NCBI GenBank assembly: GCA_963818475.1
Contig: CAWFSF010000002.1
Span: forward strand, 480,001-544,000
Length of the DNA: 64,000 nucleotides
Direction: 5' to 3'
From: Nitrospirota bacterium
GTDB taxonomy: Bacteria > Nitrospirota > UBA9217
Part shown: positions 1 through 64,000 of the stretch, in pieces
Layout: every line of letters starts with the position of its first letter
Position numbering within the stretch: the stretch's first letter is position 1
Notes under the pieces: model-generated
Database searches by the model: none
What the model saw: the letters and a program-made list of their open reading frames with translations, nothing else
Told to the model about the DNA's origin: nothing
Program-made: the position numbers and the translations under genes

Positions 1-971
1 AGCGCGATGACGAGATAATGCCAGAGCGCAACGAGCTTCAGCGATTCCAGCAGGTCAATGAGCTTCTTCAGCAGTTTCTTCGGGATGATGTCGTAGACGG
101 TCTCGATGATCTTGAAGAAGACCGGGATGAACGAGACGACGAGGAGGTGCGAAGAGACCAGTGTCTGGATGCCGCGGTCCTTCCTTGTGCTTGCAGTGTT
201 CCAGACATAAAAGATCGCTAAGAGCGGAAGCAGGAAAATCATCTGCATGCCCAGTCTTTTGACTGGGTGCCAGAAGTACATGCGTTGGAGATCGGACCTC
301 AGCCGTTCCCGCTCAGCCGGCTGCAGGACCTTAATTTTTTCCCAGAACAGGCCGACCTTTTCGTTCCCATTGATCTTCTCTTCCGCCCCCGCAATCTGAG
401 CGCGCAGGGTGTTCAGGGCGTTTGATTTCTCCTGAATATCCTTCTTAATGTTGTCGACATTCGCCTGTCCTTCCTTCTGTTCAGCAATGGTCTCCAGAAG
501 AGAGGTGTCGTAGGCTCCCTTCAGATTACCGATTTCCCGCTGAAGCTCCCTAGCTTCGCGGTCGAAGTTGTTCCGATCGTCAAAAAGGGCGGTCAACTCC
601 TTGTCGTTCTTTATCTGGTCAAGAAGGTCAAGATAGGGCGAGCAGACCGGATGGTGCTCTTTATTTTTCTCTTCGATCTGATAATAGCTGTTGCGGTGCG
701 AGAGGATGATGCCGGAAAGATTCTCCATCCGGTTCGTGGGATTCCAGTCCCGGTTCAGGACGATCTCCCTGCAGGAATAAGGAATGTAGTCGTCTGGAGC
801 GGAGAGCTGTTGGGTGTGTTTATCAAGGCCGTCGAATATCGAAAAGAGGATAAAGATGTCGAGGAAAAGAATGATGATCAGCGAAGCCTTGCTGATTGGC
901 TGGCTGTCAAGACTGGTGAGATTGGATTTGATCCTGAATAATCTGTCCTTCATCGCTCCCAATATGCTCAT
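1..971 (-). CDS. Hypothetical membrane protein with coiled-coil region (3' end runs off the window)
   Basis: Manual translation from ATG at 971 after an AGGGAG RBS: MSILGAMKDRLFRIKSNLTSLDSQPISKASLIIILFLDIFILFSIFDGL..., open to position 1. It has an N-terminal TM, a coiled-coil middle and C-terminal TMs. It is missing from the ORF track because the stop lies outside the window. Confidence 0.75.
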   Translation of the reverse strand, partial: MSILGAMKDRLFRIKSNLTSLDSQPISKASLIIILFLDIFILFSIFDGLDKHTQQLSAPDDYIPYSCREIVLNRDWNPTNRMENLSGIILSHRNSYYQIEEKNKEHHPVCSPYLDLLDQIKNDKELTALFDDRNNFDREARELQREIGNLKGAYDTSLLETIAEQKEGQANVDNIKKDIQEKSNALNTLRAQIAGAEEKINGNEKVGLFWEKIKVLQPAERERLRSDLQRMYFWHPVKRLGMQMIFLLPLLAIFYVWNTASTRKDRGIQTLVSSHLLVVSFIPVFFKIIETVYDIIPKKLLKKLIDLLESLKLVALWHYLVIA

Positions 972-1128
972 CGTTTCTCCCTTTAATGAACGTATTCGCT
1001 GCAGCTTGACCTTCGAAGCTGTTTGATGGCTGCCTTTTGTGGCGTGTTATTGCAACCTCTCCTTTTGGGTAATGACCAAAATCAACAGCTTGTCGCTGGA
1101 TCAAGATGCGGTCTTTATCCTAAAAACG

Positions 1129-1272
1129 GCATTTGGACACGGAAGAATCGGAAACATCTGATTAACGCGGATAAATTCTAAAGCAAAGCATTCACCTATT
1201 GGGTGAACTTCTTATAAAAGAACTAATCCGCCGTTATCCGGCTCTTATCCGTGTTAATCCGTGTCCAAATGC
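1129..1272. repeat. MITE-like inverted-repeat element, copy 1
   Basis: 15-bp terminal inverted repeats GCATTTGGACACGGA / TCCGTGTCCAAATGC; internal hairpin TTCACC-TATTG-GGTGAA; near-identical inverted copy at 60314-60475. Confidence 0.85.
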
Positions 1273-1284
1273 TTTTTTTCAGGT

Positions 1285-1626
1285 TCATAACCCCGACTTG
1301 CCGAGCAGCGCCCAAACAGCAAGAGCTGCGCCGAAGAGAGCGAGAATGACCGCAGCCGCGGCAAGCCGTTTGATCACCTTGATCTCTTGATGAAGCGCTG
1401 CAGCGCTGGCATCAATACCCTCCAGGGTCTCTTTCACTTGGGTGGCCAACGCCTTTACTGATTCGGCATTCCGGGTTACTGCAGCTTGAAGTTCTTCAAT
1501 TTGTGTTGGCACAACCTCTGCCGCCTTCTCCCGGCCGGGCTTTGAGGTGAAAGCGGGGATTGCTGCTGAAACGATTTGCGTTATGTAGGGGAGCGCCGCC
1601 TTCAGTACGGGAATCCACGCAGCCAT
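1285..1626 (-). CDS. Hypothetical coiled-coil protein with C-terminal TM helix
   Basis: 113-aa ORF with GGAGG RBS, heptad-like middle and hydrophobic C-terminus. Confidence 0.75.
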   Translation of the reverse strand: MAAWIPVLKAALPYITQIVSAAIPAFTSKPGREKAAEVVPTQIEELQAAVTRNAESVKALATQVKETLEGIDASAAALHQEIKVIKRLAAAAVILALFGAALAVWALLGKSGL

Positions 1627-1707
1627 GTTATACCTCCGTTCTAAGAAAAAGGGAATGGAAGAAGCCTATCGATGAAGGTCATACGCTGCGAATGCTTTCC
1701 TCCTCCG

Positions 1708-2935
1708 CTAGTTCTCATTTCCCTGCTGCTCCGTCTCGACCTCATACCAGTTGATCTTTCGCGTCATATACATCACTACGGCAAGAATGATCAAGAGCCC
1801 GATACTGCCCATGATGAGCGCGTAATCCTCGAGCTGCAGAATTATAAACAGGTAGGAATACAGGACCGTCAGTATCCCCAGGATGGTGAGCGCAAATCTT
1901 GAATTGGATACGATCGCCTTTGCGTACCCCGAGATCATAAGCGTAACAGCGGTGGCCGACAGGAGGTAGGCATAATTAAAATGCATATGCTCGGACAATG
2001 ACAATACCAGTGTGTAAAAAATCAGGATTGCCATCCCAATGAGGATGTATTGAATGGGATGAACTCTCCGTTTATTGATTATTTCGGAAAAGAAGAACGC
2101 CGCAAAGGTGAAAACGAGGAACATGATCGAATATTTAGCAAGCCGCGTCGATTTCTGGTAAACATCGGCTGTCAGGATCAACTGCAGTCCGAAGGCCGAT
2201 GGTTCAACCTTATATTGAGCGCCTTCCCAGAATTGCGGGTAGTTTCTGTTCAGGTGCAGTATCTTCCAGCTTGCGGAAAAACCGTCTTTTTTCACCTCGC
2301 GGGCGACCGGCAGGAACGCGCCATTAAAGCTTGGCGAAGGCCAGCTTGAATTGATCTTGACCGTATTGGACTCGCCAACGGGGATAAGGCTTATCTGTTC
2401 GCTGCCGTTCAGGTTCAAGGCAAAGGAAAACTTGTTGGGCGCGTTCGGCGTCAAGGACCTGATCAGCGTGCCGACGCCTGCTTCGGCAAGATCGGTCGTC
2501 TTGAGCCCCGGGCTGGCATTATAGGCCACGCCGTTGAAGTTAAGGACGATCTTGTCCTGTATCCCGCGCATATCGGTAATGCCGAGCGAGAGATAGGCCT
2601 TGTCCCAGAGGATGTTCTTTTGATCGATGTTCAGCTGGCTCATGGGCGGCAGTTTGAAGTTTCCGCTGAACTGGAGCTTGACATTATAGAGGACCGCCTC
2701 AAAGAGGCTTCGATAGCGCACTTCGGGTTTTATTTCGCCGATTACATCCACTGTTTCAGGCAGGATGTGCAGATAGTTGAGATTGAATTGTGTTTTTCCA
2801 TCGTCGTCTTTGAAAAATGTCTTGAAGGGGACGGTAATGAACGGCCCGGTTATCGTCTGACGGTCTCCCCATTTTTGGCTGATCTCGTGCACGACCGAAT
2901 CTCGTCGATCCTGTCGTTCGCTTATCAGGCTTTGG
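1708..2935 (-). pseudogene. creD: Inner membrane protein CreD, 5'-truncated
   Basis: CreD motifs (SLISERQDRR..VVHEISQKWG, SSWPSPSFNGAFLP, VHPIQYILIG, LQLEDYALIMGS, MYMTRKINWY). Homology starts near 2935; the start codon and first TM are missing and there is an in-frame stop upstream. Confidence 0.8.
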
Positions 2936-2946
2936 TACTGCCTGGT

Positions 2947-2975
2947 GTCGGGTTCGCAAGGTCGCTCTACCCGAC
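2947..2975. repeat. REP-like palindrome at the creD truncation point
   Basis: GTCGGGT...ACCCGAC inverted repeat. Confidence 0.5.
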
Positions 2976-3066
2976 CAACGAGCTACCGCCACATTGCTCC
3001 TTCGAATAAAGCAGATCCGGGTTCAATGCCATCACATGATACATGCCGTTCAAATTAGCGATCATG

Positions 3067-3768
3067 TCAAGGAACATCGCTTTCTTCCCACGTTACTTCT
3101 TTCATATCAGGAAGAGCTGACAGACGTTTAACAATATCGGACCAGTGTTTTTGACTTTCGTCGCTGTGATGCAGCCGCATGCGGTACGTAACGGTATTTG
3201 CGGAAATGTCCCTGTGGTAATTAACGAACTGGAGAGAGAGGTCTTTGTATTCGGCGAGAAGCTCTTTGATGTGACCCAGGAGCCCTTCCGTGGTAACTGC
3301 CTTCACCGTGAGGCTTGTGTAAATTCTACGGTGAGAAAGGGCTTTTACCGGGTAGGCGAGATAGAGACTCGCAAGAATAATGGCCGTCGTTACTAAGGCG
3401 GTGATAATGTATCCTGCACCGACAGCAAGGCCGATACCGGTAGCCGCCCAGAGCCCCGCAGCAGTGGTCAATCCTCGCACGGAACCCTTGCCTTTAATTA
3501 TCGCGCCAGCCCCCAGAAAACCCATGCTGGCAATTGCATAGGAAGCGATTCTGCCGGGATCAAGACGTACCACGGATTTATCTGAGAGAGTTCGATAGAG
3601 CTCCTCCATGTGCAGGGAGAGCATCATCATGAGGCAGGAGGCCACGCCGACGATAACGTAGGTCCTGAATCCGGCTGCCTGTCCGTGAGCTTCACGCTCA
3701 AATCCTATTGCACCTCCAACAGCCGCTGCGAGCAATAGCTTGCCGATATCATACGTGATCGTGTCCAT
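3067..3768 (-). CDS. MgtC/SapB family membrane protein
   Basis: GGAIGFERE, AGFRTY, DPGRIAS, MGFLGAGAII, VRGLTTAAGLW motifs plus a C-terminal ACT-like domain. Confidence 0.92.
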   Translation of the reverse strand: MDTITYDIGKLLLAAAVGGAIGFEREAHGQAAGFRTYVIVGVASCLMMMLSLHMEELYRTLSDKSVVRLDPGRIASYAIASMGFLGAGAIIKGKGSVRGLTTAAGLWAATGIGLAVGAGYIITALVTTAIILASLYLAYPVKALSHRRIYTSLTVKAVTTEGLLGHIKELLAEYKDLSLQFVNYHRDISANTVTYRMRLHHSDESQKHWSDIVKRLSALPDMKEVTWEESDVP

Positions 3769-3814
3769 AGAATTAACTCCATGCCCTGTTATATTCGTTC
3801 TTAGTCCCCGTGCG

Positions 3815-3873
3815 GTTTAACGATGAGTTGAGCCCCGCGCCGGAGAGCGCGGGGCTCGAACGACTTGTTAGCT
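3815..3873 (-). other. attC site (59 bp) closing cassette 4
   Basis: Minus strand: AGCTAAC (R'') ... GAGCCCCGCGC-loop-GCGCGGGGCTC ... GTTAAAC (R'); overlaps the stop codon of the cassette gene. Confidence 0.9.
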
Positions 3874-4377
3874 TTTATATAGGTCTGACCACGCCAGTCT
3901 CTCCTCAAGCAGTTCATCAATCTCTGAGGTATCTAAATTGATAAGAAGGGCACCGATCTTGTGATCCCCCCTAGCAAGTGCAAGCGCGCCCAGAATACTT
4001 CTGATGAGAAGTGGATCTGTTGTATTCTGCAAATCTGCGATTCCGAGCTGAAGCAGCTTTTGCCAAGCTTGTTCATATTCTTTGAGTAGCCATGAAGGAA
4101 TGGCCGGATTAGCTTTCCGATGCCTTTCAATTTCAATTGTTGATATCAACGCATAAAGATTCCAGTCTCGCTCAGCAACTGTCTGGCTAATTTTCACAAT
4201 ATGGGGTACTGCTGCGTAAGATGCCTCGCCAACATCGCCTTGATGATGTAGATTCTCCCAAAGCTCGCCCCAGACTGCTTTATCAAGTTCAAGTTTCCGC
4301 AGGGCAGGCGTTGGGTCGTATTCAATCTTGTATCCGCCCTTAAGCTTTTGCCATCTTGGGTCATCGAGTTCCATCAT
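3868..4377 (-). CDS. Integron cassette 4: hypothetical alpha-helical protein (WENLHHQGDVGEASYAAVPH motif)
   Basis: 169-aa ORF bounded by attC sites; the cassette starts GTTAGCT, complementary to its own R'' AGCTAAC. Confidence 0.85.
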   Translation of the reverse strand: MMELDDPRWQKLKGGYKIEYDPTPALRKLELDKAVWGELWENLHHQGDVGEASYAAVPHIVKISQTVAERDWNLYALISTIEIERHRKANPAIPSWLLKEYEQAWQKLLQLGIADLQNTTDPLLIRSILGALALARGDHKIGALLINLDTSEIDELLEERLAWSDLYKS

Positions 4378-4385
4378 ATTCCCTC

Positions 4386-4441
4386 AGCTAACGCGGAGTT
4401 CACACGCCGCGAAGCGGTCGGCGTGGAACGACAAGTTTGAC
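4386..4441 (-). other. attC site (56 bp) closing cassette 3
   Basis: Minus strand: GTCAAAC ... CACGCCGACCGC-TTC-GCGGCGTG ... GTTAGCT. Confidence 0.85.
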
Positions 4442-4455
4442 TTCGGCATTAACTA

Positions 4456-4893
4456 CTAGTCGCCTATGAAGCGGATAAAGTGATGTGGCCCTGCGTTCGC
4501 CGTCTCTTGTAAAAGTTTCAAGACTTTTTCTATGTGCAACTTCATTTTAGTGAGTTCTGATTTTAGCTCAAATTCACTCGCATTTGTTCGAGTTTCATAC
4601 TCCTTTACGATGGTTGCATCCCAGTTCGCACGACGTGCGGCCTTCAACCCTTCTTCTCTATATGCACGTAGACGCTTCGTTGTGATTACGGCTAAAGCTG
4701 CCCTGAACTCGTCAATAAGTATCGGAATCTGTAATTGATTAAATATCGTGTCGCCGTATGGATCAATGAATCCGAGACATCTCGTTCCTTCCAGTTTTGC
4801 AGTGCCTAACAGGAGGCTGACAAACCCGCGTGGGTCGCCAAGCGTCTCTTCATCAGCCTTATCCGACGGCTCAATTTTCAAATCAATACCCAT
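4456..4893 (-). CDS. Integron cassette 3: hypothetical protein (CLGFIDPYGDTIFNQLQ motif)
   Basis: True start is probably the ATG at 4893 (MGIDLKIEP...), just after the attC R' GTTGGAC. The ORF-track extension to 4989 reads through the attC. Confidence 0.8.
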   Translation of the reverse strand: MGIDLKIEPSDKADEETLGDPRGFVSLLLGTAKLEGTRCLGFIDPYGDTIFNQLQIPILIDEFRAALAVITTKRLRAYREEGLKAARRANWDATIVKEYETRTNASEFELKSELTKMKLHIEKVLKLLQETANAGPHHFIRFIGD

Positions 4894-4904
4894 AATTATA
4901 TACC

Positions 4905-4976
4905 GTCCAACGACCAAGCTCAGCCGAGGAAGGCCACAAACGCGGCCTGACGTCGGCTGGAGCACTCGTGCTATGT
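4905..4976 (-). other. attC site (72 bp) closing cassette 2; R'' core altered
   Basis: Minus strand: ACATAGC (AAC->AGC) ... CAGCCGA..AGGCC-loop-GGCCT..TCGGCTG ... GTTGGAC. Confidence 0.8.
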
Positions 4977-4981
4977 TGCTG

Positions 4982-5245
4982 CTAGGCACCGAAGAAGACC
5001 CAACTGCTGGACGAACGAGTGACCAAATCTTCTTCGGTTTGAAAAACCCGGACTACCTCGTTTGGATTAAACGGCATTTCCTTCTCACCCTGCACGGAGA
5101 AAACTTCGTTCGGATAGACGAGCAGCACCTTGTGAATGATTCTTCCGTTCGCAAGCTCTACGCTGACAATCGAGCCGTCCTGTTTGAATTCTTCAAATGG
5201 ACCATAGCGACGAATCACATCAATTGGAATTTCATATTTAGCCAT
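4982..5245 (-). CDS. Integron cassette 2: small hypothetical protein
   Basis: 87-aa ORF between two attC sites; the cassette start ATTATGTTGC mirrors its end GCAACATAGC. Confidence 0.8.
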   Translation of the reverse strand: MAKYEIPIDVIRRYGPFEEFKQDGSIVSVELANGRIIHKVLLVYPNEVFSVQGEKEMPFNPNEVVRVFQTEEDLVTRSSSSWVFFGA

Positions 5246-5265
5246 AGGTACTCAGCTCTTTTGCA

Positions 5266-5330
5266 ACATAATGCTCAGCTAAGGGGCGCGGTGGTCTTTT
5301 GCCGCGTCCCTCTTGAGCGTTTTGTTATAT
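5266..5330 (-). other. attC site (65 bp) closing cassette 1; R' core altered
   Basis: Minus strand: ATATAAC ... GCTCAAGAGGGACGCGG...CCGCGCCCCTTAGCTGAGC ATTATGT (GTT->ATT). Confidence 0.85.
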
Positions 5331-6169
5331 TTTTCTACTGGCTTAACACCCTCAACAATTGATGTGGGCTTACTACCTTTAAGTTCTTTTTCTAGCGTTA
5401 ACGGCCCGATTTCTTCTGGTTTAAATGAGATGTTATTTTCTGAAGAGATTTTGCGGATTGTATATGTTCGAATTACTTGTTTCGTAATCCTATTAATAGG
5501 GGCACTCACAACAGTGTCTCCATATTGACGCAAAACAACCTCGTCATCACTCCCTATGACAAGCAAATATTCCACTTGACGTCGTGCTGTTCCGAGTCCG
5601 GCAGAGTATGAAATTGTAAGTAAAAAAATGGTTACTAAAACAACCATGATCCAGCTGACACCGTAATACCTTGAAATATTATCAAGCACGGTATCATAAC
5701 GTAAATCTTCTTCATGTCTGTGCTGAATGCGCTCGGCATAGCTTCGCTTATCTCGGAATGCTAAAGCCGGAAGAATGAAGTCAAAGAAAACCATAAGACC
5801 AAAAAGAATCCAAAGATATTTTAAATTCGCAATATTTTCTCCGGCTATTAACACATAAGCTATGAATACTAAGAGAAAACCATTGTAAAGCCTTAAACGT
5901 CGCCGAATAGGAGTTGGAAGTTTTATCCACAACGGATTGAAGACCTCGGCAGTCTGCCAGAGTAAAAATATGATACCTAGTAAGTAAACAAAAGCAAGAA
6001 ATGTTCCAGGCAATGTGATTTCTATTAGTTGAGCTGATATCCCATAATATTTGACAATACCCAATTCATATACATATGCGACTGCATATGAGAAGGCCGG
6101 AAAAGCGGCGATCAACAGAGCGCTAGAAATCCAAGTCTCTTTTTTGTTTGATTCGTTTTCTGTATTCAT
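5279..6169 (-). CDS. Integron cassette 1: multi-pass membrane hypothetical protein
   Basis: 296 aa, about 5 TM segments, AT-rich; the C-terminus (YNKTLKRDAAKDHRAP) is encoded by the attC itself. Confidence 0.85.
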   Translation of the reverse strand: MNTENESNKKETWISSALLIAAFPAFSYAVAYVYELGIVKYYGISAQLIEITLPGTFLAFVYLLGIIFLLWQTAEVFNPLWIKLPTPIRRRLRLYNGFLLVFIAYVLIAGENIANLKYLWILFGLMVFFDFILPALAFRDKRSYAERIQHRHEEDLRYDTVLDNISRYYGVSWIMVVLVTIFLLTISYSAGLGTARRQVEYLLVIGSDDEVVLRQYGDTVVSAPINRITKQVIRTYTIRKISSENNISFKPEEIGPLTLEKELKGSKPTSIVEGVKPVEKYNKTLKRDAAKDHRAP

Positions 6170-6175
6170 AGCAAT

Positions 6176-6192
6176 TTATAACCAGTTATTGA
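6176..6192 (-). other. Candidate attI simple site
   Basis: Minus strand CAATAACTG-GTTATAA immediately before cassette 1; GTTATA matches that cassette's R'' (TATAAC); no attC hairpin upstream. Confidence 0.55.
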
Positions 6193-6206
6193 CTATAAGT
6201 AAATCG

Positions 6207-6318
6207 GTTTGTAATATTACAAACAAGTTTATAATATTAGATGCCGGTTTGTAATAGTATAAACTTCCAAGGTTTGTAGTATTACAAACCCGACTTAATC
6301 ACTTGGGTTTCTAATATT
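6207..6318. repeat. Array of five 18-bp palindromes (consensus GTTTGTAATATTACAAAC)
   Basis: Copies start at 6207 (perfect), 6227, 6247, 6272 and 6307. The last is split by the IS and continues at 8195-8200. Confidence 0.85.
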
Positions 6319-8188
6319 GATGGTCTCGTAAGAAGTCACGCAGCAAAAAACGCCGCGAATTGCATATCCGACCACTGGAGACTGCCCCAACATCTAATGG
6401 CCGCCATAACTCGCTGCAATCGCTCTTTGAAAGCGCAAGACGACAAGGAAAAGGTGCCTATCGGAGCCGGTTTCCCTTCGGTTTCCCGGTTTCGATACGC
6501 CGCCGCCCGGATGATATTGATCCCCGCCGCTTTTAAGTAAGCGGCGCAGCTCACTGCGGACATGCCCCGAACGCGAAGGTTCTTGATTCCGGTCAAGCGA
6601 TCAAGCTGGGACATGGTCCCTTCGATTCCCGCACGAAAGCGGTACCGGTCCCGAAACTCCGGGGAGTCTTCGTACACACGCCGCCGTGCCAGACGGATTG
6701 CTTTAACGTCGTACCTGAGAGAGCGTCCATGTTTGATAGCTTTCGTCGGGCACGTTTTCTTTCGGGAACAGCCGCGACAGGTTCTTTTTGAGAAAAACGC
6801 GAAGTACTTCTCAGTCTGGCTTTCGGTGTGTTCCGGCGCACATCCCATCGGACATGCGGTTACCTCGTTCACACTGTTCATGGTGAATTCCGTGAGCGAC
6901 GAAGCCTTGGGTCCTGTGCCCTTGACCGGCGAAACGATTTCAACACCCAGAGCTGCCGCCTTCCGGCAGTTCTCGTAACCGCCATAAAGGGTATCGGCCA
7001 GGGCTTCCTTCGGCTTCAGGCCAAGCTCCTCGGTGGTTTCGATGAGCGGGATCAGGGCATGAGCATCGCGCTTGTGGGCAGGTTCGACGATCACACCGGT
7101 GATCAAATTCAGGGTGTCGATATCCTCGGAAGTGCCGTAGCTTTCGGCGACCTGCATCTGATAGCCTTGGCCCTTATAGCCGCTATATCCGGCCTCAGGG
7201 TCGGAAGGGTTCTGCAATGAGTCAGACGAGACGTCTTTGTTCTCTTTGACCAAGACCTGGGTTGTATGCGTATCAACACGCTCCAGGATGCACTGTTCCT
7301 TGAGCAGCCGGACAAGGAACTGATAGCTGGTCATGGTGACAACCGGCTCGTTTCCCCTGAAACGTTCCACCAGGGTGAATACGTCCTCAGCCAGGCTTGC
7401 AAGTGTCTTCGTCGATTCCGAAGGCTTGATCATCGAGAAGACGCCTTCACCCTGCTTGGTCATGTACCGATCGGAGAGAGTCTTGTCCAAAGCTTCGTAG
7501 AGCTCTTTATGATGGCGCTTGAGGTTTACGAGGAACTTCTTGATGGTCTTGACGAACAGTCCGATCCGGCCCAAATGGCGCATGTTGGAAAAGATATGGA
7601 CCGAGTCGAAACGCTGTTTTGATACGTCAACGGAAAAGACCTCGGCAAGTTTCTTGGTAACGTCATCGAAGATATCCTGGTACAGGTTCCGCTCGGTCAG
7701 GACATTCCGCATGGTCCAGAGGGTTTTGGGACTGACATAAGCGTCGGCATCGGCCGTACTGGTAATGTTCAGCGCGTAATGCCACTGGAGATTGTAGGCA
7801 TACTGGTCTACTGCTTCCTCGTCGGTCATATCGTGCATCTGCTGGATCATCATGAGGCCGAGCATGGCGTAAAGCTCCTTGGTCGGCGCTCCCATGACCG
7901 GGTTGTACTTGGAGAAGACCTTCTCGACCGGAAGTGTAGGGAGGATGTGTTCCCGAAAGATCTTTGCCCAGGACGCCTCGATGCGTTGCTTTCGCTTGGG
8001 ACCCAGGAAGGGAAACTGGTCGAACATGTCGTGGGTTTTGTGATCCTTAGTATAGATCATGCCGGCTCCTCAAATGCGATGAGTGATACCGTTGTGTATC
8101 ACAAAACCCCTTGTGCTGCAAAGGAAATATGATGATTCATGCGATTATTTTTGGCTGATTATGCAAATATTATTCTTACGAGACCATC
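6319..8188 (-). mobile_element. IS1182-like insertion sequence (DDE transposase), complete
   Basis: 16-bp TIRs GATGGTCTCGTAAGAA (6319-6334) / TTCTTACGAGACCATC (8173-8188); 6-bp target duplication AATATT (6313-6318, 8189-8194). Confidence 0.9.
6336..8060 (-). CDS. Transposase (DUF772-like N-terminus, DDE core, Cys-rich insertion)
   Basis: 574 aa; QRFDSVHI, LQNPSDPEAGY, ALADTLYG, YRFRAGIEGTMSQL motifs; family assignment from motif recognition only. Confidence 0.88.
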   Translation of the reverse strand: MIYTKDHKTHDMFDQFPFLGPKRKQRIEASWAKIFREHILPTLPVEKVFSKYNPVMGAPTKELYAMLGLMMIQQMHDMTDEEAVDQYAYNLQWHYALNITSTADADAYVSPKTLWTMRNVLTERNLYQDIFDDVTKKLAEVFSVDVSKQRFDSVHIFSNMRHLGRIGLFVKTIKKFLVNLKRHHKELYEALDKTLSDRYMTKQGEGVFSMIKPSESTKTLASLAEDVFTLVERFRGNEPVVTMTSYQFLVRLLKEQCILERVDTHTTQVLVKENKDVSSDSLQNPSDPEAGYSGYKGQGYQMQVAESYGTSEDIDTLNLITGVIVEPAHKRDAHALIPLIETTEELGLKPKEALADTLYGGYENCRKAAALGVEIVSPVKGTGPKASSLTEFTMNSVNEVTACPMGCAPEHTESQTEKYFAFFSKRTCRGCSRKKTCPTKAIKHGRSLRYDVKAIRLARRRVYEDSPEFRDRYRFRAGIEGTMSQLDRLTGIKNLRVRGMSAVSCAAYLKAAGINIIRAAAYRNRETEGKPAPIGTFSLSSCAFKERLQRVMAAIRCWGSLQWSDMQFAAFFAA

Positions 8189-8194
8189 AATATT

Positions 8195-8356
8195 ACAAGC
8201 TTTTCTAATTCGTTGCTCATGATTTTACCGTATTCTATGTACCATGCCTTTGCCTCCGGATCCTATTTTCCCTGCTGCGCCCCTGACCTTCTCCCTTAAA
8301 GCTTTGTCGCCATATCCAATACGCACGGGACCCATGGTGTTCAGGTCTACTTTCAT
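8195..8356 (-). pseudogene. Remnant of a small hypothetical gene (VRIGYGDKALREKVRGAAGK-[W]-DPEAKAWYIEYGKI...), interrupted by the IS
   Basis: Manual translation with one frameshift/stop near 8263. After removing the IS the frame continues as ...ELEKLVILETQVIKSGL to a TAA at 6282-6284. Confidence 0.55.
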
Positions 8357-8401
8357 GTCATCTTACTAAAATACTTTCGGACCCTTCAAAATTCAGCCGC
8401 A

Positions 8402-8857
8402 TCAGCACCAATCGGGATTAGCTGCGGTTATCATCGACTTTGCCGCCAGGATCATCTCATCCAGGTCTTCCAGGTTCACGCTCTTGGCGTCCTGTTCATG
8501 GATGTAGCGCCACCGGGCAAAGGCGGTGTCGAGTGTTTCGAAGTGTTTCAGCAGCTCGTCCGAGGACAGCGCCGTGTTGGAGAACTCGTCGAACCTGACG
8601 AGGAGCGTCTTCCGGGTCTCGTCCTTCATACGCCGAAACAGACCGGCCAGGGGCATGGGGTCGTCGCTGTCGTTGTCCTCGAGCGCCAGCAGGCACTTGA
8701 AGTAGAGCTTGAGCGCCAGGGCGGCGCAGGTCACCGCGGGCTGGGCCATCGACAGGAATGTTCCGTCCGCCTGTTTCGACGGTTTCATGAGGATCGTAGC
8801 CCCAAGGTAGTAAGCGTTTGCAGAGTTGTAGTACAACAGCGCGTTTGCCTTGTCCAT
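8402..8857 (-). CDS. HEPN-like fold hypothetical protein
   Basis: PAVTCAALALKLYFKCLL ... LAGLF ... AFARWRY pattern resembles HEPN-family helical proteins; start at MDKAN after AGGAGG. Confidence 0.6.
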   Translation of the reverse strand: MDKANALLYYNSANAYYLGATILMKPSKQADGTFLSMAQPAVTCAALALKLYFKCLLALEDNDSDDPMPLAGLFRRMKDETRKTLLVRFDEFSNTALSSDELLKHFETLDTAFARWRYIHEQDAKSVNLEDLDEMILAAKSMITAANPDWC

Positions 8858-8905
8858 CTTCTCCTCCTTGCATTCGGACAACTGCGCCAAAAAGGTTGGG
8901 GATCG

Positions 8906-10465
8906 TTAATTCGCCTTCCCCTTGCTGTCCTTCTCGCCTTCCTTCTTCTCCGTCATCGCCCCCAGATAGCTCGGCAGCTCCACCCCCGCCATCCTGGCAA
9001 CGTCCTGCAGCGGCGGAATGCTGCGCACGAGGCTCGACAGGAAATTGGACGTGGACGAACTGCCGTCGCCGTGGCCGCCTGCCGAATCCCAGACCGTCAC
9101 CTTGTCGATCTTGATGTTCTTGATGGCTTCCACCTGCATGGACACGATCTGCTCGATCTTCTCGGTCATGAGCAGCGTCGCAACCGCCCGGGCGTCGCCG
9201 TTGCAGCTCTTGACCAGGTTCTGATACCCCGCGGCCTTGCTCTCCAGCACCTGCCTGATGCCCTTTGCCTCGGCCTCGTACTTGAGCAGGATGCCGTCGG
9301 CCACGCCGCGCGCCTCGCGCCGGGTCTTCTCGGCCTCTGCCTCGGCCGCGATCTCGATCATCCTCTTATCGATCTCCTGCTTCACCACTTCTTCGGCGTT
9401 CAGGCGCTCCTGTTCCGCGCGGTACTGGGCCTTCTGGATCTCCACCTCGGCCTCGCGTTTGGCCACTTCGCCCTTCTGCAGCGCCTCGGCCTGGCGCATG
9501 GCGAGCTCGGCATTGGTCGCCGCGATATCGGCCTTGGCCTTGTTCTCGCCCGTGACCGCTTCCGCTTCCTGCGCCTGCACATACACGCGGCGGTCGGCCT
9601 CGGCTTTTTTCTTTCCCTTTTCGGACAGGGCCACGTTCTCGGCGATCCGGATCTCCTTCTCCCGGTTGGCGTCGGCTTCGCCGATCGATGCCGCGGTCTC
9701 CTGCTGCTGCACGAACACGCGGCGGTCCGCATCGGCCCGCTTCTTTCCCTTTTCCGATTCGGCCGTGTTCTCGGCGACCTTGATCTCCTTGTCCCGGTTG
9801 GCCACGGCCTGGCCGATGGCGCCCATCTTGTCCTGCTCCGCCACATCGACTTTCGCGCGGTTGATGGCTTCCGAGGCCGCCTTCTTTCCGATGCTCTGGA
9901 TGTAGTCGGACTCGTCGGTGATGTCCGTGATGTTCACGTTGATGAGGTACAGGCCGATCTTGTTCAGCTCCGGCTCCACGTTCTTCCTGATGGACTCGAG
10001 GAAGCTTTCCCGGTCCTGGTTGATCTGCTCGATGGTGAGCGACGCGACGGTCAGGCGCAGCTGGCCGAAGATGATCTCCTTGGCCATGTCCTCGATGCGC
10101 TGGGGCGGAAGGTTCAGGAGCCGCTCGGCCGCGTTGTTCATGGTGTTCTTGTCAACGCTGATGCCCACGGTGAAGGTGCTCGGCACGTTGATGCGGATGT
10201 TCTGGAGCGAAAGCGCGCCCTGGAGCGGAATGCTGATGGTGATCGGCGTGAGGCTCATGTAGGCCGAGTCCTGGATCAGCGGCCAGACCAGGGCGCCGCC
10301 GCCGTGGATGCACCGGGCCGACTGCCCCTCCCCCACTTTTCCGTACACCACGAGGATCATGTCCGAGGGGCACCGCTTGTACCGCGACGCCAGGAACACG
10401 ACTGTTGAGACCACCAGAATGATCAGTGCCGCGATCGGAAGGACCCACAAACCCATGTTGAACAT
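8906..10465 (-). CDS. Flotillin / SPFH (band 7) family protein
   Basis: N-terminal TM, SPFH core (IIFGQLRLTVASLTIEQIN, NVNITDITD), AEA-rich coiled coil, NIKIDKVTVWDS. Confidence 0.95.
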   Translation of the reverse strand: MFNMGLWVLPIAALIILVVSTVVFLASRYKRCPSDMILVVYGKVGEGQSARCIHGGGALVWPLIQDSAYMSLTPITISIPLQGALSLQNIRINVPSTFTVGISVDKNTMNNAAERLLNLPPQRIEDMAKEIIFGQLRLTVASLTIEQINQDRESFLESIRKNVEPELNKIGLYLINVNITDITDESDYIQSIGKKAASEAINRAKVDVAEQDKMGAIGQAVANRDKEIKVAENTAESEKGKKRADADRRVFVQQQETAASIGEADANREKEIRIAENVALSEKGKKKAEADRRVYVQAQEAEAVTGENKAKADIAATNAELAMRQAEALQKGEVAKREAEVEIQKAQYRAEQERLNAEEVVKQEIDKRMIEIAAEAEAEKTRREARGVADGILLKYEAEAKGIRQVLESKAAGYQNLVKSCNGDARAVATLLMTEKIEQIVSMQVEAIKNIKIDKVTVWDSAGGHGDGSSSTSNFLSSLVRSIPPLQDVARMAGVELPSYLGAMTEKKEGEKDSKGKAN

Positions 10466-10733
10466 ACGACCTCCTTAGATTAATCTTGTTCGAAATCGAC
10501 CAAATTTTTGTCAAAAGGCAAAACATTTTCACCGCGAAGGCGCGAAGGACGCGAGGACGTCAAAGCTACAACGATACTCTCTACAGACAGGACTCAAGGT
10601 TTCCTCGCGACCCTTTTAGACATTAAAGATTTTCTCTCGACGGCTGCGCTATTTTGGCGAGCGTCTCCGCGGACAACAAACTCTTGCGAGTACAGAGGCT
10701 TTTCTAGATCTGCGGCTAAGGACTATGTTCTGT

Positions 10734-11327
10734 TCACATCTTCTCAACAACCAGCACGCTGCCATTCACTTCCAGGACCCTGATCCGCTCGCCGGTTTTG
10801 ATCTCCGCTCCGTCCTTTGCCGTTGCCTCGAACTCGCGCGGCCTGCCTTGCAGCGAGACCTGCACCTTGCCCGCCCCTTGCGCGCGGATCGTCAGATAGA
10901 CCGTTCCCTGCTCTCCGATTGCAGCCGCATTGTCCATGGTGCCGCTGGACTGGAGCTTCTTGACGGACGAGAAGATCCTGCCGATGAGCCAGACCGTCCC
11001 CATCCCTGCAACGAGCGCGGCTGCCAGGGCCACGCCGCCGCTTGCATGGCTTTCGCGCAGCATGGCGAAACCGACCAGGCCGAACATCATGAAGAACGCG
11101 GTCAATCCCTGGAGCGTCAGCAGCTTGAAGCTGACGTCGGCATCAATATGGTCCACGTCTGCATGGCCCACCTCGAGATCTGCGTCCGCGTTAGTGTCGC
11201 CGCCCCCGAAAAGCTGGACCGCGAACCTGACGATGAACAGCCCTCCGCCGATTACCGCGCATACTATGAAAAAAAGCTCAAGACCGCTGAATTCCGTACC
11301 TGCACCACTCATGACGTTCGCCTCCAC
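10734..11327 (-). CDS. NfeD-like membrane protein (flotillin partner)
   Basis: TMs plus C-terminal OB fold (GTVYLTI..GKVQV..REFEA); directly upstream of the flotillin gene. Confidence 0.9.
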   Translation of the reverse strand: MEANVMSGAGTEFSGLELFFIVCAVIGGGLFIVRFAVQLFGGGDTNADADLEVGHADVDHIDADVSFKLLTLQGLTAFFMMFGLVGFAMLRESHASGGVALAAALVAGMGTVWLIGRIFSSVKKLQSSGTMDNAAAIGEQGTVYLTIRAQGAGKVQVSLQGRPREFEATAKDGAEIKTGERIRVLEVNGSVLVVEKM

Positions 11328-11589
11328 TGTTCTGATGCTGCGATTTGATCGGCATTGCAGATCGTATACATAAAACTATGGAAAGAGTATGTGAATAGGC
11401 ATTTGTTGTCAAGGAAATACAGGTATACCGGGGAGGGCAATTTAAGGGTAATGAAAAGTGCAGGGTACAGGGATCGGGGGGACAGGGTCTCGTGGTGCGG
11501 GTTCAAGGTCGAAGGTGCCATGCAAACAGCAACAAAAAACGCGCTGAACTTTCCAGCGCGCTCTCCGTTCATTCCTCTAAAAAAGGCTT

Positions 11590-12114
11590 CTACTCTGCCC
11601 GCTCCCAGTCGACGCGGGCCAGTTTGTTATCATGAGAAAAGTGGTATGCCACTTCGCCGTGAAAAGCCCTCTTGATGGCCTTGCCGAGCCGCTGCGCCAG
11701 CCGCTCGTTCGTGGTCGTGATGACGAGGCTGCCGCTCCCGTTCTCCTTCACCGACATCACCCGCTCCAGGGGGTTATCTCCCCGCGCCTGCTTTTCCTCG
11801 TTCTTGACGAGTCTCAGCAGTTCCTGTTTGTGCGGCAGCACATAATCACCCCGTAGCGTCACGATGCCGCCGGGTATATCGTCCTGCATCTTGTGGCATG
11901 CCGGGCAGACCAGCAACGTGATGGCAGGGTCCTGCATGAGCATGTCGTAGCGCTCGGGTTCAATGGACCATCGCTTGTTGCTGTACACGGCGTGGCACCT
12001 CTCGCAGACCGATACCTTCTTGCTGGCCCCTCTGGGAAGATAGGGGTCTGTTGTGATCGTTTTCTTTTTGTACGATGGCTTGTAGTTCTTTGCTGTGCTC
12101 GCATTCATTTTCAT
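11590..12114 (-). CDS. BCAM0308-family protein (CxxC...CPAC)
   Basis: TDPYL, VCERCHAVY, VCPACHK, NPLERVM, TTTNERLAQRLG motifs. Confidence 0.8.
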   Translation of the reverse strand: MKMNASTAKNYKPSYKKKTITTDPYLPRGASKKVSVCERCHAVYSNKRWSIEPERYDMLMQDPAITLLVCPACHKMQDDIPGGIVTLRGDYVLPHKQELLRLVKNEEKQARGDNPLERVMSVKENGSGSLVITTTNERLAQRLGKAIKRAFHGEVAYHFSHDNKLARVDWERAE

Positions 12115-12164
12115 AATTACCGCCTCCTCCTCGCGAACGCGTTACCGTTACGATCAGGATGAGC

Positions 12165-12384
12165 TCACTTCAGCTTCCGCTGGATCTCGGGAAACTCCTT
12201 CTTGAACTCAGGCATGTTCCTGGCAAGGAACAGCTCAAGCGCCTTGATCTCCGCTTTGAGGTCCTTGATCTCTTCGTCGAATTCTTTTTCGCGTTTCTTC
12301 ATGCTGTCCGCAAGGTTCGACAAGGCCTTTTCCTGGATCTTGAGCCGCTCTTCGGTGCCGATTGCAGCTCTTCCGATCGTTCAT
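12165..12384 (-). CDS. Small coiled-coil hypothetical protein (frameshift near start)
   Basis: GAGGTG RBS then ATG; main frame EERLKIQEKALSNLADSMKKREKEFDEEIKDLKAEIKALELFLARNMPEFKKEFPEIQRKLK*. Confidence 0.6.
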
Positions 12385-12401
12385 GTCACACCTCGTGTGA
12401 G

Positions 12402-12713
12402 CTATTTTTGCAGCTTCATCCCGAGCTTCTGCTCAACAGACTCAAGCTTCTTCTCGATCCGCTCTTCCTTGCCCTTGCGGTCGTCGATCTTGATGCTCGT
12501 GACCGCCCGATCAGCGTCCTTCATCACCTCCTGATGGCACTCTTTGATGATGCCCATGACCTGGTCCCACTCGCCTTCGAGCACGGTTCCCATGGGGTTC
12601 GCCTTGTAGGAAATGCCGCTCTCGGCAACGATCTTCAATACCCGTGCCACCACGGGACTGACGCTCACACCTTTACCCAGGGGCACAATGCTGAATTCCA
12701 CGAGTATGCTCAT
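12402..12713 (-). CDS. MTH1187/YkoF-like thiamine-binding protein (DUF77)
   Basis: VEFSIVPLG, SVSPVVA, PMGTVLEGEWD, IKIDDR motifs. Confidence 0.92.
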   Translation of the reverse strand: MSILVEFSIVPLGKGVSVSPVVARVLKIVAESGISYKANPMGTVLEGEWDQVMGIIKECHQEVMKDADRAVTSIKIDDRKGKEERIEKKLESVEQKLGMKLQK

Positions 12714-12902
12714 ACTTTTTTCCTCTTATCCGCAGAACGACTTACGTCGCTCCTTCCACCTCATCCTGATTCAAGTATACCGCCCTTGCCGGAGCATGTA
12801 AAGACGGTCCCGAGGCTGCTTTTCGCGCTTGTAAGCCCTTGGACCCTGTGCGATAATAAGACTGCTTTTCCCTGCTCTTCACGGATCGGCTAAACAACAA
12901 CG

Positions 12903-13676
12903 ATGGTCAGAGCTCTCATCAAAATTGCGGGGACGCTTATCCTTTTTTCCTCTACCTGTTGGCATCGCTCGCTGCGCTCGCGCTCCCGGTCTCGGGGCGC
13001 GTCAGGCGGGCATGGCTGAACAGGCTCGTGTACCTTTTTTGCCGGACTGGTGCTCCGGCTCTACGGAGTGCGCGTTACCGCAGCAGGCAGCGGGAAGCTC
13101 GCGCCGCACCGGGGACACCTGGTGGTCGCGAACCATCTCTCCTATGTTGATGTGCTCGTGATCGCGTCGCTGGCGCCTGTGGTGTTCGTCACGTCCATGG
13201 AGCTGCGGAACACTCTGCTGCTGGGCCAGCTCGCCCGGCTGAGCGGCAGCTTGTTCGTTGAGCGCCGGAAATCGTCGGGACTCAGACAGGAGATCGACGC
13301 CATCACCGGCGTGCTCATCCAGGGATTTTCCGTGGTGCTTTTTCCCGAGGGCACGACATTCAACGGCGACTGCGTCCATCCGTTCAAGCAGTCGCTCCTT
13401 GATGCAGCGATCAAGGCGAACTGCAGTATCCTGCCGGTCTGCCTTCGCTACCAGCGCGTGAACGGCAAGCCGCTTTCCGCTGCTTCGCGTGATGCGGTAT
13501 TGTATTACGGCGGCGTTTCTTTCTTTCAGCATTTCCCCCGGTTCCTTACGCTCCGCTCCGTTGAGGTGAAGATCTCGGTGCTGCACCCGATCTCTGCGGG
13601 CGCGGATGAATCGCGCAAGCAGCTTACTCTGCGCGCCCATGAGGCGATCTGCGCAGAGTATCAGGCGCTGGCGTAG
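12903..13676 (+). CDS. Lysophospholipid / 1-acyl-sn-glycerol-3-phosphate acyltransferase (5' part frameshifted)
   Basis: NHLSYVD, FVER and FPEGT acyltransferase motifs. Confidence 0.88.
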
Positions 13677-13796
13677 AACATCCTGCCATCGTTCTGCGCC
13701 CTCGCTCCCTCCGTCCCTTGCCAATGAACTGCTGCTCAGGTAGAATTAACTCATCAAAGCAGGCAGCCCAAGCGTATGAAGCCGGCCACTTCACTT

Positions 13797-13845
13797 CCCC
13801 CCTCACCTTTATCCTCTTTCCCGAGGGGAGAGGTAGGGTGAGGGG
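13797..13845. repeat. REP/PU-like palindrome CCCTCACC..CCTCT..GGGGAGAGG..GGTGAGGGG
   Basis: Inverted repeat; a related half-copy lies at 21064-21100. Confidence 0.7.
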
Positions 13846-13879
13846 TTTTCATTCGTTCCCGTCCAGATAGGAGAAAAGC

Positions 13880-14911
13880 ATGCAGCTTCATTTCACCAGA
13901 ACCAACGGCCCTGTCGATGATGCTATCGACCGGCTTATCAAGGAAGCAGGCGACGTCCAGCGCCCCGAGATCGTGCGCGAAATGGTGCTGGCGGCGCTCA
14001 AGGCGGGCCAGGAGGACGATGAACGCGCCGACCTCAAGCTCATGAACTCGACGCTCAAGGAAATGCGTTTCACGGCCAAGGTCTTCGGCCCCTACCGCGG
14101 CGTGCGCAAGGTCACGGTGTTCGGATCTGCGCGCACGAAGCCGGACACCGCGATCTATGCCATGGCGCGCGAGTTCGGCAGGAAATTGTCCGAAGCGGGG
14201 TACATGGTCATCACCGGCGGCGGCGCGGGCATCATGCAGGCGGTGAACGAGGGCGCCGGACCCGAACATTCCTTCGGCGTCAACATCAGGCTCCCCTTCG
14301 AACAAAAGGCGAACCCGGTGCTCGACGGCAACCCGCGTCTCATCACCTATAAATATTTCTTCAACCGCAAGGTGGCGTTCCTCAAGGAGGCCCATGCCGT
14401 GGCGCTCTTCCCCGGAGGGTTCGGCACGCTCGATGAGGCCATGGAAACGCTCACCCTGGTCCAGACCGGCAAGCGGGACCCCCTGCCGCTCGTTCTGGTC
14501 GATGAACCGGGCGGCAAATATTGGGACGGGCTCGTCAGATTCTTTACCGAGGAGCTCCGCTCGCATGGTTATATCGATGCTGAAGACTTTACGCTCTTCG
14601 AGCGCGCAGCATCCGCGGATGAAGCAGTCCAAAAGATCGCCCGTTTCTACCGTTGCTACCACAGCATGCGGTATGTAAACGGCCAGCTCGTGCTCCGGCT
14701 CACGTCGCCGCTCCCCCCTCAGACGGTCGCCCGTCTCTCCGAAGAATTCAGCGACATCCTTGCACCGGGGGGCGGCATGGCGATCTCGGGCCCCTTGCCT
14801 GCCGAGGCCGATGATGCCGAGCTTGCCCATCTGCCCCGTCTCGTGATTGACTTCAATCGCAGGGCTTTTGGAAGAATGCGAAACCTTATTGACCGGATCA
14901 ATGATTGCTAG
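13880..14911 (+). CDS. LOG family (TIGR00730-like) nucleotide-binding protein, long form
   Basis: VTVFGSART, ITGGGAGIM, YFFNRK, FPGGFGTLDE. Confidence 0.92.
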   Translation: MQLHFTRTNGPVDDAIDRLIKEAGDVQRPEIVREMVLAALKAGQEDDERADLKLMNSTLKEMRFTAKVFGPYRGVRKVTVFGSARTKPDTAIYAMAREFGRKLSEAGYMVITGGGAGIMQAVNEGAGPEHSFGVNIRLPFEQKANPVLDGNPRLITYKYFFNRKVAFLKEAHAVALFPGGFGTLDEAMETLTLVQTGKRDPLPLVLVDEPGGKYWDGLVRFFTEELRSHGYIDAEDFTLFERAASADEAVQKIARFYRCYHSMRYVNGQLVLRLTSPLPPQTVARLSEEFSDILAPGGGMAISGPLPAEADDAELAHLPRLVIDFNRRAFGRMRNLIDRINDC

Positions 14912-14982
14912 GTGAACATTATGCCTGTATTATTTACCACGGAGACACGGAGACACAGAGAAGGGCAAAAGGAGGGGTAACC

Positions 14983-15396
14983 ATGTATCGCTTTATACGT
15001 GTTCTTTTGATGTTCATGATCGCAGGAAGTATAGGTATTCTGTTTTGTGGGACGCCGCAGAGAGCGGGCGCTGAAACAGCCGGCAAGGAGCCCTCTGTCC
15101 AGACAAAGGAGAGCACCAAGGATACCCGGATCAAGGAGCTCAAAAAGGAGCTGGATGAACTGGACAAAAAGGCTGAAGATCTTGCCGCAAAAGCCAGCAG
15201 TGACATTGCAGAGCAGAAGAAGCAATTCAAAAAAGACCACGAGGCCGCTGTGAAAAAGCTTGATGCCCTGAAGGCCGACGCATCGCGGAAATGGGAGGAT
15301 GTGAAGCCTGAGCTGGAAGCAGCGCTCGCGAACGTGAAAAGGGCCTTCGAAAAACTGCGCTCGAAGTCAGAGGAAGAACCCAAAAGCGGCAAGTGA
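14983..15396 (+). CDS. Exported coiled-coil hypothetical protein
   Basis: AGGAGG RBS, signal-like N-terminus, K/E-rich helices. Confidence 0.75.
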   Translation: MYRFIRVLLMFMIAGSIGILFCGTPQRAGAETAGKEPSVQTKESTKDTRIKELKKELDELDKKAEDLAAKASSDIAEQKKQFKKDHEAAVKKLDALKADASRKWEDVKPELEAALANVKRAFEKLRSKSEEEPKSGK

Positions 15397-15648
15397 CGTC
15401 GCCGAAAGACTACTGCTTTGATCTTGCCGGGCGACCCTCTGAGGCCGCCCGGTAATGCCTGACTTTATCTGCGAAAATCTGCGTTCATCCGCGGCCAATG
15501 ATCGTGTTTTTGGTCATTCTTCTCCTTGCCATCGGTTAATCCTTACTGGTTTTCTCTGCCTCAAAACGCCCTTTCTGCCTAAAATCCTTGACTTTTCCGC
15601 CCTGAGTTGTTATTTTACGTGGCTACGTTGGAACGCAGCGGACCTCCT

Positions 15649-17255
15649 ATGGACTATACAGACGAAATACAGAAGCGGCGCACCTTCGCCATCATCAGCC
15701 ACCCTGACGCGGGAAAGACCACGCTGACCGAGAAGTTCCTGCTCTTCGGCGGCGCGATCCAGGTGGCGGGCGCGGTGAAGTCGAACAAGATCCGGAAGAG
15801 CACGTCCTCGGACTTCATGGACATCGAGCGCCAGCGCGGCATCTCGGTCGCCACGTCGGTCATGGGCTTCGATTACAACGGGCTCAAGATCAACCTGCTC
15901 GACACGCCGGGTCACAAGGATTTCGCCGAGGACACCTACCGCACGCTGACCGCCGTGGACAGCGTCATCCTCGTCATCGACTGCGCCAAGGGCGTGGAGG
16001 AGCAGACCCTGCGGCTCATGGAAGTCTGCCGCATGCGCAATACGCCGGTCATTGTCTTCGTGAACAAGCTCGACCGCGAAGGCAAGCACCCCTTCGAGCT
16101 CCTGGACGAACTCGAAGTGAAGCTGAACATCAAGGTCCAGCCGCTCTCCTGGCCCATCAGCATGGGCACCTCCTTCAAGGGCGTGTACAACCTCTACAAC
16201 AACAGCCTCTACCTCTTCCGTGCCGGCGGCGCAACGGTGCAGACCGACGTGCTGGAGGTCAAGGGCATTGCCGACCCGATGCTGGACCAGCAGCTCGGCG
16301 ACTATGCGGTGAAGCTCCGGGAGGACGTGGAGCTGATCGACGGCACGCACAATCCCTTTGACGTGCAGGCCTATCTGCGCGGCGAGCTCGCGCCGGTCTT
16401 CTTCGGCAGCGCCATCAACAACTTCGGCGTGAAGGAGCTCCTGGACACCTTCACCGAGATCGCGCCCACGCCCGGCAGCCGCCCCACGGACCAGCGGACC
16501 GTCAATGCCGATGAACAGGATTTCACCGGCTTCGTGTTCAAGATCCACGCGAACCTGGACCCGCGCCACCGCGACCGCATCGCCTTTATCCGCGTCTGCT
16601 CGGGCAAGTTCGAGCGGAACAAGATGTTCCTGCACGTGCGCCTGAACAAGAACATCCGCTTCACCAGCCCGGCAAGCTTCCTGGGCGCGCGGAAGAGCAT
16701 CGTGGACGAGGCCTTCCCCGGCGATGTGATCGGTCTGTACGACACGGGCAATTTCAAGATCGGCGACACGCTCACCGAAGGCGAGAAGCTCATGTTCCAG
16801 GGCATCCCGACCTTCTCCCCGGAGGTCTTCAAGGAGCTGGTGAACCGCGATCCCGGCAAGTCCAAGCAGCTCGCCAAGGGCATCGAGCAGCTCACCGACG
16901 AAGGCGTGGCCCAGCTCTTTACGCAGCACCAGGGCAACCGCAAGATCGTGGGCACCGTGGGTCAGCTGCAGTTCGACGTGCTCGCAGTACCGGCTGGAGC
17001 ATGAATACAACGCAAAATGCAGCTTCGAATCCATGGCTATCTACAAGGCATGCTGGATCACCGACAACGGACAACGCGGAGATGGAGAAGTTCTGCAGGT
17101 TCAAGTCGGACCGCATTGCCACGGACAAGGACGGCAACACGGTGTTTCTTGCTGAGTCGGAATGGGTGCTCAGGAACATGATCGAGGCTTATCCGGCCGT
17201 CAAGTTCCACTTCACGTCGGAGTTCAAGCGGGAGATGCAGGAAGTGAAGAAGTAG
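15649..17255 (+). CDS. prfC: Peptide chain release factor 3 (frameshifts near 16984 and 17062)
   Basis: [35 protein letters not shown]; the C-terminus is recoverable across frames (QYRLEHEY). Confidence 0.95.
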
Positions 17256-17267
17256 TTCACCTTATTT

Positions 17268-17756
17268 TCATTGACCGCCCCTTTCGCTGTTCTCCACCAC
17301 GACATCCTTCCTTCGAATATAGACCTTCTTATCAACAGACGCATGCAGCGCGCCGTCGGCATCAACGAGCTCAACGAGATAGGACCGCTCGACGGACGGC
17401 GAGGCTCCGGCCGCAGCCTTGATGACAGCTACCTCTTCTTCGGTCAGAATAAACTGCGCATACAACGTGCCTTTCCCCGGCCGCTTGAATCTGATCGTAG
17501 CCGCCTTGTCCCACACCACATACTCTGGTCCAAGTATCTTCATCAGCATGATCATATAGATGGGATCGACCGCAGCGTACATGCTGCCGCCGAAGATCGT
17601 GCCCACAATGTTTCTCGTCCTCCAGCTTAACGGCACCTTGATGCGCACTTCGCGCCAGTCAGACGCGATATAGGTGATGCGCGCACCCGTGCCGCGATAG
17701 GCGGGAAAGAAATTGAATCCCCAGCGCGTGAGCGTTGTTGACAGCGATTCCGGCAT
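17268..17756 (-). CDS. Hotdog-fold thioesterase-like protein (DUF4442/YiiD-like)
   Basis: NFFPAYRGTG, GTIFGGSMYAAVDP, VWDKAATIRFKRPG. Confidence 0.88.
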   Translation of the reverse strand: MPESLSTTLTRWGFNFFPAYRGTGARITYIASDWREVRIKVPLSWRTRNIVGTIFGGSMYAAVDPIYMIMLMKILGPEYVVWDKAATIRFKRPGKGTLYAQFILTEEEVAVIKAAAGASPSVERSYLVELVDADGALHASVDKKVYIRRKDVVVENSERGGQ

Positions 17757-17844
17757 GGTGTGCCCCTTCCCCTGTTGACCGACTTTACCGAACGGCGCCC
17801 GATGGAGCATCAATAAACCTGCAAACGGTAAGGGCAAGAATATT

Positions 17845-17985
17845 TCTCGCAAAGCTCGCAAAGAACGCAAAGGGAACCTTGAGTCAAAATCTTTTCCGGT
17901 TTAAAACCAAAACGCAAGCCGTGGTTTAGGATTTTCTTGGCGTCCTTTGCGGCTCGCTTAGAAGCGCCTACTTTTGGTTGCGAGA
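17845..17985. repeat. 9-bp-periodic inverted-repeat element with a 23-bp insertion in its right arm
   Basis: Left arm TCTCGCAAAGCTCGCAAAGAACGCAAAG; right arm CTTGGCGTCCTTTGCGGCT[23 bp]TTGCGAGA. Confidence 0.8.
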
Positions 17986-18080
17986 GACGCCTTTGGTTCC
18001 GGCTTATCCGGGTCAGGATAAAAGAAAGCCCATGGTATTTCATCGCCATGGGCTTTTCGTATTTGATGCGAAAACGGAGA

Positions 18081-19442
18081 TTACGCGATGACCGGAAGCT
18101 TTGCCAGCGATTTTTTGATGTCCTCTTCCGGATGCTCGTGGTCCATCAGCTTGCCTTCGCGATAGTCGGCATAGGCCTGGAGGTCCAGGTAGCCATGGCC
18201 GCTCAGGTTGAAGAGGATCGTCTTCTCCTTGCCCTCTTCCTTGGCGCGGAGCGCTTCGTCGATGGCCGCGCGGATCGCATGGGCGCTTTCGGGCGCCGGT
18301 ATGATCGCCTCGGTGTTCGCGAACTGCATGGCTGCTTCGAACACCGCGGTCTGGTGATAGGCCTGTGCTTCGATGAGCTTGTCATGGTACAGCTGCGAGA
18401 TAAGCGGCGAATCGCCGTGATAGCGCAGTCCGCCGGCGTGGATGCCGGACGGCATGAAGTCATGGCCCAGGGTATACATGGTCATCAGCGGCGTGAAGCC
18501 TGCCACATCGCCGAAGTCATACCGGAACTCGCCCTTGGTGAGCGTCGGGCAGGAGGTAGGCTCAACAGCAATGATCCGCACGTCTTTCCGGTTGCCCTTG
18601 ATCTTGTCGTGCAGGAAGGGGAAGGCGATGCCGGCGAGGTTGCTCCCGCCGCCGCAGCAGCCGATCACGATGTCCGGGTAGTCGCCGACTATCTCAAGCT
18701 GCTTCTTTGCCTCGAGCCCGATCACGGTCTGGTGCAGGCAGACATGGTTCAGGACCGATCCGAGCGCGTAGTTCGTGTCAGTGTGCGTGGCCGCATCCTC
18801 CACCGCCTCCGAGATGGCGATGCCGAGGCTGCCCGAGTTGTCCGGGTCGAGCTCGAGGATCTTCCTGCCCGAGTTCGTCGTGTTCGACGGGCTCGCATGC
18901 ACCGTGGCGCCCCAGGTCTCCATCATGATCCTGCGGTAGGGCTTCTGGCCGTAGCTCACCTTCACCATATAGACCGTGACATCGAGGCCGAAGAGCTTGC
19001 CGGCCAGCGCCATGGAGGTGCCCCACTGACCGGCGCCGGTCTCGGTCGCAATGCGCGTCATTCCCGCCTTTTTATTGTAGTATGCCTGGGGGATCGCGGT
19101 GTTCGGCTTGTGGCTGCCGGCGGGGCTTACGCCCTCATATTTGTAGTAGATCTTCGCCGGCGTGCCGAGCAGCTTCTCGAGCCGGTGAGCGCGGAACAGC
19201 GGCGCAGGCCGCCAGAGCGAATAGATGTCGAGCACCTCTTCGGGGATATCGATCCAGCGCTCCTGCGTCATTTCCTGCTCAATGAGCGCCATGGGGAAGA
19301 TGGGGGTCAGGTCGTCGGGTCCTACCGGCTGCTTCGTGGCCGGATGCAGCGGTGGCTTCGGAAGGTTCGGCATGTCCGCCATGATGTTGTACCACTTGGT
19401 CGGAATCTCTTTATCAGAAAGAACGATCTTGGTCTGTCTCAT
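18081..19442 (-). CDS. trpB2: TrpB2-type tryptophan synthase beta-like PLP enzyme
   Basis: [37 protein letters not shown]. Confidence 0.95.
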
Positions 19443-19574
19443 ACTTCCTCCTCAGGCAATATGGTCCATGATACAGATGCAACAAAGTGCGGTTATTTTA
19501 TACTATTTAGGGGGCGTTTCACAACGGTATTTTGTTTCCGTGTTTTTCTGAGTCAGAGCTAGTCCTGAACGTCC

Positions 19575-19699
19575 TGACACTGTCAAATCGGATAAGATCG
19601 ATAACGGCATTTTTCCTGAACATGGTTCACGCAATAAGTGAGTGCGTTGTTTACGATTATCCGACCGCTGTAATGCGTGTCCAAATGCTTTTTTCAGGT
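19575..19699. repeat. MITE-like element, degenerate copy 3
   Basis: Shares CGGATAAGA..GATAACGGCA, GGTTCAC.CAATA.GTGA and CGTGTCCAAATGCTTTTTT with the 60314 copy. Confidence 0.7.
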
Positions 19700-19767
19700 A
19701 AGATTGTTCCGCGCGCAGAGGAGAAATTACCATAGCTCCTGACAAGAGGTGGATGTTCTCAGCCGCT

Positions 19768-20043
19768 TCACGAGCCGATAGAGAACATGCTTTCCAGGTC
19801 GTGGCGGGAGTGCACCCTGAACGCCATCAGTGTTTCGGACGTAAGGATGCCCTCTACTTTCAGCATATGGTTCGTCACCACTTCCGCCATCTGCTCGCTA
19901 TCCTTCACCCGGATGATCACGGCAAGATCGTACCTTCCGGCGACCGAATATACTTCCGTGATCCCCTCCATGTCTGCAAGCGCTTCGGCAACCGTATTTA
20001 CTTTGTCACGCGCCACCGTTAACAGGACCAGAGCTGTGTTCAT
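19768..20043 (-). CDS. Lrp/AsnC ligand-binding domain protein
   Basis: EVYSVAGRYDL, GILTSETLMAF; stand-alone RAM domain. Confidence 0.9.
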   Translation of the reverse strand: MNTALVLLTVARDKVNTVAEALADMEGITEVYSVAGRYDLAVIIRVKDSEQMAEVVTNHMLKVEGILTSETLMAFRVHSRHDLESMFSIGS

Positions 20044-20106
20044 AGAGCCTCCTCCACAAAGATTTGTTTCAGTATATCAGATTCCATCTTTCAAGGTTGC
20101 CGGTTC

Positions 20107-21022
20107 TCAGGTCCGCATGCATCGCGGCTCCGGCGCGGACAGGTCGCCGGTGTGGTGATAGGCATGGGCAGGACAGCCGCCATGGCATGCGGCGTGAAGA
20201 TCGCAGGTCCTGCGCGGGCAGCGGTTGCAGTCAAACTCCCTGAAGAAGGAAAGCACGGGATGATGCCAGAGGGTATCCAGCGGATCGGTCAGGATGTTGC
20301 CAAGCCGGAAATCGGGCTTGCCGAAGAACAGGTTGCAGGGATAGACCGAGCCGTCGGGCATGATCCCGAGCTTTGTCGTGCCGGCGGGGCACCGGACCTT
20401 CGCCAGCTCCGGATAGGTTGCGCAGTCCGGCAGAAAGCCGGAGCAGAAGACCGTGCCCACGTTCTGTCCTTGAACCGGCCCGGTGCCGCAGGGAAAGAAC
20501 TCATCAAAGGGCACCGTGTCCCTGAGCTGCGAACCTTCGAGTGCATCTTTGTACAGCAGGTAAAAGGTCTTCGGCTTCTGCAGAGAGGATCTCCTGGACG
20601 AGATGAACATCGAGCGCACGGGTGTGGACCATCTTGACGATCGGCCGATGGTCATGCATGAACGTGCGAACCGCGGCGAACGTTGCACGGTCGTTGATCG
20701 ACATGCCGATCGAAAGGTGATCGAACCGGGCAAGCAGGTCCTGCAGCTGCGGGATGTTCGTGCCGTTCGAGCTCATGTTCACGCGCAGGCCCCGGCGTCC
20801 GGCTTCGCGCAGGAGTCCGGGCATGTCATGGTGGAGCGTCGGTTCGCCGCCCATCAGGTCGATCGTGGTAACGGGCCACTCCCTGAGCCGGTCGAGCATG
20901 GTCCTGAAATCGATGAGCTCCATGTCCTCCATGAACGGCATGGTGTGGTTGAAGCAGAACGAGCAGGACCGGTTGCACCGGAGCAGAGGATAGAGCTGGA
21001 TGTAATCAGGGCCGGTTTTCAT
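20107..21022 (-). CDS. Radical SAM / SPASM domain protein (frameshift near 20580)
   Basis: CNRSCSFC, GGEP, SSNG; C-terminal CPAG...PDGSVYPC...CxxxxCxxxxxCHGGC. Confidence 0.88.
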
Positions 21023-21136
21023 AATTTCTATTGCGGATTGCCGAATGCGGAATTTATCCGTTATCCTCTACCCAGCGGGGAGAGGGCTGGGTGAGGGGGG
21101 ACTTTCCGGGATGCACCAAAATTTGCTTCGTTTGCA

Positions 21137-21996
21137 TTAAATGACGAAGGATCTTCCCTTCTTCTTGATGAACCCTTCCTTCTCCATCTGAACAAGATTG
21201 TCCTTCACCCGCTCCGCGTCCATAGCGACCTTTTTCACGATCTGCAGCGCAGTGAGCGGCGCGTCAGCAACCAGGACCTTGAGTATCCTGCCCCTTACCT
21301 GCCGGTTCGAGTTCTCGAACGGGGCTCTGGCGCGTATAATGTGCGCTCCTGCGGTTGGGATTGGCATGCTGCTGCTTCAGCATGGTCCCGTAGTCCATGA
21401 GAGCATTGTACCACGTCCGGGGGTCTGCGGGGTCCATGGTCCGCTCGACAAGAGGGATGAGCTCGTCATCATGGACACCTTCCTGGTCCTGAAAGAACTC
21501 GTGGATATAGACGCGGCGGATGTTCGTGTCCATGAAGACCACGGGCTTGTTGAATGCAAAGGCCATGACAGCGCCTGCGGTGTATGTGCCGATGCCCGGG
21601 AGCGCAAGAAGCTGCTCACGCTCGGACGGCAGCCTGCCTTTATGCTCTTCCACCACTTTTTGCGCGAGGGCTTTGAGCGCAAGGGCCCGGCGGTTGTAGC
21701 CCAGGCCGGACCAGAGTGACGAGCAGCTTCGGAAGCGGGGCTTGTGCCAGAGCGGCAAAGTCCGGGAAGGCGGCAAGGAACTCCCGGTACTTCCCGATCA
21801 CCCGCTCGACCTGCGTCTGCTGGAGCATGATCTCGGACACGAGAACGCGGTAGGGGTTTCGCGTTTTTCGCCAGGGCAGATCGCGGCCGCTTGCGTGGTA
21901 ATGGCCGTAGACCTTCTTCCGGAATGCACGGACCTCTGCTGAGGTGAGCTTGCTATTGTTCTTTGTTCGAAGATGCGTTGTGGTCTTCCTGTCCAT
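21137..21996 (-). CDS. mutY: A/G-specific adenine glycosylase, MutY-like (two frameshifts)
   Basis: RDLPWR, VLVSEIMLQQTQV, WSGLGYNRRA, LPGIGTYTA, DTNIRR, ALMDYG; no 4Fe-4S Cys motif. Confidence 0.85.
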
Positions 21997-22023
21997 GGTG
22001 TCGTTCCGGGGCAGCGGTGAGTT

Positions 22024-22677
22024 TTATTTTTTTCTGAGCAGAACATAGAGTGCGCCAAGGCCGCCGTCACACTGGCGCGCGGTGACGAAGGCAATGAGGT
22101 CCTTCCGATAGCGCCCCGCAAGCCGCTTGACGACCCACGCCTTGATCTGCGGCCCCTTGAGGGAGCGGAGCCCCCTGCCGTGGATGATCTTCACGCAGCG
22201 CAGCCCTTTTTTAAAGGACTCGTCAAGGAACTGTGCAAGCTCATCGTCCGCCTCGGCAACCGTACATCCGTGGAGATCAAGAAAGGCCTGGACGGAAAAG
22301 CGCCCCGCGTGCAGTTCCGGGAGGATGGTGTCGTGATACTCCGGGCTCACCCATTCCACGTATTCCTGCGTGTCCGGCAGATGCATCGGCCGGTGTCCTG
22401 CCGCGATCTCACCGAGGACCGTGAGCGCTGCGCCGTCCGGGTCACGGCATTCGGCTGCCGCTGTCGTCTTCCGGTGATGTTGAACACAGGGGAGCGCCCT
22501 GAAGGCTTCGATCTCATGGACATCACGCATCTCGCTGCTGAACAGCTCCTCGTCCGTATATTCTTCTTTTTTCTTTCGGCGCGGCGGAGGGGGAGGCGCA
22601 GCACGTGCGTTCTGCTCCAGCTCTTTTCGGAGCTTTTCAAAAGGACGCGGGGAAAATATCGCCTTCTTGGTGCTCAT
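22024..22677 (-). CDS. Smr domain protein
   Basis: LDLHG, IIHGRG, DGGLGALYVLL. Confidence 0.92.
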   Translation of the reverse strand: MSTKKAIFSPRPFEKLRKELEQNARAAPPPPPRRKKKEEYTDEELFSSEMRDVHEIEAFRALPCVQHHRKTTAAAECRDPDGAALTVLGEIAAGHRPMHLPDTQEYVEWVSPEYHDTILPELHAGRFSVQAFLDLHGCTVAEADDELAQFLDESFKKGLRCVKIIHGRGLRSLKGPQIKAWVVKRLAGRYRKDLIAFVTARQCDGGLGALYVLLRKK

Positions 22678-22807
22678 GGAGAATTATACCCCACTTATCG
22701 CACGGAGGCTACAGGGTTTTGACTACTGATTATGGAATGGAGGAGCTCCGATTCAAGGATACCCTTGCGGGGGACGCACGTAATACGTCGGTCTGTACTG
22801 TTTACGT

Positions 22808-25383
22808 TTACCTCGAAGCAGGAGGGAAAGATCGGTCGGTAGACGGAACAGCACCGTGCGGTCCGGCTCCGGCGGCAGCTTGCCGCATCACATGGATCTT
22901 CTGTCCCGGGAAGATAAGGTCGGGCGTGGCAATGCCGTTGTCCTTTACGAGGCGCGGATAGCTGTGCGGATTCCCGGTGAACCTCTTCGCAATGTTCCAG
23001 AGATTGTCGCCTTTTACCACCGTGTACACGAACTGCGCGGGCATGGTCTGGTTCGAAGGCACGATCACGTAGAGCGGGGGGTCCTTTTCAGTCTGCGGCG
23101 CGCTCTTCTGCGTCGTTGCCTGTTTCTCCGTCGTTTCAGGCATCGACGGGCTTCGCGGCTCCTGTCGTTTGGGCATGTTGAAGAGGTAGATGGCGAGCAG
23201 CAGCAAAAACGCAATCAGGGCCGCGATGCCTAGCTGCTCCCCGTTCTTCCGTGCCATGGACTGGGCCTCCTCGGGCCGGAGTTCACGGGAGAACTGCGGT
23301 TCCGCCTGTCGGTCCGCTTCCTCTTCCCGCTTAGGCGCGTCCGCGGCTGGCTGTTGCCGCGCTGCTTCCCATTCCCGTTTGCTGGCCTCTTCTTCTGCCC
23401 GGACCCGCGCTTCTTCGGCCGCCTTCCCGCGCGCCTTTTCCAGCGCCACGGCTTCGGCCTCTGCACGCGCGCGGGCCTCTGCTTCTGATTTCATTTTTTC
23501 CGCTCTTTCCTGCGTCTGTTTTTCTTCAATGACTTTTGCGTCGGCCTCTGCTTTTAAGCGCGCCTGTTCAGCAGCCCGAGACCGTGCCTCTTCCTCTGCC
23601 TGGAGGTTCTCCGCCTCGGCGCGTAGTCGCGCTTGTTCCCGTGCGGCTGCTCTGCTGCTGTTGCCCGTGCATTTTCTCTTCTGCCCACTGTCTCGAGCGC
23701 TGCTGCCTGTGCAGCATCCCCGGCGCCGGTATGGGGAACCGGCTGCTTGTACCCCGCTGTTCCGGCGTGCATGTCCTGGCCGGGACGGGCAACCTCAGGT
23801 TGACAAACGGTCTCTATCACGGGCGGAACAGCGGAATGCGCCCATTCCTGGTCCGCTTTTGGCGCTCCAGCCGGAGGACCGGCCGGGAGGTCCGTCAGCA
23901 GATTGGACGCATCAGGATGCTGCGCCGGCGCGATCGTTGCCGTCAATCCCGATTCAGGCGCACTGGCCTCCCTCAGTTCCGGCAACAGGTCGGCCACGAA
24001 CTCACGAACGGCCACCTTCTCGAAATGGGCCGCCAGGGACTCCACGTTTAGAATAAGCCTTACCATGCCTTCGTCCAGGTAACACCCGTACAGGATCTGA
24101 TGGGGCAGTGCAATGGGCATCTGACAATGCGCTTCGACAGGGAGCAGGCGGCTCTCTGCAACCTCATCCGTTATTACGAGGGCCTGAAAATCCCCGTTGA
24201 CGAGGTGCATCATCCGGCTCAGCGTCCCGATCGGTGAGCGCCTCCCGAAAAGCGCTGCCAGGTCCAGGACCGGGAGCAGTTCTCCCCGATGTTCCGCGAC
24301 CCCCAGCACGAGCTCCGGCGCCCCCGGCACGGGAACGAACGGCAATAACGCTAGGTCATCCTTCATCTCTTCTTTGGGAATGGCATGGCGAGTGCCCAGG
24401 AGCGAGAACTCGACGATCGCGGTGTCGCTCTTCTGGAACCGCGCAGGAAACAGGGACGAAGGGCTGAAGACCGCCTGCCCCGCCCGGTCCACGGCAGTGT
24501 CTTCTGCAGCGACGAACACGTTATTGTCGACGAGCAACCATATGTTCCCCTTCGCCAGGGCAGCGGCCGGAAGCCATGGTTTCGCGGCGAGTTTCGGCAG
24601 GGCGAGCACCGTGAGGTCCGGCCCCTCGACGACTCCGAGGTCCTGATCAACGCCAACACCGTATCGGGCACTCCGCGGCCCGGCAAGAAGAAGGCCCTTT
24701 TTGCAGGCCGCCGTCCCGAAATCCAGGAACGCTTCCGGCAGCATCACCGGCACCGCTGCACCGTCGTGTAGTGTGACGCCCACAAGCCGCCTCGGCTGAC
24801 CGGGAACCGGAGCGATGCCGCCCTCCCCGAGGGCAGTGTAATCCGTATCCTCTGCGTCGACGCAGAACAGCGCGCCGCCGACCAACAGCATCCTGACACG
24901 GCGGACGTCCGACAGGTCGATGGCGCGAGCGGGCGGCCCCGGTTCCGGGGACGGAAGTTCCAGGAGACCCTGCTTCAGCCGGTCATGAAGCGTGCCTATA
25001 TTGATAATGGGTACCAGCGATGCACCGCGCAACGCGCAGGTATCCGCAACAGGCGTTGCCAGGGCGGGAGGGAGGGACAGAACACCTTCCGGAGGGCATT
25101 CAAACCCTTCAACCTTCCCATCCACGCAAAAACCGGCGATCTTGTCATTTGCATTGATAATAAGAAAGGTCCCGTCCCGGGGACTCGCAAGAGGCGGATG
25201 GCCGAGGCAGGCGCCCAGATCGGCAATGACCGCGCTGCGGTCTTCGATGATCGCGATGCCGGCGATGACAGGAGGGCTGAGCGGAAGGTGATGGAGCGGC
25301 TTCGCGCCGTAGGCCGAAGAAACCGCGGCCTCCCATACACCATAATGGGCGCCGCTGATATTGAGCAGAAGCAGGTTGGGCAT
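22808..25383 (-). CDS. Triple CheW-like domain / coiled-coil / TM / LysM protein (one frameshift near 23650-23700)
   Basis: Three CheW-like repeats in ORF 23554-25383. The A/E/R-rich frame of ORF 22808-23494 extends upstream (EQARLRAEAENLQAEEEAR) into the CheW ORF. It ends with TM GIAALIAFLLLLAIYLF and LysM YTVVKGDNLWNIAKRF...DLIFPGQKI. Confidence 0.75.
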
Positions 25384-25625
25384 AGGATTAGTTGTGACGA
25401 GATGCTTCTAAATTCTCCATTCGTTCCTGTATGTTTTCCTCGGACTTCACAGGAGCAGGACCGCCCTCATCTCAACCAATCAGACGTCGTAGTAAAACCG
25501 GGCGTAGTATCGGTGAGGTGAGAGCCGGGTGAAGTCTACGAACGGCAATGTAATATAAATACCTCGACATGTAAAGACATTCATGTCAGACAAGACAGGC
25601 ATGACACAAACATTCGTGCGCGCAC

Positions 25626-25656
25626 AAAAAAAACCCATGCCGAGTATCAGCATGGG
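25626..25656 (-). terminator. Rho-independent terminator after rnpB
   Basis: Minus strand CCCATGC-loop-GCATGGG followed by a T-run. Confidence 0.7.
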
Positions 25657-25672
25657 CGTGAAACAAAAAGAT

Positions 25673-26044
25673 CAGAGCGGGTCGTAAGCCGAGTTCTGTC
25701 CTCCCGGTTGCCCGGAAGTGGTGATCATTTATCTGGGCCTTCGATTGCTCGAAGGCACGAGCGATCTACCCGGAAGTCTCGGACGGGCCGTCCTTACTCC
25801 CGATTGCTCGGGAGACGCTTCCCTATGTGACCTTGCTCCAGGCGGGGTTTTCCAAGCACTCCCGGTCGCCCGGGAATCTGGTGGGCTCTTACCCCACCGT
25901 TTCACCCTTACCCTTGCGGGCGGTCTTCTTTTCTGTGGCACTATCCATGGGGTCGCCCCCTGTCCCGTTTCGGGACCGCCTTGCCCTGCGGAGCTCGGAC
26001 TTTCCTCCCTCCGTTGCCGGAGAGCGATCACCTCACCCGCTCTG
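25673..26044 (-). ncRNA. rnpB: RNase P RNA (class A)
   Basis: Minus strand GAGGAAAGTCCGAGCTC, AGGGTGAAACGGTGGGGTAAGAGCCCACC, GACAGAACTCGGCTTA; terminal P1 helix CAGAGCGGGT/ACCCGCTCTG. Confidence 0.97.
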
Positions 26045-26058
26045 AATTCAAAGAACCA

Positions 26059-26161
26059 TTGCAAAGTGCAAATTGTAAATTGTAAAATTCAAACTGAACT
26101 GCCTGTATATCTTAAGTGTTTAAGCATTTTGCACTTTAAACTTTGCATTTTGCAATTTGCA
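26059..26161. repeat. 7-bp-periodic AT-rich inverted-repeat element
   Basis: (TGCAAAK/TGTAAAW)n left arm versus (TTTTGCA)n right arm, between rnhA and rnpB. Confidence 0.75.
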
Positions 26162-26564
26162 TTAAATCTTCTCATCGATCGCCTTGTTCGCCAGAGCATC
26201 CGCGTCGTGGTTTTGTTCCCGCGGAATGTATTGTACCTCCACGCTCCCGATCCTGGCAATCAGTTCCTTAACCCTGGCATGGAGCGGTTTCAGTCCCTCG
26301 TTCTTTACCTTGTATAGACCGTTCAGCTGCCTTACCATCAGCTCCGAATCCGCAAAGAGCCGCACCTTCGAAGCGCCAAGCTGCACGGCCCGCTCCAGGC
26401 CGATGATGGCGGCGGTATATTCAGCGATATTGTTGGTGGTCGTTCCCAGATACCGCGAGATCCCTTCCAGGGGACGGCCATGCTGACATGATGCTCACTC
26501 CTGCGCCGGCCTCGCCGGGATTGTTCCGGGAGGCGCCGTCGGTATAGATGGTCAGTTCCTTCAT
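26162..26564 (-). CDS. rnhA: Ribonuclease HI (frameshift near 26470)
   Basis: IYTDGASRNNPGEAGAG, TTNNIAEY, DSELMVRQLNGLYKVK, REQNHDADALAN. Confidence 0.9.
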
Positions 26565-26614
26565 ACTTCCTTTATCCATGGAGCAACCTTCAATCCACGG
26601 AGGTGGTCGCTGCT

Positions 26615-27341
26615 CAGGGAGCCTTTGGGCGATCGCTTCTTTATAGTACAGTATGCGGTTGCAGTTAGGGCAGGTGATGATGCTCTCGTTCTTTTTGACG
26701 TTCACATACACCTGCGGGGGAATGCTCATGTAGCAGCCGGAACAGGACTCGGCACGCGCCTCGGCAATGGCGATGCCGGCTTTGGTGTTCAACAGCTTTT
26801 CATACTGCGATGATCACTGTGGGCTGGACCAGCGAGACGATTTTCTGCTCTGGCCTGTTCCACCGCCTGCAGTTCTGTCTCGATCTTCGTGAATTCGGCC
26901 TCATGCTGTTTCTGTTCAGCCTGGATCGCGACCTCTTCCTCACGCAGCCGCTGCTCGGCAGTCGTGATCGCCGCCGCGGCGGCATCGATCTTTTCCATGA
27001 GCGAGATAATGTCATCCTCGATGGTCTTATTCTCCAGTTCTATCGTTTCGATTTCCTTCAGCAGCGCCTGGTATTCTTTGTTGTTCTTGATCTCCGACGT
27101 GCGCGTCTTCAGCTTCTCGACTTTCTGCACCCCCGCTTCCAGGTCCTGATCACGGTCCCGCTTGTTCTTCTGTGCCGTCAGAAGAGCTTCCTTGGCGCTT
27201 TCGAGCTCCGCCTGGCTTGCGGTGCGTTTGCTTTCGAGATCTAGCCAGAGCCTCGGGCAGTCTTTTTTTCTGTGCGGCAAGCGTGCGGATGTTTCCATCA
27301 ATTTCCTGAAGCTGTATAAGTAAGCCGAGCTGTTCGTCCAT
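26615..27341 (-). CDS. C4-type zinc-ribbon coiled-coil protein (DUF164/CT398-like), frameshifted
   Basis: LIQLQEID N-terminus, KNNKEYQALLKEIE, CSGCYMSIPPQ...CPNCNRILY; 3' end approximate. Confidence 0.85.
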
Positions 27342-27485
27342 CGCGCCTCCAAAAATAAAAATGCGCCTTGCGGCGCATTCTTGTGAACTGAGACCTACCG
27401 TGCTGTCCGCAGGCAGATACCCGTGTTAGACTTCGCTGTCGTTGAGATCCCCTGCATCTGCTGTACATCCTTCCCCATCAGAGAG

Positions 27486-27561
27486 TGGTGGGCCCACCAG
27501 GACTCGAACCTGGGACCAACCGGTTATGAGCCGGTAGCTCTACCAACTGAGCTATGGGCCC
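27486..27561 (-). tRNA. tRNA-Ile2 (anticodon CAT, lysidine type)
   Basis: GGGCCCATAGCTCAGTTGGTAGAGCTACCGGCTCATAACCGGTTGGTCCCAGGTTCGAGTCCTGGTGGGCCCACCA. Ile2 versus elongator Met is inferred from the acceptor stem and the position after rpoD. Confidence 0.92.
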
Positions 27562-27683
27562 TGCGGAAAACGCGTGTTCCAGAATGTTCCTGGTGACATG
27601 CAGGCCTGTCACAACGAGCTGCATCTTGCCACAACGCTGGTAAAATGTCAAGGAAACGCCGGGCACGGTCGAATCGTCCCCGG

Positions 27684-29486
27684 CTACTCCATGAAGCTCT
27701 TCAACTGCTTGCTTCTGCTGGGGTGGCGCAGTTTCCTGAGGGCTTTCGCTTCGATCTGCCGGATACGCTCGCGCGTCACGTCGAACTCCTGGCCGACCTC
27801 TTCGAGCGTATGGTCCGTCTGCTCGCCGATGCCGAACCGCCAGCGGAGCACCTTTTCTTCCCGCTCGGTCAGCGTGTTCAGCACCTTGCGGACCTGCTGG
27901 TGCAGGTTCTTCCGGATGGCCGATTCGAGCGGCGAGGCCACCTTCTTGTCCTCGATGAAATCACCCAGGTGGCTGTCCTCTTCCTCACCGATCGGCGTTT
28001 CCAGCGAGATGGGCTCCTTGGCGATCTTCATGATCTTGCGGACTTTTTCGACCGGCAGCTTCATCGTGGCGGCGATCTCTTCGGTGGAAGGCTCCCGCCC
28101 GAGGTCCTGCACCAGTCCGCGCGACGTGCGGATAAGCTTGTTCATGGTCTCGATCATGTGCACCGGGATGCGGATCGTCCGCGCCTGGTCCGCGATCGCC
28201 CGCGTGATGGCCTGACGGATCCACCACGTGGCATAGGTGCTGAACTTGTACCCGCGCTGCCATTCGAACTTGTCCACGGCCTTCATGAGGCCGATGTTCC
28301 CTTCCTGGATCAGGTCCAGGAACTGGAGGCCCCGGTTGGTGTACTTTTTGGCAATGGAAACGACCAGCCGCAGGTTGGCCTCAACGAGCTCGCTCTTGGC
28401 GTACTTGGCGCGCTCTTCGGCGCGCTCGTAGGACCGGAGCGCCTTTTTCAGGTCCTCGGCCGGTACGCCGCATTCGGTCTCGACCTTCTTGATGCGCTTC
28501 ACGGCATTGCGGTAGGTGCGCTCGACCGCCAGCAGGGCCTCCTGCCGCATCTCGAACCGCCGTGCGGCATTCTTGAGCTCCCGCTCGCCCTGGCGCATCC
28601 TCTTGAAAGCATCCTTCAGATCGGTCAGGGACCGGCCGGTCTTGCGTTCGAGCCCGTGGATCTCCCGCTCTGACTGCAGGACCTCGCTCACGAGCTCCCG
28701 GAGCTTCATGACGACACGGTCCGTCTGACGGCAGTGGATGTTCAGCGCTTCGAGCTTGTCGAAGAGGGCGTACCGCGTGGTCTGGATCTTTTCACGCAGG
28801 TCCTTCTTCTTCGCCTCGGTGCAGCGGCTGCTGGCCACGTGATTCACCAGCGTGTTGAGATCCTTGCTGTGCCGGTCGATCTCGCCGATCAGCTTAAGCA
28901 CGCGGGCATGCACTTCTTCCTCGTTCTGCGTCTGGATATCCTCCAGGTCGTCCTCGCCTGCATGGACGACCTCGTGGATGCTGATCTTTCCCTTCCGCAG
29001 CTTGTCGCCCAGGTCGTGCACATCCTGCAGCGAAAAAGGCAGGCTGTACAGGATCTGGGATGCTTCACGCTTCCCCTCTTCGATCCGCTTCGCGATCGAG
29101 ACCTCGCCTTCCTTGGACAGGAGGGGCACCGTCCCCATCTCCTTGAGGTAGAGGCGGACCGGATCATCGGTCTTCCCCACGCCGACCTCGACCTCTTCCT
29201 CCTCGGCCTCTTCCTCGGCCGCATCGTCGAGGCTTGCCTCCTCGGCATCAGCGCCTTCCTCCAGCTCATCTTCGGCCGGCTGACGCGTCTTGCTGTCGTG
29301 CCGCGTATCGGTGATGTCGATGTCGAGTTCGCCGTCCCCGAACAGCGAGATGATGCTGTCCAGTTGTTCCGTGGAAACATCCTCCGGAGGGATCGCGTCG
29401 CTCGCTTCCTCGTAAGGCATGTAGCCCCGCTCGGCGTTTTTCGCTGCCGGCTTTTTCGTATCCCCTGCCTTGCCCTTCTTTAACAT
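27684..29486 (-). CDS. rpoD: RNA polymerase primary sigma factor
   Basis: [60 protein letters not shown]; start placed after AGGAG at 29486. Confidence 0.97.
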
Positions 29487-29548
29487 GCGCTGGTGCTCCT
29501 TTACGTACTGCATCATCTCTTTATCGCCAAGTGCGATAGAATTGGTTT

Positions 29549-31350
29549 CTACTCCGTGCTCGTACCCGACTTGCCGGGGATTTTCCTTCCCGGTCTCCTG
29601 CTCAGTTCCAGCTGTTCTTCGCTCAGCCGGACAAATTCCGCGCGGTCGCCGCGGGCAGCGGCTTCCTGGATCGCCTTTATGAGCAACTTCATTTTCTTTT
29701 CCGGGTCTTTTTGCTTGATGACCTCTACACAATCCTGAAACGATTTCGCCGGATCGTCGTAGACCATATCCAGCACGGCATAATGGGAGATGAGGCTCTT
29801 CAACTCCTCGTCCTCGTCCCGCAGCAGGGCGCCGGTATCCAGTTTCCCCTGCTCCCCCAGCATCGTGAAGATGCGTTCGGCCACGCGCTGGAACAACGGG
29901 TCGGTAAAATCACGGGGCTCGATCCGGTCCTTCAGGCTCCGCGCGATCTCCTCGTCCTTCAGCATCAGATGGATCAGGATCTCCTCCGCCCGGGGCCGTC
30001 GCCGTCCCGCCGAATGCGCGACCGGAACGTTTCCGCCAGCCGGCGCCGAGTGCGGTTTCAGCGTCTGCTTCGGCATCTCCTGCCGGAGCACGGTCTCGTC
30101 CAGCTCGAGGATCTCCGCCGTTTTCTTGAGGTAGTGGTCGCGCTCGATCCCGCTCGGCAACCGGGAGATATACGAGAGCATCTCCTCCGCTTTTTCGACC
30201 TTCTCATCGATGCTGCGGCTGGGGCTGCTCTTCACCACCTGCTCGATCACGAAGTCCATGAACTTGGATGACTCGCGCAGCCGGGCGGCAAAGGCCTCCT
30301 GGCCCTGCTTCTGCAGGAACGTGTCCGGGTCGTCACCGCCCGGCAGGGACACCACGTTCACCTTCATGCTGCTTGATACAAACAGATCGAATCCCCGGAG
30401 CGAGGCCTTTACGCCGGCCGGATCGGGGTCGAAGATCAGCACGAGCTTGTCGGCGAACCTCCGCATCAGGCGGAGATGCCCGTCGGTAAGCGCCGTTCCG
30501 AGCGTTGCCACGGCGTTCCGGATGCCGTACTGGTGGCAGGCGATCGCATCAAGGTAGCCTTCGACGATGATGAAGTATCCCTGCTTGCGGCCGTGGTCCT
30601 TGGCCATGTCCAGTCCGTACAGAACGTGGCTCTTGCTGTACAGCGCTGTTTCCGACGAGTTCAGATATTTGGGCAGGGAGTCGTCCATCACCCTGCCGCC
30701 GAAGGCGATCACCTGACCGGTCATATCGCGGATCGGGAAAATGATCCTGCCGCGGAACCGGTCGTAGTATCCCTCACCCTCGCTCCGCTTGACCACCAGC
30801 CCGGCCCGCTCCATCTGAGCAGGCGTGTAGTTCCGCTGTTTCAGATGCTTCAGCAGGCCGTCCCATTCAGGCCGCACGTAGCCGAGCGCGAACTCCCTGA
30901 TGACCGCGTCGCTCACGCCGCGCTTCCTGAGATACTCCCGCGCTGCGCTTCCGGCGGGGCCTTCCAGCTCTTTTTTGAAGTACTCTGCGGCCTCGGCGAC
31001 GATCTTGAGGAGCGTCTTTTTCTCGTCCTCGGACCTTTGTCTTGTCGGTGGTCCCGGGTATCCTGCGGCAGCGTGATGCCGGAGCGTGCCGCCAGGGTCT
31101 TGATCGCTTCAGGAAAATTAAGCCCTTCCTGCAGCTCCACAAACTTGAAAACGTCTCCGCCCACGCCGCATCCGAAACAATGAAAGATCTGTTTTTCCGT
31201 GTTCACGTTGAACGACGGGGTCTTTTCCGAATGAAAGGGGCAGAGGCCCAGCCAGTTCTTGCCCGTCTTCTTGAGCGCGACGTATCCTGAAATCAGATCG
31301 TAGACATTGATGCTGTCCCGTACCCGCCGTATGACATCCTCGGAATACAT
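29549..31350 (-). CDS. dnaG: DNA primase (frameshift near 31020)
   Basis: [11 protein letters not shown]...CFGC zinc finger, [35 protein letters not shown]. Confidence 0.95.
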
Positions 31351-31351
31351 C

Positions 31352-33735
31352 TTATTTCTTCAGCTCCACAACAGTGACGCCGGCGCCGCCTTCGGCGGGC
31401 TCGCCCGCCCGCGTTGCCGCGACCAGGGGGTGATGCTTCAAATAACCGGTCATGGCGGTCTTGAGCGCCCCGGTCCCCAGTCCATGGATGATGGTCACCA
31501 CAGACAGGCCGCTGAGCCCCACCCGGTCAAGGTATCGATCTACCTCGGCAAGCGCCTCATCCACGCGAAGACCGAGAAGGTTCAGCCGGTCCGGCGCCTG
31601 CTCCAGTTCGTGAAGGTCCGCACTCCATCCCGGTGCTGCAGCCTTTCGCGACCGTCCCTCGCTCACCGGGAACCACCTCTTCCGCCGAGATCTTCAGCGT
31701 CTTCCCGTCGAGCTCGATCTCCAGAACGCCATGCTGGACGCTCAGAACCGTGCCGCTCCTGGCGAGGCGGGGGACTTTGACCTGGTCGCCGGGATGCACG
31801 TCCTGCATGCCGCCAGACGGTACGCGTCTCTGCTCAACCTGCTCAGGCTCGAGCGTGCGCACAAGGGATTCGATGTCCGAGCGGACGTTCTTGATCCCGG
31901 CCTGCTCCAGAACCCTCACGTTCGAAAGTTCCCTGAGCTTCTGCCGCATCAGCGCAAGGACGTCCCGGGCCTCCTGGTGCGCCTTGGCTCTGACCGCGCG
32001 GGCTTCTTCTTTTGCCGCCTGCAGCACGGCGACCGTCTCGCCCTGCTGCTGCCGGACCGATGCGAGGTCCCTGGCAAGGATATCCCGTTCGCTCTCGAGC
32101 CGCTGCGTGTCCTGCTCCACCTGGCGCAGCAGCGTTTCGAGCCGGGCGTCGTCCTCACTGAGCCGGGCGCGCGCACGCGTGATCACGGCGTCCGGTATAC
32201 CGAGCCGGGCCGCCATATCCAGCCCGTAGCTTCTGCCCGGCCTGCCCGGCGTCAGGCGATAGGTGGGCTGCAAGGTCGCCGGGTCGAACTCCATGGCCGC
32301 ATTCACCGCGCCGCCGGTCTCTGCCCCAAAGAGCTTCAGTGCATTCTGGTGCGTCGTGACCATGGTGACGCATCCCCGTTCGATCAGGCTTTCGAGCACT
32401 GCCGCGCCGAGGCCGGCTCCCTCGGCCGGATCAGTGCCCGAGCCGAGCTCGTCGAGAAGCACCAGGGAATGCTCGTCTGCCAGCCGAAGGATCTCGGCGA
32501 TCTGGCTCACGTGGGACGAAAAGGTGCTCAGGTTCTGCTCCAGGCTCTGCTCATCGCCGATATCGGCAAAGAACGAGCCGAAGCAGGGAAGCTCGCTTCC
32601 CTCTGCTGCGGTAACGGGCAGGCCGGCCTGCGCCATGAGGCAGAGAACGCCTACGGTCTTCAGGACCGCTGTTTTTCCGCCGGCATTGGGACCGCTCAGG
32701 ATAAGGACCCGGGCATCCCTGTTGATCACAATGTCGTTCGGCTGGATCTTGTTCGCACCACCCGCGGTTTTCGCCTTCCAGAGAAGCAGCGGATGCCGCG
32801 CTGAGCGGAGCCGGACGTCACCCTGTGCCGACACCGCCGGAACAGCGGCCCCGTATTCGATGCCGAAGCGTGCGCGGGCAGCGATCGCATCGATCGCCGC
32901 GAGCGCGCCGGTCATGGCCTCGATCCGTTCAACCTCCTGCGCAAGCATAGCCGGTCAGTTCCCGCAGGATGCGCTCCACCTCTTCTCGTTCTTCCATGCG
33001 AAGTTCGGCAAGGCGGTTGTTCTGCTCCAGCACTTCAAGCGGTTCGACAAAAAGCGTGGACCGTGAACCCGATTGTCCATGCACCACGCCCTTGATGCTC
33101 TGCCGGAAGTTCGGCCTGAGCGGGAGCACATAGCGGTCGTCCCGCATCGTGATCACCGGCTCCTGCACGACCTTCTGAAAGGATCCGTCCTGCAGAATGC
33201 CGGACAGGCGGCCCAGGATATCGTCGCGCATCCTGCTGATCTGTTTCCGCACCCTGCGGAGCGCGGGGCTGGCCGAATCCTTGACCTCCGCCTTCTCATC
33301 AATGGCGTTTGCGATCGCGTCTTCGATCTGCGGCAGCGGCTGGATGACCGCGGCGCGGGCACGGAGCAGGGGAACGCCCTGACGCGCCAGGCCGCCCTTC
33401 TCTCCGATACGTTCGAAAAAAGCTTTGAGCCGCCTGCCGGCACCGAGCGTTTTTGCGATCTCCAGCAGCTCCAGCGGCGCGAGCGTCATACCGCTTACAC
33501 GGAGCTTGGCGACCGCTGCACCGACGTCCAGGATCCCGTCAAGCGGCAGGTTCTCTCCGCTCATGAACAACCCGGTGCATTCCTGCGTTTCCTGAAGCCG
33601 CTCCGCCACAACGGCTGCTGACAGCGCCGGCAGCAATTCGGAAACAGCGGCCCGGCCGGGCTCCGATGCGGCAAAACCTGCCACCAGGCTCCGCACCTTG
33701 TCATACTCCAGGACCTTCAGGGTATGTTCGTTCAT
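31352..33735 (-). CDS. mutS2: Endonuclease MutS2 (frameshifts near 32940 and 31640)
   Basis: LKVLEY, SGPNAGGKT, DIGDEQSLEQNLSTFSSH, LDELGSGTDP, C-terminal Smr IIHGLGTGAL. Confidence 0.93.
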
Positions 33736-34722
33736 AAACCGTAACAACAAACGCAACCGGTCATGCTGACCGCTTGATACCGCTTGAAACCGGAACACTC
33801 GACGACTTGCAGCGGCTCGCTGGCCTCGAGCTTATCGAGCAGCAGGTTCAGGCCGAGCGTATCGCTCGATATGTGTCCTGCGATCACCACGCGAAGATGG
33901 TGTTTCTCAGCCTCTTTCCGGTGGTCTTCGGGCAGATGCATTGCAACGAGGGTCCCGACGCCGGACTGCACAAGCTTCTCGATGGTCTCTTTGGAGCCTG
34001 AGGTGCCGCCGGTCATTTTCACAAAGATCCTGCCCGTTCGCTGCTCATCGGAGCCCACCAGAATTCGGGGGCCGGCATTGTTCCTGCCGGCTTCCTGGTA
34101 TTCCGGGATATCCTTCAAAAGTTTCAGTACGTCCTTTAACCGCTGCGGCGACGTGCGGTCGAAGAGCTGCTGCAGATAACTCGACACCAGATTGTCGGCC
34201 GGTGTATGGATGCAGCAATAGGGAATATCGAGCAACCGCGCCGCATCAACAGGCCGGGTGTGGTTCACCGGCAACAGGCTCCGCTCGACTTCCTTCATCC
34301 TGCTGTTCAACTGGTCCTCGGCAACGTTGATCGGCACGCCGAAACGGTTCAGGATATCGGCCTGCATCTTCATTACTTCGTAGAAATTGGCATAGGCGCG
34401 GCCTTCAGGGTGATGGGCGAGAACAAGGTCGATACCGGCGCCCTTCTCATTCAGCCGGTCGGCAAGGAGCAGTTCCGGTGATTCGATGTCGATCCCGACC
34501 AGGAGGTTCCGCACCTGTTGGTCCGGTCTGCCGTGCAGGACCCTGCTGTCGGCATAGGGATTGGTAAGCTGCTCAGGATCAAAGGAGGCCTGCTCGTCGG
34601 GTTTAAGCTCGTCAAATGAGACCCGCTTTTCATGCAGCTCCTGCTCAACAGCTGCCCTGCCCTCGGGGGTCGGCGTCTATACCATGCTGGATCGCAGAAT
34701 TGAACAGTTCCTGAAGCGTCAC
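33732..34722 (-). CDS. NIF3 (NGG1p-interacting factor 3)-like metal-binding protein (frameshift near 34665)
   Basis: NPYADSR, VGIDI, AHHPEG, HTPADN, MTGGT, IAGHISSDTLGLN. Confidence 0.88.
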
Positions 34723-34816
34723 TGCCGGGACTCCTAAAAAAAATCAGGGGGCCTGGTCCTTATGGCCCCCTGTTCAGCCTTATCGTAGAATGCAGCTCGC
34801 TCCGGCAAACAGGCCT

Positions 34817-35260
34817 TTAACCCAGTGCACTTTTTACCAGCTCGCTCACCAGTTTACCGTCAGCACGGCCGCCCACCATGGGGATCAGGGCTTTCATGAC
34901 CTTGCCCATATCCCTGCTGCCCTGGGCCCCGGACTGGGTGATGGCCTCACGGACCAGACGCTCCAGCTCTTCGCGCGACAACTGCTGCGGAAGATACACC
35001 TCAAGGAACGCGATCTCCGCGGTCTCCTTGTCAACGAGGTCCTGTCGCCCGCCCTTGGCGAATTGCTCGACAGAGTCTCTCCGCTGTTTGATCAGCGAAC
35101 GTACGGCTTCAAGCACTTCGTCCTCGGTCAGCGGTCCCCGCTTGTCGATCTGCCTGTTCTTAAGGGCAGCGCTCAACATGCGGAGCGTTGAAACCTTTTC
35201 CTTTGCTCCTGCTTTGAGGGCACCCTTTGTGTCTGCGTCGATCTGCTCCCGTAAACCCAT
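34817..35260 (-). CDS. yqeY: GatB/YqeY domain protein
   Basis: KQRRDSVEQFAKGGRQDL, YLPQQLS, DMGKVM, GRADGK. Confidence 0.93.
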   Translation of the reverse strand: MGLREQIDADTKGALKAGAKEKVSTLRMLSAALKNRQIDKRGPLTEDEVLEAVRSLIKQRRDSVEQFAKGGRQDLVDKETAEIAFLEVYLPQQLSREELERLVREAITQSGAQGSRDMGKVMKALIPMVGGRADGKLVSELVKSALG

Positions 35261-35315
35261 CCGGTCCCCTCCTGGCACTTCTTCTTTGCATGAACAACAA
35301 GAGTAGTTGTCCGCG

Positions 35316-35516
35316 TTAACTTTGTCTGAACACACGTGCTGTCTTCGCTGCCTTCTTGCGTGCAGCTATCGCTTTTTTCTTCTTTTTTACGCTGGGCTTC
35401 TCGTAATGCTCTCTTTTCTTGACCTCGGAAAGAACACCCTCTTTTTCAATGCTCTTCTTGAACCTTCTCAGAGCGACTTCAAAAGGCTCATTGTCACGTA
35501 ATCGTATGCTCGGCAC
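35316..35516 (-). CDS. rpsU: 30S ribosomal protein S21
   Basis: [20 protein letters not shown]. Confidence 0.96.
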
Positions 35517-35752
35517 CCTTGCTACACCCCCCTCCTAACACATCTTATTGATTTAACTATAATTATGAATGTCCACCAGTGCGGATAGACCAGCATGAAA
35601 ATTTCCTAAAACAGCTAAACCGCTCATCAAGGCGAAGAGCGGCATAATCATTAAAATTAACAAGTCCATCGATGAATGTCAAGAGAAATTTTCTTTAATT
35701 TCGACAGGTTGTCGGCTGCTTTCCCCCGTGGATCGGATGCGGTAAAAATGCG

Positions 35753-36958
35753 TCAACTCCGATACGCGGCGTTGATCTTAATATACTCGTTTGACAGGTC
35801 GCAGGTCCATATCGTTGATTCGGCCTTGCCCTTATGCAGATCAATGGTTATCTGCACCTCCCGCTGTTTCAGCGCCAGTGCAGCCTCGCGGTCGGCGGCC
35901 TTGCCCTGCCCCAGCCCCTTCTCTACGAGTTTGGCCTTCCCGATCGAGATGTCGGTGCGGCTTTCGTCCATGTCCACGCCGGAGTAGCCGAGCGCAGCCA
36001 TGATCCTGCCCCAGTTCGCATCTTCCCCGAAGAGGGCGGTCTTGACGAGGCTCGATTTTGCCACGGTAACGGCAGCGCGCTTTGCCTCTGCCGGGTTCTT
36101 CGCTCCCCGCACCACGATCTCTACGAACTTGGTCGCGCCTTCACCGTCGCGGACCACCTGTCGCGCAAGCGATCTGGTCACGGCATCGAGGCAGGCCTGG
36201 AATTTATTCTGTTCCTTGGTGCCGGCAGCAATTCTCTTGTTCTCGGCCGCGCCATTTGCCATGCAGAGGATCATGTCGTTGGTGCTCGTGTCGCCATCGA
36301 CGGTAATGCTGTTGAATGACGTTTCCACTGATGAAAGCAGGCACTTTTTGAGCAGGGGCGAGGCAATGTTCGCGTCCGTCATGATGAAACAGAGCATCGT
36401 TGCCATATCCGGGTGGATCATGCCCGAGCCTTTGGCAATACCGGCAACCGTGATGGTCTTGCCGCCGATCTCCTCCTGCACGATCGAGAGCTTCGGATAG
36501 AGGTCGGTGGTCATGATCGCTTCGGCGGTCTGCTCCCAGCCCGCAGGCGAGAGCAGCCCGGCGGCGGTCACGATGCCGGACTCAAGCTTCGGCATGGGCA
36601 GAAACTCGCCGATCACGCCGGTCGACGCAACGTAAACTGATTCGGGCCTGACGCCGAGTTCCCGTGCAGCGATGTCCGCCGTGGTGCGCGCATCGGCCAG
36701 GCCTCGTTTTCCGGTGCAGGCATTGGCACAACCGCTGTTGGCCACAATGACCTGGCCCTTGCCCGACTTTACCTTTGCGGCATCGAGCAGCACACAGGCA
36801 GCTTTGACGCGGTTCTTCGTGAACACCCCGGCCACGGCAGCCTCACGGTCTGAATAGATGAGCGCCAGGTCCTTTTTGTCGGTCTTCTTGATGCCGCAGT
36901 GGATGCCCCAGGCCTTAAAGCCGGGTACGGAAAAGCTTTTTGTATCCAGAGTCCTCAT
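35753..36958 (-). CDS. argJ: Ornithine acetyltransferase ArgJ
   Basis: NSGCANACTG, STGVIG, IMTTD, KGSGMIHPDMATML, DGDTSTND, DGEGATK. Confidence 0.97.
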   Translation of the reverse strand: MRTLDTKSFSVPGFKAWGIHCGIKKTDKKDLALIYSDREAAVAGVFTKNRVKAACVLLDAAKVKSGKGQVIVANSGCANACTGKRGLADARTTADIAARELGVRPESVYVASTGVIGEFLPMPKLESGIVTAAGLLSPAGWEQTAEAIMTTDLYPKLSIVQEEIGGKTITVAGIAKGSGMIHPDMATMLCFIMTDANIASPLLKKCLLSSVETSFNSITVDGDTSTNDMILCMANGAAENKRIAAGTKEQNKFQACLDAVTRSLARQVVRDGEGATKFVEIVVRGAKNPAEAKRAAVTVAKSSLVKTALFGEDANWGRIMAALGYSGVDMDESRTDISIGKAKLVEKGLGQGKAADREAALALKQREVQITIDLHKGKAESTIWTCDLSNEYIKINAAYRS

Positions 36959-37000
36959 CGTTCTACCCCTGTCAGAAGAATAAGCGGATCTGTCCTGTAC

Positions 37001-38053
37001 TTACGGAAAGAGTCCGGCGTTGGCGAGGCCTGTTGTTTCTTCGAACGCCATCATCAGGTTCATGTTCTGTACCGCCTGGCCCGCAGCCCCCTTGACGAGG
37101 TTGTCGATGGCCGAGACCACTACCGCGCGTCCGGTGCGGGGGTCGGCAGTGACGCCGATATCGCAGAAGTTCGATCCGCGCACGTTCCGCACATTGGGCT
37201 GCTGCCCCAGCGGCAGCACGCGGACAAAGGGTTCCTGCTGATAGAATTCCCGGTAGCGCTCATGGAGCATCGCCGTGTCCGTGTTGTCCTTCAGCCGGGC
37301 ATAGATGGTCGTCAGGATCCCGCGGTTCATCGGAATAAGGTGCGGCGTGAACGACACCGTCACCGGCTGACCCGCAAGCGCGCTCAGCTCCTGCTCGATC
37401 TCCGGCGTATGACGATGCGTGCCGATCTTATATGCCATCAGCCCCTCGTTCGCCTCCGGATAATGATAGGCAAGCGCAGGACTTCGTCCTGCCCCGGTGA
37501 CGCCGGATTTTGAATCGATGATGATGCTCGTGAGGTCCGCCATGCCCTGCTTGATGAGCGGCGCAAGCCCCAGGATCGCGCTCGTGGGATAGCATCCGGG
37601 GTTGGCGATGAGCGAGGCTTTTTTGATCTGTTCCCGCCGCAGCTCCGGCAATCCATAGACCGCCTGCTTCAGCAGCTCGGGGTACTGGTGGCCGTGCTCA
37701 TACCACTGCTCATAGACCGCCGGATCTGCAAGCCGGTAATCCGCAGAAAGGTCAACGACCTTCGTGCCGAGCACCCGGAATTTGTTCGCCGCATCCTGGG
37801 CCGTCACGTGCGGGAGAGCGAGGAAGACCAGCTCGGCCTTCTTCGCCAGAACGGCAGGGTCCAGGGGCTCGCAAACAAGCTTGGTCAAGCCGGCCAGGTG
37901 GGGGAAAATAACAGTGATCGGCTGGCCTGCGGACCGTTCGGACGTAATGGCGGTCACCGTTACGTTCGGATGGCTGAGGAGGATCCGCATGAGCTCCCCA
38001 CCCGTGTATCCGCTCGAACCGACGATAGCCACGCTTAATTTTTCTTTACCCAT
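37001..38053 (-). CDS. argC: N-acetyl-gamma-glutamyl-phosphate reductase
   Basis: GSSGYTG, DLSADYR, ANPGCYPT, SGVTGAGR, HRHTPEI, IDNLVKGAAGQA. Confidence 0.97.
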   Translation of the reverse strand: MGKEKLSVAIVGSSGYTGGELMRILLSHPNVTVTAITSERSAGQPITVIFPHLAGLTKLVCEPLDPAVLAKKAELVFLALPHVTAQDAANKFRVLGTKVVDLSADYRLADPAVYEQWYEHGHQYPELLKQAVYGLPELRREQIKKASLIANPGCYPTSAILGLAPLIKQGMADLTSIIIDSKSGVTGAGRSPALAYHYPEANEGLMAYKIGTHRHTPEIEQELSALAGQPVTVSFTPHLIPMNRGILTTIYARLKDNTDTAMLHERYREFYQQEPFVRVLPLGQQPNVRNVRGSNFCDIGVTADPRTGRAVVVSAIDNLVKGAAGQAVQNMNLMMAFEETTGLANAGLFP

Positions 38054-38173
38054 GAGCAGCACCTGACTTGAGGCCCCGCGTTTCCGCCGGGCAAAATAAA
38101 AGGGAAGGCATCTCTACCTTCCCTTGCATCGAAACAGGATATGCAACATATACAGCAGTAGGTATAGGATCCC

Positions 38174-38575
38174 TTATCTCTTCGAGAACTGGAACCGTGC
38201 CCGTGCGCCCTTTTGACCGTACTTTTTGCGCTCTTTCGATCTCGGGTCGCGGGTCAGGAGGCCTTCCTTGCGCAGCTTGCCCCTCGACTCTTCGTCGATC
38301 GTGAGCAGCGCCTTGGAGATGCCGTGCCTGATGGCGCCGGCCTGTCCGGAATTGCCGCCGCCGAGCACGCTGACGAGCACATCGTACTTGTCGATCGTGC
38401 CGGTCACTTCAAAGGGCTGGCGAATAATCATCTTGAGCACGTCCCGGCCGAAATACTGGTCAATGGACTTCTCATTGATGGTTATCTTGCCGTTGCCGGG
38501 CATCATCCACACCCGGGCGATTGAATTTTTCCGTTTTCCTGTCGCGTAAAATCTCGATACTGTCGCAGCTGACAT
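38174..38575 (-). CDS. rpsI: 30S ribosomal protein S9
   Basis: [27 protein letters not shown]. Confidence 0.98.
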
Positions 38576-38605
38576 CAAACTTCCTCCTCAATGATACCGC
38601 GTACT

Positions 38606-39040
38606 CTATGCCTCAATCTTCATCGCTGCCGGCTGCTGCGCATCGTGCGGATGGGTTTCACCGGCATACACTTTCAGCTTGGTCATCATCTGCTTGCCCA
38701 ACTGCGTCTTCGGCAGCATGCCCTCAACGGCCTTGGTGATCACATCCTCGGGCTTCGTCTTCAGAAGCGTCCCGGCATTGATTGACTTCAGGCCGCCCGG
38801 ATATCCCGAATGATGGTAATACATCTTCTGGTCAAGCTTCCTGCCCGTCAGATGCACCTTGTCCGCGTTCACGACGATCACAAAATCGCCGGTGTCAACA
38901 TGCTTGGTATAGATCGGCTTGGTCTTGCCTTTCAATACCGAAGCAATTACCGTCGCCAGCCTGCCGAGGGTCTTGCCCTTGGCATCGACGACAAACCATT
39001 TTCTGACGATATCTTCTTTTTTTGCCGAGTACGTACCCAT
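38606..39040 (-). CDS. rplM: 50S ribosomal protein L13
   Basis: [36 protein letters not shown]. Confidence 0.98.
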
Positions 39041-39254
39041 AATTCCCGCCTTGCTTGTTAAGGTGTAGTTTTTTTAAGAATTGCGAATATAAACAAATTC
39101 ACCAGGTTTGTCAAGCATTTTATATAGCCACTGCCCACAGAGGCATAATTAGCCAAGTGCAGCCTGCTCGACATTTTTCCAAAAACCCTTATAAATTATA
39201 ACGTTACACACCTTCCGAGCAGTTGGACATGCCATGAAGGGTATTAAAAAAACA

Positions 39255-39284
39255 ACAAGGCAGCGAGATTCCTCGCTGCCTTGT
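39255..39284 (-). terminator. Terminator hairpin after the two small membrane genes
   Basis: ACAAGGCAGCGAG-ATTC-CTCGCTGCCTTGT, T-rich on the minus strand. Confidence 0.7.
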
Positions 39285-39325
39285 AGCGCCTTGTAATCTG
39301 TATCAGGGTATCGGGCCCTCTGCTA

Positions 39326-39643
39326 CTACACCGTTTCAGACGCTTCTTTTTTCTCCCTCATCGCTGCAGGGGCTGCGACAATAGAGCCCATCAGCGTGCC
39401 AAGCAGACCGCCGACCACAATGCTCACCGTGGCTGCGCAGGCGATGCCGACCCCGATCCCCATCACAATGGCCGCGCGCACAAAGAGCGTGGGCTCAACG
39501 GTACCACCCATAACCTTCTGGAGCAGGATGAGTGTCCCAAAGCTGCCGAAATAGAACCCGGGAACGATCCCGGCCACGAGGAATACCAGCCCTCCCACTG
39601 TTGCACCTATTTTCATTCCTGTTTTTACTGTCTCGTTCTTCAT
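39326..39643 (-). CDS. Small Gly-rich membrane protein (paralog B)
   Basis: GATVGGLVFLVAGIVPGFYFGS...; AAAGGAG RBS; similar to the upstream gene. Confidence 0.8.
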   Translation of the reverse strand: MKNETVKTGMKIGATVGGLVFLVAGIVPGFYFGSFGTLILLQKVMGGTVEPTLFVRAAIVMGIGVGIACAATVSIVVGGLLGTLMGSIVAAPAAMREKKEASETV

Positions 39644-39693
39644 GATCCGATCTCCTTTCATCCGCAGCTGTCGTGTTTTATTATGACGTATTT

Positions 39694-40017
39694 TTATTTG
39701 TGAGCGGTCTTGCCTGATGCAGCTGCCTCTTTGGCGTGCATTCCTGATTCAAGCACCTTGCCTGCGATCCAGCCGACCGTCGATGTGGCCGTCACGATCA
39801 CGATACCGGCGACCAGAACCCCGATAAGCATGGAGGCCAGAACGATTATCCGGGACAGGAGGCCTGGCTCAAGAGGAAGACCGAAAAGCCATCCTGCGAT
39901 ATTGATCCCCATGGCACCACCCAACAGGCTGCCAGGCAGGAGTCCGAACAATGCGAACAGTACCATTCCTGCACCCGCCCCAAGGTATGCTGTTTTTCTT
40001 GCTATTGTGGTTTTCAT
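39694..40017 (-). CDS. Small Gly-rich membrane protein (paralog A)
   Basis: GAGAGMVLFALFGLLPGSLLGG...; AAGGAGG RBS. Confidence 0.82.
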   Translation of the reverse strand: MKTTIARKTAYLGAGAGMVLFALFGLLPGSLLGGAMGINIAGWLFGLPLEPGLLSRIIVLASMLIGVLVAGIVIVTATSTVGWIAGKVLESGMHAKEAAASGKTAHK

Positions 40018-40056
40018 AATGATTTTCCTCCTTTTCATTCGGCTTTGATTAGTATT

Positions 40057-40092
40057 TTGCATCAACTGTGCCAACCACGAAACATATTGATT
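40057..40092 (-). promoter_or_regulatory. sigma54 (-24/-12) promoter with adjacent IHF-like site
   Basis: Minus strand TGGCACAGTTGATGCAA (40057-40073); AATCAATATGTTT (40080-40092) resembles WATCAANNNNTTR. Confidence 0.7.
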
Positions 40093-40284
40093 TAATTACG
40101 ATTCATCTCCATCTACCATTTGCAGATATGAGAAAAGGACAGGAGCGTTATTACTATTGCGAATAAAATTATCCGTCCTTTTTGCCGCCTATCAAGCTTT
40201 GTGTAACTGACCAGCAGATTTTTCTTGTATTGCTCACGAACCTGTGCTATTTTATGGGTCGCCCTTTTAGGGCATATTCTAAAT

Positions 40285-40366
40285 CCGCACGCGCCAGGAC
40301 CTGCAGGCAGATGTCCCGGACCCAACGTCGGGTCTGCCCGGGGATGATCGGCGCGGAGGCAAAACA
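40285..40366 (+). promoter_or_regulatory. rpsB leader (t44/S2-leader-like structured RNA)
   Basis: CCGCACGCGCC ... GGCGCGGAGGCAAAAC pairing and ends immediately upstream of rpsB. Confidence 0.6.
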
Positions 40367-40377
40367 GGAGGGACACA

Positions 40378-41166
40378 ATGTCCGCAATCACGATGAAGGA
40401 GCTGTTGGAAGCAGGAGTGCATTTCGGCCACCAGGCAAAACGGTGGAATCCCAAGATGAAGAAGTACATCTTCGGTGAGCGCAACGGGATCTATATCATC
40501 GATCTCCAGAAAACGCTCAAGTTGTTCAAAGAGGCGAATGATTTCGTTCGTACTGCCGCCTCCCAGGGAAAGGACGTCCTGTTCGTGGGGACGAAGAAGC
40601 AGGCCCAGGACGCCATCACCGAGGAGGCGAAGCGCTGCGGCATGTACTATATATCCAGCCGCTGGCTCGGCGGCATGCTGACGAACTTCGCAACCATCAA
40701 GAAGAGCATTGACCGCCTCAAGAAGATCGAAAAGATGAAAGAGGACGGCACCTACGAAAAGCTGACCAAGAAAGAGGTCGCCGGCCTTGAAAAGGAACGC
40801 ATCAAGATGGAAAAGATCCTGTCGGGCATCAAGACCATGCCGGATATTCCGTCAGTGATCTTCATCATCGACCCCCGCAAAGAGGCGATCGCCGTTCACG
40901 AGGCGAACAAGCTCGGCATTACGGTCGTGGCCGTAGTGGACACGAACTGCGATCCCGATAATATCGACTACGTCATACCGGGCAACGACGACGCCATTCG
41001 CGCCATCCGCCTGATGGCTTCAAAGATGGCTGATGCCGTGATCGAAGGCAGGCAGGCGATCGCCAAGGAAGCCGGCCAGGCCATGGAGGCCGCAAAGGCT
41101 GCGGGCGTTACCCAGGCAGAAGGAATGCCCGAGGCCGCTGTTGCCGAGCCGGACGTCGCAGAGTAG
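40378..41166 (+). CDS. rpsB: 30S ribosomal protein S2
   Basis: [39 protein letters not shown]. Confidence 0.98.
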
Positions 41167-41212
41167 GTGTAAGAACACAACAAAAGTACAGGTAGAAGGG
41201 AGTATTTCCAGC

Positions 41213-42092
41213 ATGGCCACAATATCTGCAAGTGCAGTCAAGGATCTGAGAGAAAAGACCGGGGTCGGCATGATGGATGCCAAGAAGGCCCTTGAAGAGG
41301 CGGGCGGCGATTTTGAGAAGGCTGTCGACCTATTGAGAAAAAAAGGGCTTTCCGCAGCAGCGAAGAAGGCTGACCGCGTGGCTTCCGAAGGCATGATCGC
41401 GTTCTGCAGTTCCGGCAAGACCGGCGTGCTCGTTGAGGTCAACAGTGAAACGGATTTCGTGTCCAAGAACCCTGAGTTCGCAGCAGTTCGCCACGACGGT
41501 CGCTGAACTCGTGTCCGCGAAGAACCCGGCAGACGTTGCTGCCCTTTCGCAGCTGATGCTCGGCAGCGAGAGCGTCGAGGCCAGGCGGCAGACCCTGGTG
41601 CAGAAGATCGGCGAGAACATCGCGATCCGCCGGTTCGAGCGGTATGAGACGGACGGCTCGATCGCGCTCTATTTGCATGGCAACCGCATCGGCGTTATGG
41701 TGGATTACGCCGGTGGCGACGAGCAGCTGGGCAAGGATATCGCGATGCATATTGCCGCCGCGAACCCTCAGCACCTTTCACGCGAGACCGTTCCCGCCGA
41801 GATCATCGCCCGGGAGCGGGCAGTCTACGAAGGCCAGGCCAAGGAATCGGGAAAACCGGCAGCGGTCATCGGGAAGATCATCGACGGCAAAATGGAAAAA
41901 TTCTATACCGATTTCTGCCTTCTGGAACAGGTTTACATCAAAGACCCTGACGGCAAGCTCAAGGTCAAGGACCTCCTGAAGAAGGCCGGCGGGAACGCCG
42001 CGGTCCGCCGGTTCGTCCGGTACCAGCTCGGCGAAGGGATCGAAAAGAAAAAAGCGAGTTTCGCTGAAGAGGTTGCCGCACAGCTGAAGTAG
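41213..42092 (+). CDS. tsf: Elongation factor Ts (frameshift near 41480)
   Basis: [50 protein letters not shown]. Confidence 0.95.
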
Positions 42093-42185
42093 CCGTCGAA
42101 TTCCCTGACCGGCATTGCACTGAACGGGGCCGGCTTAAGCAGTATTGGTTGCCATTTTGACCTGGATCACCCGTGGAATTGACTA

Positions 42186-42907
42186 TGGCGCAATCTCCCT
42201 ATAAACGGATCATGCTCAAGCTCTCAGGCGAAGCCCTGATGGGCGACCAGCAGTACGGCATTGACCTTGCCGTCCTGGACAAGATCGCTTCCGAGATCAA
42301 GGACATCTACGGCCTCGGCATCGAGATCGCGGTCGTGATCGGCGGCGGCAATATCTTCAGGGGGCTGGCCGCTTCGGCAAAGGGCATGGAGCGGGCAAGT
42401 GCTGATTACATGGGCATGCTCGCCACGGTCCTGAACGCCCTGGCCCTCCAGAACGCGCTCGAGAACCGAGGGGTCGTCACCCGCGTGCAGTCCGCCATCG
42501 AGATGCGCGAACTGGCCGAGCCCTACATTCGCAGGAGGGCCGTGCGGCACCTCGAGAAAAAGCGGGTGGTCATCTTCGCGGCCGGCACGGGCAATCCCTA
42601 TTTTACGACGGACACCGCTGCCGCTCTCCGCGCCATGGAGATCGGCGCTGAAGTTATCATGAAGGCCACCAAGGTTGACGGGGTATACAGCGCTGACCCT
42701 GTTAAGGACCCCACGGCAACGAAGTACGACCGGCTCACCTATATCGAGGTGCTCCAGAAGGACCTTCGGGTCATGGATGCGACCGCCATATCCCTCTGTA
42801 TGGACAACAATCTGCCCATTATCGTGTTTGACCTGAACACCGCCGGAAATATCAACCGTATCGTCAGGGGTGAATCGGTGGGAACGCTGGTCGCAGGGAG
42901 GCAATAA
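42186..42907 (+). CDS. pyrH: UMP kinase
   Basis: [37 protein letters not shown]. Confidence 0.97.
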
Positions 42908-43470
42908 TGCTGAGCGAGCAGAAAAAAAAGGCCGAGGAGAAGATGGGCAAGGCCGTCGATACCCTCAGAAAAGAATTTGTATCTCTCCGCACCGGCAGGG
43001 CGTCGCTCGGCATGCTCGACGGCATCATGGTGGACTACTATGGCACACCGACGCCGCTCAGCCAGGTCGCCAACCTGGCGGTTCCCGATGCACGGCAGAT
43101 CACGATCATGCCATGGGAAGCAAAGATGCTCGGCGAGATCGAGAAGGCCATTCTCAAATCAGATGTGGGGCTTACACCGGGCAACGACGGCAAGACCATC
43201 CGCCTCAGCATTCCGCCGCTGACCGAGGAGCGAAGGCACCAGATCGTGAAGCATGCCAGGAAGCTCGCTGAGGACGCGCGCGTCGCCATCAGGAACATCC
43301 GCCGGGACGTCAACGACGATATCAAGAAAAAGAGCAAAGACAAGGACGTTCACGTATCCGAGGACGAGGTCAAGAAACTGCAGGATGAGATCCAGAAAAC
43401 GACCGACAACTATATCAAGAAGATCGATGATGTGCTGACGCAGAAAGAAAAAGAGATCATGACCGTGTAG
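42907..43470 (+). CDS. frr: Ribosome recycling factor
   Basis: LRTGRA, YYGTPTPL, PPLTEERR, VAIRNIRRD. Confidence 0.97.
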   Translation: MLSEQKKKAEEKMGKAVDTLRKEFVSLRTGRASLGMLDGIMVDYYGTPTPLSQVANLAVPDARQITIMPWEAKMLGEIEKAILKSDVGLTPGNDGKTIRLSIPPLTEERRHQIVKHARKLAEDARVAIRNIRRDVNDDIKKKSKDKDVHVSEDEVKKLQDEIQKTTDNYIKKIDDVLTQKEKEIMTV

Positions 43471-43501
43471 TGACGGCATTCAATAACATTTTGGATTACC
43501 G

Positions 43502-43540
43502 GCGCCTGCCTCGTTTTACTACGAAGCGGGCGCTTTTTTT
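43502..43540 (+). terminator. Rho-independent terminator after frr
   Basis: GCGCCTGC...GCGGGCGC followed by T8. Confidence 0.75.
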
Positions 43541-43791
43541 GGAGCATTTTAAGCCCTGACGGCCCCGATCATGGTTCATGGCAGAGACCTTCTTCTGCAG
43601 ATCTCTCTGCAGAAATAACTTCGTCAGGCGTCGATCGGTCACGCGCGCTTTTGGACTTGCATGCTTTCATTAGCAAACAGGTATATGATTATTAGGAAAT
43701 TTTATGAACTGTTTCCGGGTTTTTTCTTGACAATAAACAGTGGTTCCTGTAAATTTTTGCGAGCATAAGACTCGTATCGAAGGAGTGTGTC

Positions 43792-44923
<1,132 letters not shown>

Positions 44924-44951
44924 TTTTTCATCTTGAATGCATTAACGAACA

Positions 44952-44983
44952 CAAAAAGGGGCGGCTTATGCCGCCCCTTTTTT
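44952..44983. terminator. Bidirectional terminator
   Basis: AAAAAGGGGCGGC-TTAT-GCCGCCCCTTTTTT. Confidence 0.85.
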
Positions 44984-45016
44984 ATCAGTGAATCACCTGC
45001 TTCATTCTTCCAAACA

Positions 45017-45463
45017 CTAGGCCGCTTTTTTCTCCTTGCCCGCGTCGCCGAGCAGCCGGGTCTCGCCGCCTACCCGTGCATTGCCGAGCAACCTGGCGGT
45101 CCCGCCGACCTCTGCCCGATCGAACACTTCCGCCATGCCGCTCACGACCGCATCTCCATATACGCTGGCAAAACCGTAGACCTTCGAATCACCCTGTACT
45201 CTGGCATTCCCGAACACCTTGGCATTCCCGAAGATCTCAGCCCGCCCGGACACCTCAGCCCGGTCAAAGATCCAGGCATTCCCAAAAACAAAAGCCTCGC
45301 CACTGATCTTGCAGTGCCCGCAGATCTTGGCAAAGGGCCCGATGTAGGCAGTATCCGCTACCTGCGCGTGTTCGGCCACCATACCACCTCCGTTGGGGTG
45401 ATGATGGTATTTCACGCCATCGATCTCTACTACCGGTTCTGTTGACAGCACCTTGATCTCCAT
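45017..45463 (-). CDS. Hexapeptide-repeat (left-handed beta-helix) protein
   Basis: HPNGGG followed by A-x-V-x-G-x repeats (AEVSGR AEIFGN AKVFGN ARVQGD). Confidence 0.85.
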   Translation of the reverse strand: MEIKVLSTEPVVEIDGVKYHHHPNGGGMVAEHAQVADTAYIGPFAKICGHCKISGEAFVFGNAWIFDRAEVSGRAEIFGNAKVFGNARVQGDSKVYGFASVYGDAVVSGMAEVFDRAEVGGTARLLGNARVGGETRLLGDAGKEKKAA

Positions 45464-45839
45464 GTGAACACCTCCATAAAAATTTTATAAAGAATCCCTT
45501 TACTCTATCGTGCAGGCATCTTCGCAGCCGCGATCTCGCTGGAACTTCGAAACCGAGGATATCAATTGATCATCTCTATTTAAAACATAGCTAAGCGATA
45601 AAGTTTTGTCAAATGAGCTATCAGGAGGAGACGAAATAGATCACGTGGGCATCTCTATAGGCACCAGACTTGGTGACGGTCGAAACCAATCTACTAACAA
45701 CAGCTTAGCAGATCCATGATCAGCCTGTTCCGGACCTGAGCAGGCTGAAGGAATTTGCTTTTGCATCCATCGGGAATTTGCTATAATGCACAACGGTTAC
45801 TCATACGTTATCTGTCATGCATAAGGAGCCTGAATAATC

Positions 45840-47252
45840 ATGAGCACAACGAGCAATGTCCGTGTCAGATTCGCCCCCAGCCCGACCGGGGCCCTGCATA
45901 TCGGCGGCGTACGGACCGCCCTGTTCAACTGGTTGTTCGCCCGCCATCATGGAGGGACCTTCATCCTCCGCATCGAGGACACGGACCAGACCCGCTCCAC
46001 CGACGAGTCCATCAAGATCATCCTCGACGGCATGAAATGGATCGGCCTTGACTGGGACGAGGGCCCCTTTCGCCAGACCGAACGGATGCAGATCTACCAG
46101 GAGCATGTCGACCAGCTGCTCAAGGCCGGCAAGGCCTATCGCTGCTACTGCACGCCCGAAGAGCTTGAGGCAAGAAGAAAAGAAGCAATGGCGGCGGGCA
46201 AGCCGCCGAAGTACGACCGGAAGTGCCGCTCGCTCACCGCTCCCGTACCGGGAAGGACCGCGGCAGTGCGCTTTCTGTCTTCCGATGAAGGTCAGACGAT
46301 CGTGCGGGACATGATCCGCGGCGCCGTGACCTTCGAGAACCAGCAGCTCGACGATCTGATCATCCAGCGCTCAGACGGTCTGCCGACCTACAACTTCGCG
46401 GTCGTGGTCGATGATGTCACCATGCAGATCAGCCACGTCATCCGCGGCGACGACCATTTGAACAATACGCCGCGCCAGATCCAGCTCTACCAGGCCTTCG
46501 GGTACGAGCCTCCGCAGTTCGCCCATCTGCCCATGATACTCGGTTCCGACAAGACCAAGCTTTCGAAGCGGCACGGCGCCACCGCGGTGACCGAATATAT
46601 CGACCTGGGCTATCTGCCCGAGGCGCTCGTCAACTATCTGTCGCGCCTCGGCTGGTCATCAGGCGACCAGGAGATCTTCACGCAGCAGGAGCTGATCGAG
46701 AAGTTCTCCCTCGACAGCGTGGGCAAGGCGCCTTCGGTCTTCAACCCGGAAAAGCTGCTCTGGCTGAACCACCACTATATCCAGCAGGCAGATACGGGAC
46801 GGCTGGCTACGCTCGTCCTGGACCTTCTGAAGAAGGACGGCGTATTGAAGGCGGAACCGGACACGGAGTGGTTCAACAAGCTCGTGAAGATACTGACGGA
46901 GCGGAGCCATACGCTCGTGGAAATGAAGACCGGCGCCGTTCCTTTTCTCGTCGACGAGATCACGATGGACGAGAAAGCAAAAACCAAACACCTGACGCCG
47001 GACGTGGCCCCGCTCCTCTCCGAGCTTGCAGGCCGTCTCAAGGCTGCAGATCCCTTTACGCACGATGAGATCGAGAAGGTCTTTACTGCCCTCGTCACCG
47101 AGAAAGCCATAAAGCTCGGAAAACTCGCCCAGCCGGTGCGCGTGGCGCTGACCGGCGGCACGGTCAGCCCCGGTATCTACGAGGTGATCGAGGTCATGGG
47201 GAAGGACAAGACCATCAAGCGGATCGAAGCCGCTCTCGGCATGGCAAAATAG
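45840..47252 (+). CDS. gltX: Glutamate--tRNA ligase
   Basis: RFAPSPTG..HIGG, LRIEDTD, KLSKRHG, QPVRVALTG. Confidence 0.97.
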   Translation: MSTTSNVRVRFAPSPTGALHIGGVRTALFNWLFARHHGGTFILRIEDTDQTRSTDESIKIILDGMKWIGLDWDEGPFRQTERMQIYQEHVDQLLKAGKAYRCYCTPEELEARRKEAMAAGKPPKYDRKCRSLTAPVPGRTAAVRFLSSDEGQTIVRDMIRGAVTFENQQLDDLIIQRSDGLPTYNFAVVVDDVTMQISHVIRGDDHLNNTPRQIQLYQAFGYEPPQFAHLPMILGSDKTKLSKRHGATAVTEYIDLGYLPEALVNYLSRLGWSSGDQEIFTQQELIEKFSLDSVGKAPSVFNPEKLLWLNHHYIQQADTGRLATLVLDLLKKDGVLKAEPDTEWFNKLVKILTERSHTLVEMKTGAVPFLVDEITMDEKAKTKHLTPDVAPLLSELAGRLKAADPFTHDEIEKVFTALVTEKAIKLGKLAQPVRVALTGGTVSPGIYEVIEVMGKDKTIKRIEAALGMAK

Positions 47253-47402
47253 CCGGCTTGGCCCAAACGTCAGTAATCGCGTTTTGACCACTTATTACTG
47301 TAGAAAACTCCGGCGATATCCGCCATTCTCCTCCCGGAAAACATCCTCGGAAGGGCTCTACCGGATCATCGCTGACAAGCCTCAGCCACAGCAAAGGGAC
47401 CG

Positions 47403-48423
47403 ATGGAACGAAAACCTCTCATAGCCATTACCATGGGCGATCCTGCTGGTGTCGGTCCTGAGATCATCGCCAAAGTGATAGACAGCGGTGAGCTGCTGCC
47501 GCTCTGCAGGCCCATCGTGATCGGTGATGCCGGGGTGATGAGAAAACTCATCGAAGAGCAGCGGCTTTCGATCGCGGTCCGCAGCGTATCCGCCCATCAC
47601 GGAGGCCGACCCTGCTCCGGGCAGGCTCGATGTGCTGGACCTGCAGAACGTGAACCTTGCGACCCATGCCTGGGGGAGGCCGGACGCGTCATCAGGCACA
47701 GCGGTGGTCGAGTATATCAAAAGGGCTGTCGACCTGGCCCTGAAGGACGACGTTGATGCCATCGTGACCGCGCCGATCAGCAAGGAAATGATGAATGCGG
47801 CCGGGCATCATTACGCAGGACATACCGAACTGCTGGCCGAGCTCACGAACACCAGGGACTACGGAATGTTTTTCGTGGGCGGCGGGCTGCGGGTGATCCT
47901 GACGACGATCCACGTGGCGCTCAAGGACGTTCCCCGCCACATCACGCAAGCCACGGTTCTGAAAACCCTGCGGCTGGCGCACCAGGCCATGCGGTCCTTC
48001 GGCATGGACAACCCCCGCATCGGGGTGGCAGCGCTGAACCCGCACGCGGGCGAGGGGCGGCTTTTCGGCTCCGAGGAATGGGACGAGATCCTGCCCGCGG
48101 TGCTCAAGGCGCGGGGAGAGGGCATCGACGCAAGCGACCCCTTGCCCGCCGACACCTTGTTCTACAAAGCGCGCAACAATTACTACGACATCGTTGTCGC
48201 CATGTACCATGACCAGGGGCTTGCCCCGCTCAAGATGCTCGCCTTCGGAAATGCCGTCAATGTCACCGTGGGGCTCCCGATCATCCGCACCTCCGTGGAC
48301 CACGGGACCGCCTACGATATCGCCGGCAAGGGCTGCGCCGATCCGACAAGCCTGCTCGAGGCCGTCAAGCTCGCGGTCATCATGTGCGCTCACCGGAAGC
48401 GCGTTCAAAAGGAGGCACCATGA
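47403..48423 (+). CDS. pdxA: 4-hydroxythreonine-4-phosphate dehydrogenase (frameshift near 47595)
   Basis: TMGDPAGVGPE, TAPISK, GHTE, LNPHAGE, MYHDQGL, RTSVDHGTA. Confidence 0.95.
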
Positions 48424-49499
48424 GCCCTCATTCCCGTCCGCTCCTGACACGATCTGCCCTGTTCGCCGTGGTGTTCTTCGGACTCCTTCTTTTTTTCTTA
48501 TACCAGATGGGCCGCATTCTCATGGTGTTCATTTCACCGCTGCTCTGGGCTGTCATCCTGACCCTGACGCTCTATCCGCTGCAGAAAAGGATCCTTGCCC
48601 GGCTCAAGCACCGGCGGGGGCTGGCGGCCGGAATTATGACACTGATAACGCTGCTGCTGGTCATTGGGCCTGCCGTTTCCTTGCTGTGCGTCCTTGCTAC
48701 CCAGGCAGGCGACCTGTACAACGTCATGTCAGCCTTTATTCAGTCGGGCAAACTCACCGAGGCCTGGGAGAAGATAAACAGTTCGTTCCTTGACACGGTC
48801 CTGCGGTCGCCGGTCCTGTCCGAGGTCGACGTAAAAGGCATGGTGGCAAAGGGGATCAGCGATTTTTCTTCAGACCTGGCCGCACAGCTCGGCGGCGTGC
48901 TCAAAAATTCCGTGATCTTCACCATCGACATCGTCATCATGCTGATCGCGCTCTTCTTTTTCTTTCGGGACGGAAGGGGCTATTTTCAGGCCTTCATCGA
49001 CCTGCTCCCTTTCACGATAGAACAGAAGGAAGAGATCACCAAAAAATTCATCGACACCTTCGGCGCCGTGATCAATGGTGTTTTTCTCGTCGCCCTGCTC
49101 CAGGGAGCCATGACCGGCATCGGCTTTGCGGTGTTCGGCCTCCCCCTTGCTGTCTTCTGGGGGTTCCTGGCAGCGCTCCTGTCACTGCTCCCCGTCGGCG
49201 GCGCAGCGCTCATCTGGCTTCCCGGCGCTGCTTACCTGTACCTGACCGGATCGGTGCTTTCAGGCATCCTGCTGGGCGCGTGGGGTTTGCTGCTGGTCAG
49301 TTTGCTGGATAATTTTCTGAGACCGCTCTTGATCGGCAGAAAAGCCGATATCCCGACCTTTATCCTGTTCATCGCCCTGCTGGGCGGTCTGCAGGTCTAT
49401 GGGTTCCTGGGACTGCTTTTTGGTCCGCTGGTGGTCACCCTGCTGACCGCCTTGGTGCAGATCTACCGTGAGGAATATGCAGGCAAACCGGCAGAGTAA
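48420..49499 (+). CDS. AI-2E family transporter
   Basis: Multi-TM; FFFFRDG, LLPVGG, DNFLRPLL, GFLGLLFGP. Confidence 0.92.
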   Translation: MSPHSRPLLTRSALFAVVFFGLLLFFLYQMGRILMVFISPLLWAVILTLTLYPLQKRILARLKHRRGLAAGIMTLITLLLVIGPAVSLLCVLATQAGDLYNVMSAFIQSGKLTEAWEKINSSFLDTVLRSPVLSEVDVKGMVAKGISDFSSDLAAQLGGVLKNSVIFTIDIVIMLIALFFFFRDGRGYFQAFIDLLPFTIEQKEEITKKFIDTFGAVINGVFLVALLQGAMTGIGFAVFGLPLAVFWGFLAALLSLLPVGGAALIWLPGAAYLYLTGSVLSGILLGAWGLLLVSLLDNFLRPLLIGRKADIPTFILFIALLGGLQVYGFLGLLFGPLVVTLLTALVQIYREEYAGKPAE

Positions 49500-49628
49500 T
49501 CCTGCCGCTGCTTTTTCACAGATGTCCATCTCAAGCCGTGTCTGCACAACAATGGATCATGCGGCGCCATCAGCGCATGACCGTGATTTTCAATACTGAA
49601 CGTGCGTTAACAGGAGAGAGAATATTTT

Positions 49629-50312
49629 ATGGAAGATCTGGCAAAATCTGATACCTGGCGTGTATTCCGCATCATGGCAGAGCTCGTGGAAGGGTTTGAA
49701 GCACTGAACAATATCGGCCCTGCCGTGACCATCTTCGGAAGCGCCCGCCTCCAGCCGGGTTCGCCCTACTATAACAAGTGCCTGAAGGTGTCCGAGAACC
49801 TGGCAAAGGAAGGGTTTGCCGTGATCTCGGGCGGCGGGCCGGGCATCATGGAAGCTGCGAACAAGGGGGCCCAGAACGCGAACGGAACTTCGGTGGGGCT
49901 GAACATCGAACTTCCCATGGAACAGTCGCCTAATAGTTTTCAGGACATCAAGGTCGAGTTCCGCTACTTCTTCGTGCGCAAGCTCATGTTCGTGAAGTAT
50001 GCCGTCGGTTATGTCATTTTCCCGGGCGGCTTCGGCACCATGGACGAGCTTTTCGAAGCGCTTACGCTGATCCAGACGAAAAAGATACGGGGATTCCCGG
50101 TGGTGCTCGTGGGCAAGGAATACTGGCAGGGCATGGTCGACTGGCTCAGGACCTCCGTGCTCGATGCGGGTGCCATCAGCCCCGAGGACATCGATCTCCT
50201 GCATATTGTGGACGAACCCGAAGAAGTGTGCGCTATCATCAGCAAGCGGTACAAGGACCGCATCTCCGGCGGCCACCTGGACCGCAGGAACAAGGGGAAG
50301 CGCGGCGTCTAG
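49629..50312 (+). CDS. LOG family (TIGR00730) protein
   Basis: VTIFGSAR, GGGPGIMEAANKGA, YFFVRK, PGGFGTMDELFE. Confidence 0.95.
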   Translation: MEDLAKSDTWRVFRIMAELVEGFEALNNIGPAVTIFGSARLQPGSPYYNKCLKVSENLAKEGFAVISGGGPGIMEAANKGAQNANGTSVGLNIELPMEQSPNSFQDIKVEFRYFFVRKLMFVKYAVGYVIFPGGFGTMDELFEALTLIQTKKIRGFPVVLVGKEYWQGMVDWLRTSVLDAGAISPEDIDLLHIVDEPEEVCAIISKRYKDRISGGHLDRRNKGKRGV

Positions 50313-51046
50313 CGGAGCGGGCTTTTTTTCCGTCTTGCCCGTTCCGACCGGGCTTTCAGATGCTGGGTCAGGCGCATGCTCCGGAACCAGCGTTCAATGT
50401 TCTCCCGGTAGATCATCGTGAACAGGATCAGCGCGATGCTGATGCCGACCAGGGAAAAGAACGCTGCATAGCGCTGGTCCCGGAATAAGGTGCCGCCCAT
50501 GGTAAGAAGCAGGGTGCCGAGCAGACGGCCGGTGGTCGAGACGAGCAGAAAATCCCGCTGCCGCATATGCCCGAGACCGAGGAGATAGCAGAGCAGGTCC
50601 TTGGGGAACCCGGGGATCAGGAACATCAGGAAGGCCAGGAACATGCCTTTGTGCTTCATGACGTAGTCGTAGCGCTTGATCGTTTCCGGGTTCACGAATG
50701 TCTCGACCAGGGGGCGTCCGGCGAACCGCGCAAGAACGAAGGCAAGCCACGACCCGAGCGTAAGGCCGATGGTGGAGTACAGCACGCCCAAAAAGGGCCC
50801 GAAGAACAGGCCGCCCACGAATCCCGTCACCTCGCCGGGCACCGGCGCCGCAACCACCTGCAGCACCTGAAGCCCGATAAAGATGAAAGCCGCATTGGCC
50901 GGGTGCTCTTTGATCACCGCCAGCAGACGCTGTTTGTCCGTAAGATACTGCACCATCCCGAGCGGGAACAACAGGTACAGCACGACGGCGATGACCACAC
51001 CAAAGACCACAAGCCCGGCGATCGTTCTTTTTTTGAGGTTCATCAT
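50309..51046 (-). CDS. TVP38/TMEM64 (DedA/VTT) family membrane protein
   Basis: QVVAAPVPGE, FLIPGFPKDLLCY. Confidence 0.92.
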   Translation of the reverse strand: MMNLKKRTIAGLVVFGVVIAVVLYLLFPLGMVQYLTDKQRLLAVIKEHPANAAFIFIGLQVLQVVAAPVPGEVTGFVGGLFFGPFLGVLYSTIGLTLGSWLAFVLARFAGRPLVETFVNPETIKRYDYVMKHKGMFLAFLMFLIPGFPKDLLCYLLGLGHMRQRDFLLVSTTGRLLGTLLLTMGGTLFRDQRYAAFFSLVGISIALILFTMIYRENIERWFRSMRLTQHLKARSERARRKKSPLR

Positions 51047-51066
51047 GCAGGAAAGACCCCTCCGGT

Positions 51067-51355
51067 CTATTTTTTAAAAAGCTCGTCCAGCGCCTGTTCG
51101 CGCCCGGTCCGCATCAACCGCCGCCCCTGCTGTTCCGCTCGTTTCAGCGAACACGAAATAGTCGCAGAAGTTGGCCCGCGCCTTGTCCTTCACCAGCTCG
51201 GCCATGGGTTCACGGCACTGTTTTGACGCTGCCCGGTCATGGAACGAGCAGTTCAAACAGCAGGTGAGGTCCGCGCGGCAATGCGGGCAGACGTCGCGCC
51301 GGCCTATGGTCCGGCCTTGCACCAGTTCTTTTTTGCATGCATGACAGATCTTCAT
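51067..51355 (-). CDS. Small Cys-rich (zinc-binding) hypothetical protein
   Basis: CHAC..CPHC..CLNC..C..ANFCDYF; the C-terminus (..ALDELFKK) needs a frameshift correction. Confidence 0.8.
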
Positions 51356-51481
51356 GGCCCCACACTATAGCGCATCAGCATTCGTTAGACAAGATGAAAC
51401 GGCAACGCCCGTGGTTATGACCGGAGCGAAATCAGGAACGCGCCGGCACGTGCCGCCGCCTTACGCTAACGCGGACCGGCC

Positions 51482-52417
51482 TCACGGCCACCAGATATAC
51501 ATGAACTGCACTCCCGGGTCCAGCATCCTTCCCAGGTCGAGCGAGAACCGTGAATAGATATTGTCCTTGTATTCGCCGGGCCGGGAATAGGTGACCACGC
51601 GGGCCTTCGTGAGATTCGCCTGCTTCTTTGCCGCCTCGATCGCATCTTCAAGATACCCTACCTCATCGATGAGTCCTTCTTTTTTCGCTTCAGCGCTCGT
51701 GAAGATCCTGCCGTCGGCAAGCTGCAGCACCCGTTCGCGCGGCAGCTTCCGCTCCTCGACGATCAAACCGACGAAGCGTTCATAGATGGAGTCCACGACA
51801 TTTTTAAAGATCTTCATCTCCTCGGCCGTTACCTGACGGAACGGCGAACCCATGCCCTTGCGCTCCCCTGATGCGATCTCCACAGCCTGGATGCCGACCT
51901 TCTGCATGAGTCCTGTTGCATCGATGCGCCACATGACGACCCCGATGCTGCCGGTCACACTGGTGGGCTGGGCCGTTATCCGGTCCGCTGCCAGCGCCGC
52001 ATAATAAGCTCCTGATGCGCCGGCATCCATGAAGTGGGCTACTACGGCGATGCCCGTTTCCTGCCTGAACTTCCTGATCTCGTGGTAAAGCACGTCAGAG
52101 GCGGTAACTCCGCCGCCGGGGCTGTTGATCCTGAGCACCACCGCCTTGATCAGCTTGTCGCGCCGCGCCCTGTCCAGCTCCTCCCGAAGAAGCGGCACCA
52201 TGCCGATCTCCGAAGTTCCTGTAAGACTTGACGAGCTCCGTTCGCTCGTGATCATGCCTGACAGATCGAGCACCAGCACCTTGTCCCTGCCTTCGCCTGC
52301 CAGAACCTGCTCCTCAAGCGGCTGGATCTCCGGCGTAAGGCTCACCTTAAGAAACGTACATCCTGACAGCGCACCGGCAACTCCCAGTGCTGCCAGCAGC
52401 ATCAGTGCCCTTTTCAT
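51482..52417 (-). CDS. sppA: Signal peptide peptidase SppA (S49), lipoprotein
   Basis: LSGC lipobox, LRINSPGG, ASGAYY, TGSIGV, DGRIFT. Confidence 0.93.
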   Translation of the reverse strand: MKRALMLLAALGVAGALSGCTFLKVSLTPEIQPLEEQVLAGEGRDKVLVLDLSGMITSERSSSSLTGTSEIGMVPLLREELDRARRDKLIKAVVLRINSPGGGVTASDVLYHEIRKFRQETGIAVVAHFMDAGASGAYYAALAADRITAQPTSVTGSIGVVMWRIDATGLMQKVGIQAVEIASGERKGMGSPFRQVTAEEMKIFKNVVDSIYERFVGLIVEERKLPRERVLQLADGRIFTSAEAKKEGLIDEVGYLEDAIEAAKKQANLTKARVVTYSRPGEYKDNIYSRFSLDLGRMLDPGVQFMYIWWP

Positions 52418-52832
52418 CGCTTTCTCCCTTGTTGTGCGTTCGGAGGGCGGGTTCAAACCCGCCCCTGCACCGCGTTACTACTCCTACTGGATTATTACCG
52501 AATAACCAAACGCTGTCAATCAAAGGCGGGCTTGGTCATTTTTTCTACAGCCCATCGGGTTCCTCTCCTCATGCCTCCCAGTGTGGAAAACTGCAATTTA
52601 CCGATTGATTTTGCCCTTCCAAGCACTCCCGATTCCTTGAAAACACTTCTTGACTCTCCCGTGCCTTTCAGATAAAATTCAGCATACATAATTAAAATTT
52701 GACGCGTAATATCAGCGGGTTACGAAATTCGCACCACTAGAGAAACCGCCTTGGCCTGTTTTGTTGCACAGGTTCATTCTTTAGTAATAGACGCCTACGC
52801 AGATGTACGGTTTACGGATCAAGGAGAAAAAT

Positions 52833-53848
52833 ATGTCAGCTGTTACTCAAACCAGGGTATTTGTCGCGATTCTGATCCTCGCGTGCATTCTCCCGGGTGT
52901 TGCTTCGGCGGCACCCAAGAAGTCATCCGGCGCTTCTGCAGAAATGCTCGAGCAGTATGTGGCAGACCTTCAGAAAAATCCTGGCGACAAGGCCCTGCGC
53001 GAAAAGATCATTAGGCTTGCACTGAGCATGAAACCGGCGCCTGCGGTTCCTGAAGACGCTGAGCGCAATATGGCACGCGGAGTCGTTTTCTTTACCAAGG
53101 CAACGGACAGCACAGGTTATCGTAAAGCCATCGCCGAATTCGAGGCTGCAACCAATGCCGCGCCCTGGCTCGACAAAGCATATTATAATCTCGGCGTGGC
53201 ACAGGAAAAAGAAGGGATGTACAAAGAGGCGATCAAGAACCTCAAGCTTTATCTGCTGGCAGATCCCAACGCCAGGAACGCCCGTGAAGTAAGAAACCAG
53301 ATCTATATGCTTGAGGCGAATGTTGAGGAAGCGCAGGCTGCGCCAGGCACTACGGCAGTTCCAGGAGCAGCAGCCGCTCCCCCGGCAGCTGCTCCTGGTG
53401 TAGCGGTTGCCAAACCGACGCCGCTGCTGGGCACCAAGTCGGAGCTTGACATCGAGAAGGATCTCCCGCTGAAGGTGGTCAAGCTGCCCCCCCGGACAAG
53501 AAGTCCAGGATACCGAGCTTTGTCGGCAGCTGGTCCTTTAAGGAGCTCCGAGGCACTGAAGAAACGGTCGTTCAGGGTTTCGAGATCGTGAACAACAACG
53601 GGGAGCTGAGCGTCCTTCCGCCGAACCGGGGCGAGAACAACGTCGGTACGGTGCGGGAATTTGAGATCACGGAAAAGACCCTCAAAGTGCAGATCAAATG
53701 GAAGATGAAGAACGTGCCGGCCTACTGGAAGATCGAGACCTACGATCTGACCATGTCAGAGAACGGAAAAACGCTGAGCGGCTCCTATAACCAGCAGAGC
53801 GTCGGCGGCAGGAACAAGTACCTGGACAAGGAGCTTTTCCGCCAGTAA
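52833..53848 (+). CDS. Exported TPR-containing protein (frameshift near 53495)
   Basis: Signal peptide, APWLDKAYYNLGVAQE..EAIKNLKLYL TPR, Ala/Pro linker, beta-rich C-terminal domain in the next frame. Confidence 0.75.
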
Positions 53849-54050
53849 GATGAGGTAATAATAGTCCTGTCTTGCAAGAGGGATGTACGCTATAAGCGTG
53901 CGTCCCTTTTTTCATGCCCTTGAACCATCCTTTCAGTCCCCGGAAAAGCCATACCCGGTCCATATGATGCACATCATAGCCCTGACCGCGGGTTTCACTT
54001 ATAGTACCCCTGCTTTGTCGATCACCTTATTTTAAGAGGAGGAGTGGAAC

Positions 54051-55286
54051 ATGCGGTATTTTATGATGGTATGCAGCATCAGCTTCACGCTGCTCTTCAC
54101 GGCTGCGGCTTTTGGCGCTGCCCCGAAGAGCGAATGTATCGAGTGTCACAAAAAGGTGACGCCCGGCGTAGTGCAGCAGCACCTTGAGGGGAAGATGGGC
54201 AAGAAGGGCATTGACTGCTCTGCCTGCCACGGTTCGGAGCACAGGAATATGGACGATGCCAGGCTTGCGAAAATGCCGACGCCCGAGACCTGCGCCAAAT
54301 GCCATGGCACGCAGACCAGCCAGTTCAAGGCGGGCAAGCATAACCTGGCATGGGTGGCGTCAAGCTCAATGCCGATGATGGGGCATCAGCCGAAGGCCGT
54401 TGCCGGCGACGGCTACAAGGGGTGCTCGAGCTGCCACAAGATCGGCGCCAAGTCGGACGCGGAAAAGGCCCAGATGCGCTACGGACACGCCCAGTGCGAC
54501 TCGTGCCATACGCGCCACTCATTCAAGAAATCCGAGGCCCGGGACCCGCGTGCCTGCCAGACCTGTCACATGGGATTCGACCATCCCCAGTGGGAAATGT
54601 ATTCGACGTCCAAGCACGGCACGATCTGGCAGATCGAGGGCAATGACAGCAAACGGGCGCCCACGTGCCAGACCTGCCACATGAGCAACGGCGACCATAA
54701 TGTCATGACCTCCTGGGGCTTTTTGGCGGTGCGCCTGCCTGAAGACGACAAGGAATGGATGAACGACCGGGTGACGATCCTGCAGGCCCTCGGCGTGCTC
54801 GACGATAAGGGCGCGCCCACGGCGCGGCTCGATCTGGTAAAGGCCGGTAAGGTCGCCCGGCTCACCAAGGAAGAGTTCCAGAAGGAGCGCGACAAGATGA
54901 CCGCCATCTGCGCGAAGTGCCATGGCGCGTCCTATGCCAAGGGCCAGCTTGATGCAGCGGACCTGGTGATCAAGGATGTCGATAAGATCATGGCGGAGGC
55001 CATCCGTGAAGTGCAGGGCCTGTACCGGGACGGAGTGCTCGTGAAGCCCGCGAGCTGGACCTTTGCGCCCGATCTTCTCCAGTTCTACGAGGCGAAGAGC
55101 GCCGTGGAGCAGGACCTCTATGTCATGTTCCTGGAGTACCGGATGCGCGCCTTCGAAGGGGCCTTCCACATGAACCCGGACTACATGCACTGGTATGGCT
55201 GGGCGCCGATGAAGGAGACGCTTCAGAAGATCAAGGACGAGTCTGCAAAGCTGCGCGCCGAAAAGACCTTGTCCCGCGCCAAGTAA
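54051..55286 (+). CDS. Octaheme cytochrome c, hydroxylamine oxidoreductase (HAO)-like family
   Basis: Signal peptide and eight CxxCH motifs; CDSCHTRHSF, CHMGFDHPQWEMY..SKHG, APTCQTCHM, FHMNPDY..WYGW. Confidence 0.88.
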   Translation: MRYFMMVCSISFTLLFTAAAFGAAPKSECIECHKKVTPGVVQQHLEGKMGKKGIDCSACHGSEHRNMDDARLAKMPTPETCAKCHGTQTSQFKAGKHNLAWVASSSMPMMGHQPKAVAGDGYKGCSSCHKIGAKSDAEKAQMRYGHAQCDSCHTRHSFKKSEARDPRACQTCHMGFDHPQWEMYSTSKHGTIWQIEGNDSKRAPTCQTCHMSNGDHNVMTSWGFLAVRLPEDDKEWMNDRVTILQALGVLDDKGAPTARLDLVKAGKVARLTKEEFQKERDKMTAICAKCHGASYAKGQLDAADLVIKDVDKIMAEAIREVQGLYRDGVLVKPASWTFAPDLLQFYEAKSAVEQDLYVMFLEYRMRAFEGAFHMNPDYMHWYGWAPMKETLQKIKDESAKLRAEKTLSRAK

Positions 55287-55313
55287 GCATCGCATCATAA
55301 AGCAACCTGCACC

Positions 55314-55347
55314 AAAGGGGAGGAACGGACCGTTCCTCCCCTTTTTT
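55314..55347 (+). terminator. Rho-independent terminator
   Basis: AAAGGGGAGGAACG-GAC-CGTTCCTCCCCTTTTTT. Confidence 0.85.
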
Positions 55348-55494
55348 CATTCCATCGCTGTATGGACATTCACAGCCAAACCTGATATGATTTTATATCG
55401 TTGACGCTTAAGAGTATTGTTCATCCTGTCAGCAACGGTCCTGCTGACCGTTATATTCGTTCCCTGCACCGGAGACCGGAGTACGGAGGCGGCT

Positions 55495-55944
55495 ATGAGC
55501 GATCTGAAGATAACGAGTCCGGCATTCAGCATGAACGGCCCTATTCCTGCCCAATATACCTGCGACGGCGATGATGTGAACCCGCCGCTGCTGATCGAGA
55601 ACCTTCCCCCTGGCACACAGTCTCTTGCGCTGATCGTCGACGATCCCGACGCTTCCGGAGGCTCCTTTATCCACTGGGTGGTCTGGAACATCGGCCCGGA
55701 AACAAGGGAGATCGCAGAGAACACCCTCCCGCCGCATGCTCTGCAGGGAAAGAACGATTTTCGCCAGCAAAGCTACGGCGGCCCCTGTCCTCCTTCGGGC
55801 ACCCACCGCTATTTTTTCAAACTCTACGCACTGGATACGAAAATAAAACTCGGGACCGGAACGGGCAAAGCAGCGCTCGAGGCTGCCATAAAAGGACATG
55901 TGCTCGCGAGATCAGAGCTGGTCGGGCGCTACACCCGGAAGTAG
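55495..55944 (+). CDS. YbhB/YbcL (PEBP) family protein
   Basis: [42 protein letters not shown]; the start may lie upstream (signal-like segment from 55417). Confidence 0.93.
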
Positions 55945-55972
55945 CGCGGGCCGCATTGAGGGGGAGAAGAGA

Positions 55973-56905
55973 ATGAGAATTTTTTCCGATATCACGAAGA
56001 CCGTAGGCAGCACGCCGCTCGTCAGGATCAACCGGATGGCAAAAGGCATGGCCGGCGAGGTCGTGGCAAAGCTGGAAAGCTTCAATCCCTTGTCGAGCGT
56101 CAAGGACCGCATCGGCGTGGCCATGATCGAGGCAGCGGAAGCAGCCGGCCTGATCAACAAAGAGACGGTGATCATCGAACCCACCAGCGGCAATACCGGC
56201 ATTGCGCTCGCCTTTAGCTGTGCCGCCAAGGGCTACCGCCTGGTCCTGACCATGCCCGACACCATGAGCATGGAACGGCGCGCCCTGCTGCGGCTCTTCG
56301 GCGCGGAACTGGTCCTCACCGAAGGGGCAAAAGGCATGAAAGGCGCCATCGTCAAGGCGGAAGAACTTTCCCTGGAGCACAAGAACAGTTTTGTCCCCAT
56401 GCAGTTCCAGAACCTGGCCAACCCCGAGGCGCATCGCAGAACGACTGCCCAGGAGATCTGGACGGACACGGACGGCAAGGTTGACATTCTCGTGGCCGGC
56501 GTTGGCACGGGCGGCACGATCACCGGCGTGGCCGACGTGCTGAAAAAAAGAAAGCCGTCGTTCAAGGCGATCGCGGTCGAACCCAAAGACTCGCCCGTGC
56601 TGTCGGGCGGCAGCGCAGGCCCGCACAAGATCCAGGGCCTCGGCGCGGGCTTCGTGCCCGGCGTGCTGAAGAGCGAGCTTGTCGATGAGATCATCCAGGT
56701 GACGAACGAGGCGGCAGGAGAAGCAGCAAGGCAGCTCGCAAAACAGGAAGGCATCCTTGCCGGGATCTCGTCAGGCGCAGCGCTCTGGGCGGCGCTCGAG
56801 GTGGCCCGGCGTCCGGAGAATGCGCAGAAGCTCATCGTGGTGGTGCTCCCTGATACCGGAGAGCGCTATCTGTCGACCTGGCTGTTCCAGGAGTATATGA
56901 AGTAG
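55973..56905 (+). CDS. cysK: Cysteine synthase A
   Basis: [43 protein letters not shown]. Confidence 0.96.
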
Positions 56906-56937
56906 CACGGATATGCTGATGACCAGACCAGGAACGC

Positions 56938-56965
56938 AAAAAGGCCCCGTATCGGGGCCTTTTTT
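56938..56965. terminator. Bidirectional terminator
   Basis: AAAAAGGCCCCG-TAT-CGGGGCCTTTTTT. Confidence 0.85.
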
Positions 56966-56994
56966 ATTGCGATTTATAAACCAAGAAACGACAG

Positions 56995-57144
56995 TTGGAC
57001 GCAGATGGACGCGAACTTTCGCAGATAAACCAGTTCTTCAATTGGGAAATCACCACAAGTGTGGGCCTTCATCAGTATTAAAGAGTTTTTATAGTCTGTC
57101 TTTTTCCGCCTTATCTGCGTTTATCAGATTTCATCTGCGGCCAA
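56995..57144. repeat. 9-bp-periodic inverted-repeat element (CGCAGAT type)
   Basis: TTGGACGCAGATG...CGCAGATAA versus TTATCTGCG...CATCTGCGGCCAA. Confidence 0.7.
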
Positions 57145-57175
57145 GTGCTTATTTCTCTGGCTTAAGCATCACGCT

Positions 57176-57965
57176 TCAGCTGTCTGCATAAGCTCGATCG
57201 GCATGCGCGCCCGTTCGGGCTCGTCGAGCAGGATCGAAGCCGCTTTGGTCAGCTCCGACGGCGTCTTGCCGCCTGCAGGAAGCATGATGAGCGATAGCCG
57301 CATATTCATCCGCTGCCTTCAGGATCTCCTCGTCAGGATACCCGGACCGGAGCACTTCAGCGACCTCAACTCCCTGCCCTGCCAGTGATTCTCTCATGAG
57401 CTTCAGCATTGCCAGCAGTTCCCTTGCTCACCTGCTCAAGCTCTTTGTTCTCTGCAGCGTTGTAGAGATGTATGGGAACGATGCCGAGCAGCAGGATCTT
57501 CGAGCCAGTGGCCCGGGCCTCAGCAAGAATGTTCTCCCGGTCCGAAAGCAGCATTTCCGAGTTGTCCACCGGCACCAGGATCAGGCCGGGCATGATGTAC
57601 ACGGGGCAGGAAGCCTTCTTCGCAAGCGCCTTGTAGCGGGGCGTGGCAAGGACCAGGTCCGCCTTCTCAGCTGCTGAAATGCGCAAAGCCTCCTCGATGG
57701 TATCGCCTTCTTCGGACAGTACACGTACGCGAAGATCATGGCGTCCGGCTTCGTTGATCAGGGTCTCTGCATCGCGCCGATGCCTCGCTGCTTCTGCGCG
57801 GGCGATCTCCTCTGCCCGCGGTCCTGCGTCATAATCCACGAAGAGGCTGCTCTGAAATACCTGCAGCACGATCAACTCGCCGTCTTTTTCCTTTATCTTC
57901 CGAAGCCCGTACTGCAGGGCAGCCTTGGACTGGAGCGTTCCGTCATAAATCGTCAGGATCTTCAT
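57176..57965 (-). CDS. Tandem universal stress protein (frameshift near 57410)
   Basis: MKILTIYDGTLQSKAAL, second domain ILVPVDNS, GYPDEEILKAA. Confidence 0.85.
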
Positions 57966-58170
57966 AGCAACCTCCAGGATCATTTTATCTCAATAAAAAC
58001 AACAAGTGCAACAAAAAAAATTAACGCAACATTTAACTGCACTAGCAATTAACCGTTTTGGCAGAAACTATCACGCTATAACGCCTAAAAACAGGATATT
58101 GTGCAATATTAAATTGCACCGCATGTAGGCAGCGTCTACTATTTTCCATAAATTCAATGGCATTACAATC

Positions 58171-58186
58171 AGGCATTGCCATTGCA
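58171..58186 (+). promoter_or_regulatory. Probable sigma54 promoter of the small-protein operon
   Basis: AGGCATTGCCATTGCA has GG-N10-GC spacing; YGCA-N9-TGCA dyads lie upstream at 58025-58041 and 58102-58118. Confidence 0.55.
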
Positions 58187-58243
58187 ATATCAAGTACTGA
58201 AAAGCGATCAAAAAACTTTCAATCTCGTCCAATGGAGGCCATA

Positions 58244-58375
58244 ATGAAAAAGCTCGCCATGATGTTTGAAGATCTTTGGGTTGCAATTGCCTTTGCAGAA
58301 GAAGGCATCTATGAGGCTCCGCGGCCGCTTGAACAACAGCCCCGGATCGCTGAACCAATCCGCATCCATGCTTAG
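58244..58375 (+). CDS. 43-aa small protein (FEDLWVAIAFAEEG motif)
   Basis: GGAGG RBS; MKKLAMMFEDLWVAIAFAEEGIYEAPRPLEQQPRIAEPIRIHA. Confidence 0.7.
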   Translation: MKKLAMMFEDLWVAIAFAEEGIYEAPRPLEQQPRIAEPIRIHA

Positions 58376-58398
58376 ATAAGCCTGACAAGGAGGCAACC

Positions 58399-58569
58399 AT
58401 GCAACCCGATGTAATAATGATCGTCGCTCAGAAACCTCCTGCTGGTTCAGCTCTTGATCGGCATAACGCTTGCCGGAAACTCTCCCCGGCTTCAGCAGGA
58501 ACTGCTTCGGATCTGGAAGACGCTCAAGTCCCCATTGCTTTGGAAAAAGCCGAGCAAGCCCAATCATAA
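58399..58569 (+). CDS. 56-aa small hypothetical protein
   Basis: AAGGAGG RBS; MQPDVIMIVAQKPPAGSALDRHNACRK...EKAEQAQS*; below the ORF-track length cutoff. Confidence 0.5.
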   Translation: MQPDVIMIVAQKPPAGSALDRHNACRKLSPASAGTASDLEDAQVPIALEKAEQAQS

Positions 58570-58632
58570 GTCAGGAAAGTTCTGGGAGATCGACATGACC
58601 GATTTTGAACCCTGAGCGGCCTGACTTCCTTT

Positions 58633-58836
58633 TTAGTTCAAGTGCGACACTTCAAAGAGGACGTACATGAGAATGGCGACAGGCCCCACGGTCACGACCA
58701 CGGTGGCTGCGGTCCGGGCCGCCTTTCCGTAGATGTCCAGCCGGCCGATCATGCTCGGCACCATGAGCGATCCCAGGAACATCATCTGGAACAGCATAAA
58801 AAAATTCGATTGTAAAAATGCGTGTTCAAGCTCCAT
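58633..58836 (-). CDS. Small two-TM membrane protein
   Basis: 67 aa, GGAG RBS, two hydrophobic segments; downstream of the USP gene. Confidence 0.7.
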   Translation of the reverse strand: MELEHAFLQSNFFMLFQMMFLGSLMVPSMIGRLDIYGKAARTAATVVVTVGPVAILMYVLFEVSHLN

Positions 58837-58930
58837 CGTAAGTCTCCATCCGTTTTAATGTAAGCTGCAGCGCTACACGGGCCGCGCAGGCCCCGTGCTC
58901 CTATCCGCTCATAAAACCCGCGTCATGCTC

Positions 58931-59362
58931 CTACATCGTTTTCGTTGAGACCGCCGCGACATGAAGCTTCGCAGCTTCGCTCGCCAGTTCCGACGCTCCC
59001 ACTGCCTGCTGGTACTTGTTGATGATCTTCGTGAACTTCGGGGGGCAGAGCAGCACGTCGACCTTCTCGGCCTTGGCAAAGCTCACGATCTCGTCGGTCG
59101 GGTTCCCTTCGGTGCTGAAGAGGCTTGCTTTCACGCCCTTGCCCTTCTCGCGGATGATCGTCTTTGCCTCTTCGATGAACCGCGCGGCCTCGGCCCGGGC
59201 AGCGCCCTCTGCGCCGATCGTTGCATCGTAATCAACGAACATCCCGCTGTTGAACACATGGAGCGCAACCACTTCGCCGCCTTTTTCACGCGCCTTGTCC
59301 ATACCGTATACCAGAGCTTCCTTCGCCTGCAGCGTCCCGTCATAAGCAACCATGATCTTCAT
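58931..59362 (-). CDS. Universal stress protein
   Basis: MKIMVAYDGTLQAKEAL, EGNPTDEIV; paralog of the N-terminal domain of the gene at 57965. Confidence 0.92.
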   Translation of the reverse strand: MKIMVAYDGTLQAKEALVYGMDKAREKGGEVVALHVFNSGMFVDYDATIGAEGAARAEAARFIEEAKTIIREKGKGVKASLFSTEGNPTDEIVSFAKAEKVDVLLCPPKFTKIINKYQQAVGASELASEAAKLHVAAVSTKTM

Positions 59363-59418
59363 TGCACTACCTCCCTTGAGATTTTTTATTTTGTTTGTGT
59401 GCGACCTTGCCTGACATA

Positions 59419-59519
59419 TTGCATGGGCCGTGCCAGAAGTGCTGATCATTGCTTATCAATAGGTTACATGGTGAGGCGCAGTTTTTTTACTGCATGAAGG
59501 GGCGCAAGAAAATACTGCG
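59419..59519 (-). promoter_or_regulatory. sigma54 promoter with IHF site and upstream dyads
   Basis: Minus strand TGGCACGGCCCATGCAA (59419-59435); TATCAATAGGTTA (59454-59466); CGCA-N9/10-TGCR at 59477-59494 and 59503-59519. Confidence 0.75.
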
Positions 59520-59734
59520 GAAGGGAGTGTCGCAGAACAAATTGCAATAAGAACCATTCTGCAATCCCCTTAAAATACTCCGCGGATATCCGCCTTTTCC
59601 TTTTACAATGGTTTAATATTATGCTACTTTCAGTGCAGTTGTTAGAATTTCAATAGGCAGGAAAGCCTTGCAGAGTTAAAATCACCTTCTGCCGGCGACA
59701 ATATAGGAATCATCATGAAGAGGAGGACTGCACC

Positions 59735-60097
59735 ATGAAAATACTGCTTGCCGAAGACGAAAAGGCCCTGGGGATGATCCTGAAAAAATCGCTCGAAGAG
59801 GATGGATATATCGTGGACCTCGTTACCGACGGCGTCGAGGCTGTTTCGAGTTTTATGGACAACGTATACGACTTCGTGCTTCTGGATATCAAGATGCCCA
59901 AACTAGACGGCATCAGTGCCCTCAAGTTGATTAAAAAAATCAATCCGGACGTCCCTGCTGTGACCTTTTCCGGCAACGCGGGGAGCGCGGAGATGCTGGA
60001 CTCCATAAAGGCCGGGGCTCACATCGTCCTTCCCAAGCCCTTTGCGATCGCCCAGTTGAAAGAGGAAATCAAAAAATATAGTTCAAGCAAGTGGTAG
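59735..60097 (+). CDS. Single-domain response regulator receiver
   Basis: ILLAEDE, LLDIKMPKLDG, KPF. Confidence 0.93.
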   Translation: MKILLAEDEKALGMILKKSLEEDGYIVDLVTDGVEAVSSFMDNVYDFVLLDIKMPKLDGISALKLIKKINPDVPAVTFSGNAGSAEMLDSIKAGAHIVLPKPFAIAQLKEEIKKYSSSKW

Positions 60098-60313
60098 CAC
60101 TGACGCCCCGCATTAATTCAGCATCTCCCCATACTCCTCCGGACATAGGTTCCGGAGGAATACCCAGGTCTTTATCGCTGCATCCCGCTCTTCCCGTTCA
60201 ATGCTCGTAAGCAGCGCCATCGCCTCCTTGCCGTCAGCCGACTCGTGACCGTCTCGGGCACCGGGCTTGACGGGTTGACTTATTGCCCACCCCTAGTCTT
60301 TAACCTTAAAAAA

Positions 60314-60475
60314 GCATTTGGACACGGATTAACACGGATAAGAGCCGGATAACGGCAGATTATTTCTTTTATAAGAGGTTCACCCAATAGGTGAATGCTT
60401 TAGAATTTATCCGCGTCGCTTAGAAGCGCCTACTTCTGGTAATCAGATGTTTCCGATTCTTCCGTGTCCAAATGC
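60314..60475. repeat. MITE-like inverted-repeat element, copy 2 (inverted, with 23-bp insertion)
   Basis: Reverse complement of 1129-1272 plus the insert CGCTTAGAAGCGCCTACTTCTGG at 60417-60439. Confidence 0.85.
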
Positions 60476-60653
60476 CTTTTTTAGGTTTAACACTATTTGG
60501 ACCTCCCTCTCTTGCGCTGTATCCCGCATCATCCGCCGCGTCATCCGCTGCCTGGCCGGTGGTATAATTACTTAGGAGTCCCTTTTTCCCACTCTACTGT
60601 TCGGAGCGGTGAACCGCGAAGACTGAAAAGAGGAGGATCTCAGGAGGTGGCGA

Positions 60654-61328
60654 ATGAAGAACAATAAAAAAATAAATAAGATCGGGATAGTCGGATCAGG
60701 TCATATCGGGGGAAACCTTGGAATTCTGCTCGCAAAGGCAGGATACGAGGTTCTCTATAGTTCAAGACATCCCGATACGCTCAAGAGCCTTGTCAAGACC
60801 TCCGGGCCCAAAGCCTGCGCCGGGACCGTCGCCGAAGCGATCGCATTTGGAGATGTTATCGTGCTGTCGCTTCCGCTCAAGGCTTTACCGGAGCTTGACG
60901 CTGAAGCAAAGGCGGCCCTGAAGGGCAAGATCGTGATAGACACATCGAATCCTTATCCTGAGAGAGACGGGGTGATCGCAGAAGAAGCGAGAAAAGAGCC
61001 GGGCGGTATGGGCACCTTCGTGTCCCGTCTTCTGCCGGGTGCAAGGATAGTAAGGGCGTTCAATACGGTCTATTTCGAAGACCTCAAAATAACAAAGACC
61101 CAACGTGGTGAAAAGATCGGGATCCCGATAGCCAGCGACGACCAGGAAGGATTGAAAGCCGCTGTCGAGCTCGTGGAGAAGGCGGGTCTTGACCCTGTTG
61201 TCGTGGGAAACTTGAGTACATCGAAATTGTTCGATGTGGGAACCGCTGTGTATGCAACGAGCGCCCCGGCGAGCAGGATCAGGGAAAGATTAAACCTGAA
61301 ACCTGCCGGTTCAAGGCGTGCGGCTTAG
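60654..61328 (+). CDS. NADP oxidoreductase, F420-dependent/NADPH-dependent family
   Basis: IGIVGSGHIG, GKIVIDTSNPY, IVRAFNTV, ASDD. Confidence 0.9.
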   Translation: MKNNKKINKIGIVGSGHIGGNLGILLAKAGYEVLYSSRHPDTLKSLVKTSGPKACAGTVAEAIAFGDVIVLSLPLKALPELDAEAKAALKGKIVIDTSNPYPERDGVIAEEARKEPGGMGTFVSRLLPGARIVRAFNTVYFEDLKITKTQRGEKIGIPIASDDQEGLKAAVELVEKAGLDPVVVGNLSTSKLFDVGTAVYATSAPASRIRERLNLKPAGSRRAA

Positions 61329-61402
61329 CTGCAAGTGTTCGGGAAGAGGGCTGCGGTTTCACACCGGTGAAGAGGTTCTAGGGCAAGCTTGTTCGTTGAA
61401 TC

Positions 61403-62302
61403 TTAAATTTTCTTATTTGATTTTTTCGTCCTGGAACGCCGGTATTTCCTGGTTTTCGCTGCCGGAGTATCTTCGACTAGGCGTACCGAACTGAACTGCT
61501 CAGGGTCTGAACTGAGGTCAACGAGCATTGACGTGCTCCTCCATAGCCTGCTGCGAGAGGGAGCGCCGAGAATGGCTGTATACACGAGTCCGTTCCCGGT
61601 TTCCATGGCGCCCACGAAGCAGTGCTGTGCCCTGTTCGTAAACCCGGTCTTTCCGCCGACCATGTCATCGCGGTACCAAAGCAGCGCGTCGGTATTGCTG
61701 ATGTTCCATTCTCTTCCATCTGCCAGGGTAACAGACGCCTCTTTTTTTCCGATTATCTCTCTGATAATCGGATAGGTGAGGGCATTTTTCAGGATGATCG
61801 TGAGATCCAGGGCTGTCGTATGCTGGTCGGTTCCGGGAAGTCCCGATGAGTTTTTGAATAGGGTATCCGCCGTCCCGATCTCCAGTGCCTTCCGGTTCAT
61901 CAATTCCACAAAATCGTCCTCTGATCCGCCTGCAGCTTCGGCCAGGGCGACTGCCGCTGAATTGGTCGATTTCATGAGCGCCAGGTGGAGCAGATCATCC
62001 ACGGTTAATTGGTCGCCTTCTCTGAGTCTTGGCCTGCTTGAAGGCGTTCCTGCCGCACGCCTGCTTATCGTGACGACCGATTCGTGGTCCAGTTTATCGA
62101 GGGCGACCATGGCAGTCATCAGTTTTACCGTGCTGGCCGGAGGGAGTCTCATCGAGGCGTTCTTGGAAAAGAGGATCGCCTCCTCTTCATTCAGGAGAAC
62201 GAAAGCTTTTGCGCGGATTGCCCGGGCGGAAGAAGCGAAAGCCGGTTGAGCAGATGTAATAAATAGAAGTGCAACGATCAAACAAACAATTCTTCGTCTC
62301 AT
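61403..62302 (-). CDS. D-alanyl-D-alanine carboxypeptidase (peptidase S11)
   Basis: PASTVKLMT (SxxK), STN (SxN), GKTGFT; signal peptide. Confidence 0.92.
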   Translation of the reverse strand: MRRRIVCLIVALLFITSAQPAFASSARAIRAKAFVLLNEEEAILFSKNASMRLPPASTVKLMTAMVALDKLDHESVVTISRRAAGTPSSRPRLREGDQLTVDDLLHLALMKSTNSAAVALAEAAGGSEDDFVELMNRKALEIGTADTLFKNSSGLPGTDQHTTALDLTIILKNALTYPIIREIIGKKEASVTLADGREWNISNTDALLWYRDDMVGGKTGFTNRAQHCFVGAMETGNGLVYTAILGAPSRSRLWRSTSMLVDLSSDPEQFSSVRLVEDTPAAKTRKYRRSRTKKSNKKI

Positions 62303-62474
62303 ATCATGCCCGGCTCCTGCTCTTAAATATATCAGATGTGTGATAACTGCGGGATTATAGCGGAAAAAAGACAACTAATGAGTGATTTGAATCACCAATC
62401 CGAAGCGAAGATGTATACTATGGACCGTTAGTCGCGCGGCGGGCTAATCGATCGATTGCGAGACGATGAAAAGC

Positions 62475-62500
62475 GGGAAGGCTCAGAAATGAGCCTTCCC
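62475..62500. terminator. Hairpin after the RCC1-repeat gene
   Basis: GGGAAGGCTC-AGAAAT-GAGCCTTCCC. Confidence 0.6.
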
Positions 62501-62512
62501 AGGGAACTTTAA

Positions 62513-64000
62513 CTAGGGATTTTCAAGTAAAATCGTATCCTTGAAGACAGCAGATTCGTTACCAACCATATCTTTGAATCGAACGTACACTGCCTTTTTT
62601 CCGTCGCTGCTCTCAAGCATCCAGAGTTTTGTTTGGGCGAATGTTTCATAGTTAGACCAGATCAGATTATCATTACTGAACTGCACCTCGGAGATGCCGC
62701 TTAAATCGGTGCCTTTTAATACCAAAGAAACCTCTGCGCTGTTCGTTAACGGCATTCGGTCGTTAATAATAACGCTTCCCTCGGTATCTACAGGCACTGG
62801 AATTTTTTTATCGGGGGCGCTTCCATCTCCGAGCTGACCATACCCGTTATAGCCCCAGGTCCAGAGGGTATTGTCCGACTTCAATGCAGCAGTATGAAAA
62901 GCTCCAGTCTCTACCAGAACCCAATCGGCATCGTTTCCTACCTGTATTGGCTGTAGAGAATCCGTTGTCCTGCCGTCCTCGCCAAGCTGCCCGTAGCCAT
63001 AGGAACCCCATGCCCAGAGTGTGCTGTCGGATCTGCGGGCAAGACTATGGTTATTTCCGCATGATATCCTATCCCAGCCCCACGCTGCATCTCCAATTAA
63101 AACCGGCTGTGTTTTTAGGGTTTTGTTTCCATTGCCTAACTGCCCATACCAATTGTAGCCCCAGGTATACAGCCTGCCATTGGTGTCAAGCGCAAGAGTA
63201 TGATTACCACCGGCAGCCATCGACATCCAGTGGCCTGAAAAAGGAGTCAGGGGAAAAATGAACTGTACCAGACCCAGCTTACTTACCTTGGTCGCATCAC
63301 CTAGTTGACCGTAATGATTATAACCGCATGTCCATAGTTCACCCAGTTGATTGAGAGCAAGCGTATGGTTCGCGCCTGCCACAACAGCGACCCAGTTCGT
63401 TGCCGTGCCTATATGTAAAGGAGCTTTCGAATCGGCTGTCGCTGTGGGACCGCTGCAAAGCTGGCCATATGTATTCTGTCCCCATGTCCACAGAGAGCCG
63501 TCCTGTTTTAGTGCCACACTATGGTTAGCGCCAAGCGATACGGAAGTCCAGGGAATCGCATTTGCGTCGGGATCATTCGTAACGATCTTGATGGGTACAA
63601 TTCTTTTAGTTACAGTATTATCTCCCAATTGTCCATTATTGTTGTATCCCCAGGCCCACAACTCTCCGTTATCTTTCACTGCAGCTGAATGATATTGCCC
63701 TGCCGACACCGCCTTCCAGTTTGTTTCAGTACCAATATTTGCAACATTAACGGGTACTGCTTTATCAATTGAGGAATTATTTCCCAATTGTCCATAAAAA
63801 TTGTGGCCCCATGTCCAGAGAGTTCCATCATCTTTTATGGCAATGGTATGATATTGTCCCCCTGCCACTGCTTTCCAAGTAGTGCCAAGCTCCGATTAAG
63901 GTCGGCTTGGTCCGGTTGATTCCGCCATAGATATCGTCATTACCCCAGATCCAGACCGTACCATCGTTTTTTAAGCCAACCGAATGGTACAGTCTCCCGA
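62513..64000 (-). CDS. RCC1/BLIP-II repeat beta-propeller protein (5' end outside window, frameshift near 63890)
   Basis: Repeated AG..HT.A...DG.LW.WG.N.YGQLG units; C-terminal FSND....W...DGKKAVYVRFKD.VGN module. Confidence 0.9.

Follow-up and report, generated by a model that had tools for sequence, protein, structure and literature searches.

A conserved gene-palindrome module beside attI is apparently an undescribed variant of the integron platform

The window, the whole 64-kb stretch of Nitrospirota DNA analysed here, carries on its minus strand the head of a cassette array, in the order broken small gene, five 18-bp palindromes, attI and four attC cassettes. Four minus-strand open reading frames (ORFs) follow the attI, each ending at an attC. 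The features are, in the reading direction of the gene:

8189..8346, minus strand: central segment of the small gene (pseudogene), corresponding to about residues 59-111 of the 121-aa relative L079
6319..8188, minus strand: IS1182-like element of 1,870 bp with terminal inverted repeats, in the centre of palindrome 5
6336..8060, minus strand: DDE transposase, 574 aa, with DUF772 and DDE_Tnp_1_6
6282..6318, minus strand: 3' end and stop codon of the small gene, overlapping palindromes 5 and 4
6307..6318 (attI-side part) and 8195..8200 (far part, beyond the IS): palindrome 5, rebuilt with 18.9 bits and 2 mismatches
6272..6289: palindrome 4, 1 mismatch against palindrome 1
6247..6264: palindrome 3, 2 mismatches against palindrome 1
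6227..6244: palindrome 2, 4 mismatches against palindrome 1, best fit to the family matrix
6207..6224: palindrome 1, perfect copy, its end 24 bp ahead of the putative crossover G
6176..6194, minus strand: attI simple site, with an L-like box (6194-6188), a 5-bp spacer and an R box (6182-6176)
5279..6169, minus strand: cassette 1 gene, 296 aa, hydrophobic, no family
5266..5329, minus strand: attC 1, degenerate end boxes, fold z -5.4, model match by construction
4982..5245, minus strand: cassette 2 gene, 87 aa
4905..4972, minus strand: attC 2, fold z -3.0
4456..4989, minus strand: cassette 3 ORF, given as the longest frame; its real start probably follows attC 2
4386..4440, minus strand: attC 3, fold z -1.8, from a family with many genome copies (blast)
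3868..4377, minus strand: cassette 4 gene, 169 aa
3815..3872, minus strand: attC 4, fold z -5.6, array end, before mgtC

The original prediction of a candidate attI heading cassettes was borne out, as a G|TT core lies at 6182-6180 and the four minus-strand attC sites were confirmed. Crossover would occur at this G|TT; the box layout is drawn by likeness to attI1. Similarity among the paralogous heads of this genome stops at the attI GTT. Our attC covariance model was trained partly on the window's four attC sites and misses long attC sites. Searches against defence families gave no match for the four cassette ORFs, the ORF upstream or the small protein, and Rfam gave none at E up to 1 across 3500-8900. 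That upstream ORF (8402-8890, minus strand, 162 aa) lies directly upstream of the gene remnant; it has no Pfam or PADLOC match and is HEPN-like by eye only.

Five copies of one palindrome had been predicted to start at 6207, 6227, 6247, 6272 and 6307. The starts are correct, giving spacings of 20, 20, 25 and 35 bp, but the copies are not identical, with 0, 4, 2, 1 and 2 mismatches. The further prediction that the fifth is rebuilt by setting aside the IS and one AATATT held, with the 2 mismatches given above. Allowing up to 4 mismatches, the 18-mer has 18 matches genome-wide, 4 of them here and 3 at one other array head.

The small gene had been described as a hidden frame joined across the IS. 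It does overlap palindromes 5 and 4 and point toward the cassettes, but it is not a single open frame. Compared with the uninterrupted relative L079, the remnant is identical at 121/156 positions before the IS and 132/140 after it, and its 5' half is missing (about the first 58 codons). One extra base lies near 8266-8275, and a premature TAG occupies 8265-8263, where relatives have Trp. Recoding of TAG was considered, as two remnants in this genome carry TAG at the Trp codon. We read the window TAG as decay, because intact relatives carry Trp and the window copy is also frameshifted.

The inserted element is flanked by AATATT on both sides (6313-6318 and 8189-8194); were the flanking T counted as part of the IS, the duplication would shrink to 4 bp. 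Its transposase has IS1182 (NF033551) as best NCBIfam match, at E 9e-44 and 150 bits, below the cut-off of 270. A second copy, 86% identical, is present in this genome (G000) at C6:215825-217711. Elements of this IS1182-like family, or a short derivative, account for at least seven separate insertions at or near the centres of platform palindromes, in both orientations: the window element, that at C6:215839-217710, and those at L097, L114, L107, L087 and L157. The preference for palindromes is not exclusive, because many IS ends lie elsewhere in this genome.

No intI was found in or near the 64-kb window, and none exceeds the TIGR02249 cut-off in this genome; at 91% completeness, the assembly may lack an intact copy. 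Internally deleted intI remnants are present. Clusters of attC sites without an integrase are termed CALINs, and intI loss is among the origins listed for them in an excerpt of PMC8618304, citing Cury et al. Since no IntI passes the cut-off and only deleted intI remnants occur in the genome, the window is a CALIN in which attI has been retained. As a decayed integron head, the window copy is likely inactive for capture, given that the genome yielded no IntI and no intact small gene.

This one genome has attI-like heads of three architectures, at least 14 in all. Nine are of the palindrome type and lack an intact small gene; at least five more are of other types. Heads of a second type, at C2:207487 and C3:52423 (minus strand; L013 and L014), have a different palindrome and a motif that is presumably a sigma-54-like promoter. 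A third, compact type lies beside intI remnants at C5:461.0k, C6:787.9k and C6:1772.7k. Directly 3' of the attI at L014 (L014:8302-10233) is a unit of a XerD-like recombinase and an IS91-like transposase, and the same first bases follow attI in the unrelated loci L040, L056, L178, L203 and L212.

To place the remnant in context, we collected intact relatives of the small gene. They form a large, unnamed family of about 115 aa (intact copies 111-133 aa), whose members, where named, are almost all called 'hypothetical protein'. A profile search yielded 3,547 proteins at 90% clustering, or 2,528 clusters at 50% identity. With a paralog remnant as tblastn query, matches were obtained in 31/64 genomes of the class. 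Distribution is patchy, because 10/301 genomes sampled from the phylum of genome G064 carry the gene. The mobile-element search gave one partial plasmid match, no phage match and one partial match to a viral contig. There was no consistent fused domain among 13 longer matches and 12 long representatives.

For the neighbourhoods we examined two sets: the 80 best genome loci out of 569, labelled for the most part as Nitrospirota and Geobacterales, and the 80 best out of 592 distant metagenome loci, which are without taxonomy labels; the loci in these sets are related and partly duplicated. The proposed module of conserved gene, palindromes and attI is a recurrent one, both in genomes of Nitrospirota and Geobacterales and among the distant metagenome loci. 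Its order is gene, palindromes, attI, attC, and this order is conserved with fixed spacing; the palindromes are linked to the gene, and IntI lies beside many intact copies. Arrays of this type comprise 3-7 inverted 18-mers, with the consensus GYWTMTA-N4-TAKAWRC from 307 sites. At least three sites were found in 57/80 genome loci, on which the matrix was trained, but in no control (78 upstream, 58 downstream, 80 shuffled); at least two were found in 56/79 distant loci outside matrix training. Spacings cluster at 20 (97 cases), 24-25 (44), 34-35 (14) and 43-45 bp (59). The first site usually lies inside the small gene's coding sequence, in its LEKHIxxD end. Scoring loci with at least two sites and enough sequence, we found a GTT 23-24 bp past the last site in 46/64 genome loci and 21-24 bp past it in 39/57 distant loci, with 11 more at 41. 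Of 33 attC matches, 32 lie downstream and share the strand of the gene; the matches occur in 20/80 loci, and many contigs end just past attI. Four loci (L125, L142, L146 and L158) combine divergent C-termini with arrays of clearly different palindromes.

The original prediction placed the module in place of intI and proposed capture or expression of cassettes without a linked integrase. This part failed: a whole or partial divergent intI lies directly upstream in 42/80 genome loci (32 mostly complete, 10 fragments). Nor is intI always adjacent, as 32 of these loci have none within at least 2 kb; the remaining 6 are too short. Among 79 distant loci (L238 omitted), 8 have a divergent intI, 10 a co-oriented one and 23 none within at least 2 kb, and 38 are too short. 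All seven adjacent integrases tested, in both orientations, pass the TIGR02249 cut-off. No IntI was found in 10 of the 31 gene-bearing genomes of the class, remnants included; intact genes occur among such genomes, which fits a recombination-independent role or recent loss. Compact integrons of the same class work without the module.

The presence of palindromes tracks the small gene, not IntI. At 18 intI loci without the gene (at least 200 bp upstream; six short loci and one gene-bearing locus dropped), the best palindrome score was 5.6 against a threshold of 9. The alternative that the earlier reading had named as counting against it, that the repeats are plain IntI accessory sites, is contradicted by this lack of palindromes in 18/18 loci. 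The module accompanies distant IntI lineages, in both orientations. In a quick tree of 61 integrases, in which some 'no gene' labels are truncated contigs, it falls to either side of the longest branch, and 3-5 changes are needed. The integrases of L049-L073 and L079-L158 (Nitrospirota, Geobacterales) are about 470-490 aa long, with an N-terminal extension of about 150 aa, which in L095 includes a second SAM_4-like stretch. We also considered whether the palindromes are LexA boxes. The 18-mer differs from a GAAC-N4-GTTC-like box near intI in 8/80 loci, which we take to be the LexA box. In L071, L074, L075, L061, L067 and L068 a GTGAAC-N4-GTTCAC box near the intI start presumably resembles a Gram-positive-type SOS box; compact platforms have repeated GAATAT/ATATTC motifs in its place.

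AlphaFold2 models the small protein as two small beta-alpha-beta-beta domains (mean pLDDT 86.7, pTM 0.51) joined by a linker of variable length. DUF5710 (PF18974) matches the C-terminal part in 16/16 members, with a best E of 4e-6 and scores around the gathering cut-off (26.4 bits against 26.5 for the first member). Many homologs carry a precomputed DUF5710 match, and the top viral structure rows for this domain are likewise DUF5710. The predicted likeness to DUF5710 therefore stands for the intact relatives; the one remnant tried, a paralog from this genome, gave no match. Proteins with DUF5710 include Rep_3-DUF5710 plasmid initiators, according to an excerpt of PMC11233732. The small protein resembles them in its C-terminal domain by sequence, and differs from the proteins of that excerpt in its N-terminal, predicted dimer-forming domain, for which we found no family match. 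An NCBIfam search of the whole protein gave nothing credible. Structural comparison gave no PDB sequence match, no Foldseek match at E 0.001 and a best VIA Z of 3.8, which indicates neither a known nor a new fold; no solved-fold match pointed to DNA binding.

The small protein is predicted to form a homodimer. Its homodimer prediction scored 0.58, against 0.00 for the best of three controls, with the interface at residues 37-54 around a near-invariant KTVE strand. Its runs share at least 69% of contacts, and pLDDT is at least 80. The mark used was reached by 20/30 solved pairs and 1/23 single chains.

Protein and palindrome sequences were then compared for co-variation. Residue 5 is the top of 112 columns for the outer half-site letters, and residue 6 is the top for the centre letters. 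Leu5 occurs with GCAT-type sites in 71/71 cases and a non-Leu residue with GTTT in 22/24; L102 and L115 (Leu5) are of the first kind, L079 (Ser5) of the second. Dual coding does not explain these links, because some 300 bp separate the codons from the sites. Under phylogenetic control the covariation is not significant: the DNA trait changes three times on the tree, leaving two well-supported independent pairs (sign test p = 1). Of the co-variation that the original prediction proposed to look for, residue 5 tracking the half-site is seen, but not significance in independent pairs. From the symmetry and this weak covariation, we infer that the small protein is the best candidate ligand of the palindromes.

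Our preferred reading, to which we give a nearly even chance, is that the small protein acts as a sequence-specific accessory factor for attI recombination. It would pair as a homodimer and bind the phased 18-bp palindrome array beside attI, and the bound array would shape the attI complex, so setting how readily IntI inserts cassettes. The symmetric dimer, the symmetric site, the phased spacing and the near-fixed crossover distance suggest a nucleoprotein array set against an IntI-bound simple site. Its effect on recombination is read from position only, and stimulation would look the same as inhibition.

A possible but rather unlikely alternative is that the protein, bound to the same array, gates transcription: as the first-gene product it would act as a roadblock or cover internal promoters, giving negative feedback on cassette read-through. 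The small gene is oriented toward the cassettes, the first operator lies within the gene's own 3' end, weak promoter-like pairs occur inside the array, and the module persists without an adjacent intI. A strong sigma-70-like promoter (11/12 matches) lies upstream of the gene in L084, yet a promoter match of at least 10/12 within 330 bp upstream was found in only 16/80 loci. Such a gate also leaves unexplained the 1-2 bp tolerance in crossover distance. As for a Pc promoter, the corresponding upstream region of the window is deleted. Transcription gate and accessory factor can both hold.

It is improbable, in our estimate, that IntI or a host protein is what binds the palindromes, with the small gene inherited along with the platform as a mere passenger. 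The palindromes do outlast the gene at nine heads of this genome, nearby IntIs carry the long N-terminal extension, and the accessory repeats of attI1 bind IntI1 (excerpt of PMC3146285). Against IntI as the ligand, the same long IntI type occurs without palindromes and short IntIs occur with them, and the half-site does not fit GTTRRRY. A host regulon was considered in a genome scan with the matrix and rejected: of its 77 matches, the clustered ones form 8 clusters, all at array heads.

We give little credence to the view that the repeats are single-strand hairpins, of RNA or DNA, recognised by the protein as in an attenuator or antiterminator. Compared with shuffles, the window array does fold more favourably (z -5.3), and both domains are small alpha/beta folds; repeated palindromes, however, fold by construction, and no arm position shows excess pairing. 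Because mirror positions 5/14 pair in 36.5% of the 307 sites, below the 46% of a within-locus shuffle, duplex binding is favoured even though the whole array can fold. Hardly credible is a stand-alone recombinase that replaces IntI and captures cassettes by itself, since the near-invariant tyrosines of the RYRYD motif and the lack of an adjacent intI in 32/80 and 23/79 loci (at least 2 kb upstream) are set against true IntIs beside 42/80 and 18/79 loci, graded intI deletions in relatives and this genome, attI and attC sites of the ordinary IntI type, and a small protein with no recombinase or HUH family match and no His among its invariant columns.

Integron platforms are described as consisting of intI, attI and a promoter. 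The boldest form of the accessory-factor reading would add a fourth component in a widespread class of environmental integrons: a dimer of no known fold that reads its own operators through the first beta-strand, wraps attI in a fixed phase and controls IntI directly. This extended version we regard as doubtful. If true, it would be the first dedicated accessory or directionality factor for integrons, and integrase-less attI heads could be served in trans, so that several arrays per genome are kept in use. More generally, an extra conserved gene whose phased array is fixed to the crossover, beside distant IntI lineages, would mean an added layer of control, on the capture of cassettes or on their expression, in bacteria of soil, sediment and groundwater.

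The module is real and conserved, and apparently an undescribed variant of the integron platform; the window has a dead copy of it. In the full-text literature searched, which covers few subscription papers, we found no description of a gene and palindrome array between intI and attI, and no report of a dedicated accessory factor for integrons. Excerpts of two Geobacter genome papers list multicopy palindromes (PMC2700814, PMC2996986). A search for the short motifs gave no match in 12/19 and 12/15 of their respective supplements, where picture alignments could list the repeats. Accessory proteins have been suspected for V. cholerae IntIA (excerpt of PMC8946536), and the module offers a concrete test of the idea that chromosomal IntIs may need them.

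XerCD at cer uses ArgR and PepA, and lambda Int uses Xis and IHF; here, too, the tyrosine recombinase would be under the control of phased proteins arrayed next to its core site, but we found no sequence or fold link to those systems. The class 1 platform likewise has an intI, a G|TT simple site, extra sites on the promoter side and attC cassettes downstream; at attI1 the extra sites are the accessory repeats DR1 and DR2 beside the simple site (excerpt of PMC3146285). Unlike the attI1 described there, the present platform has 3-7 inverted 18-mers with the half-site GYWTMTA instead of direct repeats of the IntI core, and a gene for a two-domain protein of about 115 aa between intI and attI, overlapping the first site. 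With CALINs as outlined in the excerpt of PMC8618304, the window shares attC sites without a neighbouring intI and an intI loss that is visible in this genome; unlike them it keeps its attI and the platform module. The gene and 18-mer together also provide an easy tag for attI sites where a survey by attC would count the array as lacking an integrase.

Follow-up and report, generated by a model that had tools for sequence, protein, structure and literature searches.

A sequence of 23 bases, CGCTTAGAAGCGCCTACTTYTGG (written as a consensus with Y at base 20, where C and T vary), which lies in the arms of MITE-like repeats of a Nitrospirota bacterium, is best explained, with a probability of roughly 0.4, as a small mobile element, self-contained and non-coding, whose copying or transfer takes place in trans. 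The 23-mer enters DNA precisely after a T, without duplication of its target; it lands almost only in MITE-like arms or in the loops of short palindromes, and it is then carried along as its host MITE multiplies. Its cutting and rejoining may take place on single-stranded DNA, through the action of a nuclease that recognises hairpins, for which an enzyme of the HUH kind (like RAYT or an IS200-type enzyme) is one candidate and an enzyme of another family a second. Taken apart from the question of how it moves, the conclusion that the 23-mer is an independent and precise insertion is very probable.

The insert and its hosts

Within the window (the whole stretch of DNA that was analysed, 64,000 bases in length, G000:C2:480001-544000, where G000 denotes the genome of the window), the 23-mer matches only at the two places given in Table 1 when up to three mismatches are allowed, and two such matches appeared in none of 100 dinucleotide-preserving shuffles of the same DNA. 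The original prediction had these two copies agreeing at 22 of 23 positions and lying between Ts with no target duplication; both the identity and the flanks, with a T on each side of each insert, are as it described them.

Table 1. Inserts and host elements located in the window
Feature	Position	Strand	Basis
23-base insert, T-form CGCTTAGAAGCGCCTACTTTTGG	17955..17977	+	sequence; empty relatives of host B
23-base insert, C-form CGCTTAGAAGCGCCTACTTCTGG, site 1 of host family A	60417..60439	+	sequence, family alignment
Host element B, MITE-like, limits approximate	17840..17992	+	sequence, arm pairing, relatives
Filled copy of host family A, 182 bases, with ends CCTTAAAAAAGC...GCCTTTTTTAGG	60304..60485	-	sequence, alignment
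Host family A, empty copy, 165 bases, flanks TTTAT / TTCAT	1119..1283	+	sequence, alignment

The insert at 17955 comprises a stem of CGCT (bases 1-4) and AGCG (bases 9-12) around the loop TAGA, followed by the tail CCTACTTTTGG; across copies, the stem reads CGCY/RGCG, is 4 bp long (4-5 bp at most) and is confined to the 5' twelve bases. A double variant, CGCCTAGAGGCG, in which T4C and A9G together preserve the stem, was found in 19 copies from nine genomes (seven copies in five genomes, ten in two others and a further two copies), and single changes of the same pair are rare (seven in all: A9G, T4C and A9T twice each and T4A once), in searches at up to two mismatches that bias the sample towards near-consensus forms and in which copies from the same lineage are not independent events. 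Seven of the nine copies in the Methylobacter record are of the double-variant form, and a form of the 23-mer in genome G013 with a loop of three bases, one base shorter, retains a CGCC/GGCG stem. The 4-bp stem is maintained by compensatory change under selection. Two alternative mini-hairpins had been proposed for the insert: CGCTT/AAGCG survives in its outer four pairs, by virtue of the compensatory variant, and AGAAG/CTTCT does not, being broken in a lineage that carries T19>G (seven or eight copies in four genomes).

On the reverse strand the same bases read CCAGAA-GTAG-G-CGCT-TCTA-AGCG, that is, an unpaired GTAG, a single G and then the hairpin. The 23-mer itself displays neither the terminal inverted repeats nor the target-site duplication of a MITE, and Rfam returned four sub-threshold matches in region 17700-18150 (the best at 21.8 bits, against a gathering score of 135) and none in region 60200-60600. 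Two shortened forms occur elsewhere in the genome: a 21-base form with two tail bases missing (C6:1807866), and a lone 12-base hairpin without the 11-base tail, CGCTCAGAAGCG (C6:64663), which follows ...ttctccgtgt in an arm of CTCCGTG units and may be a truncated copy.

As for the hosts, element B pairs a left arm at about 17843-17876 (tctcgcaaagctcgcaaagaacgcaaaggg) with a right arm at about 17936-17992 that is split by the insert, and it has about 20 relatives, partial or whole, in G000. Family A possesses both the terminal inverted repeats and the target-site duplication of a MITE: its termini are CCTAAAAA... and ...TTTTTAGG, its duplications are of five bases and AT-rich, a feature of the host (for example ATAAT, ATTAT and TTCAT), and the filled copy in the window is flanked by TTTAA at 60299-60303 and 60486-60490. 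The two hosts had been called unrelated, which is correct for their sequences but not for their architecture, which is common to both and consists of inverted arms made of short tandem units. These arms are tandem arrays of 8-10-base units (ATCYGCG, CTCYGYG, TTTGCG and others), and many units of the form TTATCCGYG presumably resemble a DnaA box. Some further hosts are short palindromes without homology to the MITE arms, in which the insert occupies the loop or the 3' edge of the loop (for example cccctcctattt^taggagggg and ccccacagtct^ctgctgtgggg, with the site marked by ^). The paired tandem-repeat ‘global regulator binding sites’ described in Geobacter metallireducens (Aklujkar 2009, PMC2700814) have the same arm architecture as the hosts, though they do not resemble the insert: their inverted arms contain three to five tandem units of 7-9 bases. 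The 23-mer is absent from the searched parts of two Geobacter genome papers (PMC2700814 and PMC2996986, with 12 of 19 and 12 of 15 supplementary files).

Other repeats are found next to these hosts. Directly after host B, at 17993-18032, lies a further short repeat (ggttccggcttatccgggtcaggataaaag...), which also stands alone at three other places in G000 and beside the same type of host in other Nitrospirota records. An abundant repeat (...gtcattgcgaggagcg...cgcggcaatctcg...) adjoins or interrupts several arms that bear the 23-mer (C2:107200, C5:575500 and C6:189200 of G000), and in one case begins exactly at its 3' end.

Genome-wide, the 23-mer is not limited to its two copies in the window, as a search of the kind that the original prediction called for made plain: 37 copies are present in G000 at up to four mismatches, and 35 at up to two mismatches of the Y-consensus (24 exact, eight with one change and three with two). 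It occurs in 14 of 41 related genomes, all from the window's own family (G000 and 13 of the 24 others), and in none of the 16 genomes from other families of the phylum. A scan with one genome per species returned at least 115 loci with the exact 23-mer; by record title, 80 listed loci divide into 44 from Nitrospirota, 31 from Geobacterales, Desulfuromonadales or ‘Deltaproteobacteria’, and five from other records that, among the matches listed, include Methylobacter tundripaludum SV96 and a Dongiaceae MAG. Five whole records from that scan contain from six to 28 copies each. A scan of metagenomes found the 23-mer in at least 121 stretches, and a scan of 2.9 million viral contigs gave no match. 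As far as the sequences tell, the 23-mer is conserved letter for letter across bacterial phyla.

Filled and empty sites

A comparison among relatives, from which alleles with and without the insert might be expected, yielded precise examples of both. The sister copy that had been offered as the empty counterpart of the insert at 60417 is indeed present in the window, reads ttatccgcgt^taatcagatg and differs by exactly 23 bases with unambiguous placement; its empty site 1 falls between 1165 and 1166 (gatta^acgcgg on the plus strand). The claim that removal of the insert at 17955 restores pairing also holds, in that removal in silico allows both arms to pair straight through the site (probability of being unpaired, 0.01), and four empty relatives of host B elsewhere in G000 read cctttgcgcct^ttgcgagagacgcc. 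Zero-gap empty relatives were found for at least 12 further host contexts, and for five contexts, among the matches listed, there were none.

In many host families, the difference between a filled and an empty copy is exactly 23 bases, with no direct repeats bracketing those bases and no target duplication. One Geobacteraceae record carries filled and empty copies of a single host family side by side, and in that family the insert lies before the last, second-last or third-last unit of the arm, depending on the copy. In public sequencing runs, host B is very abundant, mostly without the 23 bases, and many contigs continue without the insert after 17951; these contigs, which hold at most 0.20 of the sampled words, are other copies of host B, and none bridges the orthologous locus.

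An ancestral origin, in which the 23-mer was part of a MITE superfamily from the beginning and the shorter forms arose by precise deletion, is largely refuted already. The single architecture common to all hosts speaks for it, but the insert is found at varying unit positions and, in one family, at two sites; lone exact copies stand amid many diverged empty relatives; and there are no direct repeats around the 23 bases that could drive their deletion. Such a history is scarcely credible.

Family A allows the question of independent insertion to be followed within one set of copies. Among 41 aligned copies, ten are filled at site 1, one is filled at the mirror site of the other arm (aatccgccgt^tatccgg) and empty at site 1, and the rest are empty; an eleventh copy filled at site 1, a truncated element, lies outside the ten aligned. 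On a poorly resolved tree of the 24 closest copies (159 columns, with the insert columns removed), the filled state requires at least seven changes of state, and grouping the ten site-1 copies together is rejected (AU test, p 0.005, for a group chosen after the alignment had been seen). Because the resolution is poor, the alignment short and the group post hoc, the tree demonstrates repeated gain, loss or conversion without distinguishing among the three.

Conversion is central to an explanation that dispenses with a dedicated enzyme, according to which the 23 bases spread between arms by gene conversion, or by quasi-palindrome or replication template switching, followed by amplification of the MITE. 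The scatter of the filled state over the family-A tree is what ectopic conversion would give; in addition, the second family-A site mirrors the first, two elements have the insert in both arms, and the searches for an enzyme (described below) were all negative. Set against these points are the 247 contexts, among the matches listed, in which unrelated units have only a T at -1 in common, together with boundaries that are identical to the base everywhere and hosts that are short hairpins without homology to MITE arms. Moreover, in the elements with an insert in both arms the two copies differ, and site 1 is empty in the family-A copy that has its insert at site 2. Spread without an enzyme of its own is an unlikely account of the 23-mer.

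Target rule and orientation

The sequences that flank the insert were collected from 153 sites (in G000 and the species scan), which reduce to 139 distinct contexts, and from metagenome loci that add 108, for a total of 247 contexts among the matches listed. Base -1 is T in 238 of the 247; base -2 is C in 123, G in 76, T in 37 and A in 11; and base +1 is C in 121, T in 107, A in 17 and G in two (C or T in 228), all among the matches listed. Base -3 is mostly a pyrimidine (123 of 139 and 93 of 108 contexts, again among the matches listed). The target can be written as Y-B-T^Y, and CT is the pair most often found ahead of the cut. The T or CT that precedes the insert (CT in 123 of 247 contexts, among the matches listed) is on the strand opposite to the GTAG. 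That the T at -1 belongs to the target follows from the empty family-A sites, in which both Ts are kept; and for one of the host families, the base at -1 is A in most empty copies and T in the filled ones, which fits a requirement for T. The description of the 23-mer as ‘a parasite of a parasite’ stands in this sense: it is a separate insertion nested in MITE-like arms, in 247 contexts among the matches listed, with precise filled and empty alleles.

The insert also has a fixed orientation relative to the host arm. Of the 37 copies in G000, 31 have the partner arm upstream of the insert, one has it downstream and five are not assignable, and in those 31 copies the TGG end of the 23-mer faces the near end of the host arm. 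Two elements have an insert in each arm, both pointing outwards and carrying different variants.

A fixed orientation, and a position always within the arm and one to three units from its end, would be natural for a functional module that serves the host MITE (one that binds a protein or bends the DNA between the transposase-binding units, for instance) and is kept by selection, and both the presence of filled family-A copies at what are now 11 loci and the letter-level conservation across phyla point in the same direction. A module of this kind leaves unexplained, however, how the same 23 bases entered unrelated arms. In every host family the empty copies are in the majority, the offset from the core of the unit varies, and there is no promoter-like placement or preference for gene starts among the 37 copies in G000 (14 point at a gene start and 23 at a gene end). 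Selection on such a function is not a likely explanation.

Several further properties of the target were considered with respect to how a site might be chosen. Complementarity of the flanks to parts of the 23-mer is weak (2.29 of 5, against 1.5-1.9 in controls), and the insert shows no preference for positions predicted to be single-stranded in the folded host (mean unpaired probability of 0.39 at the site and 0.43 around it). There is no replication-strand bias (13 plus and 13 minus copies in negative-skew DNA, five and five in positive-skew DNA) and loop base 7 does not covary with target base -2 (the 20 copies with A7 have G in 11, C in six, T in two and A in one). Pairing of the tail with a downstream CCAAAG proved not to be general (19 of 139 contexts on the right and 13 of 139 on the left, among the matches listed). 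In two Nitrospirota records (L058 and L117), the 23-mer follows a CT that lies two bases 5' of a GTAG-tagged hairpin of another kind (GTAGTGGGCCGG...CCGGCCCAC); this is the same position at which a RAYT cleaves 5' of a REP (PMC8266576).

Candidate enzymes and related elements

The original prediction regarded the insert as the footprint or minimal passenger of a recombinase, of IS110 or HUH type. If it were such a remnant, its source would be a full-length IS (IS110/IS1111-type or IS200/IS605-type) that targets the arms. The lack of target duplication suits such a descent, as do Geobacter IS elements that lie at a fixed distance from paired tandem-repeat sites (PMC2700814). No long element with halves of the 23-mer as its ends was found in G000, however, where 12-base halves (with up to one mismatch) gave 16 and 29 lone matches, none of them bounding a long element; the viral contigs mentioned above contained no match; and within the 23 bases there is a single hairpin, not a pair of ends. 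Nor was a divergent master copy found: a relaxed hairpin-plus-CTAC motif gave only chance matches beyond the known copies. Both the footprint and the notion that the 23-mer is the end of a full-length IS fare badly on this evidence, and derivation from such an element is very improbable.

The excision of IS110- and IS200-type elements is seamless, and IS110-type elements require a double-stranded circle; for these reasons, and because the targets share nothing beyond Y-B-T^Y, an IS110-type origin is unlikely. IS1111/IS110 elements that insert in transposon inverted repeats or REPs (such as IS4321 and IS5075 in the ends of Tn21) are 1.2-1.5 kb in length, coding, and sequence-specific in their targets. 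The 23-mer is like those found in Tn21-type ends in that it is a parasite of the arm of another mobile element, in fixed orientation and without duplication, and unlike them in that no element with 23-mer ends was found in G000.

An enzyme of the HUH kind would be the nearest known to a hairpin-recognising, strand-specific nuclease-ligase that acts in trans, and the HUH mechanism itself is put forward tentatively. The part of the original prediction that named this type agrees with the anatomy of the insert (no duplication, a hairpin, GTAG and a T/CT target) and disagrees with the genes, in that no HUH gene lies beside the copies and genome G082, which carries the 23-mer, is without a Y1_Tnp match. 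There are 11 Y1_Tnp matches in G000, and none lies within 2 kb of any 23-mer of that genome. Two of them are classical RAYTs (C5:67248-67814 and C6:1262359-1262943, of 180 and 184 residues), each flanked by its own, different GTAG REPs in the form of inverted, GTAG-tagged palindromes on each side; these REP types are of low copy number in the genome, and across the 41 genomes the distribution of their orthologues does not match that of the 23-mer. The remaining Y1 proteins of G000 have 260-337 residues and a C-terminal helix-turn-helix. Eight diverged Y1-HTH proteins of 258-330 residues (C6:903290-904291 and seven paralogues) have inverted ends of their own, gtaagtaacaacgtcccc, and one Y1-HTH protein is weakly similar to the DnaA DNA-binding domain, below the Pfam cut-off.

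Across the 41 genomes, Y1_Tnp is present in 32, irrespective of the 23-mer. Genome G010 has 33 Y1_Tnp matches and no copy of the 23-mer, and G082, for which completeness is not stated, has 28 copies (15 of them exact) and no Y1_Tnp match; neither the Y1-HTH proteins nor the group II intron reverse transcriptase of G000 was matched there. Clusters of three 23-mers in G082 were considered as a possible enzyme locus and set aside, the flanking genes being ordinary. At 115 loci (among the matches listed), the DNA up to 300 bases from the 23-mer contains no Y1 open frame, and the surroundings of 120 metagenome loci (among the matches listed), taken out to 2.5 kb, show no enrichment for any mobile-element gene; the only recurrent neighbours there are a sensor-/histidine-kinase-like family (12 loci) and an ABC-F ATPase (three loci). 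Since copies can multiply with their host MITE, these absences weaken the case for a Y1 enzyme and do not exclude one.

To judge from their sequences, the multi-copy coding elements of G000 (at least 85% identity) appear to include a 419-residue transposase of HTH and integrase type (13 copies), a reverse transcriptase of group II intron type with 444 residues (seven copies) and a two-frame integrase-type IS (six copies). An enzyme of the second type figures in a further alternative, namely RNA-templated insertion, in which a reverse transcriptase would extend a nick after T on a short RNA template (target-primed synthesis). The fixed sequence, the fixed length and the start after T are in keeping with such a process, as are the seven copies of that reverse transcriptase in G000, and RNA could tolerate both the C/T variation at base 20 and the T-G intermediates of the stem. 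All 37 copies in G000 lie in repeat arms, though, with no separate template locus seen, and G082 and G084, with 28 and seven copies of the 23-mer, gave no match to the reverse transcriptase. Insertion from an RNA template is quite improbable.

Among established repeats, the closest comparison is with REPs. In one source (PMC8266576), REPs of 23 nt (for example in S. maltophilia), REPs with 5-bp stems two bases from GTAG (for example in Marinomonas), a REP loop with pairing end bases, and RAYT cleavage at CT on either side of the hairpin are all on record, and GTAG REPs inside other palindromes, with hundreds of empty targets, are on record in another (PMC3733652). Against this background, the 23-mer resembles the small group-3 GTAG REPs associated with RAYT (PMC8266576) in its length of about 23 nt and in a GTAG one base from a short perfect stem; it resembles GTAG REPs further in loop end bases that can pair, a compensatory stem, CT or T at the cut and the lack of target duplication, and, as for some REP families (PMC3733652), in being nested in other palindromes. 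It departs from the published RAYT model in having its T/CT on the strand opposite to GTAG and in having the 3' boundary of the GTAG strand at the foot of the stem. Other differences from GTAG REPs are that no RAYT gene is flanked by the 23-mer, that the 23-mer is present in a genome without a Y1_Tnp match, and that it occurs as single units, not inverted pairs, in only tens of copies per genome. REPs are usually species-specific, whereas the 23-mer is identical across phyla.

At about 100 bases or more, members of the IS200/IS605 family and their non-coding derivatives (PATEs) depend on a different hairpin at each end, together with guide tetranucleotides. The 23-mer is like them in strand- and orientation-specific insertion 3' of a short motif, without duplication and in a hairpin-dependent manner; in contrast to them, it has one conserved hairpin and specifies only a T plus a weak Y-B. 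A literature string search with 17 bases of the 23-mer returned no match, and further literature searches returned nothing on point. The 23-mer is a small REP-type hairpin repeat nested in MITE arms, unusual both in its letter identity across phyla and in having no associated transposase; it looks like a REP and probably works like one, and is not filed as a REP here.

REPs are thought to be mobile; to our knowledge, few clean before-and-after insertion sites are on record for single units of REP size, and little is established about the rules by which such units integrate. The 23-mer provides hundreds of natural filled and empty pairs, together with a target rule, an orientation rule and a compensatory stem, and by means of these pairs and regularities the integration of hairpin mini-elements becomes directly testable. 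For annotation, an indel of 23 bases divides MITE families and can cause repeats to be misclassified. Identity across phyla, combined with restriction to transposon arms, is unusual for REP-like repeats and suggests either that an enzyme is widely shared or that horizontal spread is frequent. It is possible, if doubtful, that the 23-mer is a true hyperparasite of MITEs that crosses phyla, and the smallest self-defined mobile unit yet seen whose filled and empty sites are clean, ranging from Nitrospirota to Gammaproteobacteria and served by an enzyme yet to be found, not a Y1 transposase, that recognises transposase-binding arms; if that is true, a unit of 23 nucleotides would be travelling between bacterial phyla.
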